Below, one piece after another: positions 1 to 64,000 of a DNA stretch of 64,000 nt. The notes beneath the pieces were generated by a model. It saw nothing but the letters and a program-made list of their open reading frames with translations. It was not told the DNA's origin and did no database searches. How positions within the stretch are numbered: the first letter of the stretch is position 1; the number at the start of each line of letters is the position of its first letter. The stretch comes from an uncultured Acidobacteriota bacterium (GTDB taxonomy: Bacteria; Acidobacteriota; Vicinamibacteria; Fen-336): NCBI GenBank assembly GCA_963742595.1, contig CAVUMT010000001.1, positions 3,946,482-4,010,481 on the forward strand, read 5' to 3'. The position numbers were made by a program, and so were the translations under genes.

Positions 1-75
1 CCAGGCCACGAGCTCGCGGATGGCGGGACCGGCCTCCAGGAGGTTGGGCCGGGCGAGGATCCCGATCGTCTTCAT
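1..75 (-). CDS. nadK: N-terminus of probable NAD kinase (runs off window)
   Basis: Manual translation MKTIGILARPNLLEAGPAIRELVAW; ATG overlaps tlyA stop (ATGA); tlyA-nadK is a common gene order. Only 25 codons visible. Confidence 0.55.
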   Translation of the reverse strand, partial: MKTIGILARPNLLEAGPAIRELVAW

Positions 76-854
76 CCCGCCACCGCCCGCGTCACCATGC
101 GGTCCACCTCCTCCGGCGAGGCGGGCACGCCTCCCACCACGAGATGGAGGAAGAACTCGCGGTTTCCTTCGGCCCCGGTCATCGGAGAGGCCACCGCGGC
201 GCGCACGGCGTAGCCGAGGGCGCGCGCCTCCGCGGCCACCTCGCGCAGGACACGGAGGTGCAGCGCGGGGTCCTTCACGAGCCCCCCTCGCCCGACCTCC
301 CGCCGCCCCACCTCGAACTGCGGCTTCACGAGGACCACCACGTCCGCATCCGGCGTGAGGATACCAGGGAGCGCGGGCAGGATCCTGTTCACGGAGATGA
401 AGGACACGTCCATCACCGCGAGCGCGCAGCGCTCGGGAACGTCCGCGGAGCCGATGGCGCGCGCGTTGGTGCGCTCGCGGACGACCACGCGGGGATCGGC
501 GCGGAGCTTCTCGTGGATCTGTCCCCGCCCCACGTCCACCGCGTAGACGCGCGCGGCTCCCCGCTCGAGGAGCGTCTCCGTGAATCCCCCGGTGGAGGCG
601 CCCACATCCACCGCCACCCGGCCCGCGGGGTCGACGGAGAACGCGTCGAGGGCCCCCGCGAGCTTCAGGGCTCCGCGCCCCACGTGGGCCGGACCGGGCG
701 CGACCTCGACGGTTGCGGACGCGTGGACGCGCGTTCCCGGCTTGCTCGCGGGGGCGCCGTCCACGCGGACGCGCCCGGCCATCACGAGCGCCTGCGCCTT
801 CTCGCGCGACTCCGCGAGGCCGTTTTCCGCGAGCCAGACGTCGAGGCGGGTCAC
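72..854 (-). CDS. tlyA: TlyA family rRNA 2'-O-methyltransferase (S4 + FtsJ-like)
   Basis: RLDVWL S4 start, VDVGASTGGFT SAM motif, MDVSFIS, LVKPQFE, GAEGNREF. Confidence 0.95.
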   Translation of the reverse strand: MTRLDVWLAENGLAESREKAQALVMAGRVRVDGAPASKPGTRVHASATVEVAPGPAHVGRGALKLAGALDAFSVDPAGRVAVDVGASTGGFTETLLERGAARVYAVDVGRGQIHEKLRADPRVVVRERTNARAIGSADVPERCALAVMDVSFISVNRILPALPGILTPDADVVVLVKPQFEVGRREVGRGGLVKDPALHLRVLREVAAEARALGYAVRAAVASPMTGAEGNREFFLHLVVGGVPASPEEVDRMVTRAVAG

Positions 855-864
855 GGCCCCGCGC

Positions 865-1773
865 TCACGAGCGGCGGTCCACGATGAGGCGGGCGAGGTC
901 GGCGAGACGCGCGGCCCTCTCGCCGAACGGCGCGAGGGCGGCCAGGGCCTCCGCGCGAAGCTCGGCGGCGATGGAACGGGCGCGGTCGAGACCGTGGACG
1001 CTCACGTAGGTGGCCTTGCTCGCGGCCGCGTCCTTGCCCGCGGTCTTCCCCAGCCGCTCCGCCCCCTCCGTCGCGTCGAGCACGTCGTCCACCACCTGGA
1101 AGGCGAGGCCGAGGGCGGAGGCGTAGCGGCCGAGATGGGCGAGATCCTCCTCGCCCGCGCCCCCGAGGATCGCCCCTCCGCGCACGCAGGCGGAGAGCAG
1201 GGCGCCCGTCTTCGCCCGGTGCAGGCGCTCCAGCGCGGCCGCGTCGATTCTCCGGCCCTCGGACTCGAGGTCCATCACCTGGCCGCCGATGAGGGCGGTG
1301 GTGCCGCAGGCTTCGCCGAGGAGGGCGGCGGCGCGGAGCCTCCGTCGCACCCGCGCGTCGTCCCACGAGGGCGGCACCTCGGCCATGAGGTGGAAAGCGC
1401 GGGTCAAGAGCGCGTCCCCGGCGAGGATGGCGATCGCCTCGCCGAAGACCTTGTGCGAGGTCGGCTTGCCCCGCCGGAGGTCGTCGTCGTCCATGGCGGG
1501 AAGGTCGTCGTGCACGAGGCTGTACGTGTGGATCATCTCCACGGCGCAGGCGAGAGGCAGGAGCTCGTCGAGGACGCCCCCCACGGTCTCTCCGGCGGCG
1601 ATTACGAGGAGGGGGCGGATGCGCTTGCCTCCCGCGAAAAGGCTGTAGCGGACGGCGCGGTGGATGGTGGCCGGCCACGCCGTCTCGCCGGGGAGGGATT
1701 CCTGGAGGGCGTTCTCGACCCGCGCGCGGAGCGTCTCCGCGTCCGTGATCACCTCAGGACGAGGCGTCGTCAT
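865..1773 (-). CDS. ispA: Polyprenyl synthetase (FPP/GGPP synthase)
   Basis: GGKRIRP, HDDLPAMDDDDLRRGKPT (FARM), FQVVDDVLD, GKTAGKD. Confidence 0.95.
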   Translation of the reverse strand: MTTPRPEVITDAETLRARVENALQESLPGETAWPATIHRAVRYSLFAGGKRIRPLLVIAAGETVGGVLDELLPLACAVEMIHTYSLVHDDLPAMDDDDLRRGKPTSHKVFGEAIAILAGDALLTRAFHLMAEVPPSWDDARVRRRLRAAALLGEACGTTALIGGQVMDLESEGRRIDAAALERLHRAKTGALLSACVRGGAILGGAGEEDLAHLGRYASALGLAFQVVDDVLDATEGAERLGKTAGKDAAASKATYVSVHGLDRARSIAAELRAEALAALAPFGERAARLADLARLIVDRRS

Positions 1774-2029
1774 CGTCGGGACGGGGCATCGGCTTCGTCC
1801 GCGGCTTCCCCTGGGCGTCGAGCATGACGTCGCCGCGCGCGTCCTTGATCAGCATCTCGATCCTGCCCTCGGCCTCCTCGAGCTTGCCGTGGCAGAGGCG
1901 GGAAAGACGGACGCCTTCCTCGTAGAGCTTCAGCGACTCCTCGAGGGCGAGCTCGCCCTTCTCCAGCTTCTGGACGATCTGCTCGAGCTGCTGAAGGGCC
2001 TGCTCGAAGGTCGGTGTCGTGGCGGTCAC
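1754..2029 (-). CDS. xseB: Exodeoxyribonuclease VII small subunit
   Basis: TFEQALQQLEQIVQKLEKGELALEESLKLYEEG; adjacent to xseA. Confidence 0.95.
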   Translation of the reverse strand: MTATTPTFEQALQQLEQIVQKLEKGELALEESLKLYEEGVRLSRLCHGKLEEAEGRIEMLIKDARGDVMLDAQGKPRTKPMPRPDDDDASS

Positions 2030-3411
2030 GAAGGCTCCTTCCCGGTGACGGTGGCGGCGAGCGTCCCCTCGTGCAGGCGGACACGGACGGCATCCCCCAC
2101 CGCGACCTCGCTCGCGGCCCGCACGAGGCGGCGGCCGGAGGCGTCCCAGACGAGCGCGTAGCCCCGCCCGAGGACGGCGAGCGGGGAGAGGCTGTCTACC
2201 TTCCCCGCGAGCCGTCCGAGATCTGACCGAGCGACTGCGATGCGAGTGACGAGAGCCGAGTCAAGCCGTTCCCTATGCCTCTGTAGCCGCTCGCGTCGCT
2301 CCGCGACTTGTCGATCCCACCGGAAGGCGTCGAGCCGTTCTCGCCGCCTCCGGTATCCCTCCCGGGCCCTTTCCAGCACTCGAAGGAGTCCCCTCTCCGA
2401 GCGCCGTCCGAGGTCGTCCACGCGCTGGGCGTGGTTGCGGATCCGCCCGCGCTCCGCGGTGAACACGCGGTGCGAGGTGACGGCGTCCACACGGGCGCGG
2501 GTGCTCGTGAGGCGCAGGCGGACGGCGGCGTCCGCGTGCCGCTGCAGGGTGTCGACCTGCGCGCGGAGCTGCGTCTTCGCCTGGACGACGCGCTCCGCCG
2601 CCGCGGAGGGCGTGGGGGCGCGCAGGTCGGCCACGAAGTCCGCGATCGTGTAGTCCGTCTCGTGCCCCACCGCGGAGATCGTGGGGATCTTCGACGCGGC
2701 GAGGGTGCGGGCCACCATCTCGTCGTTGAAGGCCCACAGGTCCTCGAGGCTTCCCCCGCCCCGGGCCACGATGAGGACGTCCAAGCCCCCGATCCGGTTC
2801 AGGGCCCGGATGCCGTCCGCGACCTCGCTCGCCGCCTCCTGCCCCTGCACGCGCGCCGGGTAGAGGAGCACGTCCAGGTTCGCGTAGCGCGAGGAGAGGA
2901 CGCGCAGGACGTCCTTGAACACGGCCCCCGTGGGCGAGGTCACCACTCCGATGCGGCGGGGAAGCATGGGCAGCGGGCGCTTGCGCGACGGCTCGAAGAG
3001 GCCTTCCTTGCCGAGCTTCTCCTTGAGCTCCTCGAACGCCTGCTGGAGCGACCCCTTCCCCAGGGGCTCCAGGACCTGGACGGAGATCTGGTACTCGCCC
3101 CGCGGCGGATAGACGCGGACGGCCCCCCGCGCCACCACCTTCATGCCGTCCTGGGGCTTGAAGCGGATGAGCCTCGCGTCCGTCTTCCACACCACCGCAC
3201 GGATCTGTGCTTTCTCGTCCTTGAGCGAGAAGTACCAGTGGCCGGAGCCCGCGAGCTTCAGGTTGGAGATCTCGCCCTCCACCCACACGTCGGCGAACTC
3301 CGTCTCGAGCACGCCCTGGAGCCGGTCCGTGAGCTCGCGGACGCTCCACGCGCGCCGCCGCGGCAGCTTCGGCGACGCCGCTCCGAAGTCGATTCCCTTC
3401 TGCTCCGTCAT
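2026..3411 (-). CDS. xseA: Exodeoxyribonuclease VII large subunit
   Basis: VWVEGEISN, SGHWYFSLKD, ARGGGSLEDLWAFN, AVGHETD, APTPSAAAE. Start placed at ATG 3411 because the ORF-track ATG (3426) lies inside a TAGAAT -10 box. Confidence 0.95.
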   Translation of the reverse strand: MTEQKGIDFGAASPKLPRRRAWSVRELTDRLQGVLETEFADVWVEGEISNLKLAGSGHWYFSLKDEKAQIRAVVWKTDARLIRFKPQDGMKVVARGAVRVYPPRGEYQISVQVLEPLGKGSLQQAFEELKEKLGKEGLFEPSRKRPLPMLPRRIGVVTSPTGAVFKDVLRVLSSRYANLDVLLYPARVQGQEAASEVADGIRALNRIGGLDVLIVARGGGSLEDLWAFNDEMVARTLAASKIPTISAVGHETDYTIADFVADLRAPTPSAAAERVVQAKTQLRAQVDTLQRHADAAVRLRLTSTRARVDAVTSHRVFTAERGRIRNHAQRVDDLGRRSERGLLRVLERAREGYRRRRERLDAFRWDRQVAERRERLQRHRERLDSALVTRIAVARSDLGRLAGKVDSLSPLAVLGRGYALVWDASGRRLVRAASEVAVGDAVRVRLHEGTLAATVTGKEPS

Positions 3412-3424
3412 CGTAAACGCGCTC

Positions 3425-3451
3425 ATTCTAGCCCGAGGGGCGAGCTATGAT
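3425..3451. promoter_or_regulatory. Back-to-back sigma-70 -10 boxes for xseA (-) and htrA (+)
   Basis: TAGAAT on minus strand (3430-3425) and TATGAT on plus strand (3446-3451) in a short divergent gap. Confidence 0.5.
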
Positions 3452-3458
3452 TCCGGCC

Positions 3459-4597
3459 ATGAGCCCCTCGCGGTCGCGCGTGTTCTTTCTCCTGAGTCTC
3501 CTCCTGGGAGTCGTGCTCGGGGTCTTCGTCTCCGTGGGCCTGCAGCGGGCGCTGTCCCCGGGCGGCGCCACGAGCGCATCCGCGGCCCCCGCCGAGCCGC
3601 GGGCCGCCGCCCTCCGTCCGGATCTCGACGACGACGAGGCCAAGACGATCGCGCTCTTCCAGCGCGCCTCCGTCTCCGTCGCCTTCGTGACGACACGGGT
3701 GCAGCGCATGGACTTCTGGACCCGCAACGTGTTCGAGGTGCCCCAGGGCACGGGCTCCGCCTTCCTCTGGGACGACCGCGGCCACGTGGTCACGAACTAC
3801 CACGTGGTGCAGGACGCGGCGTCCGCCCAGGTGACCTTGGGCGATCAGGAGTACGAGGCCTCGCTCGTGGGGGCGGCTCCCGAGCACGACCTCGCGGTGC
3901 TGCGCATCCGGCAGGGGAGCGAGAAGTTCGTCCCCCTCAAGATCGGCACGAGCAGGGATCTCCAGGTCGGCCAGAAGGTCTATCGCGATCGGCAACCCCT
4001 TCGGCCTCGACCACACCCTCACCACCGGGATCGTCAGCGCCCTCGGGCGGACGATCCAGAGCCTCCGAAGGCACGCCCATCGACGATGCGATCCAGACGG
4101 ACGCCGCCATCAACCCCGGGAACTCGGGAGGCCCGCTCCTCGACAGCGCGGGGCGGCTCGTCGGCGTGAACACCGCGATCTACAGCCCATCCGGGGCGAG
4201 TGCGGGCATCGGCTTCGCGGTGCCGGTGGACACGGTCAACCGCATCGTCCCCCAGCTCGTGTCCCATGGCCGCGTTCTGCGGCCGCGTCTCGGGGTGGAG
4301 ATGGACGAGCGCCTGAGCGCGGTCGTCACCCGGCGGCTCGGCGTCACCGGCGTCCTCGTGCGGGCCGTCACCGCGGGCTCGGGCGCGGCCGCCGCGGGCC
4401 TTCGCGAGACGACCGAGCAGGGACGAAGGATCGTGCCCGGCGACATCATCCAGGAGATCGACGGCAAGGCGGTGGGGACGAGCAACGAGCTCCTGGCGCG
4501 GCTGTCGAACTACAAGGGGGGCGACACCGTCACGCTGGGGGTCTGGCGCGACGGCAAGACGCTCAAGGTCCCGGTCCGATTGCAGGAAGCGCGTTAG
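3459..4597 (+). CDS. HtrA/DegP-family serine protease with TM anchor and PDZ (two apparent frameshifts ~3985 and ~4063)
   Basis: Triad motifs TNYHVV, DLAVL, INPGNSGGPL; GNPFGLDHTLTTGIVSALGR lies in the third frame; C-terminal PDZ. Confidence 0.9.
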
Positions 4598-4605
4598 CAA
4601 GTCGA

Positions 4606-5263
4606 TTGCGCTGGAGCATGCCTTGGTGGGGGATCGTCGGGTTGGCAGTCGCTTTCTCGCTTTCTTGCCGTTCAAACAAGTCAGAACCTGCTCAGGCGCT
4701 CTCCATCCCTGCTCCTTCCGTGGCAGCGCCCGCGCCATCCGCTCGTCCATCGCCGACCCTCTCTCGGGAACCCTTCGACCCGAGTCGCGAGCAGACGGTG
4801 GAAGAACTCGAAGAGATGGGCAGGAAGATCGACGCCGACAATGAAGGGATTGCGAATGCCTACGACAACTGTCCCGCGGTGCCCAATCCGGATCAACGGG
4901 ACAGCGACCGCGATGGCTTCGGTGACCCCTGCGACCCCGGAGACAACAAGTACCAGCCTCAAGTCAGGATCATTGCGCCCCGAAATGGTGCTCGCTTTCG
5001 CGAGGGTGACGTGATCGAGATACAAGCCTCTGCTAGCGACCGGGAAGGGAGTATCAGCAGTGTTCACTTTGAGGTGAACGGCAGCGGCCACGGGCAGGTG
5101 GACAGGCCACCCTACGTAAACAACGTGGCGACCGGAGGCGGGGGCCTATGCACTTACCGCGATCGCCCTCGACAACGACAGTGGGGAGACCACCTCGCGT
5201 CCGGTCCAGGTGATAGTGGTGGGATCGCCTCGAGGAGGCTCTAGTCCGATGCCAAAGCCTTGA
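4606..5263 (+). CDS. Exported protein with thrombospondin type-3 Ca-binding repeat and bacterial Ig-like domain (frameshift ~5120)
   Basis: Hydrophobic N-terminus; [24 protein letters not shown]; [19 protein letters not shown]; shifted frame continues [24 protein letters not shown] to stop 5261-5263. Confidence 0.7.
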
Positions 5264-5282
5264 TGAGGGATAGTCCGAGCGA

Positions 5283-6681
<1,399 letters not shown>

Positions 6682-6685
<4 letters not shown>

Positions 6686-8203
6686 GCGCCGCACCACCTC
6701 CGCCGGGCTCGCCGTCCGCTTGCGCGGAGCGTGCGGCTCGAGGGGAAGCGTGATGCGGGCGGTGGTGCCCCGGCCGGGCGCGCTCTCGAGCGCGATCGCT
6801 GCCGCCGTGGTCGGCCACGATCTTGTGGGTGAGGGCGAGGCCGAGGCCGAGCCCGGTGTCCTTGGTCGAGAAGTAGGGCTCGAAGGCGGTGCGGACCTCC
6901 TCCGTCGCTCATGCCCTTGCCCGTGTCCGTGACCTCGATGCAGAGCTCGGGCGGGCCGCCGTTCGTCGCCGCGACGGATGGAGACGGAGAGCAGGCCGCC
7001 CTCGGGCATGGCGTCGACGGCGTTGATCATCAGGTTCAGGAAGCAGGTCTTGAGCAGCTCGGGGTCGACCACCACCCGGGGCAGGTCCGGCTCCGCGTCC
7101 ACGGTCGAGCGCGATGCCCTGGTCCTGGGCCTTGTGGTCCACGAGCGAGGCGACCTCGCGCAGCGACCTCGTCCACGGCGCAGAGGCGCGGGTCGAGCCG
7201 CATCGGCTTGCCGAAGGAGAGGAAGTCGCCGACCAGCCGGTTGAGCCGGCTGATCTCGCCCTTCATCGTCTGCGAGGATGCGGTCGAAGTCGTCCCGGCG
7301 CGCGCTCTCCTCGGGGGCCATGCGCTGGCGCACGTGGTCGATCGAGAGGTTGATGAAGTTCAGCGGGTTGCGGATCTCGTGGGCCACCGCGGAGGCCAGC
7401 CGGCCCGAGGGCGGTGGAGCGCTCCGCGAAGTGCAGCCGCTCCTCGAGCCGGCGGTTCTCGCGCAGCCGCTCCACCATCTCGTTGAAGGTGCGCGAGAGG
7501 CTGGCGATCTCGTCGCCGCCGTCGAGCTTGCACCTGCACCGAGAGGTCGCCCGCGGCCACCTTGCGGGCGGCGTCCGTGAGCTCCTGGAGCGGCCGGCTG
7601 AGGGACCACGACGAGGTAGAGCGACAGCAGGATCCCCACGGCGAAGACGCCGAGGGTCGCGATGAGGCGGCTCAGGAACGCCTCGTGGGAGAGGGCCGAG
7701 AAGTCGTCGAGGGTGCGGGTGATGAGCAGCGTGCCCACGCGGCGGTCGCCCACCACGATGGGGATGGTGAGGGTGGAGCTGGTCTGGCCGGTGGCCGAGG
7801 GCGGATCGCCCAGCACGCCCCTGATCACGAACTCCGCGCCCCGGCTTCTTCTTTCGCACCAGTCGCTTACCGACGATCTTGGGGTTCGTCGAGGCCTGGA
7901 CCTCGTCCGCCGCGTCGGCGATCGTGACGTCCTTCACCCCGAGCTGCGCGGAGCTTGTCCGCGTAGGCGTTGAGGACGACCTTGGGGTCTCCTTCGCCCA
8001 CCGGCTGCTCCTGGGCGACCTCGATGGCGGTGGACAGTTCGTCCGTGTAGTCCCGAATCTGCGAGAATAGGCTGCGTTCGCTCAAGAGGTGCAGGAAGAA
8101 CAGGCTCGTGCCGGACAGCACCAGCAGCGACAGTCATCATGAGGAGCAGCTTGGTCTTGAGGTCGAGAGCGAGGAGCCCCCGCGAGAATCCGCCAGCCGG
8201 CAT
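6682..8203 (-). CDS. HAMP-domain sensor histidine kinase (multiple frameshifts)
   Basis: Two TM segments, HAMP (DEIASLSRTFNEM), H-box AHEIRNPL, N-box NLMINAVDAM, G boxes DTGKGM and GTGLGL pieced across frames. Confidence 0.85.
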
Positions 8204-8242
8204 ACCGACCAGTCTAGACCTGCCGACGGCCGAGCCGCAATC

Positions 8243-10094
8243 ATGAGCGCGCCTTCCGCCCTCCTCGTCGCCACCAGCGACACCGGCACGCGGGCCCTCC
8301 TCCGGAAGGCCCTGCACGTGCGGGCGGTGGACGTGGTGGAGGCCGCGGACGGGGTGGAGGCCCTCGCCCTCGCCCGGCGCCTCGAGCTCGACCTCGTGCT
8401 CCTCGACGCCTTCCTCGCCGTGCTCGACGGCATCTCGGTGTGCGCGCGCATCCGCGCCCTCGAGCGCATCAACCCGCCCCTCATCGCGATCATGGGCCTG
8501 AGCTCGGAGCGGACGGTGGAGCTCGCCTACATGGAGGGGGCGGACGAGATCCTGCCCAAGCCCCTGAACCCCGCGCTCATCCGCCAGCGCGTGGAGCAGC
8601 TCCTGCGCCGCAAGCAGACGGAGAACCGGCTGCGGCTCATGGAGAGAGCACTCCTCGGGGCGGGGGCGGGTGTCACCATCCTCGACGCCTGCTCCTCCGA
8701 GTATCCCGTCACCCACGCGAACCGCGCCTTCCTGGACATGACCGGCTACAAGGCGGACGAGATCGTGGGGAAGAACCTCCGTCTCCTGCGCGGGCCGGAG
8801 ACGGACGTGGCCGCCCAGACCGAGCTGCGCGACGCCTTCTCCTCCGGGCGTCCCGCGCGCGTGCTCCTCAAGAACTACCGGAAGGACGGCACGACGTTCC
8901 TCGAACGACCTCGCGGCCACCCCTCTCCACGACCCCTCCGGCCGGGTCACCCATTACGTGGCCGTGCAGACCGACGTGACGGCGCGCGTGAAGTCGGGCA
9001 AGCTCGCCGCCGCCGACCTCGAGCAGTTCGCCGCGGAGCGCACGCGCGAGCTCGAGGGCTCGCTCCGCGCGGTGGAGGACCGCCGGCGCTTCACGGAGAC
9101 GATCCTGAACGGGCTCATCGCCGGTCTCGTCACCACCGACGCCCAGGGGCTCGTGTCCTTCGCGAACCGGGCCGCCCTCCACACCCTGGGGATCTCGCTC
9201 TCCGACTGCGTGGGCCGCTCGGTGGTCGAGCTCTTCGGTAACAACGACGAGCTGCGCGAGGCCCTGGCGATGGGATCCGATCGGGGGGAAAGGCGGCTGG
9301 ACTTCCCCGTGATCTCCCCGGGAGGCGCGCGCCTCTACGTCGGGATGTCGATCATGACCGTGCCTCTCGAGCTCCGGAACGAGATCGGCTACGTGCTCCT
9401 CTTCAGGGACCTCGCGGAGACGCTGGAGCGCGAGGCGTCGGAAAGGATGAGCCGGGAATCGGCGGCGGCGGAAGCGGAAGCGGCCGCCTTCGCGGAGGGG
9501 CGGCGGACGCCCCGCGAGACGGGAGGGATGCCCGTGGGCGTCGACCTGCAGGAGGACGGAGCCGCGGCGCCCGAGGCCGCGGCCCCCGACTCCGCGGCCG
9601 CGCGCCGCCGTCCGCACCTCGCCCTGCGCTACTGCCGCCCGGGCGAGCTCGTGCAGCTCGCCATGCACTCGATCGCTCCCGACCTCGCGAGCGTCCCCCT
9701 GGAAGCTCCCGCCGGCCTGCCCGAGGTCCTGGTCGACCGCGAGCAGGTGGTGGAAGCGCTCGGACGCCTCCTCGGCAACGCCGCCCATCGCGCGGGAGGC
9801 CCCTCGCACCTGCGCGTGCGCCTCGCCGAGGCCAAGGCGATGGGGGAGCGCGGGGTGCGCCCCGAGCCCTTCATCCGCGTGGACATCCTGTTTCCCCGGG
9901 AGTCGATCACGGAAGACGACATCGGCCCCGACGCGGGCGCGCGCCGGCGGGCCCACCGCAAGGAAGACCTCGCGACGGCGGACCAGCTGCTCCAGGCCAA
10001 CGGCGGTCGTCTCGTCCCCGGTCCCGAGTCGGAGGAGCGCTGCCTGTCCGCGCTCATCCCCGCCGGCTCGCGCTCGGCGGCGCCCCCGAGCTGA
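8243..10094 (+). CDS. Atypical receiver + LOV-like PAS + PAS + degenerate HATPase-like domain (frameshift ~8903)
   Basis: Receiver LLD..LPKP; NRAFLDMTGY..GKNLRLLRGPETD..KNYRKDG..VQTDVT; second PAS ETILNGLIAGLVTTD; no H-box. Confidence 0.75.
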
Positions 10095-10109
10095 GGGCGG
10101 AGAGGATCG

Positions 10110-11096
10110 TTGGCTCGCCGGCGTGCTCGCGGCGTGCTCGCATTCCTGATCGTCGTGGGGGCGCCCGGGACAGGCGGGACCTGCGATTCCACGGGATGCC
10201 TGCTCGTGACCCGCAGCGCGAGCGGACTCCTGCCCGCCAAGGTCTGGCGGCTCGACTTGTCGTTTCGCGCCACCGACGACTCGCAGCTCACGAGCGGCTC
10301 CGAGACCGCGACTCGCGTGACCCGCCCCAAGGTGGATTTCGAGAACGGCGTCGTGCGCCCGGGCTTTCACCAGGACATCGGGGGGGTCTCGCGCTTCCTT
10401 CAAGTCGACGTGGGCTACGGCATCACCGCTCGCATGACTGCGCTCGCTTCCGCGGCGGTGGTGACGAACCGTTCCTACGACGTCGGCCATCCCCCCGCGC
10501 TGACGGAAAACTACGAGACCTGGGGCATGAGCGATCTCCTGGTGGGCGTCCGTCATGCCTTCGTCGCCTCCGCGAGCCTCAGCCTGGTGGGCGGCGTGGG
10601 CGTCGAGTTGCCTACCGGAGACTACCGGCTCGTCAGCCCGGCCGCGCTATTCGACGTCGGCGTGCTGGATCCGATGTTGCAGCCGGGCAGCGGATCCGTG
10701 GACGCGCTGCTGAGCGTACAGGGCGCCCGCCGGCTGAACACCCGTGGCCTCGACCTCGTCGGGGCCTTCTCCTACCAGGCCAACACCACCAACGACCTCC
10801 ACTACCGCTACGGCAACGACGCGATCGCGAGCTTTGCCGTGGCCGCTCCCGTCGCTTCGCGCCTCCGCCCCTCGTTCCAGATCAAGTGGACCCACCGCGG
10901 CCGGAGCGAGTACCGCGGAGAAGGCGTCGACTCCACCGGGGGCACGGTCGTCTACGCGATCCCCGGACTCGTGGCCACCCTCCCCAGTCGGATCTCGCTG
11001 TACTCTTTCCTGCCCGTGCCCATCTACCGCTACGTGAACGAGACGCAGATCACGCCCCGGCTCAGCCTTGTGGTCGGCCTGGCGCGGACCTTCTAG
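10110..11096 (+). CDS. Putative outer-membrane beta-barrel (transporter/MetA-pathway-like family)
   Basis: Signal peptide, alternating beta pattern, GVELPTGDY and QPGSGSVD motifs typical of the family, C-terminal Phe. Confidence 0.6.
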   Translation: MARRRARGVLAFLIVVGAPGTGGTCDSTGCLLVTRSASGLLPAKVWRLDLSFRATDDSQLTSGSETATRVTRPKVDFENGVVRPGFHQDIGGVSRFLQVDVGYGITARMTALASAAVVTNRSYDVGHPPALTENYETWGMSDLLVGVRHAFVASASLSLVGGVGVELPTGDYRLVSPAALFDVGVLDPMLQPGSGSVDALLSVQGARRLNTRGLDLVGAFSYQANTTNDLHYRYGNDAIASFAVAAPVASRLRPSFQIKWTHRGRSEYRGEGVDSTGGTVVYAIPGLVATLPSRISLYSFLPVPIYRYVNETQITPRLSLVVGLARTF

Positions 11097-11112
11097 CTCG
11101 GAGACCCGGATC

Positions 11113-12212
11113 ATGGCTCCATCCTTACGCCCTCTCGGCGCGGCCCTCGCCCTCGCCCTCGCCGCGTGCGGCGGCGCTTCCTCGTCGCCCTCCGCCGCCC
11201 CCCTCTCCACTCCCGGCCCCACGCCGACACCGGCCGCGGGCAGTCTCAACATGACGCGGCGCGCACTGTTGAGCCTTCAAGCACTCGCGGCGACGGCAGG
11301 AGCGGGGTGCTGGGGCTACACCTCGCCCGCGGGGCGGCGGCTCGCGCTCATGGGCACGTCCGCCGGGCTCTCGGTGGTGGACGTCGCGAACCCAAGCGCC
11401 CCACGCCTCACGGGGAACATCACGGGAGGCTCGAGCGCGTGGCGCGAGGTGAGGACGTATCGCGAGTTCGCCTACGTCACGACGGAGGCCCAGACCGGCC
11501 TCGACATCGTGGACCTCCGCGATCCGGACCGCCCCCTGAAAGTGCGGACCTGGAACGAGACGTTCGCTTCCGCCCACTCGCTCTGGATCGACGAGCAACG
11601 CGGGCTCCTCTACGCCCACGGGACGCAGTCGGGCATGCACGTCCTGGACCTCGCGGCCGACCCCACGAACCCGACCGAGGTGGGCCGCTTCACGAACTTC
11701 TACATCCACGACTCCTACGGGCGCGGAGACCGGCTGTATGCCGCCGCCATCCGGGACGGCTTCGTCGGCATCCTCGACGTGGCCCGGCCCGATCGGATCC
11801 AGGAGGTCGGCCGCTTCAACACGGGAGCCACCTTCACCCACAACACATGGCTCACCCGCGACGGCCGCTACCTGTTCACGACGGACGAGCGGCCCGGGGC
11901 GCCCCTGGAGGGGTGGAGTCTGCTGTCGACGCCCCCCGTCAAGGTCTCGCAGTACATCGCCGCCCCCGGCACGATTCCCCACAACGTGATGATCGACGGG
12001 GATCGGCTGGTGGTGTCCCACTATACCGAGGGGGTCCACATGCTGGACGTGCGCGATCCGGAGCGCCCGCGCGTGATGGGCTACTACGACACCTACACCG
12101 GCGCATCCACGGGCTTCGCGGGTGCTTGGGGCGCCTACATCTTCCCCGGATCGAACCTCATCGTGGTCAGCGACATCAACAGCGGTCTCTTCGTGGTCGA
12201 GTACACCGGCTC

Positions 12213-12216
<4 letters not shown>
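11113..12216 (+). CDS. LVIVD-repeat / choice-of-anchor-B-type beta-propeller lipoprotein
   Basis: Lipobox LAAC; repeats GLSVVDV, GLDIVDL, GMHVLDL, GVHMLDV; ending GAWGAY..SDINSGLFV. Confidence 0.75.
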
Positions 12217-13605
<1,389 letters not shown>

Positions 13606-13609
<4 letters not shown>

Positions 13610-14699
13610 GCCGCGCGTCCTCGCCGCCTTCAGGATGACGACGCGGAAGCACGAGCCCTGCCGGCGCGGCACGGTAGACGAGGTCGCCGCCGCGGCTGCG
13701 CACGAGGCTGCGGGCGACGGCCAGGCCGAGGCCCGGTGCCCCGCTCGGGGTCGTCGTGAAGTAGGGCTCGAAGATGCGGGCGCGGGCCTCCGGGCACGCC
13801 GGGGCCGGTGTCGATGACGTCGAGGATCAGCGATCGGCCCCGCTGCGCGGCCTGGAAGCGTGAGCGTCCCGCCCGCGGGCATGGCCCGCGCCGCGTTCAT
13901 GGCCAGGGCCATCACCACCTGCTTCAGCGAGTCGGCGTCGATGCGGGCGGCGGGCAGGGCCTCGGGGATGCGCGGACTTCACCCGGATGCGGGTGAAGGC
14001 GGGATGGCGCTCGAGGAGCCGCAGCGCCGTGCCCACCGTGGCCGTCGAGGTCGGCGCGTGCGGCCGCGGGATCGGGCCGCGCGCGAGTCGAGGAGGAAGC
14101 GCACGATGCGCTCGCAGCGCTGCACCTCCTCGCGGATCAGGTCGCGGAAGCGGCGGGCTTCGCGCTGTCCTTCCCGCCCGGGCGTTCAGCGGCGAGGGAG
14201 GCGAGCGCCTCCGCGCAGCCCGCGATGCCGGCCAGCGGGTTCGAGACCTCGTGGGCGACGCCGGCCACGAGCTGGCCCAGGAAGGCGAGCCGGTCGGTGG
14301 CGATGAGCCGCATCTCGAGGGCGCGCTGCTCGGTGATGTCCTCGAACCAGGAGAGCACGTGGGTCACCTGCCGCCCCCGGCGCACGGGAAGGCGGCGCAC
14401 GTGGAAGAGCCCGCCGTGGGCCTCCGTCGTCTCCTCGTGCATTCTTCCCGGTGCGGAAGACCTTCGTCGAAGATCGACCGTGTCACGCGGAAGCCCGGCG
14501 GGAGGCAGCAGCTTCTTGAGCGGCTTGCCCAGCACCTTTCCGCGGGGCAGCCCGAGCGGCCCCTTCTCGCGCAGGCTGTTCCAGGCCACGACGCGCAGCT
14601 CGCGATCCACCAGGTAGAGGCCGATCGGGAATGCGTCGAGGAGCGCCGCGCCGAGCTCGGGGAGGCTCTCCTTGGGCCGGGACGCGGGGGCCTGGGCAC
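13606..14699 (-). CDS. Cytoplasmic PAS sensor histidine kinase (multiple frameshifts)
   Basis: PAS LLDAFPIGLYLVDREL; H-box AHEVSNPL; N-box LAMNAARAM; DTGPG/GTGLGL pieces; probable GTG start 10 nt after a TATACT box. Confidence 0.75.
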
Positions 14700-14724
14700 A
14701 AGTGCCAGAAGTATAGCCCCGTCT

Positions 14725-15531
14725 CTACAAGGTCTTCAGGTCGTCCTCGGTGAGCAGCATGCGCTCGATTCCGCGGGCCCGGCCGGTCTCGGGATCCACG
14801 TCCACCACCGCGGCCGCGAAGCGCGGATCGCCCTTGGCCGTCTCGAAGCGGCGTGGGCATCCCGGTCAGGAACCGCCGCAGGATCGGCGTCCTTCTCGAC
14901 GCCGATCACGGAGTCGTAGGGACCGGTCATGCCCAGGTCGGTGCAGTACGCGGTTCCCTTGGGGAGGATGCGGTGGTCGCAGGTGGGGACGTGGGTGTGG
15001 GTGCCCACGACCGCGGAGACCTTGCCGTCCAGCCAGTGGCCCATCGCCGTCTTCTCGGACGAGGCCTCGCCGTGGATGTCCACGATCACGACCTTGGCCT
15101 CCCGGCGGAGCCGCTCCACCTCCGCGAGGCCCAGCTTGAAGGGATCGTCGAGCGCTCCGTTCATGAAGACGCGGCAGCTCAAGGTTGAGCGTGGCCACGG
15201 GCACCCCCGAGCGCTTCGCCTTGCCGACGTGGGAGCCGCGCCCCGGCTGCCCCTCGGGGTAGTTGAGGGGGCGCAGGAGCTGGGGGATGAGGTCGATGAC
15301 CCCGATGATCTCCTTCTTGTCCCAGATGTGGTTGCCCGAGGTGAGGCAGTCGACGCCCGCGTCCAGGAACTCGTCGCAGACCTCCTTCGTGACGCCGAAG
15401 CCGCCCGCGGCGTTCTCCACGTTGGCGATGCAGTAGTCGATCTCGTGCTTGCGGAAGACGAGGGGAAGGGCCTTCGCGAGTATGGTGCGGCCGGGGTTGC
15501 CGACGACGTCGCCGATCACCAGGATGTTCAT
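14725..15531 (-). CDS. ymdB: YmdB-like metallophosphoesterase (TIGR00282 type; frameshifts ~15180, ~14890)
   Basis: [45 protein letters not shown]. Confidence 0.9.
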
Positions 15532-15618
15532 GAAATTAGTTGGACCAAGATGCCAGCCTAGCGTTCGCGCCGCACGCAGGTCAAATCGGCGGGGGGAGCG
15601 GGTTACAATCCGCCGCCC

Positions 15619-16869
15619 ATGGACCTCGCGGAGAAGCTCCTGGTCCTCGCGGACTCCGCGGCCGGGGACGGAGCGCAGGGGCTGGTCCGGGCCCTTCGCA
15701 CCGTGCTCGCGGAGATCGCCCCCTTCGACGCGGGCGAGGCCGTCCTCGTCTCGGGGGAGCGCTTCCTCCGCTGGCGCCTCGACGACCACGAGGGGGACCT
15801 GCTGGGCGCGGACGTCGTCCGGCACATCGGCGCCCTGCACGCGCCCCTGCGCTTCGACGACCAGGACGACGCGAAGGCGTTCCCGGAGACACACCAGGCC
15901 CTCGTGGCCCAGGGGATGCGATCGCTGCTCGTGCTGCCCTTCCAGGGTGGGGGGGCGCTCGCGGTGGCCCGGCGCTACGGCTGGGCGTTCGTCGGGGCGT
16001 CGATGCACCACCTCTGGCCCGTCCGCGGGATGGCGGGGATCGCGTTGCGGCAGGCCGTACTCCTGACCGGCCTCGCCCAGAAGGTCGAGGCGCAGCAGGA
16101 AGACCTGGAGAGGGCGAACGCCACCCCCGACGAGCTCAGAGTCCGCCTGGAGCGCGCGGAAGCCCGGGTGCGGGAGCGCGAGGGGCAGCGCGCGGCGGCC
16201 AACGCGGGGTGGGAGTCCACGCGCGCGGAGCTGCGCGAAACCGCGCGGTCCCTCGCCGCCGCCGTGGCGGGGGCGGCCTCCGCGCGGGAAGGCGAGGAGC
16301 GGGCGGAAGCGAAGGCGGCGGACCTTCAGCGTCGTCTCTCCGAGGAGACGGGCAAGCGCGAGGCCACGGAGGCGGACGCGCAGCGGCGACAGGCCGAGGC
16401 CGACGAAAAGCTCGGGCGGGCGGACGGGGAGCGCCAGGCCCTCGCCGTCGAGGTGGAGGCGTTGCGGCGGGAGGAGCGCCACGCACAAGGAGAGGCACGG
16501 GACGAGGCCGAGCGCTTGCGGGGAGAATCCGAGCGCTGGCGCGTCGCGGCCGAGGAGGCCCGCCCTCGCGTCGCGAGAGCGGAGGCGGAGCTCGCGGAGG
16601 CGCGAGGGGAGACGAAGCGCGCACGCGCGGAGACGGAGGACGCACACACCCGGGCGGCGGCCCTCCGTGAGGAGCTGTCCGCTTCGCGGCGCGAGGCGGA
16701 GGATCTCCGGACGCGCCTCGACACCGACCTCCCCGCGCTGGAAGCGGAGAAGAGGGTCCTGACGAGCGAGCTGAAGACGGCACGGGACGAGACCGCCCGG
16801 CTCCTGCACGCGGTGCAGCCGGAGACCCCTCCGAAGGCGCCGGTGGGAAAGCGGCGCCGGGGCCGCTGA
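15619..16869 (+). CDS. Hypothetical protein: N-terminal GAF-like domain + long coiled coil
   Basis: GMRSLLVLPF..ALAVARR GAF-like core; about 250 aa of A/E/R-rich heptads; intact ORF. Confidence 0.6.
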   Translation: MDLAEKLLVLADSAAGDGAQGLVRALRTVLAEIAPFDAGEAVLVSGERFLRWRLDDHEGDLLGADVVRHIGALHAPLRFDDQDDAKAFPETHQALVAQGMRSLLVLPFQGGGALAVARRYGWAFVGASMHHLWPVRGMAGIALRQAVLLTGLAQKVEAQQEDLERANATPDELRVRLERAEARVREREGQRAAANAGWESTRAELRETARSLAAAVAGAASAREGEERAEAKAADLQRRLSEETGKREATEADAQRRQAEADEKLGRADGERQALAVEVEALRREERHAQGEARDEAERLRGESERWRVAAEEARPRVARAEAELAEARGETKRARAETEDAHTRAAALREELSASRREAEDLRTRLDTDLPALEAEKRVLTSELKTARDETARLLHAVQPETPPKAPVGKRRRGR

Positions 16870-16885
16870 CCATGCGAGACCGGCG

Positions 16886-19252
16886 ATGATCGGCGAGACC
16901 CTTTCCCACTACCGGATCCTGAGCCGGCTCGGGGGCGGCGGGATGGGGGTCGTGTACGAGGCCGAGGACGCGCGCCTGGGGCGCCGGGTGGCCCTCAAGC
17001 TCCTGCCCGACGAGACGGGAAACGACCCGCTGGCGCGGGAGCGCTTCGAGCGCGAAGCGCGCGCCGCCTCCGCGCTCAACCATCCACACATCTGCGTGAT
17101 CCACGAAATCGGCGAGGACAAGGGACACTCCTTCATCGTGATGGAGCTCCTGGAGGGCCAGACCCTGAAGTACCTGATCGGCGGCAGGCCGATGCCGACG
17201 GAGCGGGTCCTGGAGCTGGGGGCGCAGATCGCCGACGCGCTGGAGGCGGCGCACGCCAAGGGGATCGTGCATCGCGACATCAAGCCCGCGAACATATTCG
17301 TGACCGAGAGGGGCCAGGCGAAGCTCCTCGACTTCGGGCTCGCCAAGCGGACGACGAAGCGAGCGACCACGGACGCGGACGCGATAACGATGAGCCAGCC
17401 CGCGACCTTGTCGCGTGAGGGGACGGTAGTGGGGACGGTGGCGTACATGTCTCCCGAGCAGGCGCGCGGGAAGGAGCTGGACGCGCGGACGGATCTCTAT
17501 TCGTTCGGGACGGTGCTGTACGAGATGACGACGGGTGTGCGGCCCTTCTCGGGGGAGAGCACGGGGGAAGTCTTCGAGGCGATCTTCACCCGGGAGCCGG
17601 TGGCGCCCGCACTTCTCAACTTGGAGGTGCCCGGGGAGCTGGCGCGGATCATCGCCAAGGCGATGGAAAAAGACCGCGGCCTGCGCTACCAGGGCGCTTC
17701 GGACGTGCGCGCGGACCTTCAGCGATTGCAGCGGGACACGACGGCGGGAGGGAAGACCGCGGCCGCTCCTGGTCCCCGGTCTCGCCGCGCATTCTGGCTG
17801 GGCCTGGGGACGCTCGGGCTCGTGCTCGCCGTGGGAGCGGGCGCCTGGCTGGGACGGCGTCCGGAAGCCGGCTTCGGCGACCCCGGTGCCGCAGGCACCT
17901 CGTCGATCGCAATCCTGCCCTTCGCGGACATGAGCCCGGGCAAGGACCAGGAGTACCTGGCCGACGGTCTCTCCGAGGAGCTGCTGAACAGGCTTTCCAA
18001 GATCCCGAAACTGCGGGTCACGGCTCGCACCTCGGCCTTCCAATTCAAGGGCAAGAACGAGGACCCCAAGGTCATCGGGCGGAAGCTCAACGTCGCCACG
18101 CTGCTCGAGGGAAGCGTGCGCAAGGCCGGCAACCACGTGCGGATCACCGCGCAGCTCGTGAAGGTGGCGGACGGGTTCCGTCTCTGGTCGGAGACCTACG
18201 AGCGCGAGCTCACCGACATCTTCGCGGTGCAGGACGACATCGCGCGCTCCGTATCCGCCGCGCTCGAGGTCGAGCTGCTGGGGAAGGACTTGCGGCCCCT
18301 GCCCTCTCGCGGCGGAAACGTCGAGGTCTACAACCTCTATCTCCAGGGCAACTTCTTCCAGCAGCGCCGCACGAAGCAGGACATGGAGATGTCGATCGCC
18401 TACTTCGAGCGGGCGCTCAAGCTCGATGCCGGCTATGCGCCCGCATGGTTGGGTCTGGCCGGGACCCGCACGCGCCAGGCGGACAGCGTCTTCATCCCCG
18501 TGGACGAGGGCTACCGGCTCGCCCGCCGGGATGTGGAGAAGGCGCTCGCCCTGGATCCGAGCCTGGCGGATGCGCACGCGATCCTCGGCTGGATCCGGAG
18601 GACCTACGACTGGGACTGGCCGGGCGCGCATGCCGCGTTCAAGCGGGCCCTCGAGCTCGAGCCCGGAAATGCCACGGTCGTCCGGGGGGCGGCAATGATG
18701 GCCTCGCCCCTGGGCCGCTTCGAGGAAGCGCTCGCCCTGGATCGGCGCTCGGTCGAGCTCGATCCCCTGAGCGTGCGTACGCACGTCAACAGCGCCCTCC
18801 ATTCCCTGGCCCTCCGCCGGCTGGACGAGGCGGAAGCGGCCCTGCGCCGGGCGCGCGACCTCGGCCCGGACTTCCCCACTCTCCACCTCGTGACCGGCCG
18901 GATCTTCCTCGCGCGGTCGATGCCGGAGGCGGCCCTCCGGGAGATGGAGCAGGAGAAGGACCCGTTCTGGCGCCTCCAGGGAATGGCTCTCGCGTATCAC
19001 GCCTTGGGGCGGAGGAAGGAGGCGGACGCGGCCCTCGCCGAGCTGCGGGAGAAGCACGAGGCCGATACCTTCCAGATCGCCGAGGTCTACGCCTTTCGGG
19101 GCGAGGTGGACGAGGCGTTCGAATGGCTCGAGCGCGCCTACGCGCAGCGCGACGGCGGACTCGCAGACATCAAGGGGGACGAGCTGCTCGAGAGCCTCGA
19201 ATCCGACCCGCGCTACAAGGCCCTTCTGGAGAAGTTGCGTCTCCCCCTCTGA
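16886..19252 (+). CDS. Hanks-type Ser/Thr kinase + TM + TolB-like + TPR repeats
   Basis: GGGGMGVVY, VALK, HRDIKPAN, DFGLAK, GTVAYMSPEQ; TM; SIAILPFADMS..DGLSEEL; TPR C-terminus. Confidence 0.92.
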   Translation: MIGETLSHYRILSRLGGGGMGVVYEAEDARLGRRVALKLLPDETGNDPLARERFEREARAASALNHPHICVIHEIGEDKGHSFIVMELLEGQTLKYLIGGRPMPTERVLELGAQIADALEAAHAKGIVHRDIKPANIFVTERGQAKLLDFGLAKRTTKRATTDADAITMSQPATLSREGTVVGTVAYMSPEQARGKELDARTDLYSFGTVLYEMTTGVRPFSGESTGEVFEAIFTREPVAPALLNLEVPGELARIIAKAMEKDRGLRYQGASDVRADLQRLQRDTTAGGKTAAAPGPRSRRAFWLGLGTLGLVLAVGAGAWLGRRPEAGFGDPGAAGTSSIAILPFADMSPGKDQEYLADGLSEELLNRLSKIPKLRVTARTSAFQFKGKNEDPKVIGRKLNVATLLEGSVRKAGNHVRITAQLVKVADGFRLWSETYERELTDIFAVQDDIARSVSAALEVELLGKDLRPLPSRGGNVEVYNLYLQGNFFQQRRTKQDMEMSIAYFERALKLDAGYAPAWLGLAGTRTRQADSVFIPVDEGYRLARRDVEKALALDPSLADAHAILGWIRRTYDWDWPGAHAAFKRALELEPGNATVVRGAAMMASPLGRFEEALALDRRSVELDPLSVRTHVNSALHSLALRRLDEAEAALRRARDLGPDFPTLHLVTGRIFLARSMPEAALREMEQEKDPFWRLQGMALAYHALGRRKEADAALAELREKHEADTFQIAEVYAFRGEVDEAFEWLERAYAQRDGGLADIKGDELLESLESDPRYKALLEKLRLPL

Positions 19253-19284
19253 CGAGGATCGAGCCGCGGCCTAGGCGGTGAAGT

Positions 19285-19312
19285 GAAACGGGAACGCGAT
19301 GGCGTTGTCTAA
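19285..19312 (+). promoter_or_regulatory. Putative ECF-sigma promoter of the CHAT gene
   Basis: GAAAC-N17-GTCTAA; same motif and spacing at 23004-22977 and 24595-24622. Confidence 0.6.
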
Positions 19313-19360
19313 GGCACGGGACGTATCGAATTGCAGCCATGACGAGCAGGAAGAGGAGCC

Positions 19361-22100
19361 ATGGGCCGCACGCTGATGCTGCTACTCGCCGTCCTGGCGT
19401 GGAACGCCGGCGGGACAGAGCCGGCCCCGCGGCAGACCGCCGCGGCTGAAGCCCAAGCCGCCCGACGGGATCGCGGAGCGGCTGGGGGAGGCCACGAGCC
19501 TCCTCGACCGCCGTGCGCACGCGGAGGCGCTGAAGATCCTCCAGGCGCTCCTGCCTGCGGCCGAGGCGGGGAAGGACGAGGCCCTGCTGGCCGAGACCAT
19601 CCATCAGACGGCCCGGGCCTATTACTTCGGCGGCGACTACGGGACGGCTCTCCCATTGTGGGAGCGCGCCCTCGCGATGAGCGGTGCCCTGGCGAACCGG
19701 CCCCTCCAGGCCCAGATCCTTCGCCACATGGGCCGGCTTCACGAGGTGACGGGGGCCTATGCCCAGTCCCTCCGCTGCAGCGAGCAGGCGGTGGGCGATC
19801 TTCCGGGACTTGGGCGATCGCCAGGGGGCTGCCCGCGCCTTGATCGGCATCGGGGCCGCCCTCGACATGATGGGTGACCACCCGCGCGCGCTCGAGGCCT
19901 ATGAGGAAGCCTGGCCGGCGCTCGAAGAAGCGGGTGACTCGGCGTTCTACCTGCTGCTCAACGAGGTCGCCATCACCTACAAGAACCTGGGCCGCTACGA
20001 GGACGCGTTGGCGTCCTACGCGCGCTCTCGCGAATGGAGCAAAAGGACCGGCGACAAGCTCGGCGAACCGCGCACGCTCAACAACATCGGCAACGTCTAT
20101 CTCCTCCTCGGGCAATACGAGAGGGCCATCGAGCAGTACCAGGAGGGTCTGGTCCTCTCTCGGGAGATCAATGAGCGGCGCGGCGCCGTCATCCTTCTCG
20201 GCAACCTCGCGGAGGCATGGAACCGGCTCGATGACCCTCGGCGCGCCCTTGGCTATTCTCGCCAGGAGCTCCAGATCGCCCGCGAGCTGGGTCTTCGACA
20301 CTTCGAGGCCGACGCGCTTCACGGCATCGCGGAGAGCGAGGTCGCGCTCGGAGACCTGAAGGAGGGCCGGACACACTATCTGCAGGCACTGGATCTCTAC
20401 AAGGAGATAGGAGCACTCGGAGGTGAGCAGGGGACTCGCCTTGCGCTGGCGCGCCTTGACCTGCAGGAGGGTCGGCCCGTCGAGGCGCGCCTCCTCGCGG
20501 AGCAAGTCCTGACCGTCGGGTCGGAGAGCCGGGCGCCCGAGACCGACTGGCAGGCCCGCTTCGTTCTGGCCCGGGCTGCGCGAGCCAGCGGCCGATCGGA
20601 TGAGGCCGTGGCCTCGCTACGTGCCAGCCTGGGCGTGATCGACGGCCTGCGCGGGCGGCTCCTCACGGACACCGGCAAGATCGGCTACCTCGACGCGCGG
20701 CACGCGGTGTCCCACGAGCTCGTCGACCTGCTCGCCGAGAGGGGGGACGCGGCGGCATCGCTGGAGGCAGCCGAGGCCGCGCGGGGCCGGGCCTTCATCG
20801 ACCTGCTGGCGGCCCGGCAGGTCGCGCTCCGGCCCTCCGAGGCCGCGTCACTCGCCGCGATTCGTGATGGCGAGGCCCGGCTGCGCGCCCAGGAGAACGC
20901 GCAAACCGCCGCCGAAGTCCTGGTCGCGGAGCTGGTCCGGACGCGAGCCGCCACGAAGCCGAGCTGACCGGCAGGTTGCGTACGCTTCGCGAGGAGCAAC
21001 CCGAGCTGGCCAGCCTCGTCGCCGTGGAACCCCTCACCTCCAGCCAGATCGTGGAGACCGCGAAACGGTTGGACGCCACGGTGGTCGAGTACCTGGTCAC
21101 GGAGAAGCGGCTCTTCGTGTGGGTCGTGCGACCCACGGGCGAGATCGCCAGCGCCACCGTGGACATCGGCCGCGACGCGCTCCGGGAGAAGGTGCGGAGC
21201 CTGCATGTCAAGCTGGGCGGCCTCGATCTCGAGGGTCTCAGAAATCCGGGAGCCGTCCGGCGCGACCTGGCGGACCTCTACAGAGTCACGCTCGCCCCCG
21301 TGGCTCGCCACCTCCCGTCGGACCCACATGCGCTGGTCTACGTGATCCCGCACGACGCGCTCTTCCTGTTGCCGTTCGCCGCCCTCGTCGACGAGCGCGG
21401 CCGATACCTGGTGCAGACCCACACCCTCGCCTCGGCGCCGTCGCTGGGCGTCTTGCAGTACACGGCCGAGAAGAAGCGGCGGGCGATCTCTCCCGAGGCG
21501 CCCCGGCTCCTCGCCCTGGCCGATGCCCGTCCTCCCAAGGACTCGGGGTTGGGCGCATTGCCCGGCGCGCGCGCGGAGGTCCAGCGAGTGGGACGGGGAA
21601 TTCCCGTCGACCGGCGGACGATCCTGGCGGGTGCGGCGGCCACCGAGGCCAGCGTGAAGCGATTGGGACCTGGGCAGACCATCCTGCACTTCGCGGTGCA
21701 CGGCCTGATCGACGACGGCCATCCGCTCGAATCCGCGCTGGTTCTCACCGAGGGTGACGGCGAAGACGGCTGGCTTCGGGTGCGCGAGGCCTTCGGCCTC
21801 GACCTCCGGGCCGACCTCGTGGTCCTGAGCGGATGTTCGACCGGGCTGGGCAAGCTCTCGGGTGACGGCATCCTCGGCCTGTCGCGTGCCCTTCTCTACG
21901 CGGGAACGCCCTCCGTGGTCGTGAGCCAGTGGGACGTGAGCGACCTCGCCACGCTTCACCTCATGGATGGCTTCTACGCCGGCCTGCGGTCCGGACGGAG
22001 CAAGGCACTTGCCCTGCGCGATGCGCAGCTCCGGACCCTCCGCCGCTATCCTCATCCGGCACTGTGGAGCGCCTTTCTGCTCGTCGGCGAAGCGCGCTGA
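19361..22100 (+). CDS. TPR-CHAT (caspase-like) protease with hydrophobic N-terminus (frameshifts ~19470, ~19800, ~20965)
   Basis: GAGGAG RBS; MGRTLMLLLAVLAWNAGG; TPRs (TLNNIGNVY); CHAT dyad ILHFAVHG and VVLSGCSTG; SQWDVSD; HPALWSAF. Confidence 0.88.
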
Positions 22101-22120
22101 GGTGAAGCGAGTGGCCGCCG

Positions 22121-22924
22121 CTACCCCAGCTGAATTTCGGACGGGACCTCTGGATTCATCAACGACGCGCCACCATCCGCGTAGATGACTTGCCCTGTGA
22201 TCCAGCCGGCCTGCGCTGAACAAAAGAGGGTGGCAACGTTGCCGACATCCTCAGGCGTTCCCAGGCGTCCCATGGGAGTCCACCCGCGCGCGTGCCAATT
22301 CCTGATGAGATCTTGCGCGGGCTGCGGCAGCGTGTTCAATACGCTGTCCTCGGTCCATCCAGGGCTGATCGCATTCACCGTGATGCCGCGTCTGGCGAGG
22401 GTCACCGCGAAGTAGCGAACGAGAGACTCCAGCGCCGCCTTGGCTGAACCCATGCCGACCCAGGGTTGCAGTCCGCCGGTACGGCTCCCTTCTGCGTAGG
22501 TGATGGCGAGGATCCTCCCTCCTTCGCCCATGAGGGAAACCGCTTCCCGAACCCCGACGAGGAATGCCTTCGCCTGCGAATCGAACGACGCATCCCACTG
22601 TTCGAGGGTGATGTCCATCGGCGGGTAGAAGAACGCGGCGGCCTCCGGCCGCGCGTTGCTGACGAAGATGTCGAGGGTGCCGAACTCACCCTTGACCTTG
22701 CGGAACATTTGGGTGATCTGTTCTGGGCGCGATACATCGGCCTGGACCACGAAGCCGTCCACGCCAAGCTTACGCACCCGAGCAAGCGTGTCGACGGCGG
22801 CCGCCTCGTTTTGGTAGTAGTGGATCGCCACCTTGACGCCGCTCGCCGCCAGTCTCAGGGCGATTCCTCTACCAATGCCACGGGAGCTGCCGGTGACCAG
22901 CGCGTGCTTTCCGTTCAGGGACAT
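22121..22924 (-). CDS. FabI/FabL-like short-chain dehydrogenase/reductase
   Basis: TGSSRGIG, ITY, WVGMGSAKAALE, NAISPG, ITGQVIYADGG. Confidence 0.9.
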   Translation of the reverse strand: MSLNGKHALVTGSSRGIGRGIALRLAASGVKVAIHYYQNEAAAVDTLARVRKLGVDGFVVQADVSRPEQITQMFRKVKGEFGTLDIFVSNARPEAAAFFYPPMDITLEQWDASFDSQAKAFLVGVREAVSLMGEGGRILAITYAEGSRTGGLQPWVGMGSAKAALESLVRYFAVTLARRGITVNAISPGWTEDSVLNTLPQPAQDLIRNWHARGWTPMGRLGTPEDVGNVATLFCSAQAGWITGQVIYADGGASLMNPEVPSEIQLG

Positions 22925-22976
22925 GTCGACCTCCTTCGAATGCGCGCCTCTGTTTCGGCAGCTCGTGCTTCAGCGC

Positions 22977-23004
22977 TTTGACAGCGGAGGAGGCGTTCTG
23001 TTCC
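22977..23004 (-). promoter_or_regulatory. Putative ECF-sigma promoter of the SDR gene
   Basis: Minus strand GGAAC-N17-GTCAAA, upstream of a GGAGG RBS. Confidence 0.6.
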
Positions 23005-23029
23005 GCGGTGGTACGAGTACCCGCGGCGA

Positions 23030-23719
23030 TCAGGGCCTGAAGCGGTAGACCGTCCCGTCCAGGACGACCAGGACGCGTTCGCCCAGGGCGGCGTAAGGGG
23101 CGAGGGCCGGGAGGCGGGAGAGAAGGGCGGACCGCTGGTCGGGACCGTTCACCTCCGTGATCGGCAGGCCGGCCGCCGCGTCGAAGCTGACATCGGTCCA
23201 CTCGCCGGCCGCGAGGCGAAACGTCTTGCCGGCGACCCGCCGGCCTGCCCCCCGCGTGACCAGGAGTCCCGGGTCGAGCGGGTCGACGCGCGGCATTGCG
23301 GCCCCCGGTGAGCTCGCCGGTGACGGCGCCATCTCGCTCGGCGGGGGCGGAGGGGAGATCGAAGCGCCTGGTGGCGTGGGGGACGGCCGGGTTTCTTCTT
23401 CGGGAGTGCCAACCCAGTTCAACCGGGTGACCGTGGCCACCGCGAAGACCAGGGCTGCCGCTGCCGCGAGCGGTAGCCAGCGGTGCAATGCGAAGCCGGG
23501 CCGTACTACAGGCATCGGCCGCGGGATCAGGCCGTTCTGGGCTGCGCGGGCGAGGAGGGCCAGGGCCTCGCGACACTCGGCGCATCCGACCAGGTGCGCG
23601 TTCAGGACCTCTCGCTCCCGGGGGTCCAATCGGCCCTCCAGGGATGCCGCCAGAAGGCCCGGGTCGTGGGGACTGCTCAAGGTCGCCTCCGGTTCATCCC
23701 GTGTCTTAGACGGTCTCAT
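23030..23719 (-). CDS. zf-HC2 membrane anti-sigma factor
   Basis: HLVGCAEC (HxxxCxxC), one TM (WLPLAAAAALVFAVATV), Pro-rich linker, C-terminal domain; ATGA overlap with the sigma gene. Confidence 0.8.
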   Translation of the reverse strand: MRPSKTRDEPEATLSSPHDPGLLAASLEGRLDPREREVLNAHLVGCAECREALALLARAAQNGLIPRPMPVVRPGFALHRWLPLAAAAALVFAVATVTRLNWVGTPEEETRPSPTPPGASISPPPPPSEMAPSPASSPGAAMPRVDPLDPGLLVTRGAGRRVAGKTFRLAAGEWTDVSFDAAAGLPITEVNGPDQRSALLSRLPALAPYAALGERVLVVLDGTVYRFRP

Positions 23720-24546
23720 CGTGCTTCCGTTCCGCCGTCGCGCGCCCCCAGAATGGTCCCGAGATCCAGTTGGAGGCGGCGCAGGTCCATGCCGGAGCGC
23801 AGCGTCTCCGCCGAGACCCCGGTTCGGCTCCGGGCCAGGGAATCGATGGAGACGCGCAACTGCTCACGCGCCCGCTTCAACCTGCGGCTGAGGCCGGCCT
23901 TCGAACCGCCCACGGCGATCACCATCTCGTCGAGGGTGAGGTCTTGCTCGTAATGGAGGAGGATGAGCAGCTTGTCCTCCGCGGACAGGCCCTCCATCGC
24001 CTCGCGTACCAGGCCTTCGAAGAGCGATCGGTCTTCGGTGGCGACCACATCCGGCGAGCTTCCCGAGCGTTCCTGCCGCCGCGGACCGGGTCCTTCGCCC
24101 TCCAGCGGCAGCCACCGGCGATCGGCCTTGACCGCGTTGAGGGCCGCGTGGGCGACGATGGCGCCGAGCCACGTCCGGAGCGTGCTCCGCCCTTCGTAGC
24201 GCGCCATCTTCTTCCGCTCCCACAGGTCGGCGACCACCTGGTCGGCGACGTCGCTCGCGGCAGGCTCCCGGAGGAACCGGCGCGCGAAACCCCGGACGAA
24301 GTCGCCGTGGCGGGCCAGGCACTCTTCCCAGGCCCTCTCCTCGCCCTGGGCGCACGCGCTGGCGAGATAGAGGTCGTCCAGGCTGAGCCTGCGGACGTGC
24401 TCGTCGGGCGTCCGATCGGCAGACGCGGCAAGGGCCAGCTCGACCAGCCGCTCCGTGAAGGTCGATGCGTCCAGTGCGAAGCGGACGTGCACCTGCGACG
24501 CGACGAGGGCGAGAACGCGCTCGCGCTGCCCCTGTCGTGTTTGCAT
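23716..24546 (-). CDS. ECF-type RNA polymerase sigma-70 factor with N-terminal extension
   Basis: DLYLASAC..AWEE; region 2 DVADQVVADLW..RYEGRSTLRTWL; region 4 LLILLHYEQDLTLDEM..LSRRLKRAR. Confidence 0.85.
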   Translation of the reverse strand: MQTRQGQRERVLALVASQVHVRFALDASTFTERLVELALAASADRTPDEHVRRLSLDDLYLASACAQGEERAWEECLARHGDFVRGFARRFLREPAASDVADQVVADLWERKKMARYEGRSTLRTWLGAIVAHAALNAVKADRRWLPLEGEGPGPRRQERSGSSPDVVATEDRSLFEGLVREAMEGLSAEDKLLILLHYEQDLTLDEMVIAVGGSKAGLSRRLKRAREQLRVSIDSLARSRTGVSAETLRSGMDLRRLQLDLGTILGARDGGTEAR

Positions 24547-24594
24547 GACCCTCCCGCGCGAAGCATCCGGCGGAAGCACGGCTGCGTCAAGGCT

Positions 24595-24622
24595 GGAACA
24601 GATCTCCACGCGCATTGTCCAA
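24595..24622 (+). promoter_or_regulatory. Putative ECF-sigma promoter of the delta-60 protein gene
   Basis: GGAAC-N17-GTCCAA; AAAGGAG RBS at 24661-24667. Confidence 0.6.
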
Positions 24623-24674
24623 CCGGTGAAGCACCCCTCTTGCGCAGCCTCGTAGCGCGAAAAGGAGTACGTCA

Positions 24675-27600
24675 ATGCGGCTTAGTCCGTCGTCGGCGAT
24701 TCGCTGCCACCTCCGGCGCTCTGCCCTCTTCGTGCGTGGCGTGGCTCCTGGCATGGCGCTGCTGTCCTGTTTGATCGTGGCCCAACCCCTGGCCGCCGCC
24801 GACGGGGACCTCGACCCGACCTTCGGCATCGGAGGGAAGGTCATCGGCGAGAACAATGAGGGTGTTGGGACGGACAGTATTGCCATTCAGCCCGACGGCA
24901 AGATACTCATCGCGGGACGACGAGGAGTCCAGCTCGTTCGCTACAACGTGGATGGCAGCCGGGATCTGGGCTTTGGTGATGGCGGTACCGCTTCGGGGTT
25001 CGGGTTGGTCGCCCTCCAGCCGGACGGAAGGATCGTGACGGCCGGAAGCGTCGGCGTCGGTTTCCTTGTGGACATGGCGCTCAGGCGCCACAACGCCGAC
25101 GGCAGCCTGGATCCGACGTTCGGCAGCGGAGGCGAGGTCATCGATGACTGGGGGGTGGGAGGTGGCGACTCCCCCGCGAGTCTCGCTCTGCTGCCTGACG
25201 GCAGGATCCTCGTGGGGGGGACGGCCTTCAACATCCCTCCCGGCGGCGACAGCGCGGTGGTTCTGGCACGCTATCTTCCCGACGGAAGCCCGGACCCGAG
25301 CTTCGGGAGCAACGGAAGGGTCGTCGTCGACAGAGTCGGCACCAATGGTGCGGCGGCCAGGGCGTTCGCTCTCCAAACCGACGGCAAGGCCGTCGCGTTA
25401 TGGTTTGGCCTCACGTCATATCACCTCGGGCGTTACATGCCCGACGGCTCGCGCGACCCAAGCTTTGGCAGCGGCGGCGTGGTGGTCCTCAGCGACCACA
25501 CCCTGAACGATGTTGCCATCCAAGCGGACGGGAAGATCCTCGTCGGGGGATCGGTCCCTAACTCCCTGGGTTACTCCGATTTCCGCGTAAGGCGGCACAA
25601 CGCGGACGGCAGCCCGGACCTGGGCTTTGGCACGGGCGGCCATGTGACCACCGACTTCGAATCGGGCGACGACGTGGTGCGAGCCCTCGCCGTGCAGGCG
25701 GACGGGCGCATCCTTGCGGTGGGGTCTGCCCAGGGAGATGACCAAAACATCTTCAATCCCGCCTTTGCCCTCGCGCGCTACGAGATGGACGGCGCGCTGG
25801 ATTCGAGCTTCGGCACGAACGGGCGGGTGAGGACGGCATTCGATCTGGGGGGCGTCGCTTGCGGCAGCGACCGGGCCAATGCCGTCGCGCTCCAGGCCGA
25901 TGGCAAGATCATCGCCGGCGGGGTGACCTCCAATACTTCTACCGGAGAGTGCAACGAGGGCTCGCCGGCCCTCGCCCGTTATCTCAGCCTGGGCGTCCCC
26001 GATACCGATGGCGACGGCGTGCCGGATGCCACCGACAACTGTATTGAGGCGATGAACCCCGGCCAGGGGGACGCCGACGGGGACGGCATCGGGGACGTCT
26101 GCGATCCCGACACCGACGAGAGCGTGAGCGACGTTGTCGCAGCGGGCAGCACTCGCACGACGGACGCCGAGGGGGATGGCGCGACGCTGGCCGACCCGAT
26201 CGAGACCACCGTGACGAGCCCCAACGCGGGCATCCTGACCATCGCCGAGATGCCGGCCTCCTTCCCGCCGCCGGCCGGCTTCCAGCTCCTCGGCTGGCAG
26301 GTCGTGATCACCGCCCCGACAGCCTCGGCCGCGGCCCCTCTCCGGATCGTCTTCCAGCTCGACGCCTCGATCCTCCCGCCGGGCACCTTTCAACCCCAGA
26401 ACGTGATCCAGGTGTTCCGCAACGGAACCCAGGTCCCGGCGTGCTCTGGCGCTCCGGGGACGGCCGCGCCCGATCCCTGCGTCGCCAGTCGGTCGCTGAT
26501 AGCGGGCGACGTCAGGCTCGAGATCCTGACATCCACGGCCAGTACCTGGAACTTCGGAGTCTCCGAGGGGGAGGCCCCGACCGTGCCTGGCGTGCCGGCG
26601 CTGTCCGCGGGTCCCAATCCGAATCGGGGCGTCTTCAGCCTGTCCTGGACGTCGTCGACCGACACGCAGGGCGATCCCATCCTGTACTTCCTCCGGCACC
26701 GAGACAGCGACGATGCCGATTTCAGCGACGCCGTGAACGCCCTGGCGTCGAACACCCATACGTTTGCCGACCCCTTGCCGGAACAGGAAGGGACGTGGCT
26801 CTACCGGGTGAAGGCATCGGACGGGACATTCGAGAGCGACTACTCGGCGGCCTCCGCGCCGATCAAGGTCGACAGGACGGCGCCGGCCCCGCCGTCCGTG
26901 ACCGCGGACCGGCCGCCCGACTTCCCCGGGAATGGCGGGTGGTACCGGGACTCCGTGAGCCTCAGCTTCAGCTCGGGCCCGGATCCGATCCTGGGAGACG
27001 GGAGCGCGGGCAGCGGCATCGATCTGGCATCCCTCCCCGCGCCGGCCACGGTCGTGACCAGCGGCTCGACCACGGTGGAAGGCACCGTGAAGGACCTCGC
27101 GGGCAACGAGTCGGCCTCGGCCGGGCTCGCGGTGCAGGTGGACGCGACGTCGCCGTCGCTCGCGATCACATGCCCGTCGGCTCCGGTCCCGGTGGGCGCC
27201 GCGGCCAGCGCCGCCTGGACGGCCGGCGACGCCGAGTCAGGGCTGGGCACTCCCGCTTCAGGGAGCGTGCCCCTCGACACCAGCAGCGCCGGCCAGAAGA
27301 CCGCTATCGCGCCGGCGGCCCTCGACAACGTCGGCCACACCCGCAGCGCCTCCTGCACGTACTCGGTCGTGGGCGGTGCAACGTACGACTTCCGAGGTTT
27401 CTTCCCGCCCGTGGCCAACTTTCCGGCCCTGAACCGCGTGGCCGCGGGATGGATCGTTACCCTTCGTTTCAGCCTGGGTGGTAACAGGGGTCTCGGGATT
27501 TTCCCCGCCGGATATCCAAGGGTAGGGGAGATCGCCTGTGGGTCCACCGAGCCCGTGGAAGGGACCGGTGCCGCCTGTGGGTCACCTGTTCTACGTGCGC

Positions 27601-27729
27601 ATCCTCGATCAGTACATCTACCTGTGGCGGACCGACCACCGGTGGGCCGGGACCTGCCGTCAGATCGTGGTCAAGCTGGACGACGGCACCGAGCACCGCG
27701 CGAACTTCAAGTTCCTGAGAAGCCATTGA
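24675..27729 (+). CDS. Large secreted protein: delta-60 repeats + TSP type-3 repeats + Ig/FN3-like + C-terminal PxKF-like domain (frameshift ~27570)
   Basis: Repeated LDPTFG.GG / ALQPDGKI; DTDGDGVPDATDNC..DADGDGIGDVCD; YDFRGFFPPV..RFSL; shifted frame ends YIYLWRTD..CRQIVVKLDDGTEHRANFKF. Confidence 0.8.
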
Positions 27730-27750
27730 GCACTGATCAAGGGTGCTCTT

Positions 27751-28770
27751 TCATCGAAGCGCTGACGACGCCCCGATCTCGAGGTCGTACCGGACCTCCT
27801 CGCCGGGGCCGAGCCGGCGCAGGCGGCCTTCGGCTTCGAGAACGCGCCGGGGCGCCTCCCAGTTCGTGCCCGGCTCGAGGGCGCAGACGTAGTCGGCGGT
27901 GGCGAGCCGCTTCCACTGCGTGAGGCAGGGAAGCTCCGCCGCGCGCCAGGAGAGGAAGGCTCCGAAGCCGCTCGCGCGGTTGGCGATTCCGACGCGCACG
28001 CGGCCGTCCGGATCGGGCGGGGGATCGTGGAAGAAGACCTCCCCGGGGGCATCGGGACGCGGGGCCTCGAAGCGGCGGTGACCGGCGAGGCCGGCGGCCG
28101 CCGTGTCGTCGCGCGGGCGGACCTTGCCCGTGTCTCCCACGAGCTCCGACTCGGGGCTCACCACCGGAAACCCGAGGTTGCAGTGGTAGAGCATCATGTG
28201 GGGGGCCGGCGTCGAGCCTTCGTTCCGCACGCAGTCCTCGATGAGCAGGCTGTCCGCCCCCAGCCGCGTCGTGATCCGCCGCTCGAGCCGAAGGCCCTCG
28301 CCGGGGCCCGTCCTCTCGACCGCCTCGCCCGAGATCTCCAGCACGTAGTCGTCCCCGCGCCACTCCTGGACCACGCGCACCGCCTCCGCGCGGACGTGGG
28401 AGATGCGGCCGTGCAGGCCGTGTCCTTCCTCGGGCTGGCCGAAGTGGGTGAGGCCGCAGGTCGTGACGAGTCCGCCTCCGAAGGTCTTCAGCCACCCGTA
28501 ACCCTCGGGGTCGTACCGTTCGGGCCCGCCGAGGTTCGGGTGGATCCACGCGAGGGCACGCCCCGCGTGCTCCGCCGCGCCCACGTCGAGCGCGCGGTCG
28601 AGGAGGACCTGGAATCGCAGCCCGCTTCCCGTCCAGACGTCGGCGACGCGCAGGCCCGAGCCGTGGCCCTCGTGGAGGGTCATGAGCCGGACTCCCGCGA
28701 GCTGCGCGAGATACCCGGCGCGCTCGCGCAGCTCGCGGGAGGACCAGTGCCGTCCGAAGAGGAAGGGCAT
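27751..28770 (-). CDS. DUF4432 / aldose 1-epimerase-like protein
   Basis: FQVLLDRALDV, GGLVTTCGL, LHGRIS, MLYHCNLG, LPCLTQWK, YVCALEPG. Confidence 0.75.
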   Translation of the reverse strand: MPFLFGRHWSSRELRERAGYLAQLAGVRLMTLHEGHGSGLRVADVWTGSGLRFQVLLDRALDVGAAEHAGRALAWIHPNLGGPERYDPEGYGWLKTFGGGLVTTCGLTHFGQPEEGHGLHGRISHVRAEAVRVVQEWRGDDYVLEISGEAVERTGPGEGLRLERRITTRLGADSLLIEDCVRNEGSTPAPHMMLYHCNLGFPVVSPESELVGDTGKVRPRDDTAAAGLAGHRRFEAPRPDAPGEVFFHDPPPDPDGRVRVGIANRASGFGAFLSWRAAELPCLTQWKRLATADYVCALEPGTNWEAPRRVLEAEGRLRRLGPGEEVRYDLEIGASSALR

Positions 28771-28777
28771 TCGGTCG

Positions 28778-29833
28778 CTAGGCGTCCGTCTCGGTCACCA
28801 CCAGGCCGTGTGGGCTCAGATACACGGGCAGGTGCTGGAAGAGCGAGCTTTCCCCGAGGACGGCCTCCATCATCGACCGCCGATCCTCGGCCCTTGCGCT
28901 CCCCAGCAGCGTCAGCGAACCGCCTTCTCCCCCCGCCCCGTTGACCTTCACCCCCACCGCCCCATGCGCTCGGGCGCGATCGATCACGCGTTGCGCGTCC
29001 TGCCCCACGAGGTCGGGGTGCAGGCGGGCCTGCGCCGCGGTGTTGGCGTCCATGGCGCGACCCAGGGCGTCGAGATCGCCGGCGAGGACCGCCGTGCGCG
29101 AGTCCACCGCCGCCTGTCGGAGGTCGGCGAGCCGCGGATCGTCCGGGCCCGCGTCCTGGAGCTCCCGGATCACCTTCTCGTGCACCGCCGACGAGTCGTG
29201 CGAGCGACCCAGGTAGACGACCGCGAGCCGGCGCTGGAGCTCGTGCCACACGACGTGGGCGACGGGGAGATGCTCGACGCGCGCCCGCGGATACTCGTGC
29301 ATGTCGATGAAGCTGACTCCGCCGTGGGCGGAGCAGAGCTGGTCCTGGACGCCGCTCTGCCGTTTCAGCATCTCGACCTCGACGGAGTGCGCCGCCTCCG
29401 CCGCCTGCAGGGGCGTCAGCCGTCCCGGGCTGAGGGCGTCGAGCGCGCCCACGAGGGCGACCGCCACCGCCGCCGACGTCCCCATCGAGGCCCCGGGAGG
29501 TGCGTCGCAGTGGAGCCGGATGTCGAGGGCGACGTCCGGGGGGATCGCGGCGCGGCGGATGGCCGCTTCCAGAATCGGGTGGCGGCCCTCCCCGGGCCCC
29601 TCGGGGTCGACGGCGTATTCGTCGCCGAAGTCGACGGCGTGAAGCCGCACGCGCTCAGAACCGGGCCGCCGGCCGCCGCGAGAGCGAACCTCGACCTCCA
29701 CGAGCGGCGCGACCGCGATGTTGAAGACCTTGCCGTGGCGCGCGAACCAGGTGTCCGTCCACCCCCCGTTGTCGCAGATGCGCACGGGGGCCACGCTCCG
29801 GATGACGCGCTCGGGACCGCCCTGCTCACCCAT
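28778..29833 (-). CDS. GHMP-family sugar kinase (HddA/fucokinase-like)
   Basis: APVRICDNGGWTD, PPGASMGTSAA, SGVQDQ, KVNGAGGEG. Confidence 0.8.
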   Translation of the reverse strand: MGEQGGPERVIRSVAPVRICDNGGWTDTWFARHGKVFNIAVAPLVEVEVRSRGGRRPGSERVRLHAVDFGDEYAVDPEGPGEGRHPILEAAIRRAAIPPDVALDIRLHCDAPPGASMGTSAAVAVALVGALDALSPGRLTPLQAAEAAHSVEVEMLKRQSGVQDQLCSAHGGVSFIDMHEYPRARVEHLPVAHVVWHELQRRLAVVYLGRSHDSSAVHEKVIRELQDAGPDDPRLADLRQAAVDSRTAVLAGDLDALGRAMDANTAAQARLHPDLVGQDAQRVIDRARAHGAVGVKVNGAGGEGGSLTLLGSARAEDRRSMMEAVLGESSLFQHLPVYLSPHGLVVTETDA

Positions 29834-29914
29834 TCATTCGATCTCGCCGGGCGAGGATGCTATCACCTCGCCTTCGCGGCCCTCGGCGCGACACGTCCTG
29901 GAATGGGTAGATGC

Positions 29915-32327
29915 CTATTCCGAGCGGAGCACCCGGACCGGGTCGAGCCTCGACGCGCGGCGGGCGGGAACGAACGTGGCCACGAGGGCCACGAGCGCGA
30001 GAGCGACGGGGACGACGCTGAACGTCAGGGGGTCCTGGGGGCTCACGCCGAGGAGGACGCTCGCCATCGCCCGCGTCAGCGCGAGGCCGAGGGCGAGACC
30101 GGCCACCAGTCCCGTGACCACGAGCCGGAGCCCGTCGCGCATCACGAGCCCCATGATGTCGCGTCCGCGCGCCCCGATCGCGAGGCGGACGCCGATTTCG
30201 CGCGTGCGCTGGCTCACTCCATAGGACACGAGGCCGTAGAGGCCCACCGCGGCGAGCGCGAGGGCGACCACCGCGAAGACGGCAAAGAGCCCGGTGATCA
30301 CCCGATTGCTCGCGAGGACCTCGAAGAACGCGCGCTCCATCGTCTTCATCTCGTAGAGCGGCTGCTCGGGGTCCAGGCGCGCCACCGCGCGGCGCGCCGC
30401 CGCCGCCACCGGCCCCGGATCCTCCGTGCGCATGAAGAACGTGAGCGTCCGGGCGGGCTCCTGGGCGAGCGGCAGGTAGACCTGGGGGAGCGTGGGCTCG
30501 CCCGGCTCGTCGTTGACGACGTTCGCGGCCACCCCGACGATCGTGCGCCAGGACGCGGTCTCGCCTCCCAGGCGGATGCGCGTGCCGAGAGGCTCCCGGC
30601 CGGCGCAGTAGCGATGGACGAACGCCTGGTTGACGAGCGCCAGCGGGCTCGGCCCCCGTGCCGTCGCCGTCCGAGAAGGCCCGTCCCGCGACGATCGGGA
30701 TCCCCAGCGTCCGGAAGTAGCCGGCGCTCACCACCTCGCGGGCCGCCCAGGGGCGGGCCTCCTCGCGCGGGGGCTCGGCCCCCTCCAGGCTCAGGACCTC
30801 CGTCCGGAGCGACTCGATGACCGGACGCGCGGTCGCGGCGGCCACGCTGGAGACGTGCGGGAGGGCGGCGAGCGCCCCCTGGAGCTCGTCCTGGAACGCG
30901 CGCACCGCGTCGTCGCCCGCGTAGCGGCCCTTCGGCAGGTCCGTCTTGAGCGTGAGCAGGTCCTCGTGCGCGAAGCCGAGGTCGAGCTGGCGCATCGCCA
31001 TCGCCGCGCGCACCGCGAGCCCGGCCATGAGGAGGAGGGCGACGGCGAGCGCGAGCTGGCCGGAGACGAGGAGGCCGCGCATCCGTGCCCGTCCCCGGGA
31101 CGCGCCCGCCGCCCCTCCGCCCGCGTCTTTCAGGAACGTCACGAGGTCGAGCCGCGTGGCGAGGAGCGCGGGAAGGAGGCTGAAGACGACCGGGCTCAGG
31201 AGGGAGAGGACGACGGAGAAGGCGAGGACCCGCCGGTCGACGACCACGAGCTCGAAGAAGGGCTCGAACGTCACGGAGCGGATGAGATCGAGGCCCCAGG
31301 CGGCGAGGAGGAGGCCGAGGGCGCCTCCCGCGAGGGCGAGGACCAGGCCCTCGGTGAAGAGCTGGCGCAGGAGACGACTCCGGCTCGCACCCAGGGCGGC
31401 GCGCACCGCGGTCTCCCGCTGTCGGGCCGCGCCCCGTGCGAGCATGAGGTTGGCCACGTTCGCGCAGGCCACGGCGAGCACGAGGACCACCGCCACCGCG
31501 AGCAGGGTCAAGGCGACCCACGAGCCCGCGCTCGTCATCGCCTGCCGGAACGGCATCACCGTAGCACTCCAGCCGGAATTGGTGGCCGGGTGGTCGCGCT
31601 GCAGCCTCTCCGCGCGGGCGCGGATCTCCGCCGCCGCGTCGGCGACCTCGGCCCCCGGCTTCAAACGCCCGGTCACGCGGAGCGTGCGCGTCTCCCGGTC
31701 GGAGGGGTCCGCTGAGGGGCCAAGCGGCGTCCACACGTCGATCTCGCTGAAGTTTCCGATCTCGATGTCGGGCTTGAGGACCCCCGCGACCTCGTGCGGC
31801 TCGCCGTCCAGGCGCAGGGTGCGGCCCACGACGGCGGGGTCCGAGCCGAAGTGACGGGCCCAGAACCCGTGACTGAGGAGGGCGACGCGCGGAGCACCGG
31901 GCTGGTCGTCCGCGGCTTGAAGCGCGCGGCCGCGGAGGGTCGAGAGTCCCCAGGCCTTGAAGAGGCTCGCCGTCGCGGCCAGTCCCTGCACGCGCAGGGG
32001 CTCCCCCGCTCCCGCGAGGTTGTGGGTGCGGCGGGTGAAGGCGGCGAGATCGTCGAGGGTCGCGCTCTCCTCGCGCCAGTCCGCGAAGTCGGCCCAGGCC
32101 ACGCCCATCCGCTCGTGGCTCCGCTCCGGGTGGGTGGCGAAGATCATCACCACGCGCGCGGCGTCGGGGATGGGGAGCGGCCGCAGCAGGAAGAAGTTGA
32201 GGAAGCTGAAGACGACGGCGTTCACGCCCACCGCGAGACCCAGCGTCACCACCACCACCGCGGCGAACGCGCGCTGCTTCCGGAGCTGCCGGAAGGCCAG
32301 GCGGAGGTCCTGCCCGAGCTGGTCCAT
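29915..32327 (-). CDS. Duplicated orphan ABC permease (ADOP, MacB/FtsX-like; frameshift ~30640)
   Basis: QDLRLAFRQLRK, TLGLAVGVNAVVFS, ACANVANLMLARG..RAALGA, GLYGLVSYGVSQRTREIGVRLAIGA, PARRASRLDP. Confidence 0.9.
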
Positions 32328-32492
32328 GGAGACTCCTTTGCCCGGCGGCTGGTGCAAAGGCGGGGCCACCGAGAATCGTCGGTTCGAGGCTGTGGATGGG
32401 ACAGGGGTTTCAGCCATTTCCCGGCGGCACGAGGCACGAGCCGGTGCGCGCGTTCGGACAGTGGTGTCCGAAGCTGAACAGCTGGGACCCCT

Positions 32493-32957
32493 TCAGACGG
32501 GAACGGGGCGGCGCACGATCCTCTTCGCCATCAGCATCACCAGCGACGCGACCCCCCAAAGGAGCAGCGTGGGAACCACGATCCCGATGGTGAGGTGGGC
32601 GAGGAGGTGCGCGCCCTGGCTCGCCCCGAAGCTGTACTCGGGCGCCGCGAAGATGTTGGGACGCCCGGCAATCGCGAGGACGATCCCGAGCGCCGCGATC
32701 GCCTGGAACACCACTACCTGGATCAGGACCAGCGGCAGGAGCTGCTTGTAGCTCCCAAGCCCCCGGGTGTGGACCGCCACCCCGTAGTAGAGCGTCGCCG
32801 CCCAGAGCACGACGTTCATGGAGAGCCAGCGGGCCGTGGAGTCGGCAGCTCCGGAGAGCGACCAGGCAAGGCGGGCCACGCCGACGCCCACGATCAGGAT
32901 CAGGAAGACCTTCTGGAAGGCCACGTATTGCGCGAGCGGTTTGCCGAACATTTCCAC
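32493..32957 (-). CDS. Hypothetical 4-TM membrane protein
   Basis: Intact 154-aa ORF with four hydrophobic segments, directly downstream of the DGPF gene. Confidence 0.6.
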   Translation of the reverse strand: MEMFGKPLAQYVAFQKVFLILIVGVGVARLAWSLSGAADSTARWLSMNVVLWAATLYYGVAVHTRGLGSYKQLLPLVLIQVVVFQAIAALGIVLAIAGRPNIFAAPEYSFGASQGAHLLAHLTIGIVVPTLLLWGVASLVMLMAKRIVRRPVPV

Positions 32958-32983
32958 CTCCTCGGTCGAGCCCCCGGGTCCCG

Positions 32984-33409
32984 CTATTTCTTGGCCGCGA
33001 TCTGCGCCCGCAGGCGGTCCTCCTGGGCCCGAAGCTCCGGAGTGAACTCCGCGCCGAAGTCCTCGTTTTCGAACACGGGCCGGATCTCGATCGCCGATTC
33101 CTCGCCGGTGGGGTTAGGGCAGCGCTTGACCCATTCCACCGCCTCGTCCATCGATGCGACCTTCCACAGCCAGAATCCCGCGATGAGCTCCTTCGTCTCC
33201 GTGAAGGGCCCGTCCAGGACCTTCCTCTCCTTTCCGGAGAAGAGGACCCGCTTGCCCTTCGAGCTCGGGTGGAGCCCTTCCCCGGCCAGCATCACGCCCG
33301 CCTTCACCAGCTCCTCGTTGTAGTTCCCCATGGCCGCGAGGAGCTTCTCGTCGGGCATCTGGCCCGTTTCGCTGTTCCTGTCGGCTTTGACGATCACCAT
33401 CACTCGCAT
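32984..33409 (-). CDS. YciI/DGPF-family protein
   Basis: AGEGLHPS, DGPFTETKELIAGFW, IEIRP. Confidence 0.9.
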   Translation of the reverse strand: MRVMVIVKADRNSETGQMPDEKLLAAMGNYNEELVKAGVMLAGEGLHPSSKGKRVLFSGKERKVLDGPFTETKELIAGFWLWKVASMDEAVEWVKRCPNPTGEESAIEIRPVFENEDFGAEFTPELRAQEDRLRAQIAAKK

Positions 33410-33466
33410 CGGGTCGTCTCCTCTCGCCCCCGGGCTCCCGACCGGACCGCCCCTTCTGAATAGGAC

Positions 33467-33493
33467 GACGAACGGGCCCCCACGGGATCGACA
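33467..33493 (-). promoter_or_regulatory. Putative ECF42/ECF41-type promoter of the DGPF gene
   Basis: Minus strand TGTCGA-N17-CGTC. Confidence 0.55.
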
Positions 33494-33520
33494 CGAGGGG
33501 TGTTTTTTCGTCGAGACCGA

Positions 33521-35964
<2,444 letters not shown>

Positions 35965-35968
<4 letters not shown>

Positions 35969-36462
35969 CCTTCCTGCTCCCACTCGATGGGGATCACGGT
36001 CTCGCGCCCTCGGCGCTCCTTGAGGCGGGGGAGGGTGACGATGAGGACGCCTCCCTGGAAGCGGGCCGTCGACTCGCGCAGGTCGACGGCGCCGTCGAGG
36101 GCGATCGTCCGCTCGAAGCGCCCGCTCTGGCGCTCCAGGCAGAGGAAGTTCTGCCCCGCTCCCGGCTTGCGCGCCCGCCGCTCTCCGCTGATCACGAGCT
36201 CGCGCTCGCGGCAGACGATCTTCAGCGAGTCCGGGGTGAGACCCGGCACTTCCGCGATCACCACGAGGCGTCCCCGGCTCTCGTAGACGTCGACGCTCGG
36301 GCTCCATTCCCCCTGCGCGGGACGGTCGGTGCGGTCGAGCAGCGACAGCCGCTCGAAGAGCTGGTTGACCTCCCGCTGCAGGAGGGAGACGGCGGATACC
36401 GGCAAACGAGCCGTCTTGCGCGTCACGCCGCTGAGTAGACCGCGACTACGGCCGGCGGTCAA
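35965..36462 (-). CDS. Hsp20/alpha-crystallin small heat-shock protein
   Basis: WSPSVDVYE, AEVPG, ISGERR, ERQSGRFERTIAL, A.FQGGVL.VTLP; start uncertain (GTG 36426 also possible). Confidence 0.85.
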
Positions 36463-36474
36463 GCCTGGGCGTCG

Positions 36475-38120
36475 TCAGTACCGCTTCAGGACGATCAGGG
36501 TCCGGTCGTCGGTGGCCTTGGCGCCCTCCGCGAAACGGTCGAGCTCGCGGAGGATCTCGTCCTGCAGGCTCGCCGCGTCCAGCCCGCGCCCGCGGATGGC
36601 GAGCTCGCATGAGCCCCTGCTCCCCGAACTCGTCGCCCTCGGGGTTCCAGGTCTCGGTCACCCCGTCCGAGAAGACGAGGAGGGTGTCGCCGCGGCGCAG
36701 CTCCACGAGGCCGTCCGCATAGGGCACGGACTCGAAGATGCCGAGCACCATCCCCCCGTCCTGCAGCTTCTCGACGTTGCCGTCGGAGCGGATGAGGAGG
36801 GGTGGGTTGTGGCCCGCGTTCACGTAGGAGAGCACGCCCGTCTCCGCGTCGAGGGCGGCCATGAAGAAGGTCACGTACTTGTTGGTCGGGGACGTTCTGG
36901 CACACCGTGCGGTTGATCCGGTTGACCGCCTCCGCGATCTTGGGCTCCGTCCAGTGTCCGCGCACCGCCGCCCGCAGGACGGTCATGAGGAGAGCGGCCC
37001 CCGTGCCCTTCCCGGACACGTCGCCCAGGGCGAGGAGGAGGCGCCGGCCCTCGACGGCGAAGTCGTAGTAGTCGCCCCCCACCGTGCGGCAGGGGTGGTT
37101 CGAGCCCACGAGCCCGTAGCCCTCGACCTTGGGCGCCTCCCGCGGCAGGAGGCCCCACCTGGATCTCCGCCGCCATCTTCATGTCCTCTTCCATGCGCCG
37201 CTTCTCGAGGCTCTCCTCGAGCAGCCGCACGTTCTCGATCTTGGCCGCGGCCACGTTGGCGAGCGCGGTGAGGATCCGGAGGTCCTCCTCCCCGAAGGAG
37301 TGGGCGTGCTGCAGCGTGTCGAGGTAGACGAGGCCGATCACCATGTCCTTGCCGCTCCCTCCGGGGCTGAACCAGAGGGGGGCGCACATCGCGGAGCGGA
37401 TCCCCGAGGCGAGGATGCTCTGCTCGGCGCGGAAGCGCGCGTCTTCCATGATGTTGGGCAGGAGGAGGGAGACGCGGTCCTCCAGCACCCGGCGGGCGAT
37501 GGAGCGGCTCACCTGGGCGATGGATCCGCCCGCGCCGGCTGCGCGAGGCCTTGACCTGCAGGGCGCGGGGGATCGCCCTCGAGGAGCGAGGATCGCCCCC
37601 CGCTCCGCGGGCACCGCCTCGAAGAGGAGGTCGAGGACGAGGTCGAACAGCTCGTTCAGCGGCCGGTGCACCACGAGCTCGCTCGCCGCCTTGCTCAGGA
37701 TGGAGAGCACACGGTTCTGTCGCTGCGAGCTCCGCGGGGTCGATGGCGGGCTTCGTGTTGATGTCGCAGAGCTCGCGGACGGAGAAGACGCGCGTCCCCT
37801 CCGGCTCCTCCTCCCGGGTCCTCGCCCTCCTCGGCGCAGAAGGTCAGGCTGTGCTCGCCCAGGGTGATCACGTCGCCCGTCGCGGAGCCGCCGCTCGTCC
37901 TTGACGGGCTGGCCGTTGAGGAGGGTGCCGTTCTTGCTCTGCGAGGTCGAGGACGTAGTATCCGTCCGCCCTTCTGGAGGATCTCCGCGTGGTGGCGGGA
38001 GAGCCATTGATCGGGGAGGAAGATGTCGCTCTCCCGCGAGCGGCCGATCGTCACCCGGTTCTTGACGAGCGGGAAACGCTCCTTGGCCCCGTCCGCGGTC
38101 TGGATGGCGATCTCGGGCAT
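36475..38120 (-). CDS. FHA + GAF + PP2C/SpoIIE phosphatase (frameshifted)
   Basis: FHA IGRSRE..LSRHHA..SKNGT; GAF IRSAMCAPL; VGGDYYD, GDVSGKG, FSDGVTE, DDRT. Confidence 0.88.
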
Positions 38121-38150
38121 GGCAGATTGGACTCGCGCGAAGGGACAAGT

Positions 38151-39107
38151 CTAGCACCTCGTCCGGGCCGCCCGTTCCGCCGCCGCGGCGAGATCCGCGG
38201 CCACGCGCTGGCGGAGGATTTCGGGGGCGACGACCTCGACCCGGGGGCTGAGGCCCATGGCGAAGAACCGCGCCTGCTCTTCGTCCTCGAACTGGACGCG
38301 CAGGGTGACCCATCCCCCGGCATCCTCCGTCCCCTCGACCGGCGACGTGTTCTGCCACGCGCGGATCTGCTCCGCCGCCCGCGGCTCGAGCCGGAACGTG
38401 GCCTCGTAGCGCGGGCGGTTCCGCAGCTCCTCCGTGGACGATTTCCAGTAGGCGGCGAGGTCGAAGTCCGCCGGGCGCTCGGCCGGCCGGTCGAGGAGCC
38501 GTGCGTCCTCGATCCTCGAGACGCGATACGTCCGGAAGCCGTCGGGCGTCCGGGCCACGAGGTACCAGGCGCCTCCCTTGGCCACGAGGCCGAGAGGGTC
38601 GAGCGTGCGCGCGACGCCCTCCTGGCCGGGAGCGCGATACCGGATCGCGAGCTTACGGTCGCGGGCCACCGCGTCCTGGACGATGGGGAGCATGGTCAAG
38701 CTCTCCGGCGCGCCCCTCCAGCCGGTGGTGTCCACGTGCAGGCGCTGGCGGATCGAGGCCGCCTGCTCGCGCATCGAGGTGGGGAGCGCGGCCATGAGCT
38801 TGTCGAGCGCGCGCTCCGCGGCGCGGGCGAGCCGCGGATCGCCGAGGACGCGCGGCTGCGCCATGAGGAGCGCCCGCAGCTCCGCCTCGTCGAGCCCGGG
38901 CACGCGCGTGCGCCATCCCTCCTCGAGCTGCCACCCCCCGTGCGATCCGCGCAGGGCGAACACGGGCACGCCGGCGGCGCCGAGCGCCTCCATGTCGCGG
39001 TGAACGGTGCGCAGCGACACCTCGAGCCGCTTCGCGAGCTCCCGGCCCGTGAGACGTCCGTGCGCCTGCAGGAGGAGAAGCGTCGACAGCAGCCGGTCGG
39101 CCCTCAC
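38151..39107 (-). CDS. YafY-like HTH-WYL transcriptional regulator
   Basis: RADRLLSTLLLLQ..LAKRLEVSLRTVHRD..GG; PLGLVAKGGAWYLVA; RTYRVSRI; GTG start after a GGAGG RBS. Confidence 0.9.
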   Translation of the reverse strand: MRADRLLSTLLLLQAHGRLTGRELAKRLEVSLRTVHRDMEALGAAGVPVFALRGSHGGWQLEEGWRTRVPGLDEAELRALLMAQPRVLGDPRLARAAERALDKLMAALPTSMREQAASIRQRLHVDTTGWRGAPESLTMLPIVQDAVARDRKLAIRYRAPGQEGVARTLDPLGLVAKGGAWYLVARTPDGFRTYRVSRIEDARLLDRPAERPADFDLAAYWKSSTEELRNRPRYEATFRLEPRAAEQIRAWQNTSPVEGTEDAGGWVTLRVQFEDEEQARFFAMGLSPRVEVVAPEILRQRVAADLAAAAERAARTRC

Positions 39108-39169
39108 GTGGGAACCTCCAGGGCGCGGCGATCCGGCCCGCCCTCCAGGTTCGAGGTTAGGCCTTATAT

Positions 39170-39193
39170 ATGTCAGTCGCCGACATGATTGTA
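39170..39193 (-). promoter_or_regulatory. Putative -10 box and inverted-repeat operator of the WYL regulator
   Basis: TACAAT (39193-39188, minus) followed immediately by ATGTC-N7-GACAT (39170-39186). Confidence 0.4.
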
Positions 39194-40177
39194 CTAGTCG
39201 GTCCGCTTCCGCGCGGGCGGCCGCTTCTTCACGGCGAAGTAGCCCTTGCGAACCCGCACCTGCACGTCGGGGCGGCTCGGGATCTTGAGCGAGATCTGGC
39301 GGTAGCCGCCGTCGGGCGCGCGCTTGGGCGAGTAGGCGAGGAGGTAGTGGTTCTTGAGCTCGTTGGAGATCGCCTGGAAGACCTTGGCGAGGTCGCCGAC
39401 CTTGTCCGGGAAGAAGTAGTCCCCGCCCGTCTCGTCCGCGACCTTCTTGAGGAAGCCCTTGGCGCTTCCTCCAAACACCCCCGAGCCGCCCCCCTGGAAG
39501 CCGATGGAATAGACGGTGGCCTCGACCGCGCGCGCGTAGTCCACCACGTCCTGGTCCCGAAGCGAGCTCGTGGTGTCGGCGCCGTCGCTGAAGACCACGA
39601 TGGCCTTGCGCCCCGGCTCGTCCTTGATCCGGCCCAGGCTGTAGTGGAGCGCGTCGTAGAGGCTCGTGCCTCCCCACGCCTGCAGCCCGTCCACGAAACG
39701 CTCCAGGCGGTCCGAGTCGCTCGTGAACTCGACGCTCGCCTTGACGCTCTCGTTGAAGCTGACCACGAGGGCGCTGTCGACCTCCTCGAGCTTGTAGACG
39801 AAGGTCAACACCGCTTCCTGCAGGAAGCGGAGGTTGCGGTTCATGCTGCCGCTCGTGTCGAGGACGAGCACCACGGAGAGGGGAATGCGCTCCTCTCCCG
39901 GCCCCGCGGCCTCCCGGAAATACGAGACCTCCTGGGGGACCCCGTCCTCGGAGAGCTGGACGTCCTTGGGCCCCAGTCCATTCACGAAGCGCCCGGACTT
40001 GTCGAAGACGACCGCGGTGACGGAGACGACGTCCACCGCCACCTCGAGGGTGAGGGGCGGGGGGGTGGGAGCGGGCGTCTGGGAGGGAGAGGGGGAGGGA
40101 GCGACCGTCTGCGCGGACGCGCGCAGGCCCAAGGTCATCGCCCCCAGGGCGAGGAGGTGCTTACCGCGCGATCTCAC
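39194..40177 (-). CDS. VWA-domain protein (acidobacterial VWFA-related type), exported
   Basis: Signal peptide; V.VTAVVFDKSG..L; MIDAS DTSGS, GGTSLYDA, FSDGAD; YLLAYSP..RKGYF. Confidence 0.88.
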   Translation of the reverse strand: MRSRGKHLLALGAMTLGLRASAQTVAPSPSPSQTPAPTPPPLTLEVAVDVVSVTAVVFDKSGRFVNGLGPKDVQLSEDGVPQEVSYFREAAGPGEERIPLSVVLVLDTSGSMNRNLRFLQEAVLTFVYKLEEVDSALVVSFNESVKASVEFTSDSDRLERFVDGLQAWGGTSLYDALHYSLGRIKDEPGRKAIVVFSDGADTTSSLRDQDVVDYARAVEATVYSIGFQGGGSGVFGGSAKGFLKKVADETGGDYFFPDKVGDLAKVFQAISNELKNHYLLAYSPKRAPDGGYRQISLKIPSRPDVQVRVRKGYFAVKKRPPARKRTD

Positions 40178-40761
40178 GCGGGCTCGACCGGGGCCGGAGT
40201 CGCGGCGAGGCGGCGCGCGGCCCAGCCTCCCGCGAGCACGACGAGGAGCACGACGAGCAGGGGGACTAGGAGGGCGAGGGCGAATAGGGCGACCGTGATC
40301 ACGTCTTCGAGCACGCTCAGGATCGGGTTGGCGAGGCCGCCCGTGAGGACGGTGGAGGCGGCCCGGAGCGCAGACTTCGCCGCGTGGGGTACGAGCGCGG
40401 CGGGCGCGCCTATGGCCACCCCCAGCACGATCGCGGTCAAGGGGTCGGGAACGAAGCCGAGCACGGAGGCGGCGAGGAGCGCTCCCACGGCCGGGCGCAG
40501 CGGGGTCCCGATCACGTCGAGCGCGTGGTCCACCGCGGGGATCTTGTCCCCCACGAGCTCGAGAACGGTGGCCGCCGCGAAGATGAGGAGGGCCTTGTCG
40601 GAAGCGAGGAACTGGAAGGCGGGGCCGAGGTCGAGGAATCCCAGCCGGGCCACGCTGCCCGCGAGGAGGAGGGGGAGCCAGGCCCGGAAGCCCGCGCAGG
40701 CCGCGAGGGCGATCGCGAGCCCGACCGTGTAGAGGTGCGCCGGGAGCGACGAGGCGTCCAT
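40174..40761 (-). CDS. DUF4126 membrane protein
   Basis: LAACAGFRAWLPL, E..GDKIPAVDH..D, NPILSVLED. Confidence 0.85.
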   Translation of the reverse strand: MDASSLPAHLYTVGLAIALAACAGFRAWLPLLLAGSVARLGFLDLGPAFQFLASDKALLIFAAATVLELVGDKIPAVDHALDVIGTPLRPAVGALLAASVLGFVPDPLTAIVLGVAIGAPAALVPHAAKSALRAASTVLTGGLANPILSVLEDVITVALFALALLVPLLVVLLVVLAGGWAARRLAATPAPVEPA

Positions 40762-40767
40762 GGTTCG

Positions 40768-40797
40768 AGCCTAGGTCCGGTCGTCTCCGGGTGTCAA
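40768..40797 (-). promoter_or_regulatory. Sigma-70 promoter, probably leaderless transcript
   Basis: TTGACA-N18-TAGGCT, ATG 6 nt downstream, no RBS. Confidence 0.6.
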
Positions 40798-40807
40798 GGA
40801 GGCGGAG

Positions 40808-41575
40808 TCACTCGCCGTGGAGCGTCACCTGGAAGCTCTCCACGTTCTTCATCTGCTTGCCCTTGAACTCCATGAAGCCGCGGGCCTGCTCCGCCGACAC
40901 CGCGTTCGCGCGGATCGCGCGCACCTCCACCACCGCCTCCCCGCCCGTGAGGTCGCGCCAATGCGGCTCGAGGGCGGTCCCCTCGTTGGACTGGTAGCTC
41001 ACCCGGATCCGCCGTGTCCCCAGCCAACCCCGGGGCAGCTCGAGGGCGAGGCGGACGCGACCCTCGCGCACTTCCGGGGGAGCGAGGAGGACGCCGGGCA
41101 CGGGGAGGAGCTTGAGCGCCTCCGGATCGAAAGCGAAGGAGTTGACCACCGCCTTGGGCAGGTCGCCGGGGTCGAGCGTCGTGTCCACGTACGCGGCCAC
41201 CGTCTTGTCGTCCAGGCGGATGACGAACTGGAGCGAAGGATCCGCGGGAGGCGTCTTGGGGTCCCACGCCTGCCAGAACGTGTTGCCGCCGAGGTCGAGG
41301 ACGAGACGGAGCGGCGAGGGGGCCGGAGCGGCGGGGACGGTCGGGGCCTGCACGGGCGCGCGCAGCTGCTCCTCCGTGCCGTCTTCCTTCTTGATGCGGT
41401 CCACCTTTTCGACGGGGATGACGAGGAGGCCGTAGGGCGTCTGCACCCGGATCCGACGCGTGCCCCGGGCCACGATCTTGCCCGTGATCTGGTCGCCGTC
41501 GCGCAGGACGACGGTGTCCGCGCCCGCGGACGCGGCGACGAGGAGCAGGCCCACCCGCGCGAGGCTTTTCCTCAA
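40808..41575 (-). CDS. Hypothetical secreted protein
   Basis: TTG start overlapping the upstream stop; signal peptide then ADTVVLRDGDQITG (SHD1-like N-terminal motif). Confidence 0.6.
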   Translation of the reverse strand: MRKSLARVGLLLVAASAGADTVVLRDGDQITGKIVARGTRRIRVQTPYGLLVIPVEKVDRIKKEDGTEEQLRAPVQAPTVPAAPAPSPLRLVLDLGGNTFWQAWDPKTPPADPSLQFVIRLDDKTVAAYVDTTLDPGDLPKAVVNSFAFDPEALKLLPVPGVLLAPPEVREGRVRLALELPRGWLGTRRIRVSYQSNEGTALEPHWRDLTGGEAVVEVRAIRANAVSAEQARGFMEFKGKQMKNVESFQVTLHGE

Positions 41576-43232
41576 TTGCCCTTCCTGAACAGCTTCTTGA
41601 TGAGGCCGCCGCCGGTCGTCCCCTTCTCGGGGCTCGGGGACTCCACGGCGAGCGAAGCCATTTCCGAGATGGCACTCTCGTGATCGGGCTGGAGCTCGAG
41701 GACCTTCCGAAGCATCGACTCCGAGCGGGCCTTGAGGCCGCCCGCCTTGTAGATCATGCCCAGCATGAAGTGGGCCTCCACGTGCTTGGGGTCGATGCGG
41801 AGGAGCTCCTGCAGGGTCCTTTCCGCATCCTTCACCCACTTCGGGTTCTTGACCTTCGCCTTGGCCATCGCGATGTGGCCGCGGGCGACGAGCTTGGGGT
41901 TCCTCGCGTGGGGGAGCGCGGGATCGAGGAGCTGGATCGCGTCCCAGTACTTCTCCTTCTCGATGAGCTTTTCCGCGCGGCGGATGTCGTCCTCCGCCTG
42001 CTTGGCGAGCGCCTCGGGGTCGGGAGGGGCCGCCGGGGGCTCGGGCTCGGGAGGACCGGGCAGCACCCTGCCCCCCGTGTCGCGGGGAAGGCGCGATTCG
42101 TAAGCCTCCCGGGTCCTCGAGTTCTTGAGCGTCTCGTAGGCGTCGCCGAGCCGGATGAACAGCGCCTCGAGCTGGTCGCGCAGGTCTCCCAGCGACTCGC
42201 CGTGGTGCACGTCGGGATGGAACCGCTTGGCGAGCCGGAAGTATGCCTCCTTCACCTGGGTTTCCGTGGCCGTGCGCTCGATGCCCATGAGCTCGAAGAA
42301 ATTTTTCTGCTTCATGGTATCGAAGGCTTCGAGGATCTCGGCCCGCCGGCTCGCTCCGACGTCCGCCGCGGGAGTGGTGGGGGCCGGCAAGGATGCCGCG
42401 GTGGCGACGGGCGGCTCGGCCGAAGGAGCAGGCGACGAGGGGGGCGGAGGGGGCGGAGCGGGCGATGGAGGCGGAACGGCCGGCGAGGGGGCGGGCCGCG
42501 GCGGGGGCGCGCCCGCACGGATCTTCTTCTCCCCGTACTCGACGATCCCCGTGCACAGCAGCCCGAAGAGGCTGCTGCTGCGTCTCGTCCGCGGGCAGGG
42601 GGATGAGCTGGATGACTTCCCGCGCCGTCGTCGTGTCGTCCACCCGCGACAGCACGAAGCCGTCCGCGGGGGAGAGCGTGATCTTCTGGAAGCGGAGGAG
42701 CGGGTCGCGCGACTGGAGGAGGACGCGGTCTATGTCGCCGAGGGCGTAGCGCACCACGTCGGGATCGGTCGTCGCGCGCACCGCTTCCAGGATGAGCTCG
42801 CCGGTGGAGAACCTGAGCGTGAGCTCCGACTCCGCCTCGGGGACCTCCTCCTCCACGAACTCGTAGGTGCCCTCGTTCCAGGAGAACACGCGGGCGAGGC
42901 TGTCGTGCACGTGGAGGGCGATCGCGTTCTCGAGCTGGTCCCTCGTCGAGCGCCCCGAGCTGGATGAGAGCCTGCCCGAGGCGCATCTTCTGCCGCACGA
43001 CGAACTCGGTGGCCCGCGCGAGGTCGTGGGCGGAGACGAGCCCGCGCTTCTGCAGGAGCTCCCCGAGCCGTCCCTCCGTCACGTTGGTCTGGACGTTGAT
43101 GATCGTCCCGCGCGCGAAGCGGACGCTGTAGCGGTCGCCGCCGCGCAGGAACTGGAGGGTCCCGCTCTTGCGGCCGACGTAGATCTCCCGAAGGAGACCG
43201 GGGAGAACACCCTCCTCTATGGTTCCCTGCAT
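41572..43232 (-). CDS. DUF4388 + MshEN-like motif + J-domain + TPR protein (frameshifts ~42950, ~42590)
   Basis: GLLREIYVGRKSGTL; RLGELLQKRGLV; WNEGTYEF; Pro/Ala linker; AYFRLAKRFHPD; TPRs. Confidence 0.8.
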
Positions 43233-43301
43233 CTCGCGATGATTTCGGGAGTATAGCGCCAGTTCTCCCGGGGACGGGACGGCTCCCGCCCTCGCGAGGC
43301 G

Positions 43302-44344
43302 CTACTTCTTGCGCGCGGGTCGGTCCTTCAGCTCCTGGAGGTTGAAGCGGTGGACGAGCGACAGGTCCTTCATCGTGACGACACCCGGCCGCGCGGCCAT
43401 CACCTTGGGGATGGCGTTCACGGCGATGGCGGCGGTCGCGATGTCCCCCGCCACCCCCCCCGACGATCGTGACGTCGATGGGGGGATCGCCGTCCACGAG
43501 CACGTGGTCGCGCGGGGATTCCGCCCCCACGTACATCTGGAGGTCGAGGCTGATCGCGAGCTCGCCGTCCCGGTAGCCCCGGGCGGACTGCTTGATCCCC
43601 GCCGCCGCTCCCGCCGGGAACCGCAGGTACTCGGTGTCGAGGTCGCGGGGGGCGATCGCGGGCTCCATGGTCTCGTCCACGCGGTCGAGCTTCCAGCCCA
43701 GTCCGTGCGCGATCATGTAGACGGACTCGGCGAGGCCCACGTGGCGGACGGAGTTCTCGGTCACGCGCCCGGCGGAACTGGCTGAGGTTGAGCCCCGCCC
43801 CCACCTTGCGCTGCAGAGGGAGCCGTCGTGACCCCGCGTCCACCACCCGGGTGACGGCGATTCGCTTGACCCTGGCGCAGGGGGCGGTGAGCACGAGCGC
43901 GAGGGTATCCATCGCGTAGCCGGGGTTGACACCGGTGCCCAGCACGATGACCTTCTTCCGCTGCGCGAGGCGGTCCAGCTCCCGGAAGTGCGACTGGTTC
44001 GCGGGGGGTGGGGAAGGCTCAGCTCCTCGCAGGTGCGTCACCACGTTCATGCCGCGCTGCACGAGGGCGGCGATCTGCGGCTTCACGTCCTTCAGGGAGG
44101 AGCCGGTGCAGAGGATGGCGAGGTCGGCCCTCGACTTGCGCACGAAGCGCGCGGGATCGCCCGCGACCTTGATCCGCAGCTTCCGGGGAAGCCCGAGCAC
44201 CACTCCCAGGTCCTTGCCCGCGTGCTGGGGCGAGGGATCGGTGGCCCCCACGACCTGGAGCCCTTCCGTGCCGAGGACGAGCTTCGCGATTCCCTGCCCG
44301 ATGGGTCCCAGCCCGACGAGCACGACCTTCAGGGGACGAGCCAT
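43302..44344 (-). CDS. NAD(P)-dependent dehydrogenase, 2,4-diaminopentanoate dehydrogenase / native amine dehydrogenase family (frameshifted)
   Basis: GLGPIG Rossmann motif; VVTTCEEL on reconstruction; GTGVNPGYAMD; QRKVGAG; HVGLAES; GDIATAA..NAIP. Confidence 0.75.
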
Positions 44345-44399
44345 CTTCTTCCTCGTGGTTCGGTCCGTCGTTGCGCCCGGCGTCCCCCGGGCTTCTCGC

Positions 44400-44630
44400 C
44401 TAACGCTCGACCTCGATGGTCGCCACCGTCTCCTCCTCCGCCTCCACCGCCATGATCACGGTGGACTGGATGGGGAGCAGGGTGGTGTAGTTCTTCCCCG
44501 AGGCCTCGAGCAGGACCTCGAAGAACCCGTCGGGGGCCACCCGCACGAGACGACCCTTGGCCACCTTCGCCCCCAGGGTATTGGCCAGGATCTCGCTGTA
44601 GATCCGAACGGTCGCCTCGCGGTCGATCAT
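44400..44630 (-). CDS. 76-aa hypothetical protein
   Basis: MIDREATVRIYSEILAN..EVER; starts 2 nt after the lat stop; GC-typical codon use. Confidence 0.7.
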   Translation of the reverse strand: MIDREATVRIYSEILANTLGAKVAKGRLVRVAPDGFFEVLLEASGKNYTTLLPIQSTVIMAVEAEEETVATIEVER

Positions 44631-44632
44631 GT

Positions 44633-45968
44633 CTATAGCTCCTTCAGGCTCTTGCGCACGATCTCCAGGCCCCGGTCCGCGTCCGCCTCGGTCAGGTTGA
44701 GGGCGGGGCGGAAGCGAAGCGACCGCACTCCGCTCATCAGGAGCAGGAGCCCGTTTTCGATGATGCGCTCGTGGGCCTTCTTGCGAATCTCCGGGGTGGG
44801 AAGATCGAGGGCGATCATGAGCCCCTTGCCCCGGGCGTTCGTGACGAGCGGGCGAGAGCTCGCGCTCCAGCGACTCGAGCCCGCGCCGGAGGTGCTCGCC
44901 CACCATGCGCGCGTTCTCCACCAGGCGGTCCTCCGCGATGATCTCGAGGAAGCGCGCGCAGCGCACCATGTCCGTGAGCCCGCCGCCCCAGGTGGAGTTG
45001 ATGCGCGAAGGAACCTTGAAGACGTTCTCGGGCTCCTCGTCCACCTTCGGTCCCACGAGGCACCCGCAGCACCTGCGTCTTCTTGCCGAAGGCGAGGGCG
45101 TCCGGGCTGCAGGCCGAAGTGCTCGTGGGCCCACATCCGGCCGGTGAGCCCGATGCCCGTCTGCACCTCGTCGACGATGAAGAAGCAGTCGTACTTCCGC
45201 GCCGCCGCCTGGAGAGCGCGCAGGAACTCGGGGCGGAAGTGGTTGTCCCCTCCCTCGGCCTGGATGGGCTCGATGATGATCGCCGCGATGTCGTCGGGGT
45301 GGTCGACGAAGGCCTTCTCGATCTGCTCGAGCGACCGCTGCTCCGCGGCGATCACGTCCCGCTCCACCTCCGGGGTCACCGGGAAGCGGAGCTTGGGGTT
45401 GTCGACGCGGGGCCAGGGGAACTTGGGGAAGTAGTCGGTCTTGCGGGGATCGGTGTTGGTGAGGGAGAGCGTGTAGCCGCTGCGGCCGTGGAAGGCCTCG
45501 CGGAAGTGGAGGACCTGCGTCCCCTTCTCACCGGGGATTCCCTTCGCCTTGTTGCGGCGCACCTTCCAGTCGAACGCGACCTTGAGCGCGTTCTCGACGG
45601 CGAGGGCCCCTCCCTCTACGAAGAAGGCGTGCGGGAGAGAGGAGGGGATGGCGTGCCGGGCGAACGTCTCCACGAACTGCGCGTACTCCACGCTGTAGAC
45701 GTCCGAGCAGCGAGGGCTTCAGCTGCGCGACCCGCTGGAGCGTGCGCAGGAATTCCGGCTCCTTCATCTTCGCGTGGTTGTATCCGAGGGGGTTCGAGCC
45801 GAAGAACGTGCAGAAGTCCAGGTAGTCGCGTCCCCGGCGCGCGTCGTGGAACCACGAGCCGTGGCTCCTCTCGAAGTCGAAAACGAGGTCGAAGCCGTCG
45901 GCGAGGAGGTGACGGCCGAGGATCGAATGGACGTCCGCCGGGGAAACCGGCAGCAGGGTCGTGCTCAT
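44633..45968 (-). CDS. lat: L-lysine 6-transaminase, class III PLP (frameshifts ~45710, ~45065)
   Basis: ADGFDLVFD..SHGS, FFVEGGALAVENALK.AFDWK, AFHGRSGYTLSLT, IEPIQAEGGD, DEVQTG, AFGKK, INSTWGG. Confidence 0.88.
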
Positions 45969-46040
45969 GGCTTTCGAAAGCTCCGCGGAGGCGACGGCGG
46001 TTGACGGAAGGGGAGGGTGGACACGCGGACCGTCACCGCC

Positions 46041-46121
46041 TTAGGTCATCCCCCGGTCGTATTGCGACAAGAGCTCTCGATTCAACGCTTTATCCTGTGC
46101 GAAAGCGCGCAGGATCGACAT
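46041..46121 (-). CDS. Candidate 26-aa upstream ORF/leader peptide in the lat 5' region
   Basis: MSILRAFAQDKALNRELLSQYDRGMT*, preceded by GAGG and by an extended -10 TGcTAACAT (46154-46146). Not in the ORF track. Confidence 0.4.
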   Translation of the reverse strand: MSILRAFAQDKALNRELLSQYDRGMT

Positions 46122-46187
46122 CCTGCCTCGGTCGCTATGCGGGCAATGTTAGCACAGGGAACCGGGGGGGTATAATCGGTCGTCCGC

Positions 46188-47183
46188 ATGGCATCGCCCA
46201 TCGACGCCGGCTTTCTGCGTAACTCCGACTTGTTCGAAAACCAGCCGGAAGAGGTGCTTCAGGCCGTCCTCGCCCAGGGGCTGGTGGTCGAGTTCGGTCC
46301 CGGGGACGTGGTGTTCGGCCAGGGGGAAGAGGGCGACCGGCTCTACATCGTCAAGAGCGGAGTTCTCGAGATCCTGTCCGCCCCGGTGGACGGCACCGAG
46401 GCGGTGCCCGTCGCCTACCTGGGAAAGGGCGAGGTCCTGGGAGAGCTCGCGCTCCTGACCGGCTCCCCGCGCAGCGCCACCGTCCGTTCGCCGGAGTCGG
46501 CGGAGCTCTTCGCCGTGGACAAGTCGGTCTTCATGGACCTCATGGAGACGCTGCCCCTCCTCTCGCGCAACCTCTGTATCGTCCTCGCCCGGCGCCTGGA
46601 GGCCACCACCCTGAAAGTGCCCCGGGCGGGGGGCAAGCAGCTCCAGGGCAACCTCAAATTCTTCGACCTCGCCACCGTGATCCAGACGCTGATCGGCGCG
46701 CACCAGACGGGCACCCTCGTGGTCACCCAGGAAGGCGGCAAGCACAAGATCGCGGAGATCTTCTTCTTCAAGGGGAACGTCGCCCGCGCCCGCTACAAGC
46801 AGCTCGCCGGGGACGACGCGGTCTTCCAGCTCTTCCAGAGCGCGCTCGAGGGCGAGTTCGCCTTCGCGGGCCGCCAGGTCCAGGAGGAGGAGGTCCAGAC
46901 GGACATCTCCATGCCCGCGATCTCGCTCCTCATGGAGTCGGTGCGGCTCCAGGACGAGCTGCCCGGGCTCAAGGAGAAGCTGCCGGATCCCGACCGCATG
47001 TTCCACCAGAAGTCGGGGCAGCTCCAATGGGAAGAGGCGGAGACCGTGGAGCTCGCGGCCGCGGTGTGGTCGCGCCTCAAGAAGGGGGTCTCCCTCAACG
47101 ACCTCATGCGGGACGTCCCCCGCAGCTCATACGCCATCTACCGGACGATGGTCACGCTCGTGGAGACGGGCCAGGCCGGCTAG
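46188..47183 (+). CDS. cNMP-binding domain + DUF4388 protein
   Basis: GEEGDRLYIVKSG, GELALLTGSPRSATV; LQGNLKFFDLATVIQTL..QTGTL; TATAAT at 46171-46176. Confidence 0.85.
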   Translation: MASPIDAGFLRNSDLFENQPEEVLQAVLAQGLVVEFGPGDVVFGQGEEGDRLYIVKSGVLEILSAPVDGTEAVPVAYLGKGEVLGELALLTGSPRSATVRSPESAELFAVDKSVFMDLMETLPLLSRNLCIVLARRLEATTLKVPRAGGKQLQGNLKFFDLATVIQTLIGAHQTGTLVVTQEGGKHKIAEIFFFKGNVARARYKQLAGDDAVFQLFQSALEGEFAFAGRQVQEEEVQTDISMPAISLLMESVRLQDELPGLKEKLPDPDRMFHQKSGQLQWEEAETVELAAAVWSRLKKGVSLNDLMRDVPRSSYAIYRTMVTLVETGQAG

Positions 47184-47680
47184 ATTCGGGTCGACTCCCG
47201 GATGAGCTGGCGCAGGCGCGCGCCCTCCTCCTCCGCTTCGTCGAGCTCGGCGGAGATGCGCGTCATCTGCTGACGCTTGGCCAGGAAGAGGAAGTTCGCC
47301 ACCTCGAGCAGGAGGGCGGTGATGAGGGCGACGACCGCGGCGCTGCCGATCAGCTCGCCGCTCAGGGGGGCGCTCTTGAACCCCAGCTGGTAGAGCAGGT
47401 ACGCGACACCGATGCCGATGCCGTTCGCCCCGATCCCCAGGCTCGCACGGGCGTGGGCGAGCTCTGACTCCAGACGATGAACCAGGTGCTCGTTCTGGGT
47501 CAGCGAGTCCTTGAGCGGTGCTATGTCCGCGAGGACGAGCCGCAGGCGGTCGCCCCGGACCACCTTGTGCTTCGTTCCGCAAGCCCCGCACTTGATGTGG
47601 TCCCCGTGGGCGTAGCTGCTCGGAACCGCGACGTCGACGCGGCAGTAGACGCACCGGACGGTGGGAACGTCCTGGGCCAT
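47180..47680 (-). CDS. Zinc-ribbon + coiled-coil + 2-TM protein
   Basis: CVYC-x17-CGAC, then coiled coil, two hydrophobic segments and a C-terminal coil. Confidence 0.65.
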   Translation of the reverse strand: MAQDVPTVRCVYCRVDVAVPSSYAHGDHIKCGACGTKHKVVRGDRLRLVLADIAPLKDSLTQNEHLVHRLESELAHARASLGIGANGIGIGVAYLLYQLGFKSAPLSGELIGSAAVVALITALLLEVANFLFLAKRQQMTRISAELDEAEEEGARLRQLIRESTRI

Positions 47681-47764
47681 TGGTATCAGGGCTCGCCCTG
47701 AAGAGTAGCAAAAGCAGCGACGATCGAACAAGTTCCCGTCGCGCCAGACGGGGGAGCCTAATAC

Positions 47765-47785
47765 TTGATTTTTTCGTAAAGATTA
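47765..47785 (+). promoter_or_regulatory. Candidate Rrf2/IscR-type operator upstream of sufB
   Basis: TTGATTTTTTCGTAAAGATTA; 16/21 identical to the motif upstream of sufC. Confidence 0.5.
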
Positions 47786-47819
47786 ACTAAGGTCGAGGTC
47801 GGGAGAGTCGGGAAGGACC

Positions 47820-49264
<1,445 letters not shown>

Positions 49265-49268
<4 letters not shown>

Positions 49269-50494
49269 CGCGCCGCCTCCCGCCGCTCCAGCCAGGGAAG
49301 GCTCGCCGCCCACAGGACCAACGGAAGCAGGGTGGCAAGAGCCGCCGCGAACACCGCGGGACGCAGCCCCGCCGCGTCCACGGTGAGCCCCCACGCGATC
49401 GAGAACAGCATTCCCGCGAGGTTGGCGTTCACGAGGTCGAGGGCGGAGAGACGGCCGAGCAGCCGGTCGGGAACGCCCTTCTGCAGGATGATCGTGCTGA
49501 ACGTCCAGTTGGCGGAGCCGCCCATCCCGCGCAGGAAGAGGGCCGCTCCCGCCGCGAGCAGGCTGCCCGCCGCCCAAAGCGCGAAGAGCGCCACCGACAG
49601 GAGGGCCGAGCTCACTACGATGAGCCGCCGCATCCGGCGCACGGATCCGTCGTTCAAGCGGTCGAGGATGAGGGGCCCCGCGATCGAGCCCAGGCCGAAG
49701 GCGGCGCACAGGAACCCGACCGAGAAGGCGCCCCCCTCGCCGACCGCGAAGACCCGCGTGGCAAAGAGCACGATGAAGATCTCGACGGCGGCCACGCCGT
49801 TGGCGACCTTGACGAGCGCCACCGCCCCGATCTCCGGATGCTCGAAGGCCCACGCGACGCCCTGGCGAAAAGCCGGGCGGGGCTCCCGAGCGGCTTCAGG
49901 AGCGACCCGCGGCGGAGAGCGGATCGCGACGATGAGGCCGGCGGAGGCCAGGAAGGTCAGGGCGTCGATGACGAAGGCGGTTGGCAAGCCGACGCGGCTC
50001 AGCACCGCCCCCCCGAGGAGGCCGCCCGCCGCGAGCATCACGGACCAGGTCACGCTCGACAGCGTGGTCGCGGTCACGAGCTGGTGCGGCTCCACGAGGC
50101 GGGGCACGAGCGCCGAGCGCGCGGTCTCGAAGACGGACGCGAGCGCGAAGTGGACGAGGGCGAGGGCGAGGACGACCGGGGGGCGGTGCGCCTGCGCCGC
50201 GGGAATGAGCAGGAGGACGACGCCCACCCGCGCGAGGTCGCTCAGGACGAGCAGGCGCTTGCGGTCGAAGCGATCGGCGAGGACGCCGCTCCAGGGACCC
50301 ACGAGCACCCAGGGCACCATCTGGGCGAGGGCGATGCCGCTCACGGCCAGTCCCGAGCCGCCGCTGTCCCCGGCCACGAGTACGGACAGGGCGATCACGG
50401 TGAACCAGTCGCCGGTGAGGCTGACCACCTGGGCGGCCCAGAGCCGGCGAAAGGCGGGGTTGCTCCGCAACAGGGCCGCGATGGCGGCGAGCAC
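49265..50494 (-). CDS. MFS transporter (DHA3/H+ antiporter-like)
   Basis: [29 protein letters not shown], 12-TM pattern. Confidence 0.88.
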
Positions 50495-50653
50495 CGCGGC
50501 ATCTTAGTTCGACGGCTCCTCCAGGGTCGTGTCGACCCCGCTCGCCGTCCGGTCTATACTCTCGCCTCCGCGCGCAGCGCGTCGGCGCGTCCGGGATCCA
50601 GGGACCGGGCGAGCGCCTCGTGACCAGGGCCTACAACCGGGAGGACACGACGC

Positions 50654-52264
50654 ATGTCCGGTTACAAGGTGCGGATCGGAGACGGGAGCGAGATCGGACC
50701 CTTGGACCTCGCCGCCCTCCGGACCTGGCTCGCCCAGGGGCTGATCGACGGCGACAGCCCCGTTCTCCCGCCCGGCTCCAAGCGGTGGTCGACGCTCGGC
50801 GAGATCCCGGAGCTCCAGGGGCTGGTCTCCCAGGCCCCCATCACCATCGGGAAGTCCAGGGGAAGGAAGGCGAGCCGCGCCCCGGTGGTGGAGAGGGAGG
50901 AGCCGGAAGACGAGGAGTACGAGGGGGGCTCGATCCTCGACGATCCCGACAAGCTGCGCGTGCGCGTCGCGGGCGCGATCTTCTTGATCGTGGCGGCCGC
51001 CGTGGGATTCCTGGCCTTCCGCCCGGAGAACGCGCCGGCCGACCTCGACGGCGCCCCCTGGACGGAGATCGCCCTCGGGCTGCTCGTCTGCTCGCTCGTC
51101 CTGCTGCCGGGCTGGGACTTCGGCCGGAAGCTCGTGCGCGTCCTCGCCGTGCTCGCCGCGGTGGCCCTGTTCCCGGTGACGGGCATCCTCTTCGCGCAGG
51201 GGGTCCGGGGAGCGGCCCTTTTCGCGATCGGATCCGTGTGGCTGATGCTCACCGGGTTCATCGTCTTCCTCGGCTCCTGGCTGTCCTGGGCGAAGATGAT
51301 CGTGGTCCTCGTACCCATCCTCGCGGGCGCCTACGGTGCCTTCCACTTCGGCTTCTCTCCCGAGACGACGGCGCAGCGCGAGGTCCGCTCCTGGGCCGCC
51401 GCGGAGACGCGCTTCGAGGACCCGACGCTCGGCGTCACGCTCGACCCGCCTTCGGGCTGGATCCTCCTCAAGAAGGGCAACCCGTTCGTGAAGGTCCCTC
51501 CCGAGGCGCGGGCGGTGTTCGCGCAGCCTCGGCTCTCCGGCTTCGCCTTCCTCCAGTCCGAGAGCTCCCCCCAGAAGATCGCAAGCCTCGACCAGTACCT
51601 GAGCCGCTTCATGAGCGCGCGCTCGAAGACGACCCCGTCGCTCAAGGAGCAGGAAAGGTCGGACGTGACGATCGGCCAGCTCACCGCCCGCAAGACCGTG
51701 GCCACCTGGGACGACGGGGGCGTGCCCCAGCAGGACACGAGCGTCGTGTGGCGCGACGGCTGGGTGTACTTCGCCCTCGCCGCCTGGGCCCCCGCGGAGG
51801 GAGCGGCCCGGCCCCAGATGCTCGACCGGCTCGCGGAGGGCGTCCGCACCCAGGGTGTCTTCGCGGCGCGCCTCCAGTCCGCGGTGCAGGCGGTGACCCG
51901 CGACGTCCCCCAGCTCACCGCGCCCGCCGCGGAGATGCTCATGGCCCAGAGCGAGGCCAAGGTGCTGGAGTCGGACCAGGCGTTCCGGCGCTCCCTGGAC
52001 GCGCTGTCGCGGGCGATCCCGAGCCTCTCGAAGAGCGAAACGCAGGACCTCTCCCAGATCACGACCGCCACCTATGCGGCGCTTCCCTGGAAGGATCGCG
52101 GCCGCCTCGCCGCCTACGTGGACCGCGTGCGGAACCGCGAGTCGACGACGCCCGGGGAGGACAAGGAGATGGGACAGCTCATGAAATCCGCGGTCCAGCA
52201 GCTCCCCCCCATGCAGCGGCTTCGCCTCCAGGCCCTTTACGAAAAGGCCATTCGCGGGTCGTAG
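50654..52264 (+). CDS. Hypothetical membrane protein with N-terminal GYF_2-like domain
   Basis: IGPLDLAALRTWLAQGLI..V..G...W; acidic linker; about five TMs; C-terminal soluble domain. Confidence 0.6.
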   Translation: MSGYKVRIGDGSEIGPLDLAALRTWLAQGLIDGDSPVLPPGSKRWSTLGEIPELQGLVSQAPITIGKSRGRKASRAPVVEREEPEDEEYEGGSILDDPDKLRVRVAGAIFLIVAAAVGFLAFRPENAPADLDGAPWTEIALGLLVCSLVLLPGWDFGRKLVRVLAVLAAVALFPVTGILFAQGVRGAALFAIGSVWLMLTGFIVFLGSWLSWAKMIVVLVPILAGAYGAFHFGFSPETTAQREVRSWAAAETRFEDPTLGVTLDPPSGWILLKKGNPFVKVPPEARAVFAQPRLSGFAFLQSESSPQKIASLDQYLSRFMSARSKTTPSLKEQERSDVTIGQLTARKTVATWDDGGVPQQDTSVVWRDGWVYFALAAWAPAEGAARPQMLDRLAEGVRTQGVFAARLQSAVQAVTRDVPQLTAPAAEMLMAQSEAKVLESDQAFRRSLDALSRAIPSLSKSETQDLSQITTATYAALPWKDRGRLAAYVDRVRNRESTTPGEDKEMGQLMKSAVQQLPPMQRLRLQALYEKAIRGS

Positions 52265-52328
52265 AGGGTGACGCGCGTCCCCGGGCTGGCAGCCCCCTAA
52301 CCGCATCTTCCAAGCCGAGTTCCGAACA

Positions 52329-52356
52329 TTGACTATTTCGTACGGTTTAGTAGACT
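52329..52356 (+). promoter_or_regulatory. Sigma-70 promoter of sufCDSU overlapping candidate Rrf2 operator
   Basis: TTGACT-N16-TAGACT; TTGACTATTTCGTACGGTTTA matches the sufB motif. Confidence 0.55.
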
Positions 52357-52411
52357 GAGGTGTCGAAAGCGGGCGCACCACCCCCGAAGCACGACGAAAG
52401 TGACCCACCCC

Positions 52412-53176
52412 ATGCTCGAAATCCGGAATCTCCACGCGAAGGCGGGCGACAAGGACATCCTGCGCGGCCTCGACCTCGAGGTGGGGGCGGGTGAGGTCCA
52501 CGCGATCATGGGACCGAACGGGTCCGGAAAGAGCACGCTCGCCCACGTCCTCGCGGGACGTCCGGGGTACACGGTCACCGAGGGGTCGGTCCTCTACCGG
52601 GGACGCGACCTCCTCGCGATGTCCCCGGAGGAGCGCGCGCGGGAAGGCGTATTCCTGGCCTTCCAGTACCCGGTGGAGATCCCCGGGGTCAGCAACGTCT
52701 ACTTCCTGAAGGCGGCGACCAACGCGATCCGCAAGCACCGCGGCCAACCCGAGCTCGACGCGATGGACTTCCTGACCCTCGTCAAGGAGAAGGCCCGCGT
52801 CGTGGAGATCGACGAGGCGCTCGTGAAGCGGCCGGTGAACGAGGGCTTCTCCGGCGGGGAGAAGAAGAGGAACGAGATCTTCCAGATGGCGGTGCTCGAG
52901 CCCGCGCTCGCCATCCTCGACGAGACCGACTCCGGCCTCGACATCGACGCCCTCCGCATCGTCGCCTCCGGCGTGAACCGCCTGCGCGGCCCGGAGCGGG
53001 CGATGCTGGTCATCACCCACTACCAGCGCCTGCTGAACTACATCGTCCCGGACTTCGTGCACGTGCTCGTGGAGGGGCGGATCGTCCGCTCCGGCGGCAA
53101 GGAGATGGCGCTCGCGCTCGACGAGAAGGGCTACGCCTGGCTCGAGAAGGAGCCGGCTCCCGCGAGCGTGAAATGA
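52412..53176 (+). CDS. sufC: Fe-S cluster assembly ATPase SufC
   Basis: GPNGSGKST, FQYPVEIPGV, NEGFSGGEKKRNE, LDETDSGLDIDAL. Confidence 0.97.
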   Translation: MLEIRNLHAKAGDKDILRGLDLEVGAGEVHAIMGPNGSGKSTLAHVLAGRPGYTVTEGSVLYRGRDLLAMSPEERAREGVFLAFQYPVEIPGVSNVYFLKAATNAIRKHRGQPELDAMDFLTLVKEKARVVEIDEALVKRPVNEGFSGGEKKRNEIFQMAVLEPALAILDETDSGLDIDALRIVASGVNRLRGPERAMLVITHYQRLLNYIVPDFVHVLVEGRIVRSGGKEMALALDEKGYAWLEKEPAPASVK

Positions 53177-54513
53177 GCCTCGGCACGACCGCGCGTGCGG
53201 CCGATCCCAAGGACGTCCTGCGGGCGAGCTTCGACCGGTTCGCCCGGGGGCGGGGTTCGAACGACGCCCCCTGGCTGGCCGTCCTGCGCACGGGGGCCAT
53301 GGCCCGGTTCGCCGAGAGCGGCTTTCCCACCACGCGTGACGAGGCCTGGAGGCACACGAACGTGGGCCCCCTCGCCCGCACCGCGTTCCGGGCCGCGGAA
53401 GCGGACGCTCGGCTCGAGGGGGCGGCTCCCCTCGCGGGCTTCCCGGGGCCCCAGGCGGTGTTCGTCGACGGCCGCTTCTCGGCGGAGCGCTCGTCGCTCG
53501 CCTCGCTTCCTGCGGGAGTCGAGGTCGCGAGCCTCCGGCACACGCTCGCCCGCGAGCCGCGGCGGCTGGAGCCGCTCCTCGGACGCGTGTCGGGCCCGGG
53601 AAAGCCCTTCGCCGACCTGAACACCGCCTTCCTCGAGGACGGAGCGGTCGTCTTCCTCGCGGAGAAGGTCGTGGCCCCGGACCCGATCCAGATCGCGTTC
53701 CTCATGTCCCGCCACGAGGACACGCCCGTCGTCTCCTATCCACGTGTCCTCGTGGCGGCGGGCCCGCGAAGCGAATCGAGGATCGTCGAGTACTACGCCG
53801 GCCCCGCGGACGAGACCTACTTCACGAATGCCGTGACCGAGATCTCGGTGGGAGAGGGCGCGTTCGTGCAGCACTACTTGCTCCAGACAGAGAGCCGTTC
53901 GGCCTACCACGTGCATTCCGTGACGGCGACCCTGGACCGCGGAGCGCGCTTTGCCAACCACTCGGTATCCCTGGGAGGGGCGCTGTCCCGGACCGACATC
54001 GACGTGCGATTCGGCGGCGAAGGCGGCGAATGCTCCCTCGACGGGCTCTTCGTGGTGGACGGCCGGCGGCACGCGGACACCCACACCCTCATCGACCACG
54101 CGAGCCCCCGCTGCTCGAGCCGCGAGCTCTACAAGGGGATCGTGGACGGCGGAGGGCGCGGCGTCTTCGACGGAACGATCGTGGTGCGCAAGGACGCGCA
54201 GAAGACCGACGCCGCCCAGTCCAACAAGAACATTCTTCTTTCGCGGGGTGCGCTCGTGCACAGCACGCCGCGGCTCGAGATCTTCGCGGACGACGTCAAG
54301 TGCAAGCACGGCTCCACCACCGGGCAACTCGACGAGGCCGCCCTCTTCTACCTGCGCTCGCGGGGGATCTCCGAGGCGGCGGCGCGCAGCCTGCTCGTCC
54401 ACGCCTTCGCGAGCGACATCGTGGGGCGCGTGGGGGTGGAGGCGGTGCGGCGGGCGGTGGAGGCGGAGCTCGCGGCGCTCCTGCCCGGGCGACCGGAGGA
54501 GGCGGTGGCGTGA
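53173..54513 (+). CDS. sufD: Fe-S cluster assembly protein SufD
   Basis: FPTTRDEAWRHT, LNTAF..DG, P.LEIFADDVKC.HGST.GQLDE..LFYLRSRGI. Confidence 0.95.
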   Translation: MSLGTTARAADPKDVLRASFDRFARGRGSNDAPWLAVLRTGAMARFAESGFPTTRDEAWRHTNVGPLARTAFRAAEADARLEGAAPLAGFPGPQAVFVDGRFSAERSSLASLPAGVEVASLRHTLAREPRRLEPLLGRVSGPGKPFADLNTAFLEDGAVVFLAEKVVAPDPIQIAFLMSRHEDTPVVSYPRVLVAAGPRSESRIVEYYAGPADETYFTNAVTEISVGEGAFVQHYLLQTESRSAYHVHSVTATLDRGARFANHSVSLGGALSRTDIDVRFGGEGGECSLDGLFVVDGRRHADTHTLIDHASPRCSSRELYKGIVDGGGRGVFDGTIVVRKDAQKTDAAQSNKNILLSRGALVHSTPRLEIFADDVKCKHGSTTGQLDEAALFYLRSRGISEAAARSLLVHAFASDIVGRVGVEAVRRAVEAELAALLPGRPEEAVA

Positions 54514-55763
54514 GCGCCGAGCGAGCGGTGGGGGCCCGGTCCGGCTACGACGTGGAGGCGGTGCGCCGTGATTTCCCGATCCTGGAGACGACCGTGCACG
54601 GACGCCCGCTCGTCTACCTCGACAACGCGGCGAGCGCCCAGAAGCCCCGGGCGGTGATCGAGGCGGAGAAAACACTCTACGAGCGCTACTACTCGAACAT
54701 CCACCGCGGCGTGCACCAGCTCTCCGTCCTCTCCACCGACGCCTACGAGAAGGCGCGGACGACCGCCCAGCGCTTCCTGAACGCCCGGGAGAGCCGCGAG
54801 ATCCTCTTCGTGCGGAGCACGACCGAGGCGATCAACCTCGTGGCCCAGACCTGGGGCCGGAAGAACGTGGGCGCGGGCGACGAGGTCCTCATCTCCGCCC
54901 TCGAGCACCACTCGAACATCGTGCCCTGGCAGATGCTCTGCGAGGAGAAGGGCGCTCTCCTGAAGGTGGCTCCCATCGACGACGACGGGGCGATCGACCT
55001 CGAGGCCTACGAGCGGCTGCTCTCCCCACGCACGAAGATCGTTTCGCTCGCCCACGTTTCGAACGCCCTCGGCACCATCAACCCCATCCAGGAGATGACC
55101 GGCCCTCGCCCACGCCCAGGGTGCGGTGGTGATGATCGACGGGGCGCAGGGAGCCCCCCACGTGCCCCTGGACGTGGTGGCCCTCGACACGCGACTTCTA
55201 CGCGTTCTCGGGGCACAAGGTCTACGGGCCCTCGGGGATCGGCGTGCTGCACGGCAAGGCCGCGCTCCTCGAGGCGATGCCTCCCTGGCAGGGCGGGGGC
55301 GACATGATCGCGTCCGTGACGTTCGAGAAGACGACCTACAACGTCCTTCCCCACAAGTTCGAAGCGGGCACCCCGAACATCGCGGGCACGATCGGGCTCG
55401 GGGCCGCCCTCGACTACGTGACCGGCCTCGGTGTCGAGGCCATCGGCGAACCACGAGCACGAGCTGCTCGTGTACGGGACGAAGCTCCTCTCCGAGATTC
55501 CGGGGCTGCGCCTCGTGGGCACCGCGAAGGAGAAGGCGGGCGTCCTCTCCTTCGTGCTCGACGGGATCCACCCCCACGACATCGGCACCGTCCTCGACTA
55601 CGAGGGGATCGCGGTGCGCACCGGGCACCACTGCGCGCAGCCGGTGATGGATCGCTACGGCCTGCCCGCCACCGCCCGCGCCTCCCTCGCCTGCTTCAAC
55701 ACGCGCGGGGAGCTCGACGCTCTCGTCGCGGGGATCCGCCGGGTCCAGGAGATGTTCCGATGA
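54510..55763 (+). CDS. sufS: SufS cysteine desulfurase (frameshifts ~55105, ~55190, ~55450)
   Basis: [42 protein letters not shown]. Confidence 0.93.
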
Positions 55764-56219
55764 AGTCGGATCTCCGCGAGCTCTACCAGGAGACGATCCT
55801 CGACCACTCGAAGAAGCCGCGGAACTTCCGGGAGATGCCCGAGGCCACGGGCCAGGCCCAGGGCTTCAACCCGCTCTGCGGCGACAAGGCCACCGTGTTC
55901 GTCCGGCTGGAGGACGGGGTCGTGCAGCGACGTGAGCTTCAAGGGCGCGGGCTGCTCGATCTCCACCGCGTCCGCCTCGATGATGACGGAGTCGCTCAAG
56001 GGGAAGAGCCGGACCGAGGTGGAGGCGCTCTTCGAGCGCTTCCACAGCCTGATCACGAGCGACCCCACCCGCGCCGCGGAGAACGCGGCCCCGGAGCTCG
56101 GCAAGCTCGCCGCCTTCTCCGGCGTCTCCGAGTTCCCGGTGCGCGTGAAGTGCGCCTCCCTGCCCTGGCACACGCTGAAGGCGGCGCTCCAGGGCGGGGG
56201 CGAAGCCTCGACGGAGTAG
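55760..56219 (+). CDS. sufU: SUF system NifU/SufU-family scaffold (frameshift ~55928)
   Basis: [34 protein letters not shown]. Confidence 0.92.
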
Positions 56220-56221
56220 CC

Positions 56222-56767
56222 ATGGTGGACAGGGAAGCCCGGACACTCGCCCGCGACGTGGAGGTCGCCGCCATCCCCTACGGCGACAAGCTCACGCTCA
56301 CCGCGGGCACCACCGTCTACGTGACCCAGGCCCTCGGCGGGCTCCTACACCGCCATGACGGACCGCGGCTACATGGTGCGGATCGAGGGCAAGGACGCGC
56401 GACGCCATCGGGGAAGCGGTGGTGGCGGCGCCCACCGAGGCCGACCTCGCGGGGAAGAACCTCGCAGGACCGGGCCTGGGACCAGCTCAAGACCTGCTTC
56501 GACCCGGAGATCCCCGTCAACATCGTGGACCTCGGGCTCGTCTACAAGTGCGAGGTCGCCCCCGTCGCGGAGGGGGAGAAAGTCACCGTGCACTTCACGC
56601 TCACCGCTCCGGGCTGCGGCATGGGGGACTACCTGAAGCGGGACGTCGAGCAGAAGCTGCTCGCCCTCCCCGGCGTGAAGGAGGCGGACGTCCAGGTGGT
56701 GCTGGAGCCGGCCTGGAACCAGTCGATGATGTCGGACGCGGCGCGGCTGCAGCTGGGGCTGATGTGA
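56222..56767 (+). CDS. sufT: SufT / DUF59 Fe-S maturation protein (frameshifted)
   Basis: [48 protein letters not shown]. Confidence 0.88.
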
Positions 56768-56780
56768 ACGGGGCACCGCG

Positions 56781-57260
56781 ATGAAGCTGTCGTCTCAGGA
56801 AGAGTACGGCCTGCGCTGTCTCCTGCAGATCGCCCGGCAAGGCGATGGGGGGAGCCTCACCATCGCGGAGATGAGCCAGCGGGAGGGCATCTCCGCCCCC
56901 AACGTCGCGAAGATCATGCGCATCCTCCGCCGGGCCGGGCTCGTCCGAAGCACACGGGGGAAGGCGGGGGGCTACAGCCTCAGGACGCTCCCGCCCAGAT
57001 CCCCGTGGGCGACGCCCTGGGCGCGCTCGGGGGCCGGCTCTTCGACGCGCACCTTCTGCGACCGCCACTCCGGCGTCGAGGAGCGCTGCCTGAACAACGC
57101 CGACTGCTCGATCCGGCCCGTCCTGCGCTACGTCCAGGATGCGGTCGACCAGGTGCTCGGTCAGCTGACGCTCCAGAGCCTGCTCCGCCCCGAGCGCGAC
57201 GTCGCGGCGGCGATCGGCCTGCGCACGGTGCCTCTCAAGGTGGCTTCGCGCACGTCCTAG
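56781..57260 (+). CDS. Rrf2-family (IscR-like) regulator with three Cys (compensating frameshifts)
   Basis: EEYGLRCL, L.RAGLV.S.RG..GGY.L, C-x9-C-x5-C. Confidence 0.85.
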   Translation: MKLSSQEEYGLRCLLQIARQGDGGSLTIAEMSQREGISAPNVAKIMRILRRAGLVRSTRGKAGGYSLRTLPPRSPWATPWARSGAGSSTRTFCDRHSGVEERCLNNADCSIRPVLRYVQDAVDQVLGQLTLQSLLRPERDVAAAIGLRTVPLKVASRTS

Positions 57261-57331
57261 CCGCGCGTTGCGCGTTGCCATCGCCGGACCTACACTCCGT
57301 CCGTCCGGCCGCTCCGAAAAAGGGAGAACCC

Positions 57332-58462
57332 ATGCGCGCTCCGCTGTCCCGTCGAGCCTTCGCGTCGAGCCTCGGCGCCGGCTTCGTCGCTCTCGCCCGC
57401 CCCGGCGCGAATGGCGCCGTCCTCGGGGCGCCCCCGACGGCCTTGGCCCCCCCGGCTCCCTACATCGGCCTCGACTCCAACGAGAACCCCTACGGTCCGT
57501 CCGCGCTCGCCATGAAAGCACTCGCCCCCTCCCCTTCCGCCGCCGCCCGCTACCCGGACGCGGGCGAGGATGAGGTGCGCGCGGCCCTCGCGCGCCTCCA
57601 TGGGGTGGCGGTCGAGCAGGTCGTGCTGGGGTGCGGCTCGACCGAGGTGCTGAAGATGGCGGCCTCCGCGTTCCTGGGGCCGGACAAGCGGATCGTCGCG
57701 GCCGAGCCGACGTTCGAGGCCGTGCTCCAGTTCGGAAAGGTGTGCCGGTCGGAAGCGGTCAAGGTCCCTCTCGATTCCGGCTACCGCCACGACCTGGACG
57801 CCATGGCGCGGGCCTGCGACGGCGGAGTGGGACTCGTCTACGTCTGCAACCCCAACAACCCCACGGGCACGGTGGTGGGCGGTGCCGTGCTCGAGGCCTT
57901 CCTGAAGCGCGTCCCCGCGGAGACGGTCGTCCTCGTGGACGAGGCCTACTACCACTTCGTGGAAGACCCGACCTACCGGAGCGCTCTCGAGTGGCTCGCG
58001 GTCCGTCCGAACCTCGTGATCGTGCGCACGTTCTCGAAGATCTACGGCCTCGCGGGGATGCGGCTGGGCTACGCCGTGGCCTCGAAGGAGAAGGCGGAGG
58101 CGCTCCGCGCCCAGGCGGTGTGGAGCAACGGCAACGCCTCCGTGCTCGCCGCGGCCCTCGCCTCGCTCGAGGAGCCCGCGCACGCGGAGCAGCAGCGCGC
58201 GCTGATGAACGACACGAAGCGGCGGCTCGTCGAGGAGCTCCGGAAGGACGGCCGACGCTTCATCCCCTCCGAGGCCAACTTCGTGATGATCGAGATGGGA
58301 GAGGACGTCTCTCCGCTCATCGAGGGTTTCCGGTCGCGGGGGATACGAGTGGGGCGCCGGTTCGCGGCCCTTCCCACCTTCCTTCGCATCTCCATCGGGC
58401 TCCCCGGCGAGATGGACGCCTTTCTCGCGGGGCTGCGCGCGCTCGCTCCCGCGAGAGGCTGA
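57332..58462 (+). CDS. HisC-like class I/II PLP aminotransferase with Tat-like N-terminus
   Basis: SRRAF; LDSNENPYGPS, CNPNNPTG, VDEAY, RTFSKIYGLAGMRLGY. Confidence 0.88.
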   Translation: MRAPLSRRAFASSLGAGFVALARPGANGAVLGAPPTALAPPAPYIGLDSNENPYGPSALAMKALAPSPSAAARYPDAGEDEVRAALARLHGVAVEQVVLGCGSTEVLKMAASAFLGPDKRIVAAEPTFEAVLQFGKVCRSEAVKVPLDSGYRHDLDAMARACDGGVGLVYVCNPNNPTGTVVGGAVLEAFLKRVPAETVVLVDEAYYHFVEDPTYRSALEWLAVRPNLVIVRTFSKIYGLAGMRLGYAVASKEKAEALRAQAVWSNGNASVLAAALASLEEPAHAEQQRALMNDTKRRLVEELRKDGRRFIPSEANFVMIEMGEDVSPLIEGFRSRGIRVGRRFAALPTFLRISIGLPGEMDAFLAGLRALAPARG

Positions 58463-58478
58463 CGCACCGACGAGGGCG

Positions 58479-59534
58479 ATGCGTAGAAGAACGCGGAGCG
58501 TCCGCATCGCCCTCGTCGGATTTGGAAACGTCGGCCGAGCGTTCGTCTCGAAGTTGCGGGGTTCGTATCACGACGCCCTCCGACAGGAGGGCGTCGCCCT
58601 GAAGGTGACCGGCCTTGCCACTCGCACGCACGGGATCGCCATCGACTCGCGCGGTCTCGACGTTCGGTCCGTCCTTCGCGAGGTCCGAGCCGGTCGCTCT
58701 CTCGCCGCGTTCCACCGTGGCCGCCCTTGCGCGTCGACCCGCCGTTTCATCGAGACCGTACCCGCCGACGTGCTGGTCGAGCTGACGACGCTGGATCCGC
58801 GGCGCGGGGAGCCGGCGACGACTCACGTCAGGATGGCACTGAAACGGGGCGTGCATGTAATCACCGCCAACAAAGGACCAGTGGCATACGCCCTTCCGAG
58901 CCTTCGTGCGCTGGCCCGACGCAAGAGCCGCTTGTTCCTGCACGAAGGCTCGGTGCTTGACGGCGCCCCCGTCTTCAACCTGGTGGAGCGCTGCCTGCCC
59001 GGGGTGAAGGTGCTGTCGTTCCGGGGGACGCTCAACGGCACCACGAGCCTCGTCCTCTCGAGGATGGAGGACGGGCTGTCCGCGGAGGAAGCCCTGCGCG
59101 AGGCGCAGAGGCTCGGCATCGCGGAGGCGGATCCGAGGCTGGACGTCGACGGCTGGGACGCGGCCGTCAAGGGCTGCGCGCTCGCCCACGCGTTGTGGGG
59201 AATCCGCGTGGCCCCCCGGCGGGTGCGTCGAACGGGCATCGGACGCCTCACGCGGAGCGACGTCCGTCGCGCGGTGCTTCACGGCGGGCGAGTGCGCCTG
59301 GTGGTCCGGGGCACGCGCGTGGGACGACGGGCCCGGCTCGGGGTGCGTCCGGAGAGGATCCCCCTCGGGGACCCTCTCGCCGGCGTCGGTGGAGACTCCG
59401 CTCTCGTGCTGACCACGGATCTCGCCGGAGAGATCGCCGTCGTGGAGCGCGGGGGGACCGTCGACCAGACCGCGTACGCCATCCTGTCCGACCTCCTGAC
59501 CATCGTCCGCTCGACTCGAGGAGAGCACTCATGA
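58479..59534 (+). CDS. hom: Homoserine dehydrogenase (short form, no ACT domain)
   Basis: GFGNVG, VITANKGP, LNGTT, EADP..DVDGWDAAVK. Confidence 0.88.
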   Translation: MRRRTRSVRIALVGFGNVGRAFVSKLRGSYHDALRQEGVALKVTGLATRTHGIAIDSRGLDVRSVLREVRAGRSLAAFHRGRPCASTRRFIETVPADVLVELTTLDPRRGEPATTHVRMALKRGVHVITANKGPVAYALPSLRALARRKSRLFLHEGSVLDGAPVFNLVERCLPGVKVLSFRGTLNGTTSLVLSRMEDGLSAEEALREAQRLGIAEADPRLDVDGWDAAVKGCALAHALWGIRVAPRRVRRTGIGRLTRSDVRRAVLHGGRVRLVVRGTRVGRRARLGVRPERIPLGDPLAGVGGDSALVLTTDLAGEIAVVERGGTVDQTAYAILSDLLTIVRSTRGEHS

Positions 59535-60850
59535 AGCGTCGCGGGGCCGTCCTTCTCGCCGGCCTGGTGTCCGCCTCCGGAGTCGCGGGCGCGGAGACGG
59601 TCGTCCTCCGAGCGTCCCGTCTGGTCGACGGCCGCGGCGGCCCTCCGCTCGCCCCCGCCATGGTTCGCATCGAAGGCGAGACGATCGCCGAGGTGGGCCG
59701 GCAGCTCACCGTCCCCTCGGGGGCGCGCGTCATCGATCTCGGGAGCGCGACGCTCCTCCCCGGCTTGATCGACCTCCATACGCACCTGACGGACCGCTTC
59801 GGCGGGCACTGGGAGCAGCTCCTCGTCTCGACCACCCCCGGCCACGCCGCGATCTGGGGCGTCAAGAACGCCCGCGACACCCTGATGGCCGGATTCACCA
59901 CCTGTCGCGACATGGGCCCGACGTGGCCCTACGTGGACGTGGACCTGCGCAAGGCCATCGACGATGGCGCCGTGCCCGGCCCGCGGCTCCAGGTCGCGGG
60001 GAACTACGTCTCCTCGACGGGAGGCGCGGGAGACGCGCGGCAGTTCTCGATCTACGTGGACGTCCCCATCGTGCGCAACCTCGCGGACGGCCCGGACGAG
60101 ATCGTCAAGGCCGTCCGCACGAACTTCAAGAACGGCGCCGATTTCGTGAAGCTCCTGGCGACGGGAGCCGTGCTCTCCGTCGGCATCGAGCCCGCCCGCC
60201 AGCAATACTCGGAGGCGGAGATCCGGGCCGCCGTGGGGGAGGCGACACGGTGGGGGCGCCCGACCGCGGCCCACGCGCACGGTGCTTCCGGGATCAAGGC
60301 GGCGATCCGCGCCGGGGTCCGCACGATCGACCACGGGTCGTATCTCGACGACGAGGCGATCGCCTTGCTGAAGGACTCGATGCGGAAGGGCGCCGCCACG
60401 TACTTCGTCCCGACACTCTGCCCCATGGCCGACTTCGAGGCGGAGGGAGCGGGCCGCCACATCCCGCCTTCGGAGCTGGAGCGCGACCGCAAGGTCCAGG
60501 GGATCGCGGAGGCGGCCTTCCGGCGGGCCCTCGCCGCCGGGCTCCCCATCGGCCTCTCCACGGACTCCGGAGTCATCCCCCACGGGCGCAACGCCCACGA
60601 GCTCGTGGTGCGCGTGCGCCTCGGGGAGACCCCGATGTCCGCGATCGTCTCCGCAACCCGGGTCAACGCCGAGATCCTCGGCTGGGACGACCGCGTGGGT
60701 ACGGTGGAGGCGGGGAAGTGGGCCGACATCGTGGCGGTGCCGGGCGATCCAGTGTCGGACATCACCCTCGTGGAGCGGGTGCGGTTCGTGATGAAGGGCG
60801 GCGTCGTCCACCGCGACGAGCTGTCGGGCGGGCAGGACGGGAGGAGGTAG
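59531..60850 (+). CDS. Exported metal-dependent amidohydrolase (Xaa-Pro dipeptidase-like)
   Basis: Signal peptide; [39 protein letters not shown]. Confidence 0.88.
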
Positions 60851-60879
60851 GGCTTCGGACCGAGAGTGTTACGTTTCGT

Positions 60880-60897
60880 ACTCGTTCCGGAACGAGT
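60880..60897. terminator. Perfect 18-bp palindrome between convergent genes (possible terminator)
   Basis: ACTCGTTCCGGAACGAGT; only a weak U-tract. Confidence 0.3.
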
Positions 60898-60943
60898 TTC
60901 CACAGCATTTCCACACGAGCTGAATGATGTCCCGGCGACCCGC

Positions 60944-61696
60944 CTAACGCTTCGCGACTTGCTCCACCGCCTTCAACGTCCCCGCCACCCCGAGCCTTGA
61001 CGTGTCCACGGTGTAGGCGGCCTGCGCGTAGAGCGGCTCGCGGGCGGCCAGTAGCCGTCGCAGCTCCGCCATCGCCTGCGGCCGGGCCTCCATTGGCCGG
61101 CGGTCGCCCTGCTGGACGACGCGGTTCCAGTGGTCCTCGGGCCGGGCGCGCAGCCAGACGGTCAGCGCACGCTGCCGGAGGAGCGGCGTAGCGTCTCCGG
61201 GCGAGTGACGATGCCGCCGCCCGGTGGCGAGGACGAGCGGGCCGTCCTCGCCGAGGATGTGCTCGAGCGTGCTCCGCTCCAGGCGGCGGTAGTAGGCCTC
61301 GCCGTGCAAGGCGGAAGATCTCGGCGAGGGGGAGGCCCGCCGCCTCCTCGATGCGCCGGTCCAGCTCGACGAACGGCACGCGGAGCCGCCGGGCGAGGCG
61401 CCGCCCGATCGTGGTCTTGCCCGCGCCGCGGAGGCCGAGGAGCGCGATGGTGCGAGGGGCAGCGCGACTCGTCCCCGGTCCGGCGAGGAGCGCGGCGGGC
61501 GGTCGTGCCGAGGGCGCGCGCGAGGCTGGCCGAGCTCGCCGCACCGAGATGTTGCCGCGGCCCGCTCTCCACCTGCGACGAGGAAGCGCTCGGAGAGGCC
61601 GGACTGCGCGGCCAGCTCCCGCAGGGAGAGCTCGCGCCCGTCCGCGCGCGCGCGCACCCGGCGGCCCAGGTCGGCCAGGAGTCGGTCGGTCGCCAT
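60944..61696 (-). CDS. bzdR: BzdR/BoxR-type regulator (XRE HTH + shikimate-kinase-like domain; frameshifted)
   Basis: [56 protein letters not shown]. Confidence 0.88.
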
Positions 61697-61701
61697 CGTC
61701 A

Positions 61702-61776
61702 GCACTATAGTGCAGTACAGCCATGAGGATCAAGCACTATAGTGCTTGACACCGTCCTGGAGACCTCGGATAGCCT
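61702..61776. promoter_or_regulatory. Twin palindromic operators and divergent promoters of bzdR/boxC
   Basis: GCACTATAGTGC at 61702-61713; TCAAGCACTATAGTGCTTGA at 61730-61749; TTGACA 61746-61751; TAGCCT 61771-61776. Confidence 0.75.
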
Positions 61777-61784
61777 GGGGTTTC

Positions 61785-63454
61785 ATGGAACACGACCGCC
61801 GCCGCAACCGGCTCCCGTCCGCTTCGAGACCCACCCCGACGCGCTACGTCCACTGGAGGCTCGAGATCGAGCCCCCGGTGGCGCGCCTCGTCATGGACGT
61901 CCAGGAGGATCGGCCCCTCCGTCCGGGCTATCCCGCTGAAGCTCAACAGCTACGACCTCGGGGTCGACATCGAGCTCGCGGACGCCGTCCAGCGCCTGCG
62001 CTTCGAGCACCCCGAGGTGCGGGCGGTGGTCGTGACGCAGCGGCAAGGACCGGATCTTCTGCTCGGGCGCCAACATCTACATGCTCGGGCACCTCCACGC
62101 ACGCCTTCAAGGTCAACTTCTGCAAGTACACGAACGAGACGCGGCTCTCCCTCGAGGACGCGTCCGCGACACTCCGGGCTCAAGTCCCTCGCCGCGGTGA
62201 ACGGCGCGTGCGCGGGCGGCGGCTACGAGCTCGCCCTCGCCTGCGACGAGATCCTGCTCGTGGACGACGCGCGCTCGGCGGTGAGCCTCCCCGAGGTCTC
62301 GCTGCTGGGCGTGCTGCCCGGGCACGGGCGGCCTCACGCGCGTCGCGGACAAGCGCAAGGTGCGCCGCGACCTCGCCGACGTCTTCTCGAGCCTCGGCGA
62401 GGGCGTGAAGGGCAAGCGCGCGGTGCAGTGGCGGCTCGTGGACGAGACGGTTCCGCTCTCGCGGTTCGCGGCTCGCGTCCCCGAGAAGGCGCGAGGCGCT
62501 GGCCGAGCGCTCGCCCGAGAAGACGGGACCGGGCGTCGACGCTCGCTCCGCTCGGAGGACGGTACTCCGACGAGGGCGTCGAGCACCGCTACGTGTCACG
62601 CTCAGGATCGACGCCGCGCAGCGCGTGGCGCGGGCTCACGCGTGCGCGGCCCCGAAGGCGGACGAGCCCAGCGACGGCCGCGGCGATGCGCGAGCGGGGC
62701 AGCGGAGCTGTGGGCCCTGCGCGCCTTCCGCGAGCTGGACGACGTCGCTCCTCGACCTGCGCTTCAACCGGCCGGAGATCGGCGTCGTCGTCCTCCGACG
62801 CGAGGGCGACGCCGTCCGCGTCCTCGCCGTGGACGCCGCCCTCGACGAAGGCAAGGACGACTGGTTCGTGAACGAGGTCCGCCAGCACATGAAGCGCGTC
62901 CTCAAGCGCCTCGACCTCACGGCACGCAGCTTCTTCGCGGTGATCGACCAAGGGTCGTGCTTCGCGGGATCGCTCTTCGAGCTCGCGCTCGCCGCGGACC
63001 GCGTCCTACATGCTCGCGACGGACGGAGGGCCCGATGGTCGCGCTCTCCGCGATGAACCGCGGCCCGCTGCCCATGTCGAACGGCCTCACGCGCCTCGCC
63101 ACGCGCTTCCTGGGCGAGCCGGAGAAGGCGAGCGGCGAGGCGGACGGCGAGCCCCTGGACGCGGAGGCCGCCCTCGCCGCCGGGCTCGTGACCTTCGCCC
63201 CCGACGAGATCGACTGGGAGGACGAGGTCCGGCTCGCCATCGAGGAGCGGGCGAGCCTCTCGCCCGACGCGCTCACGGGGATGGAGGCGAACCTTCGCTT
63301 CGCGGGCCCGGAGACGATGGAGACCAAGATCTTCGGGCGGCTCTCCGCCTGGCAGAACTGGATCTTCCAGCGCCCGAACGCGGTGGGGGAGCGCGGCGCG
63401 CTCACCCTCTACGGCAAGCCGGAGCGTCCGCGATTCAGCTGGACGCGCACGTAG
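61785..63454 (+). CDS. boxC: 2,3-epoxybenzoyl-CoA dihydrolase (many frameshifts)
   Basis: RYVHWRL, LKLNSYDLGVDIELADAVQRLRFEHP, AFKVNFCKYTNETR, GMEANLRF.GPETMETKIFGRLSAWQNWIFQRPNAVG. Confidence 0.93.
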
Positions 63455-63469
63455 GAGAGGTCAGCCGAA

Positions 63470-64000
<531 letters not shown>

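Follow-up and report, generated by a model that had tools for sequence, protein, structure and literature searches.

A putative extracytoplasmic sigma factor switch with a separately encoded TPR-CHAT protease in Acidobacteriota and Gammaproteobacteria

Genes for a TPR-CHAT protease, an ECF sigma factor, and a membrane zinc anti-sigma factor lie close together in a 64,000-nucleotide stretch of DNA from an uncultured acidobacterium (the window), which raises the question of whether the protease controls the sigma factor and, if so, in which compartment of the cell. A preliminary description of the locus proposed a CRISPR-independent circuit modeled on Csx29/Csx30, in which the CHAT protease cleaves the anti-sigma factor and the freed sigma factor induces an SDR oxidoreductase, a secreted protein, and the protease itself. 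The independence from CRISPR was borne out: the window contains no CRISPR array, the gene tables of eight related loci contain no Cas families, and the PADLOC defense models gave no match except to a generic TPR model. Among the papers searched, none connects a stand-alone CHAT protein with an ECF/anti-sigma pair, and the main text of the ECF classification paper mentions neither CHAT nor caspase.

All 20 distinct related loci contained genes for an apparently exported TPR-CHAT protein (880 to 945 amino acids [aa]), an RpoE-like ECF sigma factor (about 280 aa), and a single-pass membrane zf-HC2 anti-sigma factor, with the TPR-CHAT gene at or close to the sigma/anti-sigma pair and, in every case, separate from the anti-sigma gene. 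These loci belong to soil bacteria of two phyla, the Acidobacteriota (including Thermoanaerobaculia and gp6) and the Gammaproteobacteria. The most common gene order is CHAT-sigma-anti-sigma, with overlaps of 0 to 4 nt, and a fourth conserved gene was looked for among the family loci but was not found. Of the genes originally grouped into one circuit, co-conservation thus holds for the sigma factor, the anti-sigma factor, and the TPR-CHAT protein but not for the kinase, the SDR, or the delta-60 protein. The latter two were considered as core members of the module and rejected, as they are not co-conserved among the related loci. A homolog of the Ser/Thr kinase-TPR protein, which had been suggested as a second input, was found near only 1 of the 20 loci, where it adjoins an ECF sigma gene of its own, and that role was dropped.

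In the window, the TPR-CHAT gene occupies positions 19361 to 22100 of the plus strand and encodes a signal-like N-terminus (MGRTLMLLLAVLAWNAGG), TPR repeats (domain match at 19759 to 20967), and a CHAT domain (20976 to 22100; E=3e-63). The dyad His lies in the motif FAVHG (21690 to 21704) and the dyad Cys in the motif LSGC (21825 to 21836), at a spacing of 45 aa. Both residues are conserved without exception in the 14 aligned TPR-CHAT proteins, which share 36 to 50% identity. This is an argument for selection on catalysis, although the catalysis in question could also be autoproteolysis. The N-termini of all 15 CHAT proteins inspected looked signal-like by eye, and 11 of the 15 were above a simple hydropathy cutoff. 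By this assessment, which used hydropathy and inspection only, the TPR-CHAT family appears to be exported and located in the periplasm, and the signal-like N-termini imply that the TPR-CHAT protein would meet the anti-sigma factor there.

The preliminary description of a TPR-CHAT protein with an intact dyad was correct as to the two dyad motifs, but the protein is not encoded by one open gene here: three frameshifts, near positions 19460, 19795, and 20960, divide its reading frame into four segments. The delta-60 gene is also frameshifted (near 27575), and an extra G in a G-run near 23747, absent from a relative of 90% identity, shifts the last 15 or so codons of the sigma gene in the assembly. 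Together, the three breaks in CHAT and the single breaks in the delta-60 gene and the sigma tail could mean that the module is decaying in this genome, with genuine pseudogenes in place of working CHAT and delta-60 genes. The rpoB and rseP genes of the same assembly were used as internal controls for indel errors. Of these, rpoB shows about eight frame changes and an internal TGA, and the rseP homolog is also split by frameshifts; because both of these genes are broken too, the CHAT frameshifts were judged to be assembly errors. The assembly has a completeness of 57% for 6.8 Mb in six contigs, and the CHAT gene contains no in-frame stops or deletions and is colinear along its full length with an intact 883-aa ortholog. 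Against this background, decay of the module is very unlikely.

An AF2 model of an intact TPR-CHAT ortholog (pLDDT 86, pTM 0.82) was compared with solved structures by using Foldseek. The best PDB match by E value was DdvA (8rw5, 8rot; 1e-16), followed by separase and, at rank 6, Csx29; by TM score, DdvA (0.49) was not clearly better than separase (0.55 to 0.58). A sequence search with one TPR-CHAT protein of the family against the PDB returned TPR proteins only, and the link to DdvA came from the fold search. Given the signal-like N-termini and this top match by E value, periplasmic DdvA replaces Csx29/Csx30 as the precedent for the locus.

The sigma gene lies on the minus strand at 23706 to 24546 (23716 to 24546 as the open reading frame is assembled) and has the RBS GGGAGGG. 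Its identity as an ECF sigma gene was confirmed by Pfam matches to Sigma70_r2 and r4_2; the protein, of about 280 aa, carries only sigma2 and sigma4 regions, as ECF sigma factors do, and scored above the cutoff for TIGR02937. The sigma profile matched RpoE, AlgU, SigH, and SigW across positions 57 to 239, with the core closest to RpoE and AlgU and with family-specific extensions on its N- and C-terminal sides. The best NCBIfam match was TIGR03001 (sigma-70 "Myxococcales family 1"; positions 37 to 263 of 276; E=5e-22), and the score of 78 bits, far under the 154.6-bit cutoff, identifies the protein as belonging to a related family and not as a member. The family is apparently an undescribed ECF subgroup characterized by these extensions and by a recognizable promoter. 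The ATGA overlap between the sigma and anti-sigma genes, previously interpreted as translational coupling, is a product of the 1-nt insertion in the G-run; the true sigma stop is likely the TAA of a GTCTAA motif.

The anti-sigma gene is found immediately downstream on the minus strand at 23030 to 23680 (23030 to 23719 as assembled), with a probable TTG start codon at 23680. The description of its product as a single-TM zinc anti-sigma factor proved accurate: adjacent to the sigma gene, it encodes a zf-HC2 protein with an N-terminal HxxxCxxC motif and a single TM helix, as is characteristic of class I ZAS proteins. From the cytoplasmic ZASD (H..HxxxCxxC), the chain passes through the TM helix into a disordered linker rich in Pro, which is followed by a periplasmic alpha/beta domain of about 85 aa with the conserved pattern GKTFRL..GEW.D...GTVYRF. 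Residues H42, C46, and C49 show no variation, and H18 shows almost none. The structural model consists of a three-helix bundle for the ZASD, a TM helix at residues 81 to 102, the disordered linker, and a confidently predicted C-terminal domain; in a fold search with this model, the ZAS domain was matched weakly and the C-terminal domain had no match in the PDB. At the profile level, the anti-sigma factor matched the N-terminus plus TM helix of DdvA as well as RslA, ChrR, and RsiW. The 150 best anti-sigma relatives are mostly 180 to 250 aa long, and since the longest has 467 aa, none of these carries a TPR-CHAT part. In one architecture among more distant relatives, the C-terminal domain is joined to a CarboxypepD_reg domain; the gene was seen 3' of a sigma fragment on a short contig of 4.7 kb.

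Promoters of the RpoE and AlgU type have the form GGAAC...GTCnAA. A shared motif of this kind had been described before the CHAT, SDR, and delta-60 genes, and these copies were recovered at 19285 (plus strand), 23004 (minus strand), and 24595 (plus strand), together with a fourth, previously unrecognized copy at 23733 (minus strand). The copy GAAAC-N16-TGTCTAA (19285 to 19312) is 48 nt 5' of the CHAT start codon; GGAAC-N16-TGTCAAA (22977 to 23004), which is almost identical to the copy that follows the anti-sigma gene in a related locus (L022), is 25 nt past the anti-sigma stop and 52 nt 5' of the SDR start; and GGAAC-N16-TGTCCAA (24595 to 24622) lies 52 nt 5' of the delta-60 start and points away from the sigma gene. 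The fourth copy, GGAAC-N16-CGTCTAA (23706 to 23733), lies in the last sigma codons, 54 nt 5' of the anti-sigma start, and overlaps the sigma end in such a way that the terminal Val and stop codons are GTC TAA. The pattern G[GA]AAC-N17-GTCNAA occurs 29 times in the 6.8-Mb genome (13.6 Mb counting both strands), with 4 of the 29 instances inside the 5.4-kb locus, a clustering that is far above chance. Motif density was 49 per Mb-strand in the family loci versus 0.96 per Mb-strand in the genome. In a broadened form, G(G/A/C)AA(C/G)-N16/17-GTC(A/C/T)AA, the motif recurs in relatives 5' of the anti-sigma gene and of genes for variable exported proteins; it keeps to two fixed places there: of 21 loci, 14 have a copy upstream of the anti-sigma gene and 13 have one in the first 350 nt beyond that gene. 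These distributions support the view that the sigma factors of this family recognize the motif as their cognate promoter, its use as a promoter being our reading of the sequence, and that the predicted regulon is small and mostly local.

Autoregulation of the whole operon was considered as a family feature and rejected. No motif was found 5' of CHAT in the canonical CHAT-sigma-anti-sigma operons, several of which carry sigma-70-like -10 boxes (judged by eye) upstream of CHAT; positive feedback on the protease, which had been proposed as a design feature of the circuit, is therefore not retained. The sigma-type promoter on the CHAT gene of the window, which would also suit a gene that is itself a target of the sigma factor, is a local feature, with a related locus (L028) having a motif copy about 340 nt 5' of CHAT, and the conserved feedback is the putative promoter in front of the anti-sigma gene. 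The predicted targets across loci include exported propeller proteins, peptidases, and OmpA-type proteins, and the cargo differs in nearly every locus. In the window, the predicted lineage-specific targets are the SDR and delta-60 genes. The SDR gene (22121 to 22924, minus strand) encodes an adh_short_C2 protein with no signal peptide that had been called FabI-like; it is closest to FabL/FabG-type SDRs, and all scores fall under the equivalog cutoffs. The delta-60 gene (24675 to 27729, plus strand) encodes an exported delta-60 (DUF5122) beta-propeller/TSP3/PxKF protein, in agreement with the large secreted delta-60/TSP3 protein first reported, with a start at 24675.

The closest known system is DdvA/DdvS of Myxococcus xanthus. 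DdvA contains a periplasmic TPR-CHAT part fused to an anti-sigma factor, with a dyad (H862/C907) spaced by 45 aa; RseP degrades DdvA after removal of TPR-CHAT, and CHAT has been proposed as the site-1 protease, although CHAT-mediated cleavage in DdvA is still a hypothesis (PMC11506125). DdvA-like fusions have been reported in Myxococcota and in one Comamonas (PMC11506125). The family described here likewise combines a ZAS cytoplasmic domain, one TM helix, a flexible linker, a TPR-CHAT part with the same His-Cys spacing, and an ECF sigma factor. The TPR-CHAT fold with a His-Cys dyad is common to both, as seen in the CHAT domain match and the top Foldseek match, and, in a comparison of sequence lengths, the tail after the dyad Cys is 86 aa here versus 84 aa in DdvA. 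In contrast to DdvA, the anti-sigma and TPR-CHAT parts are two genes, with no fusion among the 150 best anti-sigma relatives, and the anti-sigma factor has an extra conserved C-terminal domain that found no DdvA match in the fold search. The sigma factor differs from DdvS in its length of about 280 aa and in its terminal extensions, the predicted regulon consists of exported proteins whereas that of DdvA is a CBASS/CRISPR anti-phage island, and the hosts are Acidobacteriota and Gammaproteobacteria. The type III-E craspase (Cas7-11/Csx29/Csx30/sigma; PMC10028731) shares the TPR-CHAT fold and a protease linked to sigma release, but no Cas7-11, CRISPR array, or Csx30-like inhibitor is found here, the protease is apparently exported, and the role of inhibitor falls to a membrane ZAS anti-sigma factor. 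Features in common with RpoE/RseA/DegS/RseP are the RpoE-like core, the single-pass anti-sigma factor, the promoter type, the presence of RseP in the genome (a PF02163 match above the cutoff at C1:1808543-1809781), and, as proposed here, a dedicated periplasmic sensor-protease like DegS for the first step. DegS, however, is a PDZ-serine protease, whereas the proposed site-1 enzyme would be a Cys protease of the caspase fold, equipped with a TPR sensor; in addition, the anti-sigma factor is of the ZAS type, unlike RseA, and the protease is in the same operon as the sigma factor.

These features suggest a three-component extracytoplasmic switch, to which we give an even chance of being correct, in which the exported TPR-CHAT protein clips the anti-sigma factor and frees the sigma factor for local promoters. 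In this scheme, the RpoE-like sigma factor would be kept at the membrane by the single-pass zinc anti-sigma factor, whose linker and C-terminal domain would share the periplasm with the separately encoded TPR-CHAT protein. The TPR superhelix would sense a cue in the periplasm and thereby activate the CHAT His/Cys dyad, which would cut the periplasmic linker or domain of the anti-sigma factor as a site-1 protease in trans, and RseP (site 2) and cytoplasmic proteases would then clear the rest. The periplasmic region of the anti-sigma factor includes a conserved (D/E)xxLLxxR-(G/S) segment that might, speculatively, be the place of the cut. The free sigma factor would transcribe from promoters of the broadened form: the one before the anti-sigma gene would provide negative feedback, and the other targets would number one to a few, would be specific to the lineage, and would mostly encode exported proteins; here they would be CHAT, the SDR, and the delta-60 beta-propeller. 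The analysis shows that the three genes are co-conserved, what domains they encode, that the dyad is invariant, where the topology signals lie, and that the motif is conserved; use of the promoters by the sigma factor, cleavage of the anti-sigma factor, and dependence on RseP are steps that we infer.

It is conceivable that the TPR-CHAT protein does not cleave the anti-sigma factor at all but is a periplasmic co-anti-sigma factor or sensor that docks on the C-terminal domain and shields the anti-sigma factor from RseP, in the manner of RseB on RseA or of the bulky DdvA domain, until signal release or self-cutting allows other proteases to degrade the anti-sigma factor. The TPR-CHAT part of DdvA blocks RseP by its mere presence (PMC11506125), the conserved and confidently folded C-terminal domain is a possible docking module, and co-conservation would fit equally well. 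The invariance of His and Cys in all 14 proteins argues for selected catalysis, with autoproteolysis allowed for, and we consider shielding rather unlikely.

Two further readings take the protease out of the proposed periplasmic step. The TPR-CHAT protein could serve the exported cargo as an effector or maturation protease and be coexpressed with the sigma/anti-sigma pair without regulating it, while an unrelated site-1 protease or oxidation of the zinc site inactivates the anti-sigma factor. Such a role fits the CHAT gene of the window, which shares its promoter motif with the SDR and delta-60 genes, and the distant motif upstream of CHAT in L028, and ZAS anti-sigma factors can respond to oxidants (PMC11506125). 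Yet CHAT is constant while the cargo varies in nearly every locus, it is mostly the first gene of the regulatory operon and has no sigma-type motif there, and the DdvA fusion unites exactly the anti-sigma and TPR-CHAT parts, so that a cargo protease is distinctly improbable. The circuit of the preliminary description, in which a cytoplasmic CHAT cuts the sigma-binding cytoplasmic part of its inhibitor, has a precedent in the TPR-CHAT protein Csx29, which frees a sigma factor by cutting Csx30 (PMC10028731) and was among the structural matches. It is nevertheless extremely improbable in view of the signal-like CHAT N-termini, the membrane location of the ZAS anti-sigma factor and its large, conserved periplasmic portion, the lack of Cas7-11 or CRISPR nearby, and the ranking of DdvA above Csx29 in the fold search.

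Cleavage of the anti-sigma factor by an exported TPR-CHAT protease would bear directly on DdvA, in which regulated intramembrane proteolysis started by CHAT could not be tested because enzyme and substrate are one chain (PMC11506125). The split family has protease and substrate apart, which makes an in vitro cleavage assay and a three-plasmid reporter system possible. The C-terminus of the anti-sigma factor adds a small, new periplasmic domain that matched no solved structure, and the wiring is unusual in that the sigma-type promoter is placed before the anti-sigma gene and not before the sigma gene, with a -10 element that overlaps the Val and stop codons of the sigma gene. The locus extends TPR-CHAT-linked sigma control beyond the Myxococcota and beyond CRISPR and defense. 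It is possible, at somewhat less than an even chance, that the TPR-CHAT protein acts in trans as a site-1 protease of the caspase family dedicated to an ECF anti-sigma factor, which would be without earlier example and would amount to a naturally occurring "split DdvA", that the C-terminal domain of the anti-sigma factor is its docking or recognition module, and that the whole may serve as a portable switch wired to different exported cargo in different soil bacteria.

The genes of the window (G+C content, ~70%) were picked by third-position GC together with Pfam, which recovered the gene inventory of the preliminary description and bore it out. A membrane Ser/Thr kinase with one transmembrane segment and a C-terminal TPR region (16886-19252, plus strand) precedes the TPR-CHAT gene (19361-22100, plus strand; CHAT E = 3e-63), in which the FAVHG and LSGC blocks are encoded at 21690-21704 and 21825-21836 on the same strand. 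The minus strand carries the SDR gene (22121-22924), convergent to the TPR-CHAT gene, followed by the genes for the zf-HC2 anti-sigma (23030-23719) and the ECF-type sigma (23716-24546), the latter with the ribosome binding site GGGAGGG. The delta-60/TSP3 gene is divergent from the sigma gene and runs on the plus strand from 24675; the C-terminus of its product is a PxKF ("rightmost") domain, NF038114, ending at 27729.

As assembled, the TPR-CHAT gene is divided among four frame segments (a signal-like N-terminus, the first TPRs, and open reading frames 19759-20967 and 20976-22100), which together follow residues 15-882 of an intact orthologue (883 aa) in order, with neither stops nor deletions inside them. 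In the delta-60 gene, the frame changes at ~27575, which splits the PxKF C-terminal domain (region 27480-27729), and the open reading frame as assembled reaches 27923 in the wrong frame past that point. The source genome, G000 (6.8 Mb in 6 contigs, with a completeness score of just 57%), has rpoB (C1:1234008-1238304, C1 being the contig of the window) broken into 11 or more pieces; the frame changes about 8 times along the gene, a TGA falls inside it, and rseP (C1:1808543-1809781) is likewise split over several reading frames. Because the essential rpoB cannot bear that many real frameshifts, the assembly is full of indel errors, at roughly 1 to 2 per kb, and calls of "pseudogene" or "frameshift" anywhere in this genome are therefore unsafe. 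The frameshift rate in the CHAT gene (~1.1 per kb) is at or below this background, and the gene is split the same way in two related long-read MAG loci (L035 and L037). Judged from these sequences, the CHAT frameshifts are assembly errors, and a system genuinely decaying in this genome is very doubtful. The ATGA overlap of the sigma and anti-sigma genes, previously taken for translational coupling, proved to be an artefact, since the indel in the sigma tail (one extra G in a G-run relative to a 90%-identical relative) belongs to these assembly errors; the sigma gene likely ends with the TAA at 23706-23708, and the likely start of the anti-sigma is the TTG at 23680 behind GGAGG.

Homologues of the sigma numbered 282 at E <= 0.001, and the best 120 of these are mostly 265 to 300 aa long and 48 to 91% identical. 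Only G012 among 60 relatives of the source genome has an orthologue (66% identity), so the system is patchily distributed; a 4.7-kb contig of that genome encodes sigma, anti-sigma, and an intact 883-aa TPR-CHAT, in that order, with gaps of 6 to 8 nt. Seven contigs from metagenomes carry this trio, as do 14 species-representative genomes. After removal of duplicates, a TPR-CHAT was present at or near the sigma/anti-sigma pair in all 20 distinct loci, most commonly in the order CHAT-sigma-anti-sigma with overlaps of 0 to 4 nt; a further contig, L023, stops before a CHAT could show. By their records, the hosts belong to the Acidobacteriota (Thermoanaerobaculia and "gp6" among them) and the Gammaproteobacteria (Steroidobacteraceae among them). 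A 29%-identical sigma in a Bradymonadia MAG is without either a CHAT or an anti-sigma partner. The proposed co-conservation thus holds for sigma, anti-sigma, and TPR-CHAT but not for the kinase, SDR, and delta-60 genes of the window, homologues of which are essentially absent at other family loci, and a crude all-against-all comparison of open reading frames in the loci gave no fourth conserved gene. In L025, a homologue of the window kinase adjoins its own Sigma70_ECF gene, a pairing that we take to resemble kinase-linked ECF groups.

The promoter motif G[GA]AAC-N17-GTCNAA occurs on the plus strand at 19285 and 24595, 48 and 52 nt before the CHAT and delta-60 starts, and on the minus strand at 23004 and 23733, 52 and 54 nt before the SDR and anti-sigma starts. 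Counting both strands, the source genome holds 29 copies; those outside the locus are mostly GTCGAA, and many lie within coding sequence. The sole other noncoding copy (C1:4100545; GGAACCCTTCGTCTTCAGGGGTGTCCAA), ~90 kb past the window end, precedes by 82 nt the gene for a vWA-domain protein of 599 aa, membrane-bound or exported (C1:4100545-4102454), a possible distant member of the regulon. Because this pattern was derived from the window locus, an independent test was made in relatives with the slightly broadened motif G[GAC]AA[CG]-N15/16-TGTC[ACT]A[AG], which has 34 copies in 20 family loci, or 49 per Mb-strand; its density in the genome is 0.96 per Mb-strand, and 19 control ECF loci gave one match. 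Two positions of the motif are fixed. The first, occupied in 14 of 21 loci, is in the last sigma codons, just upstream of the anti-sigma gene; these codons look to be under constraint at the DNA level. The terminal Val-stop of the sigma genes is written GTC TAA (L021 to L043; e.g., L039:10777 and L028:8720), which is also the -10 element of the putative anti-sigma promoter, and TAA is the stop used despite genomes of ~70% GC.

At the second position, a copy follows within 350 nt of the anti-sigma gene in 13 of 21 loci, with near-variants in several others. Which genes lie behind this copy depends on the locus, and their products are nearly all exported. Among them are an M48 peptidase and a Peptidase_S74 protein; propellers of the PD40, Vgb-lyase-like, and Ycf48-like BNR kinds; and proteins of the LamG/Calx-beta/TSP3, SLH/TIG, OmpA-family, and PAP2/VCPO types. 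The motif was not found upstream of CHAT in canonical operons, several of which have sigma-70-like -10 boxes there, as judged by eye. Motif placement thus supports the self-contained regulon of the preliminary description, but feedback onto the CHAT promoter is not a family trait: as read from these motifs, the conserved feedback of the module is onto the anti-sigma, and a sigma-type promoter on CHAT is a trait of the source genome and possibly of L028. The latter locus has four copies (3127 and, on the plus strand, 3225, 4802, and 8720, the first being on the minus strand) in a multipromoter layout comparable to that of the window; a divergent pair fronts one gene for a Peptidase_S74 protein and one for a protein with NHL repeats, and CHAT lies ~340 nt downstream of another copy. 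In L025 (~7180-7260; CCCTAAT/ATTAGGG-like units) and L039 (~7100-7240; CCCAACT/CCCCAGTT units), the operon is closely preceded, upstream of CHAT, by repeats that are short, tandem, and inverted.

Fourteen full-length TPR-CHAT proteins are 36 to 50% identical, and the dyad His and Cys are invariant in all 14, in conserved HFAxHG and LSGC blocks. A signal-like hydrophobic N-terminus is present in 15 of 15 members (11 by a simple hydropathy cutoff, the rest by eye), a few of which have a lipobox-like Cys position. The AF2 model of the G012 protein is confident (pLDDT 86, pTM 0.82) and shows a TPR superhelix of ~20 helix pairs followed by the CHAT alpha/beta domain. Foldseek against the PDB placed DdvA at the top (8rw5, 1.4e-16; 8rot_A, 6e-16), with human separase and Csx29 trailing by no more than one to two orders of magnitude; the TM-score of separase equals or beats that of DdvA.

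Sixteen anti-sigma members share an N-terminal H..HxxxCxxC domain, a transmembrane helix (WLPIAA...), a Pro-rich linker of ~10 to 80 residues, and a conserved C-terminal domain of ~85 aa (RRVAGKTFRL.AGEW.D..FD....LP......P.LAPY..LG.RV.VV..GTVYRF). In the AF2 model, the ZAS part is a three-helix bundle, residues 81-102 form the transmembrane helix, the linker is disordered, and the C-terminal domain has an alpha/beta fold (pLDDT >95). In the fold search, the ZAS part alone had matches (RsiW, RslA, and ChrR), and the C-terminal domain had none in the PDB. The family profile matches RslA and then the N-terminus and transmembrane segment of DdvA (8rot_B, E = 1.6e-3; 8rlz). In a library of 1.84 billion proteins, 118 representatives match the anti-sigma at E <= 1e-30; the best 150 matches are mostly 180 to 250 aa, with a few up to 467 aa, and none of these 150 is fused to a TPR-CHAT. 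In L048 (497-1876), downstream of a sigma fragment on a short contig, the C-terminal domain ends a 459-aa CarboxypepD_reg protein, a second architecture for this domain. The sigma core (~57-239) is closest to RpoE, AlgU, and SigH and is flanked by conserved family-specific extensions of ~50 aa (N-terminal) and ~40 aa (C-terminal); the nearest NCBIfam model, TIGR03001 ("Myxococcales family 1"), scores well under its cutoff.

The closest characterized system is DdvA/DdvS of Myxococcus xanthus, in which the anti-sigma, DdvA, is of the ZAS type and has a TPR-CHAT as its periplasmic part (PMC11506125). The two halves of DdvA are separate proteins in the present family; the His-Cys spacing of 45 residues is equal, the protease has a signal-like N-terminus, and the anti-sigma has an extra candidate docking-type domain. 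For these reasons, we favor, at about an even chance, a scheme in which the probably exported CHAT would cleave the periplasmic part of the anti-sigma in trans, after which RseP would act on the anti-sigma and the sigma would be released. A conserved (D/E)xxLLxxR-(G/S) segment directly before the folded C-terminal domain loosely recalls the ExxR sites of separase (cited in PMC11506125) and is, speculatively, a possible cut site.

Removal of the TPR-CHAT domain leads to degradation of DdvA by RseP, and CHAT as the site-1 protease of DdvA is a proposal that its authors could not demonstrate (PMC11506125). A TPR-CHAT that acts as a noncleaving shield or sensor is rather unlikely, set beside a His-Cys dyad kept in every aligned member. 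Maturation of the cargo proteins by TPR-CHAT is improbable, and the cytoplasmic Csx29-like switch proposed earlier, despite Csx29 being among the structural matches, is hardly tenable given the signal-like N-termini throughout the family.

Systems that link a TPR-CHAT with an ECF anti-sigma are already known as a kind; the DdvA authors, who looked for fused proteins alone, found these in Myxococcota and one Comamonas (PMC11506125). None of the papers searched describes a stand-alone CHAT protein together with an ECF/anti-sigma pair. New features are the encoding of protease and anti-sigma as separate proteins, the subgroup of sigmas, the C-terminal domain of the anti-sigma, the placement of the promoter, the exported nature of the cargo, and the range of hosts. 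The split family makes the site-1 hypothesis for DdvA experimentally tractable.

Follow-up and report, generated by a model that had tools for sequence, protein, structure and literature searches.

The promoters read by sigmaE of Escherichia coli have a modal spacer of 16 nt between GGAACTT and TCAAA. Their consensus has been given as GGAACTT / (T/C)GGTCAAAA (PMC1312014), and one such promoter lies directly upstream of rseA (PMC1312014; PMC6648896). In the DdvS/DdvA system of Myxococcus xanthus, the partner of an ECF sigma factor is an anti-sigma factor fused to a periplasmic TPR-CHAT module, and DdvA is described as the only characterised anti-sigma factor with such a domain (PMC11506125). 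Non-autoregulated ECF groups also exist: the ECF reclassification paper cites ECF32, for example, as a group whose sigma genes lack a cognate promoter ahead of them (PMC7826278).

Here we analyse an ECF locus within a 64-kb stretch of DNA (the whole stretch is referred to as the window). Four GGAAC-N17-GTCNAA boxes at this locus are confirmed as real and well supported; they very probably mark a regulon of an ordinary kind with informative wiring.

The ECF locus

The genes considered are as follows.

19361..22100, + strand: gene for a secreted TPR-CHAT protein, a predicted protease (Pfam TPR_12 and CHAT; signal-peptide-like N terminus)
22121..22924, − strand: short-chain dehydrogenase/reductase (SDR; Pfam adh_short_C2, E 3e-57)
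23030..23719, − strand: zf-HC2 (ZAS) single-pass anti-sigma factor (PF13490, 29.4 against a cutoff of 22.2)
23716..24546, − strand: ECF sigma factor, 276 aa, with a conserved N-terminal extension of ~55 aa
24675..27923, + strand: secreted delta-60 (DUF5122) beta-propeller / thrombospondin-3 (TSP3) repeat protein, predicted target of box 4

The sigma protein passes the ECF family model TIGR02937 (59.8 bits, cutoff 42.9). In Pfam, Sigma70_r2 scores above its cutoff (25.8 versus 24) and r4_2 just under (22.9 versus 25.7); with sigma2 and sigma4 as its only domains, the protein falls into the ECF (group IV) class of sigma-70 factors. The anti-sigma gene is always the next gene after sigma in relatives, as expected of a co-encoded anti-sigma factor, and its product has an Hx3Cx2C motif and one hydrophobic, predicted transmembrane segment (approximately residues 82–100). 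Its ATG at 23719 overlaps the sigma stop codon (ATGA). An alternative in-frame start is the TTG at 23680 with GGAGG 5 nt upstream, and in L102, a 90%-identical relative, the start is called at the TTG.

The TPR-CHAT gene is broken into at least four frame segments, as the frame changes seen by tblastn against the intact homologue from L111 show. The His and Cys motifs, HFAVHG and LSGCSTG, are both intact and readable, giving the His/Cys dyad of a putative protease. When solved structures were searched with an intact CHAT homologue, matches to TPR structures only and none to CHAT structures were returned. Of the 13 loci whose flanking sequence is long enough, 11 have a TPR-CHAT gene next to or close to the sigma pair; L108 and L109 lack one. 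The delta-60 protein matches Pfam DUF5122 and TSP_3 as well as TIGR02608 (delta_60_rpt, E 4e-82), and has a hydrophobic N terminus.

Four boxes with an identical spacer

An exact pattern search together with a reading of the sequence revealed four boxes.

Box 1, 19285..19312, + strand: GAAAC-N17-GTCTAA, predicted ECF promoter of the TPR-CHAT gene (ATG 19361, 48 nt downstream)
Box 2, 22977..23004, − strand: GGAAC-N17-GTCAAA, in the anti-sigma/SDR intergenic region, predicted ECF promoter (SDR ATG 22924, 52 nt downstream)
Box 3, 23706..23733, − strand: GGAAC-N17-GTCTAA, within the sigma gene 3′ end, predicted ECF promoter of the anti-sigma gene
Box 4, 24595..24622, + strand: GGAAC-N17-GTCCAA, predicted ECF promoter of the delta-60/TSP3 repeat gene (ATG 24675, 52 nt downstream)

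The initial annotation of this DNA had named three copies around the ECF gene, boxes 1, 2 and 4, with an identical 17-nt spacer and with TGRAAC-N15-TTGTCYAA common to the two plus-strand copies. Sequences, coordinates and spacer were all reproduced exactly, and the longer plus-strand form was correct on re-reading; its count of three fell short by one, since box 3, which spans the sigma stop and the anti-sigma start, had been missed. Each of the four boxes is followed, in its own direction, by a start codon with a Shine-Dalgarno sequence 25–52 nt downstream.

The four exact matches in the window compare with 0.09 expected, and none of 100 dinucleotide shuffles reached this number. In the whole 6.8-Mb genome the exact motif occurs 29 times, and 22 of these matches are codon-like GTCGAA. 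A non-G at the variable position is found in the remaining seven, four of which lie at the ECF locus; thus, the genome scan that the initial annotation had proposed shows the boxes to be concentrated there. Taking the genome's own rate as background, the Poisson probability of four or more matches in 5338 bp is 6e-9. Other spacers (14–16 and 18–20 nt) gave 0–4 genome matches each, which confines the enrichment to a spacer of 17 nt.

Orthologous sites in close relatives are non-independent observations. A weight matrix was trained on 12 boxes, all taken from distant relatives whose sigma is no more than 66% identical, and the window sites were excluded from training. Among 13.6 million genome positions it ranked the window boxes 1st, 2nd, 4th and 6th, box 2 being first and box 1 second genome-wide, and good N17 sites proved almost absent from the genome outside the ECF locus. 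Other high-scoring genome sites were considered as further regulon members and rejected, most of them being GTCGAA codons within coding sequence; two intergenic sites, C1:48231 and C1:4100545, were set aside as lacking supporting conservation data.

Conservation across related loci

More than 260 sigma homologues were found. A scan of genome contigs with the sigma protein found no relative, an ortholog was present in only one of 40 close relatives (G012), and the family alignment run against 401 genomes of the phylum, with only six candidates per genome scored, matched only the window's own genome. A metagenome scan returned 80 loci, eight of which were true family members; the others were unrelated ECFs, none exceeding 31% identity, and were left out.

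The motif accompanies the sigma gene from locus to locus: boxes at its 3′ end and ahead of nearby genes were found in G012, L023–L029, L102, L104–L107 and L108–L110, and likewise in loci on which the matrix had not been trained (L113–L116 and L024). Family loci have further boxes upstream of neighbours, mostly genes for secreted beta-propeller or surface proteins. The −10 half at the sigma gene 3′ end is present in all 22 distinct family loci (42–91% sigma identity). A GNAAN −35 half lies 17 nt upstream of it in 19 of these, regardless of frame or stop position, and is not recognisable in three distant loci (L022, L106 and L107). In 17 of the 22 loci the box TAA doubles as the stop codon of sigma. 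In the other five (the window, L022, L024, L026 and L029) the box is kept although the stop codon lies elsewhere, which points to constraint on the DNA and not on the protein. The sigma tail of the window carries one extra nucleotide (+1 nt, region 23730–23760), which, like the frame changes in CHAT, may be genuine or may come from an assembly error.

Box 2 is the sole conserved island of its intergenic region in the window, L102, L108 and L109: the flanking intergenic DNA is unalignable and the downstream gene differs among these four loci. Box 4 is retained ahead of the orthologue of its target in L109 and L110, and is degenerate (GTCCAG) in L102, where the delta-60 gene is apparently lost. 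Box 1 was not found before CHAT in the close relatives L102 and L111.

The region upstream of the sigma gene

The initial annotation had seen no copy driving the sigma gene itself, and this is correct: the best weight-matrix score upstream of it, on its own strand, is 8.6, compared with 20–30 for the four boxes. A different conserved element is located there.

24562..24590, − strand: TTGACG-N17-GATGCT, candidate housekeeping-like promoter of the sigma gene

Its −35 stands back to back with box 4, 4 bp from GGAAC. The element forms a conserved block in 10 loci (61–100% sigma identity) with unalignable flanks, and it is not a repeated genome motif. A scan of 19100–24900 for sigma-70 promoters and terminators found nothing; the element went uncalled because its −10 matches at only 3/6 positions, and we therefore term it housekeeping-like only tentatively. 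The puzzle of the missing autoregulation is thus partly resolved: the operon does contain a sigma-type box, placed in the sigma 3′ end and reading into the anti-sigma gene, and the absence of such a box before the sigma gene suggests negative feedback without positive autoregulation.

Which factor reads the boxes

The interpretation of the boxes as the generic ECF AAC/GTC promoter form, offered in the initial annotation, gains support, as they are bipartite with a fixed 17-nt spacer, face start codons, cluster at the sigma gene, recur at equivalent positions beside both orthologous and more distant sigmas of metagenomic loci, and agree with the E. coli sigmaE consensus. We consider it highly probable that the four boxes are promoters recognised by the ECF sigma encoded at 24546–23716, the circuit described below included. 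Counting against this are the lack of box 1 before CHAT in the closest relatives, the unrecognisable −35 half in L022, L106 and L107, and the non-independence of orthologous sites.

The boxes might instead be real ECF-type promoters read mainly by a paralogous ECF sigma, the adjacent sigma being a target or a bystander. The genome has at least 10 ECF paralogues, and the GGAAC...GTC form is generic and sigmaE-like, which counts against our assignment. Upstream of one paralogous gene on contig C5 (C5:902226-902798), 22 nt from its start, lies GGAAC-N18-GTCCAA, which means that the four boxes could be read by a second sigma or be subject to cross-talk. We nevertheless regard this reading as improbable, given that N17 boxes accompany this sigma family in over 20 loci, which come from unrelated metagenomes and have differing neighbours, that the sigma gene itself contains one of the boxes and that the genome has almost no good N17 sites elsewhere. 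Still less probable is that the repeats are not promoters and represent either sites bound by a regulator or leftovers of a DNA duplication. Direct comparison of box 1 plus 11 nt downstream with box 3 showed 29 of 39 positions to be identical, spacer included, which does suggest duplication. However, the weight matrix shows conservation among distant loci to be limited to the two half-sites, with most spacer positions free to vary. Each copy has a direction and faces a nearby start codon, and the half-sites equal the −35 and −10 elements known for an ECF sigma.

The coincidence of the sigma-end box with the last codons and TAA stop in 17 of 22 loci, and the ending ...ERKPGGAV of many homologues, could also be taken to mean that this box is a mere conserved C-terminal peptide (...ER-x5-V-stop) and that the other three copies arose by chance. 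Since the DNA box persists in the five loci with a differing frame or stop, non-coding DNA contains the bipartite motif too, on either strand, and the probability of about 6e-9 excludes chance, we find this explanation barely credible.

Under recognition by the adjacent sigma, the circuit read from the sequence would operate as follows. The sigma gene would be transcribed from its own conserved TTGACG-N17-GATGCT promoter, and the co-encoded ZAS anti-sigma factor would hold sigma at the membrane. Once released, sigma would bind GGAAC through its sigma4 domain and (T)GTCNAA, 17 nt downstream, through its sigma2 domain, with transcription predicted to start about 6–8 nt past the box. Transcription of the anti-sigma gene from the box within the last sigma codons would provide negative feedback. 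The other transcribed units would form a small local regulon comprising the SDR, the TPR-CHAT protease and the delta-60/TSP3 surface protein. The SDR gene is the predicted target of box 2 and possibly also of read-through from box 3, as there is no terminator-like site in the region.

For an ECF family that is uncharacterised and has been met almost exclusively in metagenomes, this would give a small but complete regulon, and a precise, testable promoter model, GGAAC-RGAA-N11-(c)T-GTCNAA. Automatic ECF motif finders search upstream of the sigma gene and assume autoregulation, and so would miss a cognate promoter situated within the coding region of sigma and serving the inhibitor alone.

Comparison with known systems

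The promoter form is near-identical to that of E. coli sigmaE (RpoE, ECF02), with a GGAAC −35 and a (T)GTCNAA −10. The distance from GGAAC to TCNAA is 18 nt in both, the E. coli figure being derived from the modal spacer. As in rpoE-rseABC, a predicted sigma-dependent promoter lies directly before the anti-sigma gene, an arrangement for negative feedback (PMC1312014). In E. coli there is an additional sigmaE promoter upstream of rpoE (positive autoregulation), whereas the window sigma gene is preceded by the different conserved element. The proteins are only marginally similar (E 4.5e-4 to 1OR7); the window sigma scores far below the cutoffs of RpoE-type NCBIfam models and thus does not belong to ECF02 by sequence. 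It also carries the N-terminal extension, its anti-sigma factor is of the ZAS type, unlike RseA, and RseB and RseC are absent.

With DdvS/DdvA the locus shares an ECF sigma, an anti-sigma domain that is N-terminal and binds zinc, one transmembrane helix, a non-cytoplasmic TPR-CHAT module and a small number of local sigma-dependent promoters, predicted in our case (PMC11506125). Unlike in DdvA, TPR-CHAT is a separate secreted protein, encoded by its own gene in every locus, and the anti-sigma factor is short (~210–230 aa); what is retained is the genetic linkage of a TPR-CHAT gene with the His/Cys dyad to the sigma/anti-sigma pair (11/13 loci). No CBASS or CRISPR genes are found near the window locus, and the DdvS gene has its own promoter, which drives expression in a ddvA deletion strain. 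We looked in the literature for a consensus of DdvS promoters, and in the ECF reclassification for groups associated with CHAT, and found nothing usable. The nearest subfamily model, TIGR03001 (NCBIfam, RNA polymerase sigma-70 factor, Myxococcales family 1), covers residues 37–263 of the window sigma, part of the N-terminal extension included; its score of 78.3 bits against a cutoff of 154.6 indicates a related but distinct family.

The constant linkage to TPR-CHAT suggests a proteolytic trigger related to DdvA. We tentatively put forward, as a possibility that we rate somewhat below even, a widespread three-component ECF module in which an N-terminally extended sigma and a short ZAS anti-sigma factor are joined by a separately secreted, caspase-like TPR-CHAT protein acting as site-1 protease on the anti-sigma factor, that is, a split DdvA. 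The only cognate promoter of the operon would lie in the last codons and stop of sigma (GTC TAA being the −10 box), the circuit would thus be hard-wired for negative feedback and lack positive autoregulation, and the C-terminal tail of the protein would be under constraint from the promoter. If true, a module of this composition is so far undescribed. Compared with ECF32-like groups, the window locus would have a cognate promoter inside the operon, one that drives only the anti-sigma gene.

Gene layout and assembly quality

The genes below come from Pfam and NCBIfam searches and sequence reading, and are listed with four predicted ECF promoters (boxes 1-4), each oriented towards a start.

Genes and predicted promoters of the sigma locus
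16886-19252, +: Ser/Thr kinase-TPR gene, immediately upstream of the CHAT gene
19285-19312, +: box 1, GAAAC-N17-GTCTAA, 48 nt before the CHAT start
19361-22100, +: TPR-CHAT gene, signal-peptide-like start, frameshift-broken
22924-22121, -: short-chain dehydrogenase (SDR)
23004-22977, -: box 2, GGAAC-N17-GTCAAA, 52 nt before the SDR start
23719-23030, -: zf-HC2 anti-sigma (Hx3Cx2C), one transmembrane segment, periplasmic tail of ~80 aa
23733-23706, -: box 3, GGAAC-N17-GTCTAA, 25 nt before an anti-sigma TTG
24546-23716, -: ECF sigma, 276 aa, N-terminal extension of ~55 aa
24595-24622, +: box 4, GGAAC-N17-GTCCAA, 52 nt before the delta-60 start
24675-27923, +: secreted delta-60/thrombospondin-3 repeat protein, divergent from sigma

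The TPR-CHAT gene falls into at least four frame segments, none with internal stops, which share 73-83% identity with an intact homologue of 907 aa; as read from the sequence, its N terminus is signal-peptide-like and its His/Cys dyad is intact. The delta-60 protein has an Arg-rich C-terminal tail with an out-of-frame look, the sigma tail carries one extra base relative to four relatives, and genome completeness is estimated at 57% despite only six contigs. Indel errors of long-read assembly are a likely cause of the CHAT frameshifts, the extra sigma base, the delta-60 tail and the low completeness.

The kinase-TPR gene ends at 19252, 33 nt before box 1; in the metagenomic locus L106 an ECF (PF07638) and kinase-TPR pair likewise lies near the sigma module. 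Residues 1-55 of sigma (24546-24380) form an extension common to the whole family (consensus ...R..L.LVA..VR.RFALDA..FADRL...), with R22 and F23 invariant in 44 sequences.

Four ECF-type boxes cluster around the sigma gene

Boxes 1, 2 and 4 are present exactly as the initial annotation described them, and an exact GRAAC-N17-GTCNAA search revealed box 3, which it had missed. The window has four matches where 0.09 are expected, and in 100 shuffles this number was never reached. Genome-wide (6.8 Mb, 70% G+C) there are 29 matches, 22 of them with GTCGAA, which reads as two favoured codons; only seven have another variable base, and four of these are boxes 1-4. Against the background rate of the genome itself, at least four matches in this 5.3-kb interval have a probability of 6e-9. 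The signal is also specific for the spacer, with 0-4 genome matches for each spacer of 14-16 or 18-20 nt versus seven at 17 nt.

An independent weight matrix, trained on 12 boxes from loci whose sigma identity does not exceed 66% and on no window site, placed the window boxes at ranks 1, 2, 4 and 6 among 13.6 million genome positions. A combined matrix (consensus GGAAC-RGAA-N11-(c)T-GTC-N-AA) recovered boxes where expected in five loci outside the training set (L113-L116 and L024). Motif, clustering, geometry and conservation thus lend good support to the earlier prediction that the boxes are ECF promoters.

The regulon appears essentially local, since the remaining top genome matches are mostly GTCGAA within coding sequence. 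Two intergenic GGAAC-N17-GTC(C/G)AA sites on contig C1, at 4100545-4100572 (+) and 48231-48258 (+), precede two long ORFs, 599 and 719 aa, by 82 and 205 nt, respectively; they may belong to the regulon as well or serve other ECFs. A paralogous ECF gene on contig C5 (902226-902798) has GGAAC-N18-GTCCAA at 902915-902887 (-), 22 nt before its ATG, which resembles a textbook autoregulatory ECF promoter, one spacer base off the window motif. Because the motif is generic and the paralogue has such a box before its own gene, cross-recognition between the paralogue and the window boxes may occur.

Box 3 is conserved at the sigma 3′ end

Sigma homologues of similar length number more than 260, nearly all metagenomic; among 40 relatives only one genome, G012, has an ortholog. 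We compared 22 distinct loci (window, G012, L022-L029, L102, L104-L110 and L113-L116; L111 has the same sigma as L110 and was not counted apart). The sigma 3′ end carries GTCNAA in 21 of them and ATCTAA in one, with GNAAN exactly 17 nt upstream of this -10 half in 19 of the 22. In 17/22 loci the box TAA doubles as the sigma stop codon, which is why many homologues end in ...ER-x5-V. In the other five, the window among them, the stop lies elsewhere yet the box is kept; therefore the constraint acts on DNA.

In the window, box 3 spans the sigma stop and the anti-sigma ATG at 23719. The extra base in the sigma tail shifts the frame, giving the ATGA overlap, and leaves box 3 unaltered. An in-frame TTG at 23680, which follows a GGAGG, is an alternative anti-sigma start; in L102, a 90%-identical relative, the box TAA is the sigma stop and the called anti-sigma start is this same TTG. 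An ATG (within GGGATG) lies 8 nt past box 3 (23697-23675 region). It is the anti-sigma start in the clade of 60-66% identity, where the mRNA would be near-leaderless; in the window this ATG is not in the anti-sigma frame and begins a mini-ORF of seven codons, ending in a TGA that overlaps the TTG at 23680.

Predicted targets of the boxes vary among relatives

The gene after anti-sigma is preceded by a box in L102, L108, L109, L106 and L116. In the window, L102, L108 and L109 this box is the only conserved island of its intergenic region, and the downstream gene varies. Boxes also stand before the delta-60 ortholog (L109 and L110), before an SLH-domain protein gene located after CHAT (G012, L104, L113 and L114), and before a Peptidase_S74 gene, an NHL-repeat gene and the small first gene of a CHAT-sigma-anti-sigma operon in L115. 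In L102 (9860-10000) the divergent box is degenerate (GTCCAG). The start of delta-60 can still be made out (AAGGAG...ATG), but gene calling gives no long gene at this place, and the target gene has apparently been lost.

Ahead of CHAT, box 1 has no conserved counterpart in the nearest relatives. Together with 11 nt downstream (19285-19323) it matches box 3 and its downstream sequence (23733-23695) at 29 of 39 positions (GTCTAAg.cacggga.g), suggesting a local duplication of the sigma-end promoter as the origin of the CHAT promoter.

TPR-CHAT adjoins or lies near the sigma-anti-sigma pair in 11 of 13 loci with enough flank (window, L021, L102, L104, L106, L107, L111 and L113-L116) and is absent in L108 and L109. 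The 60-66% clade has the order sigma-anti-sigma-CHAT, and the ~50% clade has CHAT-sigma-anti-sigma with an ATGA overlap. In L106, TAATCCC/GGGATTA repeats, both direct and inverted, are densely arrayed ahead of this CHAT-sigma operon (7130-7270).

A candidate sigma-independent promoter and the predicted circuit

The initial annotation had seen no box driving sigma itself, and the matrix agrees: the best score upstream of sigma on its strand is 8.6, versus 20-30 for the four boxes. Ten loci share a TTGACG-N17-GATGCT block 12-20 nt before the sigma start, in otherwise unalignable flanks; in the window (24590-24562, -) just 4 bp separate its -35 from the box 4 GGAAC. With 5/6 and 3/6 matches the block looks like a housekeeping promoter, at a level below promoter-scan criteria, and it does not form a genome-wide repeated motif. 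We favour, with moderate confidence, its reading as a sigma-independent promoter of the sigma gene. In the ~50% clade CHAT overlaps the sigma start, forming a CHAT-sigma-anti-sigma operon; positive autoregulation may occur in some relatives, as L115 has an ECF-type box before a small gene heading this operon.

Free sigma would direct RNA polymerase to the four boxes, with negative feedback arising from induction of its own anti-sigma. The SDR, the TPR-CHAT protease and the surface beta-propeller protein would be induced as well, whereas synthesis of sigma would not be self-amplified. TPR-CHAT could plausibly cleave the periplasmic part of anti-sigma.

Comparison with known systems

Membership of the window sigma in the RpoE group was rejected by sequence and family-model searches, and its score against the nearest subfamily model, TIGR03001, is below the cutoff. 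The box motif is close to the E. coli sigmaE promoter elements, GGAACTT and (T/C)GGTCAAAA (PMC1312014; PMC6648896). E. coli obtains negative feedback from a second sigmaE promoter, located immediately before rseA (PMC1312014); the window has a like predicted promoter before the anti-sigma gene but has no counterpart of the operon-level autoregulatory one. In Myxococcus xanthus DdvA, partner of the ECF sigma DdvS, anti-sigma and TPR-CHAT are fused, whereas in the window they are separate genes. The locus is a well-supported candidate for a further case of a known ECF promoter type, with an instructive circuit layout.

Follow-up and report, generated by a model that had tools for sequence, protein, structure and literature searches.

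A conserved trio of lat, a small gene and an orphan-group amine dehydrogenase in one order of Vicinamibacteria, with a tentative link to P6C and pipecolate

Lysine 6-transaminase (Lat) converts lysine and 2-oxoglutarate into glutamate and 2-aminoadipate 6-semialdehyde, which cyclises to P6C. In the lat-pcd type of lysine catabolism, reportedly found in Flavobacterium lutescens, Streptomyces clavuligerus and M. tuberculosis, Lat is paired with a P6C dehydrogenase (Pcd). In the stretch of acidobacterial DNA analysed here (64 kb in all, hereafter the window), lat is followed by a small gene and a dehydrogenase of another kind, and no aldehyde dehydrogenase gene was found within these 64 kb.

The three genes and their products

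All three genes are on the minus strand, with lat at 44633..45968, the small gene at 44400..44630, starting 2 nt past the lat stop, and the amine dehydrogenase gene at 43302..44344; this is the set described in the first-pass annotation, and the Pfam and TIGR03251 domain matches agree with it. According to the ORF map and Pfam matches, the leader and promoter region of the operon (45969..46187, minus strand) is common to a divergent cNMP-binding/DUF4388 gene at 46188-47183 on the plus strand, a neighbour kept in most loci of the families f1 and f2. A search of this leader against Rfam for a riboswitch matched no family at E <= 1. Public sequencing runs searched for the locus gave partial holders only (share <=0.24), with no RNA among them.

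In the window the lat and dehydrogenase reading frames are each broken into three pieces. Alignment to the ortholog locus of the same genus (L021, 88% DNA identity) placed four insertions in lat, at about 45711, 45106, 45070 and 44852, and five in the dehydrogenase gene, at about 44037, 44017, 44000, 43765 and 43465; with these discounted the products have ~443 aa and 345 aa, respectively. Nine frame-breaking insertions within 2.4 kb could mean that both genes are pseudogenes in the source organism, but this is very improbable, as each of the nine adds a single base and GC3 is still high within the shifted frames. The orthologs of the relatives do not have the inserted bases, and the extra base is also missing in all covering contigs of four independent metagenome runs (sites 43765, 44037, 44849-52, 45069-70 and 45104-06). 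The source genome (G000, 6.8 Mb) has a completeness of 57% despite being in 6 contigs, with several aldehyde dehydrogenase genes likewise split over 3-5 frames. Because of these independent contigs, the low completeness and the similar fragmentation of other genes, the frame breaks are very probably assembly errors.

The lat frame pieces matched TIGR03251 (LAT_fam) with 77.7, 380.5 and 89.9 bits, spanning jointly model positions 1-373 and the C-terminus, and Pfam Aminotran_3 was also matched. The intact ortholog P0001 scored 618.6 bits, above the equivalog cut-off of 520.8, and shows about 52% identity to M. tuberculosis Lat (2cin, E 2.1e-129). The motif FGKKTQVCG, which we take to be the PLP-lysine motif, is kept in this alignment together with EPIQ(A/G)EGGD, HGRSGYTLSLTN, NST(F/W)GGN and RFRP, presumably the active-site surroundings of the M. 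tuberculosis enzyme. Judged by these similarities the lat product is a bona fide L-lysine 6-transaminase, as it had been named before. The gene is single-copy in the relatives. A biosynthetic role, in which Lat would run in reverse as a lysine synthase, was rejected, since the five relatives checked all have lysA and four of them a separate dapB gene.

The dehydrogenase gene carries the domains DapB_N and DAP_DH_C (PF19328), and its closest solved structures are 7xdu and AmDH4 of Petrotoga mobilis, 6g1m (E 1.4e-66 and 2.4e-59). With the insertions removed its motif reads (S/T)TCEE, and STCEE or TTCEE is found in the intact orthologs, with Cys-Glu-Glu invariant in 25/25 sequences, so the TTCEE glutamate motif reconstructed by the first-pass annotation is genuine in this form. 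The catalytic Glu106 (P3) aligns to AmDH4 Glu102 and is invariant, as are Arg165, Arg172-Arg173 and His200. Compared with Ord and AmDH4 (group G2), the enzyme has the same fold, the catalytic Glu and, as estimated from the alignments, roughly 40% full-length identity. Arg165 (P9) and His200 (P15) correspond to AmDH4 Arg161 and His197, whereas Phe168 is replaced by Arg172 (P12) and Asn163 by Val. The distances of 59 and 66 residues from the Glu are those of E103/R162/R169 in the G1 model of Vulcanisaeta distributa (E1QRK4), which shares Glu P3, Arg P9, Arg P12 and His P15. These residues place the protein in orphan group G1 of the native amine dehydrogenases, a group of about 1,400 modelled enzymes (Elisee et al. 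2024, PMC11164908).

Two more specific names were discarded. DapB, the usual database name of these proteins, gave 24.3 bits for an intact ortholog against a TIGR00036 cut-off of 122. The 2,4-diaminopentanoate dehydrogenase Ord gave 282 bits, below the NF040740 equivalog cut-off of 400; Arg replaces Phe at P12, and no ornithine-fermentation gene (oraSE, ortAB, orr) was among the neighbours in ten loci examined, these being lat, the small gene and cNMP/DUF4388, DUF4126, VWA and PP2C genes. Of the earlier assignment to a 2,4-DAP dehydrogenase or native amine dehydrogenase, only the second half is therefore retained.

The 11-position pocket signature, with three Arg, is a common G1 type, and the 150 nearest cluster representatives in a full-length alignment are all G1 type, save a few rows with 1-2 residues changed. 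In the tree, the lat-linked dehydrogenases form a single clade with local support 100 and a long stem (0.46). A second, generic G1 paralog is present elsewhere in the genome of 11 relatives, with ~44% identity over the compared part (47% over the whole protein in G006). Asp36 occupies the NAD-ribose position R1, where Asp predicts NAD(H) acceptance by the rule given in PMC11164908, and the enzyme is accordingly predicted to be of the NAD(H) type.

The small gene, of 76 codons, is intact in the window and conserved in 12/12 loci with a mean column identity of 70% (alignment A1). Its 76-aa product (71-76 aa in the operon) ends in an acidic, disordered C-terminal tail closing with an invariant Val/Ile-Glu-Arg. 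The homologues fall into 1183 clusters, all hypothetical and of about 71-75 aa, and no sequence match was found in Pfam, NCBIfam or PDB. The AF2 model (pLDDT 78.5) has five strands, and fold searches returned generic SH3/KOW/Sm/Tudor barrels only (Foldseek E >= 0.03, Z <= 6.4). The protein is thus modelled as an SH3/KOW-like barrel, and it occurs in this lineage only. A search for longer forms gave 12 singletons resembling miscalled genes and no recurrent fusion. LysW-type amino-group carriers combine zinc-ribbon cysteines with a Glu acceptor at the C-terminus, and their clusters include an ATP-grasp ligase; such a carrier was rejected, since no Cys is conserved in A1, whose last residues are Glu-Arg, and the operon contains no ligase gene.

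Conservation of the trio and distribution of Pcd

Three families, all within one order of Vicinamibacteria (Acidobacteriota), share the trio. We searched 41 genomes of the order, 35 of which have lat, and in 33 of these it is followed directly, on the same contig, by the small gene and the dehydrogenase gene. The linkage is thus conserved, a check that the first-pass annotation had proposed. Gene order, strand and short gaps are preserved in 10 of the 12 loci fetched, from three families; the gaps range from overlap to a few tens of bases, and in family f3 about 90 nt separate the small gene from the dehydrogenase gene. The small gene always accompanies, and precedes, the dehydrogenase of this clade. 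Beside 20 other acidobacterial G1 loci we found neither lat nor the small gene, and G1 genomic contexts elsewhere vary widely. The small gene and the dehydrogenase gene are intact in three genomes of 95-99% completeness in which lat was not found (G003, G004 and G016), and because they persist there, the dehydrogenase substrate must exist without Lat. Our literature search found no paper tying lat to a native amine dehydrogenase. The conserved downstream genes DUF4126, VWA and FHA-GAF-PP2C gave no metabolic hint.

Pcd, described earlier as absent from the locus, was not found in the source genome or its close relatives either, but it does occur in the order. In G000, the best NF050084 score was 355 bits against a cut-off of 730, in a genome ridden with indels, and its intact aldehyde dehydrogenases bear names other than Pcd. 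Eight lat-bearing relatives of 96-100% completeness (G005, G006, G008, G010, G012, G013, G015 and G022) likewise gave no Pcd. Across the order, Pcd is present, unlinked to lat, in 19 of the 41 operon-carrying genomes (754-827 bits), and no conserved neighbours of pcd were found across six loci. As it coexists with the operon in this way, the dehydrogenase is not simply a Pcd substitute. G003 and G004 gave neither lat nor Pcd, while G016 has Pcd besides the small gene and the dehydrogenase.

Possible reactions of the dehydrogenase

The reading that we prefer, tentatively, is NAD(H)-linked interconversion of P6C and L-pipecolate by the dehydrogenase, probably acting with the small protein. Native amine dehydrogenases use NAD(P)H to reduce protonated C=N intermediates, and DapB, a distant homolog, reduces a cyclic imine. 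The enzyme would serve as a sink for reactive P6C in members without Pcd, G000 included, and is the obvious candidate for this, being the only redox enzyme of the operon where Pcd was not found. In members holding Pcd the reverse reaction would feed Pcd, and pipecolate oxidation to P6C fits G016, with dehydrogenase, small gene and Pcd and no lat found. The long-stemmed clade and the generic G1 paralog elsewhere in 11 relatives are signs of specialisation. Speculatively, the acidic tail of the small protein may dock into the Arg-rich G1 pocket and retune it toward a mono-carboxylate substrate. It is doubtful, though conceivable, that the barrel is an obligatory subunit of this clade's dehydrogenase, the two forming a tail-retuned, dedicated P6C/pipecolate oxidoreductase pair; prediction of the complex of the dehydrogenase (A2) with the small protein (A1) scored 0.00, which counts neither for nor against binding.

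Several points weigh against P6C as the substrate. One is the retention of the small gene and the dehydrogenase gene in G003, G004 and G016, where lat was not found. ProC can, moreover, already reduce P6C. The three pocket arginines suggest a di-anionic substrate and make the pocket more cationic than P6C needs. Elisee et al. 2024 (PMC11164908) tested G1 enzymes, several Acidobacteria MAG proteins among them and most of them insoluble, on nine hypothesised substrates, one of which was piperidine-2,6-dicarboxylate, and saw no clear activity; in the part of that work used here, neither P6C nor pipecolate appears in the list of tested compounds. The pocket signature is also the commonest G1 type, shared by many enzymes not near lat, an observation that sits poorly with P6C.

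Such a pocket, with Arg165/Arg172/Arg173/His200, fits two carboxylates, its signature is the generic one of G1, and the NAD(H)-type prediction would suit a deaminase. The dehydrogenase could thus deaminate a dicarboxylic amino acid with NAD+, either the glutamate from Lat or downstream 2-aminoadipate, regenerating the 2-oxo acid and releasing ammonium, so that Lat and the dehydrogenase together would act as a lysine deaminase. This would account for the small gene and the dehydrogenase outlasting the loss of lat, and one G1 gene comes after a TAXI-TRAP transporter. Two further acidobacterial lineages (L060 and L077) also have a class-III aminotransferase gene tightly linked to a G1 dehydrogenase gene; those aminotransferases, in contrast, are HemL-like (266-289 bits against cut-offs of 398-527), the small gene is missing and the dehydrogenases belong to different clades. 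We consider deamination rather unlikely, since the same genomes already have one or two ELFV glutamate dehydrogenases and a large NAD-GDH, the P6C sink would still be missing in the Pcd-less genomes, and, if an (S)-selective enzyme takes a carboxylate into its methyl pocket, stereochemical reasoning points to a D-amino acid and not an L-amino acid. PMC11164908 reports neither a G1 substrate nor a consensual genomic context.

The canonical reaction of the family, from primary amine to carbonyl and ammonia, would instead make the enzyme a lysine epsilon-amine dehydrogenase, interconverting L-lysine and 2-aminoadipate semialdehyde with NAD(H) and ammonium; alongside or opposing Lat, this would open a lysine-mediated route between ammonium and glutamate. 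G016, with Pcd and the dehydrogenase but no lat found, needs another source of semialdehyde, and the authors of PMC11164908 expect the G1 substrate to carry a carboxylate at one end, with the reacting amine farther away, although they report no significant activity of G1 enzymes on the close analogues beta-lysine and 5-hydroxylysine. Two enzymes for the identical product in one operon would be odd, and the P6C burden of the Pcd-less genomes would rise, so we regard this reaction as quite unlikely. Finally, the trio may reflect inherited synteny only, with the small gene and the dehydrogenase doing a general G1 job and lat merely upstream. The unrelated-looking flanks (cNMP/DUF4388, DUF4126, VWA and FHA-GAF-PP2C) are likewise syntenic across the order, the two genes persist without lat, and G1 contexts are highly variable elsewhere. 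This explanation is fairly improbable given that strand and tight gaps are kept in three families whose dehydrogenases have 55-62% identity to the window copy, that single-copy lat is there wherever its position could be judged (the 33 of 35 above), and that the flanks differ between families while the trio remains together.

Comparison with known systems and significance

Like lat-pcd catabolism, the system starts with Lat, and a true Pcd occurs in about half the order; it differs in that Pcd is never lat-linked and that none was found in G000 and its nearest relatives. In the operon, Lat is instead partnered by a DapB-fold amine dehydrogenase and a small protein. Known pipecolate routes are Lat with ProC, lysine cyclodeaminase and the P2C reductase DpkA. 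Literature on these routes is found in PMC5369227 and PMC12899673. If P6C/pipecolate interconversion is correct, the proposed net conversion of lysine through P6C to pipecolate would be that of Lat with ProC, whereas the proposed reductase is DapB-like, from a family not known for this reaction, and has a small accessory protein. The operon dehydrogenases stand apart from other G1 enzymes as a separate clade restricted to a single order of Vicinamibacteria. A dedicated small gene always comes before them, and in most cases lat does too, while the authors of PMC11164908 report no consensual G1 context.

Native amine dehydrogenases are sought as biocatalysts. Docking, virtual screening, genomic context and more than 40 expressed enzymes have not yet led to a G1 substrate (PMC11164908). 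The order-wide, tight linkage to lat reduces the candidates to a few metabolites that derive from lysine or are coupled to Lat. The small gene, always adjacent, hints at a missing partner, whose absence might, speculatively, account for the insolubility or inactivity of most G1 proteins expressed so far. Given the abundance of Vicinamibacteria in soil, their handling of lysine has some ecological weight. If the dehydrogenase and the small protein do form a dedicated P6C/pipecolate oxidoreductase pair, they would be a new enzyme family for this step and would define a branch of lysine metabolism, dependent on Lat but not on Pcd, in Acidobacteriota that are abundant in soil. They would also supply the first physiological reaction of a G1 native amine dehydrogenase.

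Layout of the lat operon and its frame breaks

The operon lies on the minus strand at window positions 43302-45968, and the span given by the first-pass annotation is exact, with the start of lat at one end and the dehydrogenase stop at the other. The lat gene falls into three frame pieces (45528-45968, 44633-45691 and 44400-45134) with matches to Aminotran_3 and to TIGR03251, L-lysine 6-transaminase. It is followed after 2 nt by an intact small ORF of 76 codons without a family match (44630 to 44400) and, 55 nt further on, by the dehydrogenase gene (44344 to 43302), also in three frame pieces, which matches DapB_N and DAP_DH_C. The G+C content of this region is about 70%, and the third-position GC signal switches frame repeatedly. 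Alignment of the operon stretch to the ortholog of a same-genus locus (L021, 88% DNA identity) showed that all frame breaks are one-base insertions in the window. The lat gene has four of them and the dehydrogenase gene five, of which three lie within 40 nt, mutually compensating, around the catalytic motif. At five insertion sites the extra base is absent from all covering contigs, which come from four unrelated metagenome runs. In addition, the assembly containing the window (6.8 Mb, 6 contigs) has a marker-gene completeness of only 57%, and it contains several aldehyde dehydrogenase genes split over three to five frames (e.g. C1:3672246-3673562 and C5:345512-346886). These data indicate that the breaks in lat and the dehydrogenase gene are very probably assembly errors, and the high single-base indel rate calls for caution over any pseudogene call in this assembly. 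The DUF4388 gene directly downstream of the operon (41572-43232, minus strand) is likewise frame-broken.

For the downstream analyses, intact orthologs were taken from locus L013 of a relative that is 97% complete, namely Lat (P0001), the small protein (P0002) and the dehydrogenase (P0003). P0001 passed the TIGR03251 equivalog cut-off (618.6 against 520.8 bits) and its end-to-end alignment with the M. tuberculosis Lat (2cin, 2.1e-129) shows that the PLP-lysine motif and adjoining active-site motifs are kept; on these sequence matches the earlier assignment as a true lysine 6-transaminase is accepted. The small protein has a mean column identity of 70% and an invariant C-terminal Glu-Arg, and the third-position GC of its gene is 0.93-0.99 in high-GC relatives. 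In a pattern scan it was restricted to Vicinamibacteria, and its metagenome homologues are plentiful (1183 clusters of hypothetical proteins, each about 71-75 aa long). Its AlphaFold2 model is a barrel of five strands with an acidic tail of low confidence; fold searches returned nothing beyond generic SH3/KOW/Sm barrels, and a search for a recurrent fused form found none.

Conservation of the operon and its flanks

The linkage of lat to the dehydrogenase gene is conserved. Among 41 genomes of the same order (Acidobacteriota, class Vicinamibacteria), 39 have a dehydrogenase ortholog and 35 a single-copy lat. In 33 of these 35, lat shares contig and strand with the dehydrogenase gene and lies immediately upstream of it; in the remaining two the contigs are too short for its position to be judged. 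Of 12 loci fetched, which represent three families, 10 keep the order lat, small gene, dehydrogenase, with each gene in a single frame. In two relatives (G016 and G003) lat is cleanly gone, and the small gene and dehydrogenase still adjoin the same divergent neighbour; our search found no lat in the whole genomes of G003, G004 and G016 (95-99% complete). These genomes indicate that the small gene and dehydrogenase form a constant core, with lat a frequent yet dispensable partner.

A conserved signalling trio, comprising a DUF4126 membrane protein, a VWA protein and an FHA-GAF-SpoIIE (PP2C) phosphatase (36871-40761, minus strand; L018:3826-7112), lies 3' of the dehydrogenase in seven of ten loci examined. 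The trio comes immediately after the dehydrogenase in family f3 and at two loci of family f1 (L019 and L020); in the window and the three remaining f1 loci a DUF4388 gene is inserted between them. The lat leader (45969-46187, 219 nt) has no Rfam match and is shared with a divergent cNMP-binding/DUF4388 gene, which the one promoter-like plus-strand site (46149-46176) faces.

A dehydrogenase of the orphan group G1

The first-pass annotation had placed the enzyme in the 2,4-diaminopentanoate dehydrogenase (Ord)/native amine dehydrogenase family. The closest solved structures to P0003 are 7xdu (1.4e-66) and AmDH4 (6g1m, 2.4e-59), which uphold the amine dehydrogenase family; the Ord identity falls away, with 282 bits against an equivalog cut-off of 400, and the DapB score is likewise below cut-off (24 against 122 bits). 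AmDH4 residues Glu102, Arg161, Asn163, Phe168 and His197 correspond to Glu106, Arg165, Val167, Arg172 and His200. Elisee et al. 2024 (PMC11164908) define group G1 by Arg at P12, in place of the Phe of the Ord-type group G2, combined with Arg at P9 and His at P15. The lat-linked enzyme agrees with this pattern at all three positions, and its Glu/Arg/Arg spacing is identical to that of E103/R162/R169 in the G1 model E1QRK4 (PMC11164908). The G1 residues occur in all nearest 50%-identity cluster representatives alignable over the full length, except that a small number of rows have one or two of them changed. In a FastTree tree the lat-linked dehydrogenases form a single clade (support 100, stem 0.46), and their 11-position pocket signature is the commonest G1 type. 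Asp36 at cofactor position R1 predicts that NAD(H) is accepted (rule of PMC11164908). The same study obtained no G1 substrate from docking, virtual screening or assays of 40+ enzymes, which included four Acidobacteria MAG proteins and were mostly insoluble, and found no consensus genomic context.

Further acidobacterial G1 genes (33-50% identity) were present in 51 of 251 genomes, a tally that includes the unpublished G064, on which no other result here depends; neither lat nor the small gene adjoins them in 20 fetched loci. Two low-GC lineages offer a second, independent case of aminotransferase-G1 pairing: a HemL-like class-III aminotransferase gene is tightly linked to the G1 gene (L060:6903-9332 and L077:7934-10387; gaps of 34 and 46 nt). 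These aminotransferases share 53% identity, and their scores of 266-289 bits lie below the cut-offs (398-527). Another G1 dehydrogenase gene (P0125) lies 8 nt 3' of a TAXI-type TRAP transporter encoding an NMT1_3 binding protein, DUF1850 and DctM (L086:1-5005, L088:1-5005), a possible hint at an anionic, imported substrate. A second G1 paralog is present in G006 (C42:30316-31293, L069), with 47% whole-protein identity to P0003, and in ten other relatives of the order (42-45% over the compared part); in G006, the only relative examined for paralog neighbours, it adjoins an LD-carboxypeptidase (Peptidase_S66) gene.

Candidate roles of the dehydrogenase

Lat yields P6C and glutamate. A true Pcd, the P6C dehydrogenase (NF050084 above cut-off), is encoded in 19 of the 41 relatives, unlinked every time and with no conserved neighbours found. 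The first-pass annotation had noted the lack of Pcd beside lat; a genome-wide search gave none over the cut-off in the window's genome, its genus or eight further lat-bearing relatives (96-100% complete). P6C is chemically reactive, so the Pcd-less genomes, of which there are many, need a sink for it. The native amine dehydrogenase family reduces C=N intermediates, and the operon's putative NAD(H) enzyme would be the natural candidate. The earlier proposal that it might reduce P6C to pipecolate is ranked first, though with low confidence, and G016, with the dehydrogenase and Pcd and without lat, would suit the reaction in reverse. This reading is weakened by the persistence of the small gene and dehydrogenase without lat, by the pocket, which is of the generic G1 type and strongly cationic, and by ProC, which is capable of P6C reduction and could already perform it.

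That same persistence would suit a reading of the lat linkage as mere inherited synteny, against which the 33 conserved linkages count; we consider this reading rather improbable. Equally improbable is that the enzyme dehydrogenates glutamate, the other Lat product, or 2-aminoadipate, thereby recycling the oxo-acid; ordinary glutamate dehydrogenases are also present in the relatives. Epsilon-dehydrogenation of lysine itself appears unlikelier still. The relatives have lysA, and dapB was found in four of five checked, which indicates that lysine is made via the diaminopimelate route. G011 (one contig, 94% complete) has no dapB above cut-off, its sole TIGR00036 match being the G1 dehydrogenase at 27.7 bits; the missing dapB may be an effect of assembly errors.

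Our literature search found no paper tying lat to the native amine dehydrogenase family. The components of the operon are of known kinds; their combination and the lineage-specific small partner are new. Also new is the handle that this combination offers on the orphan enzyme group G1.
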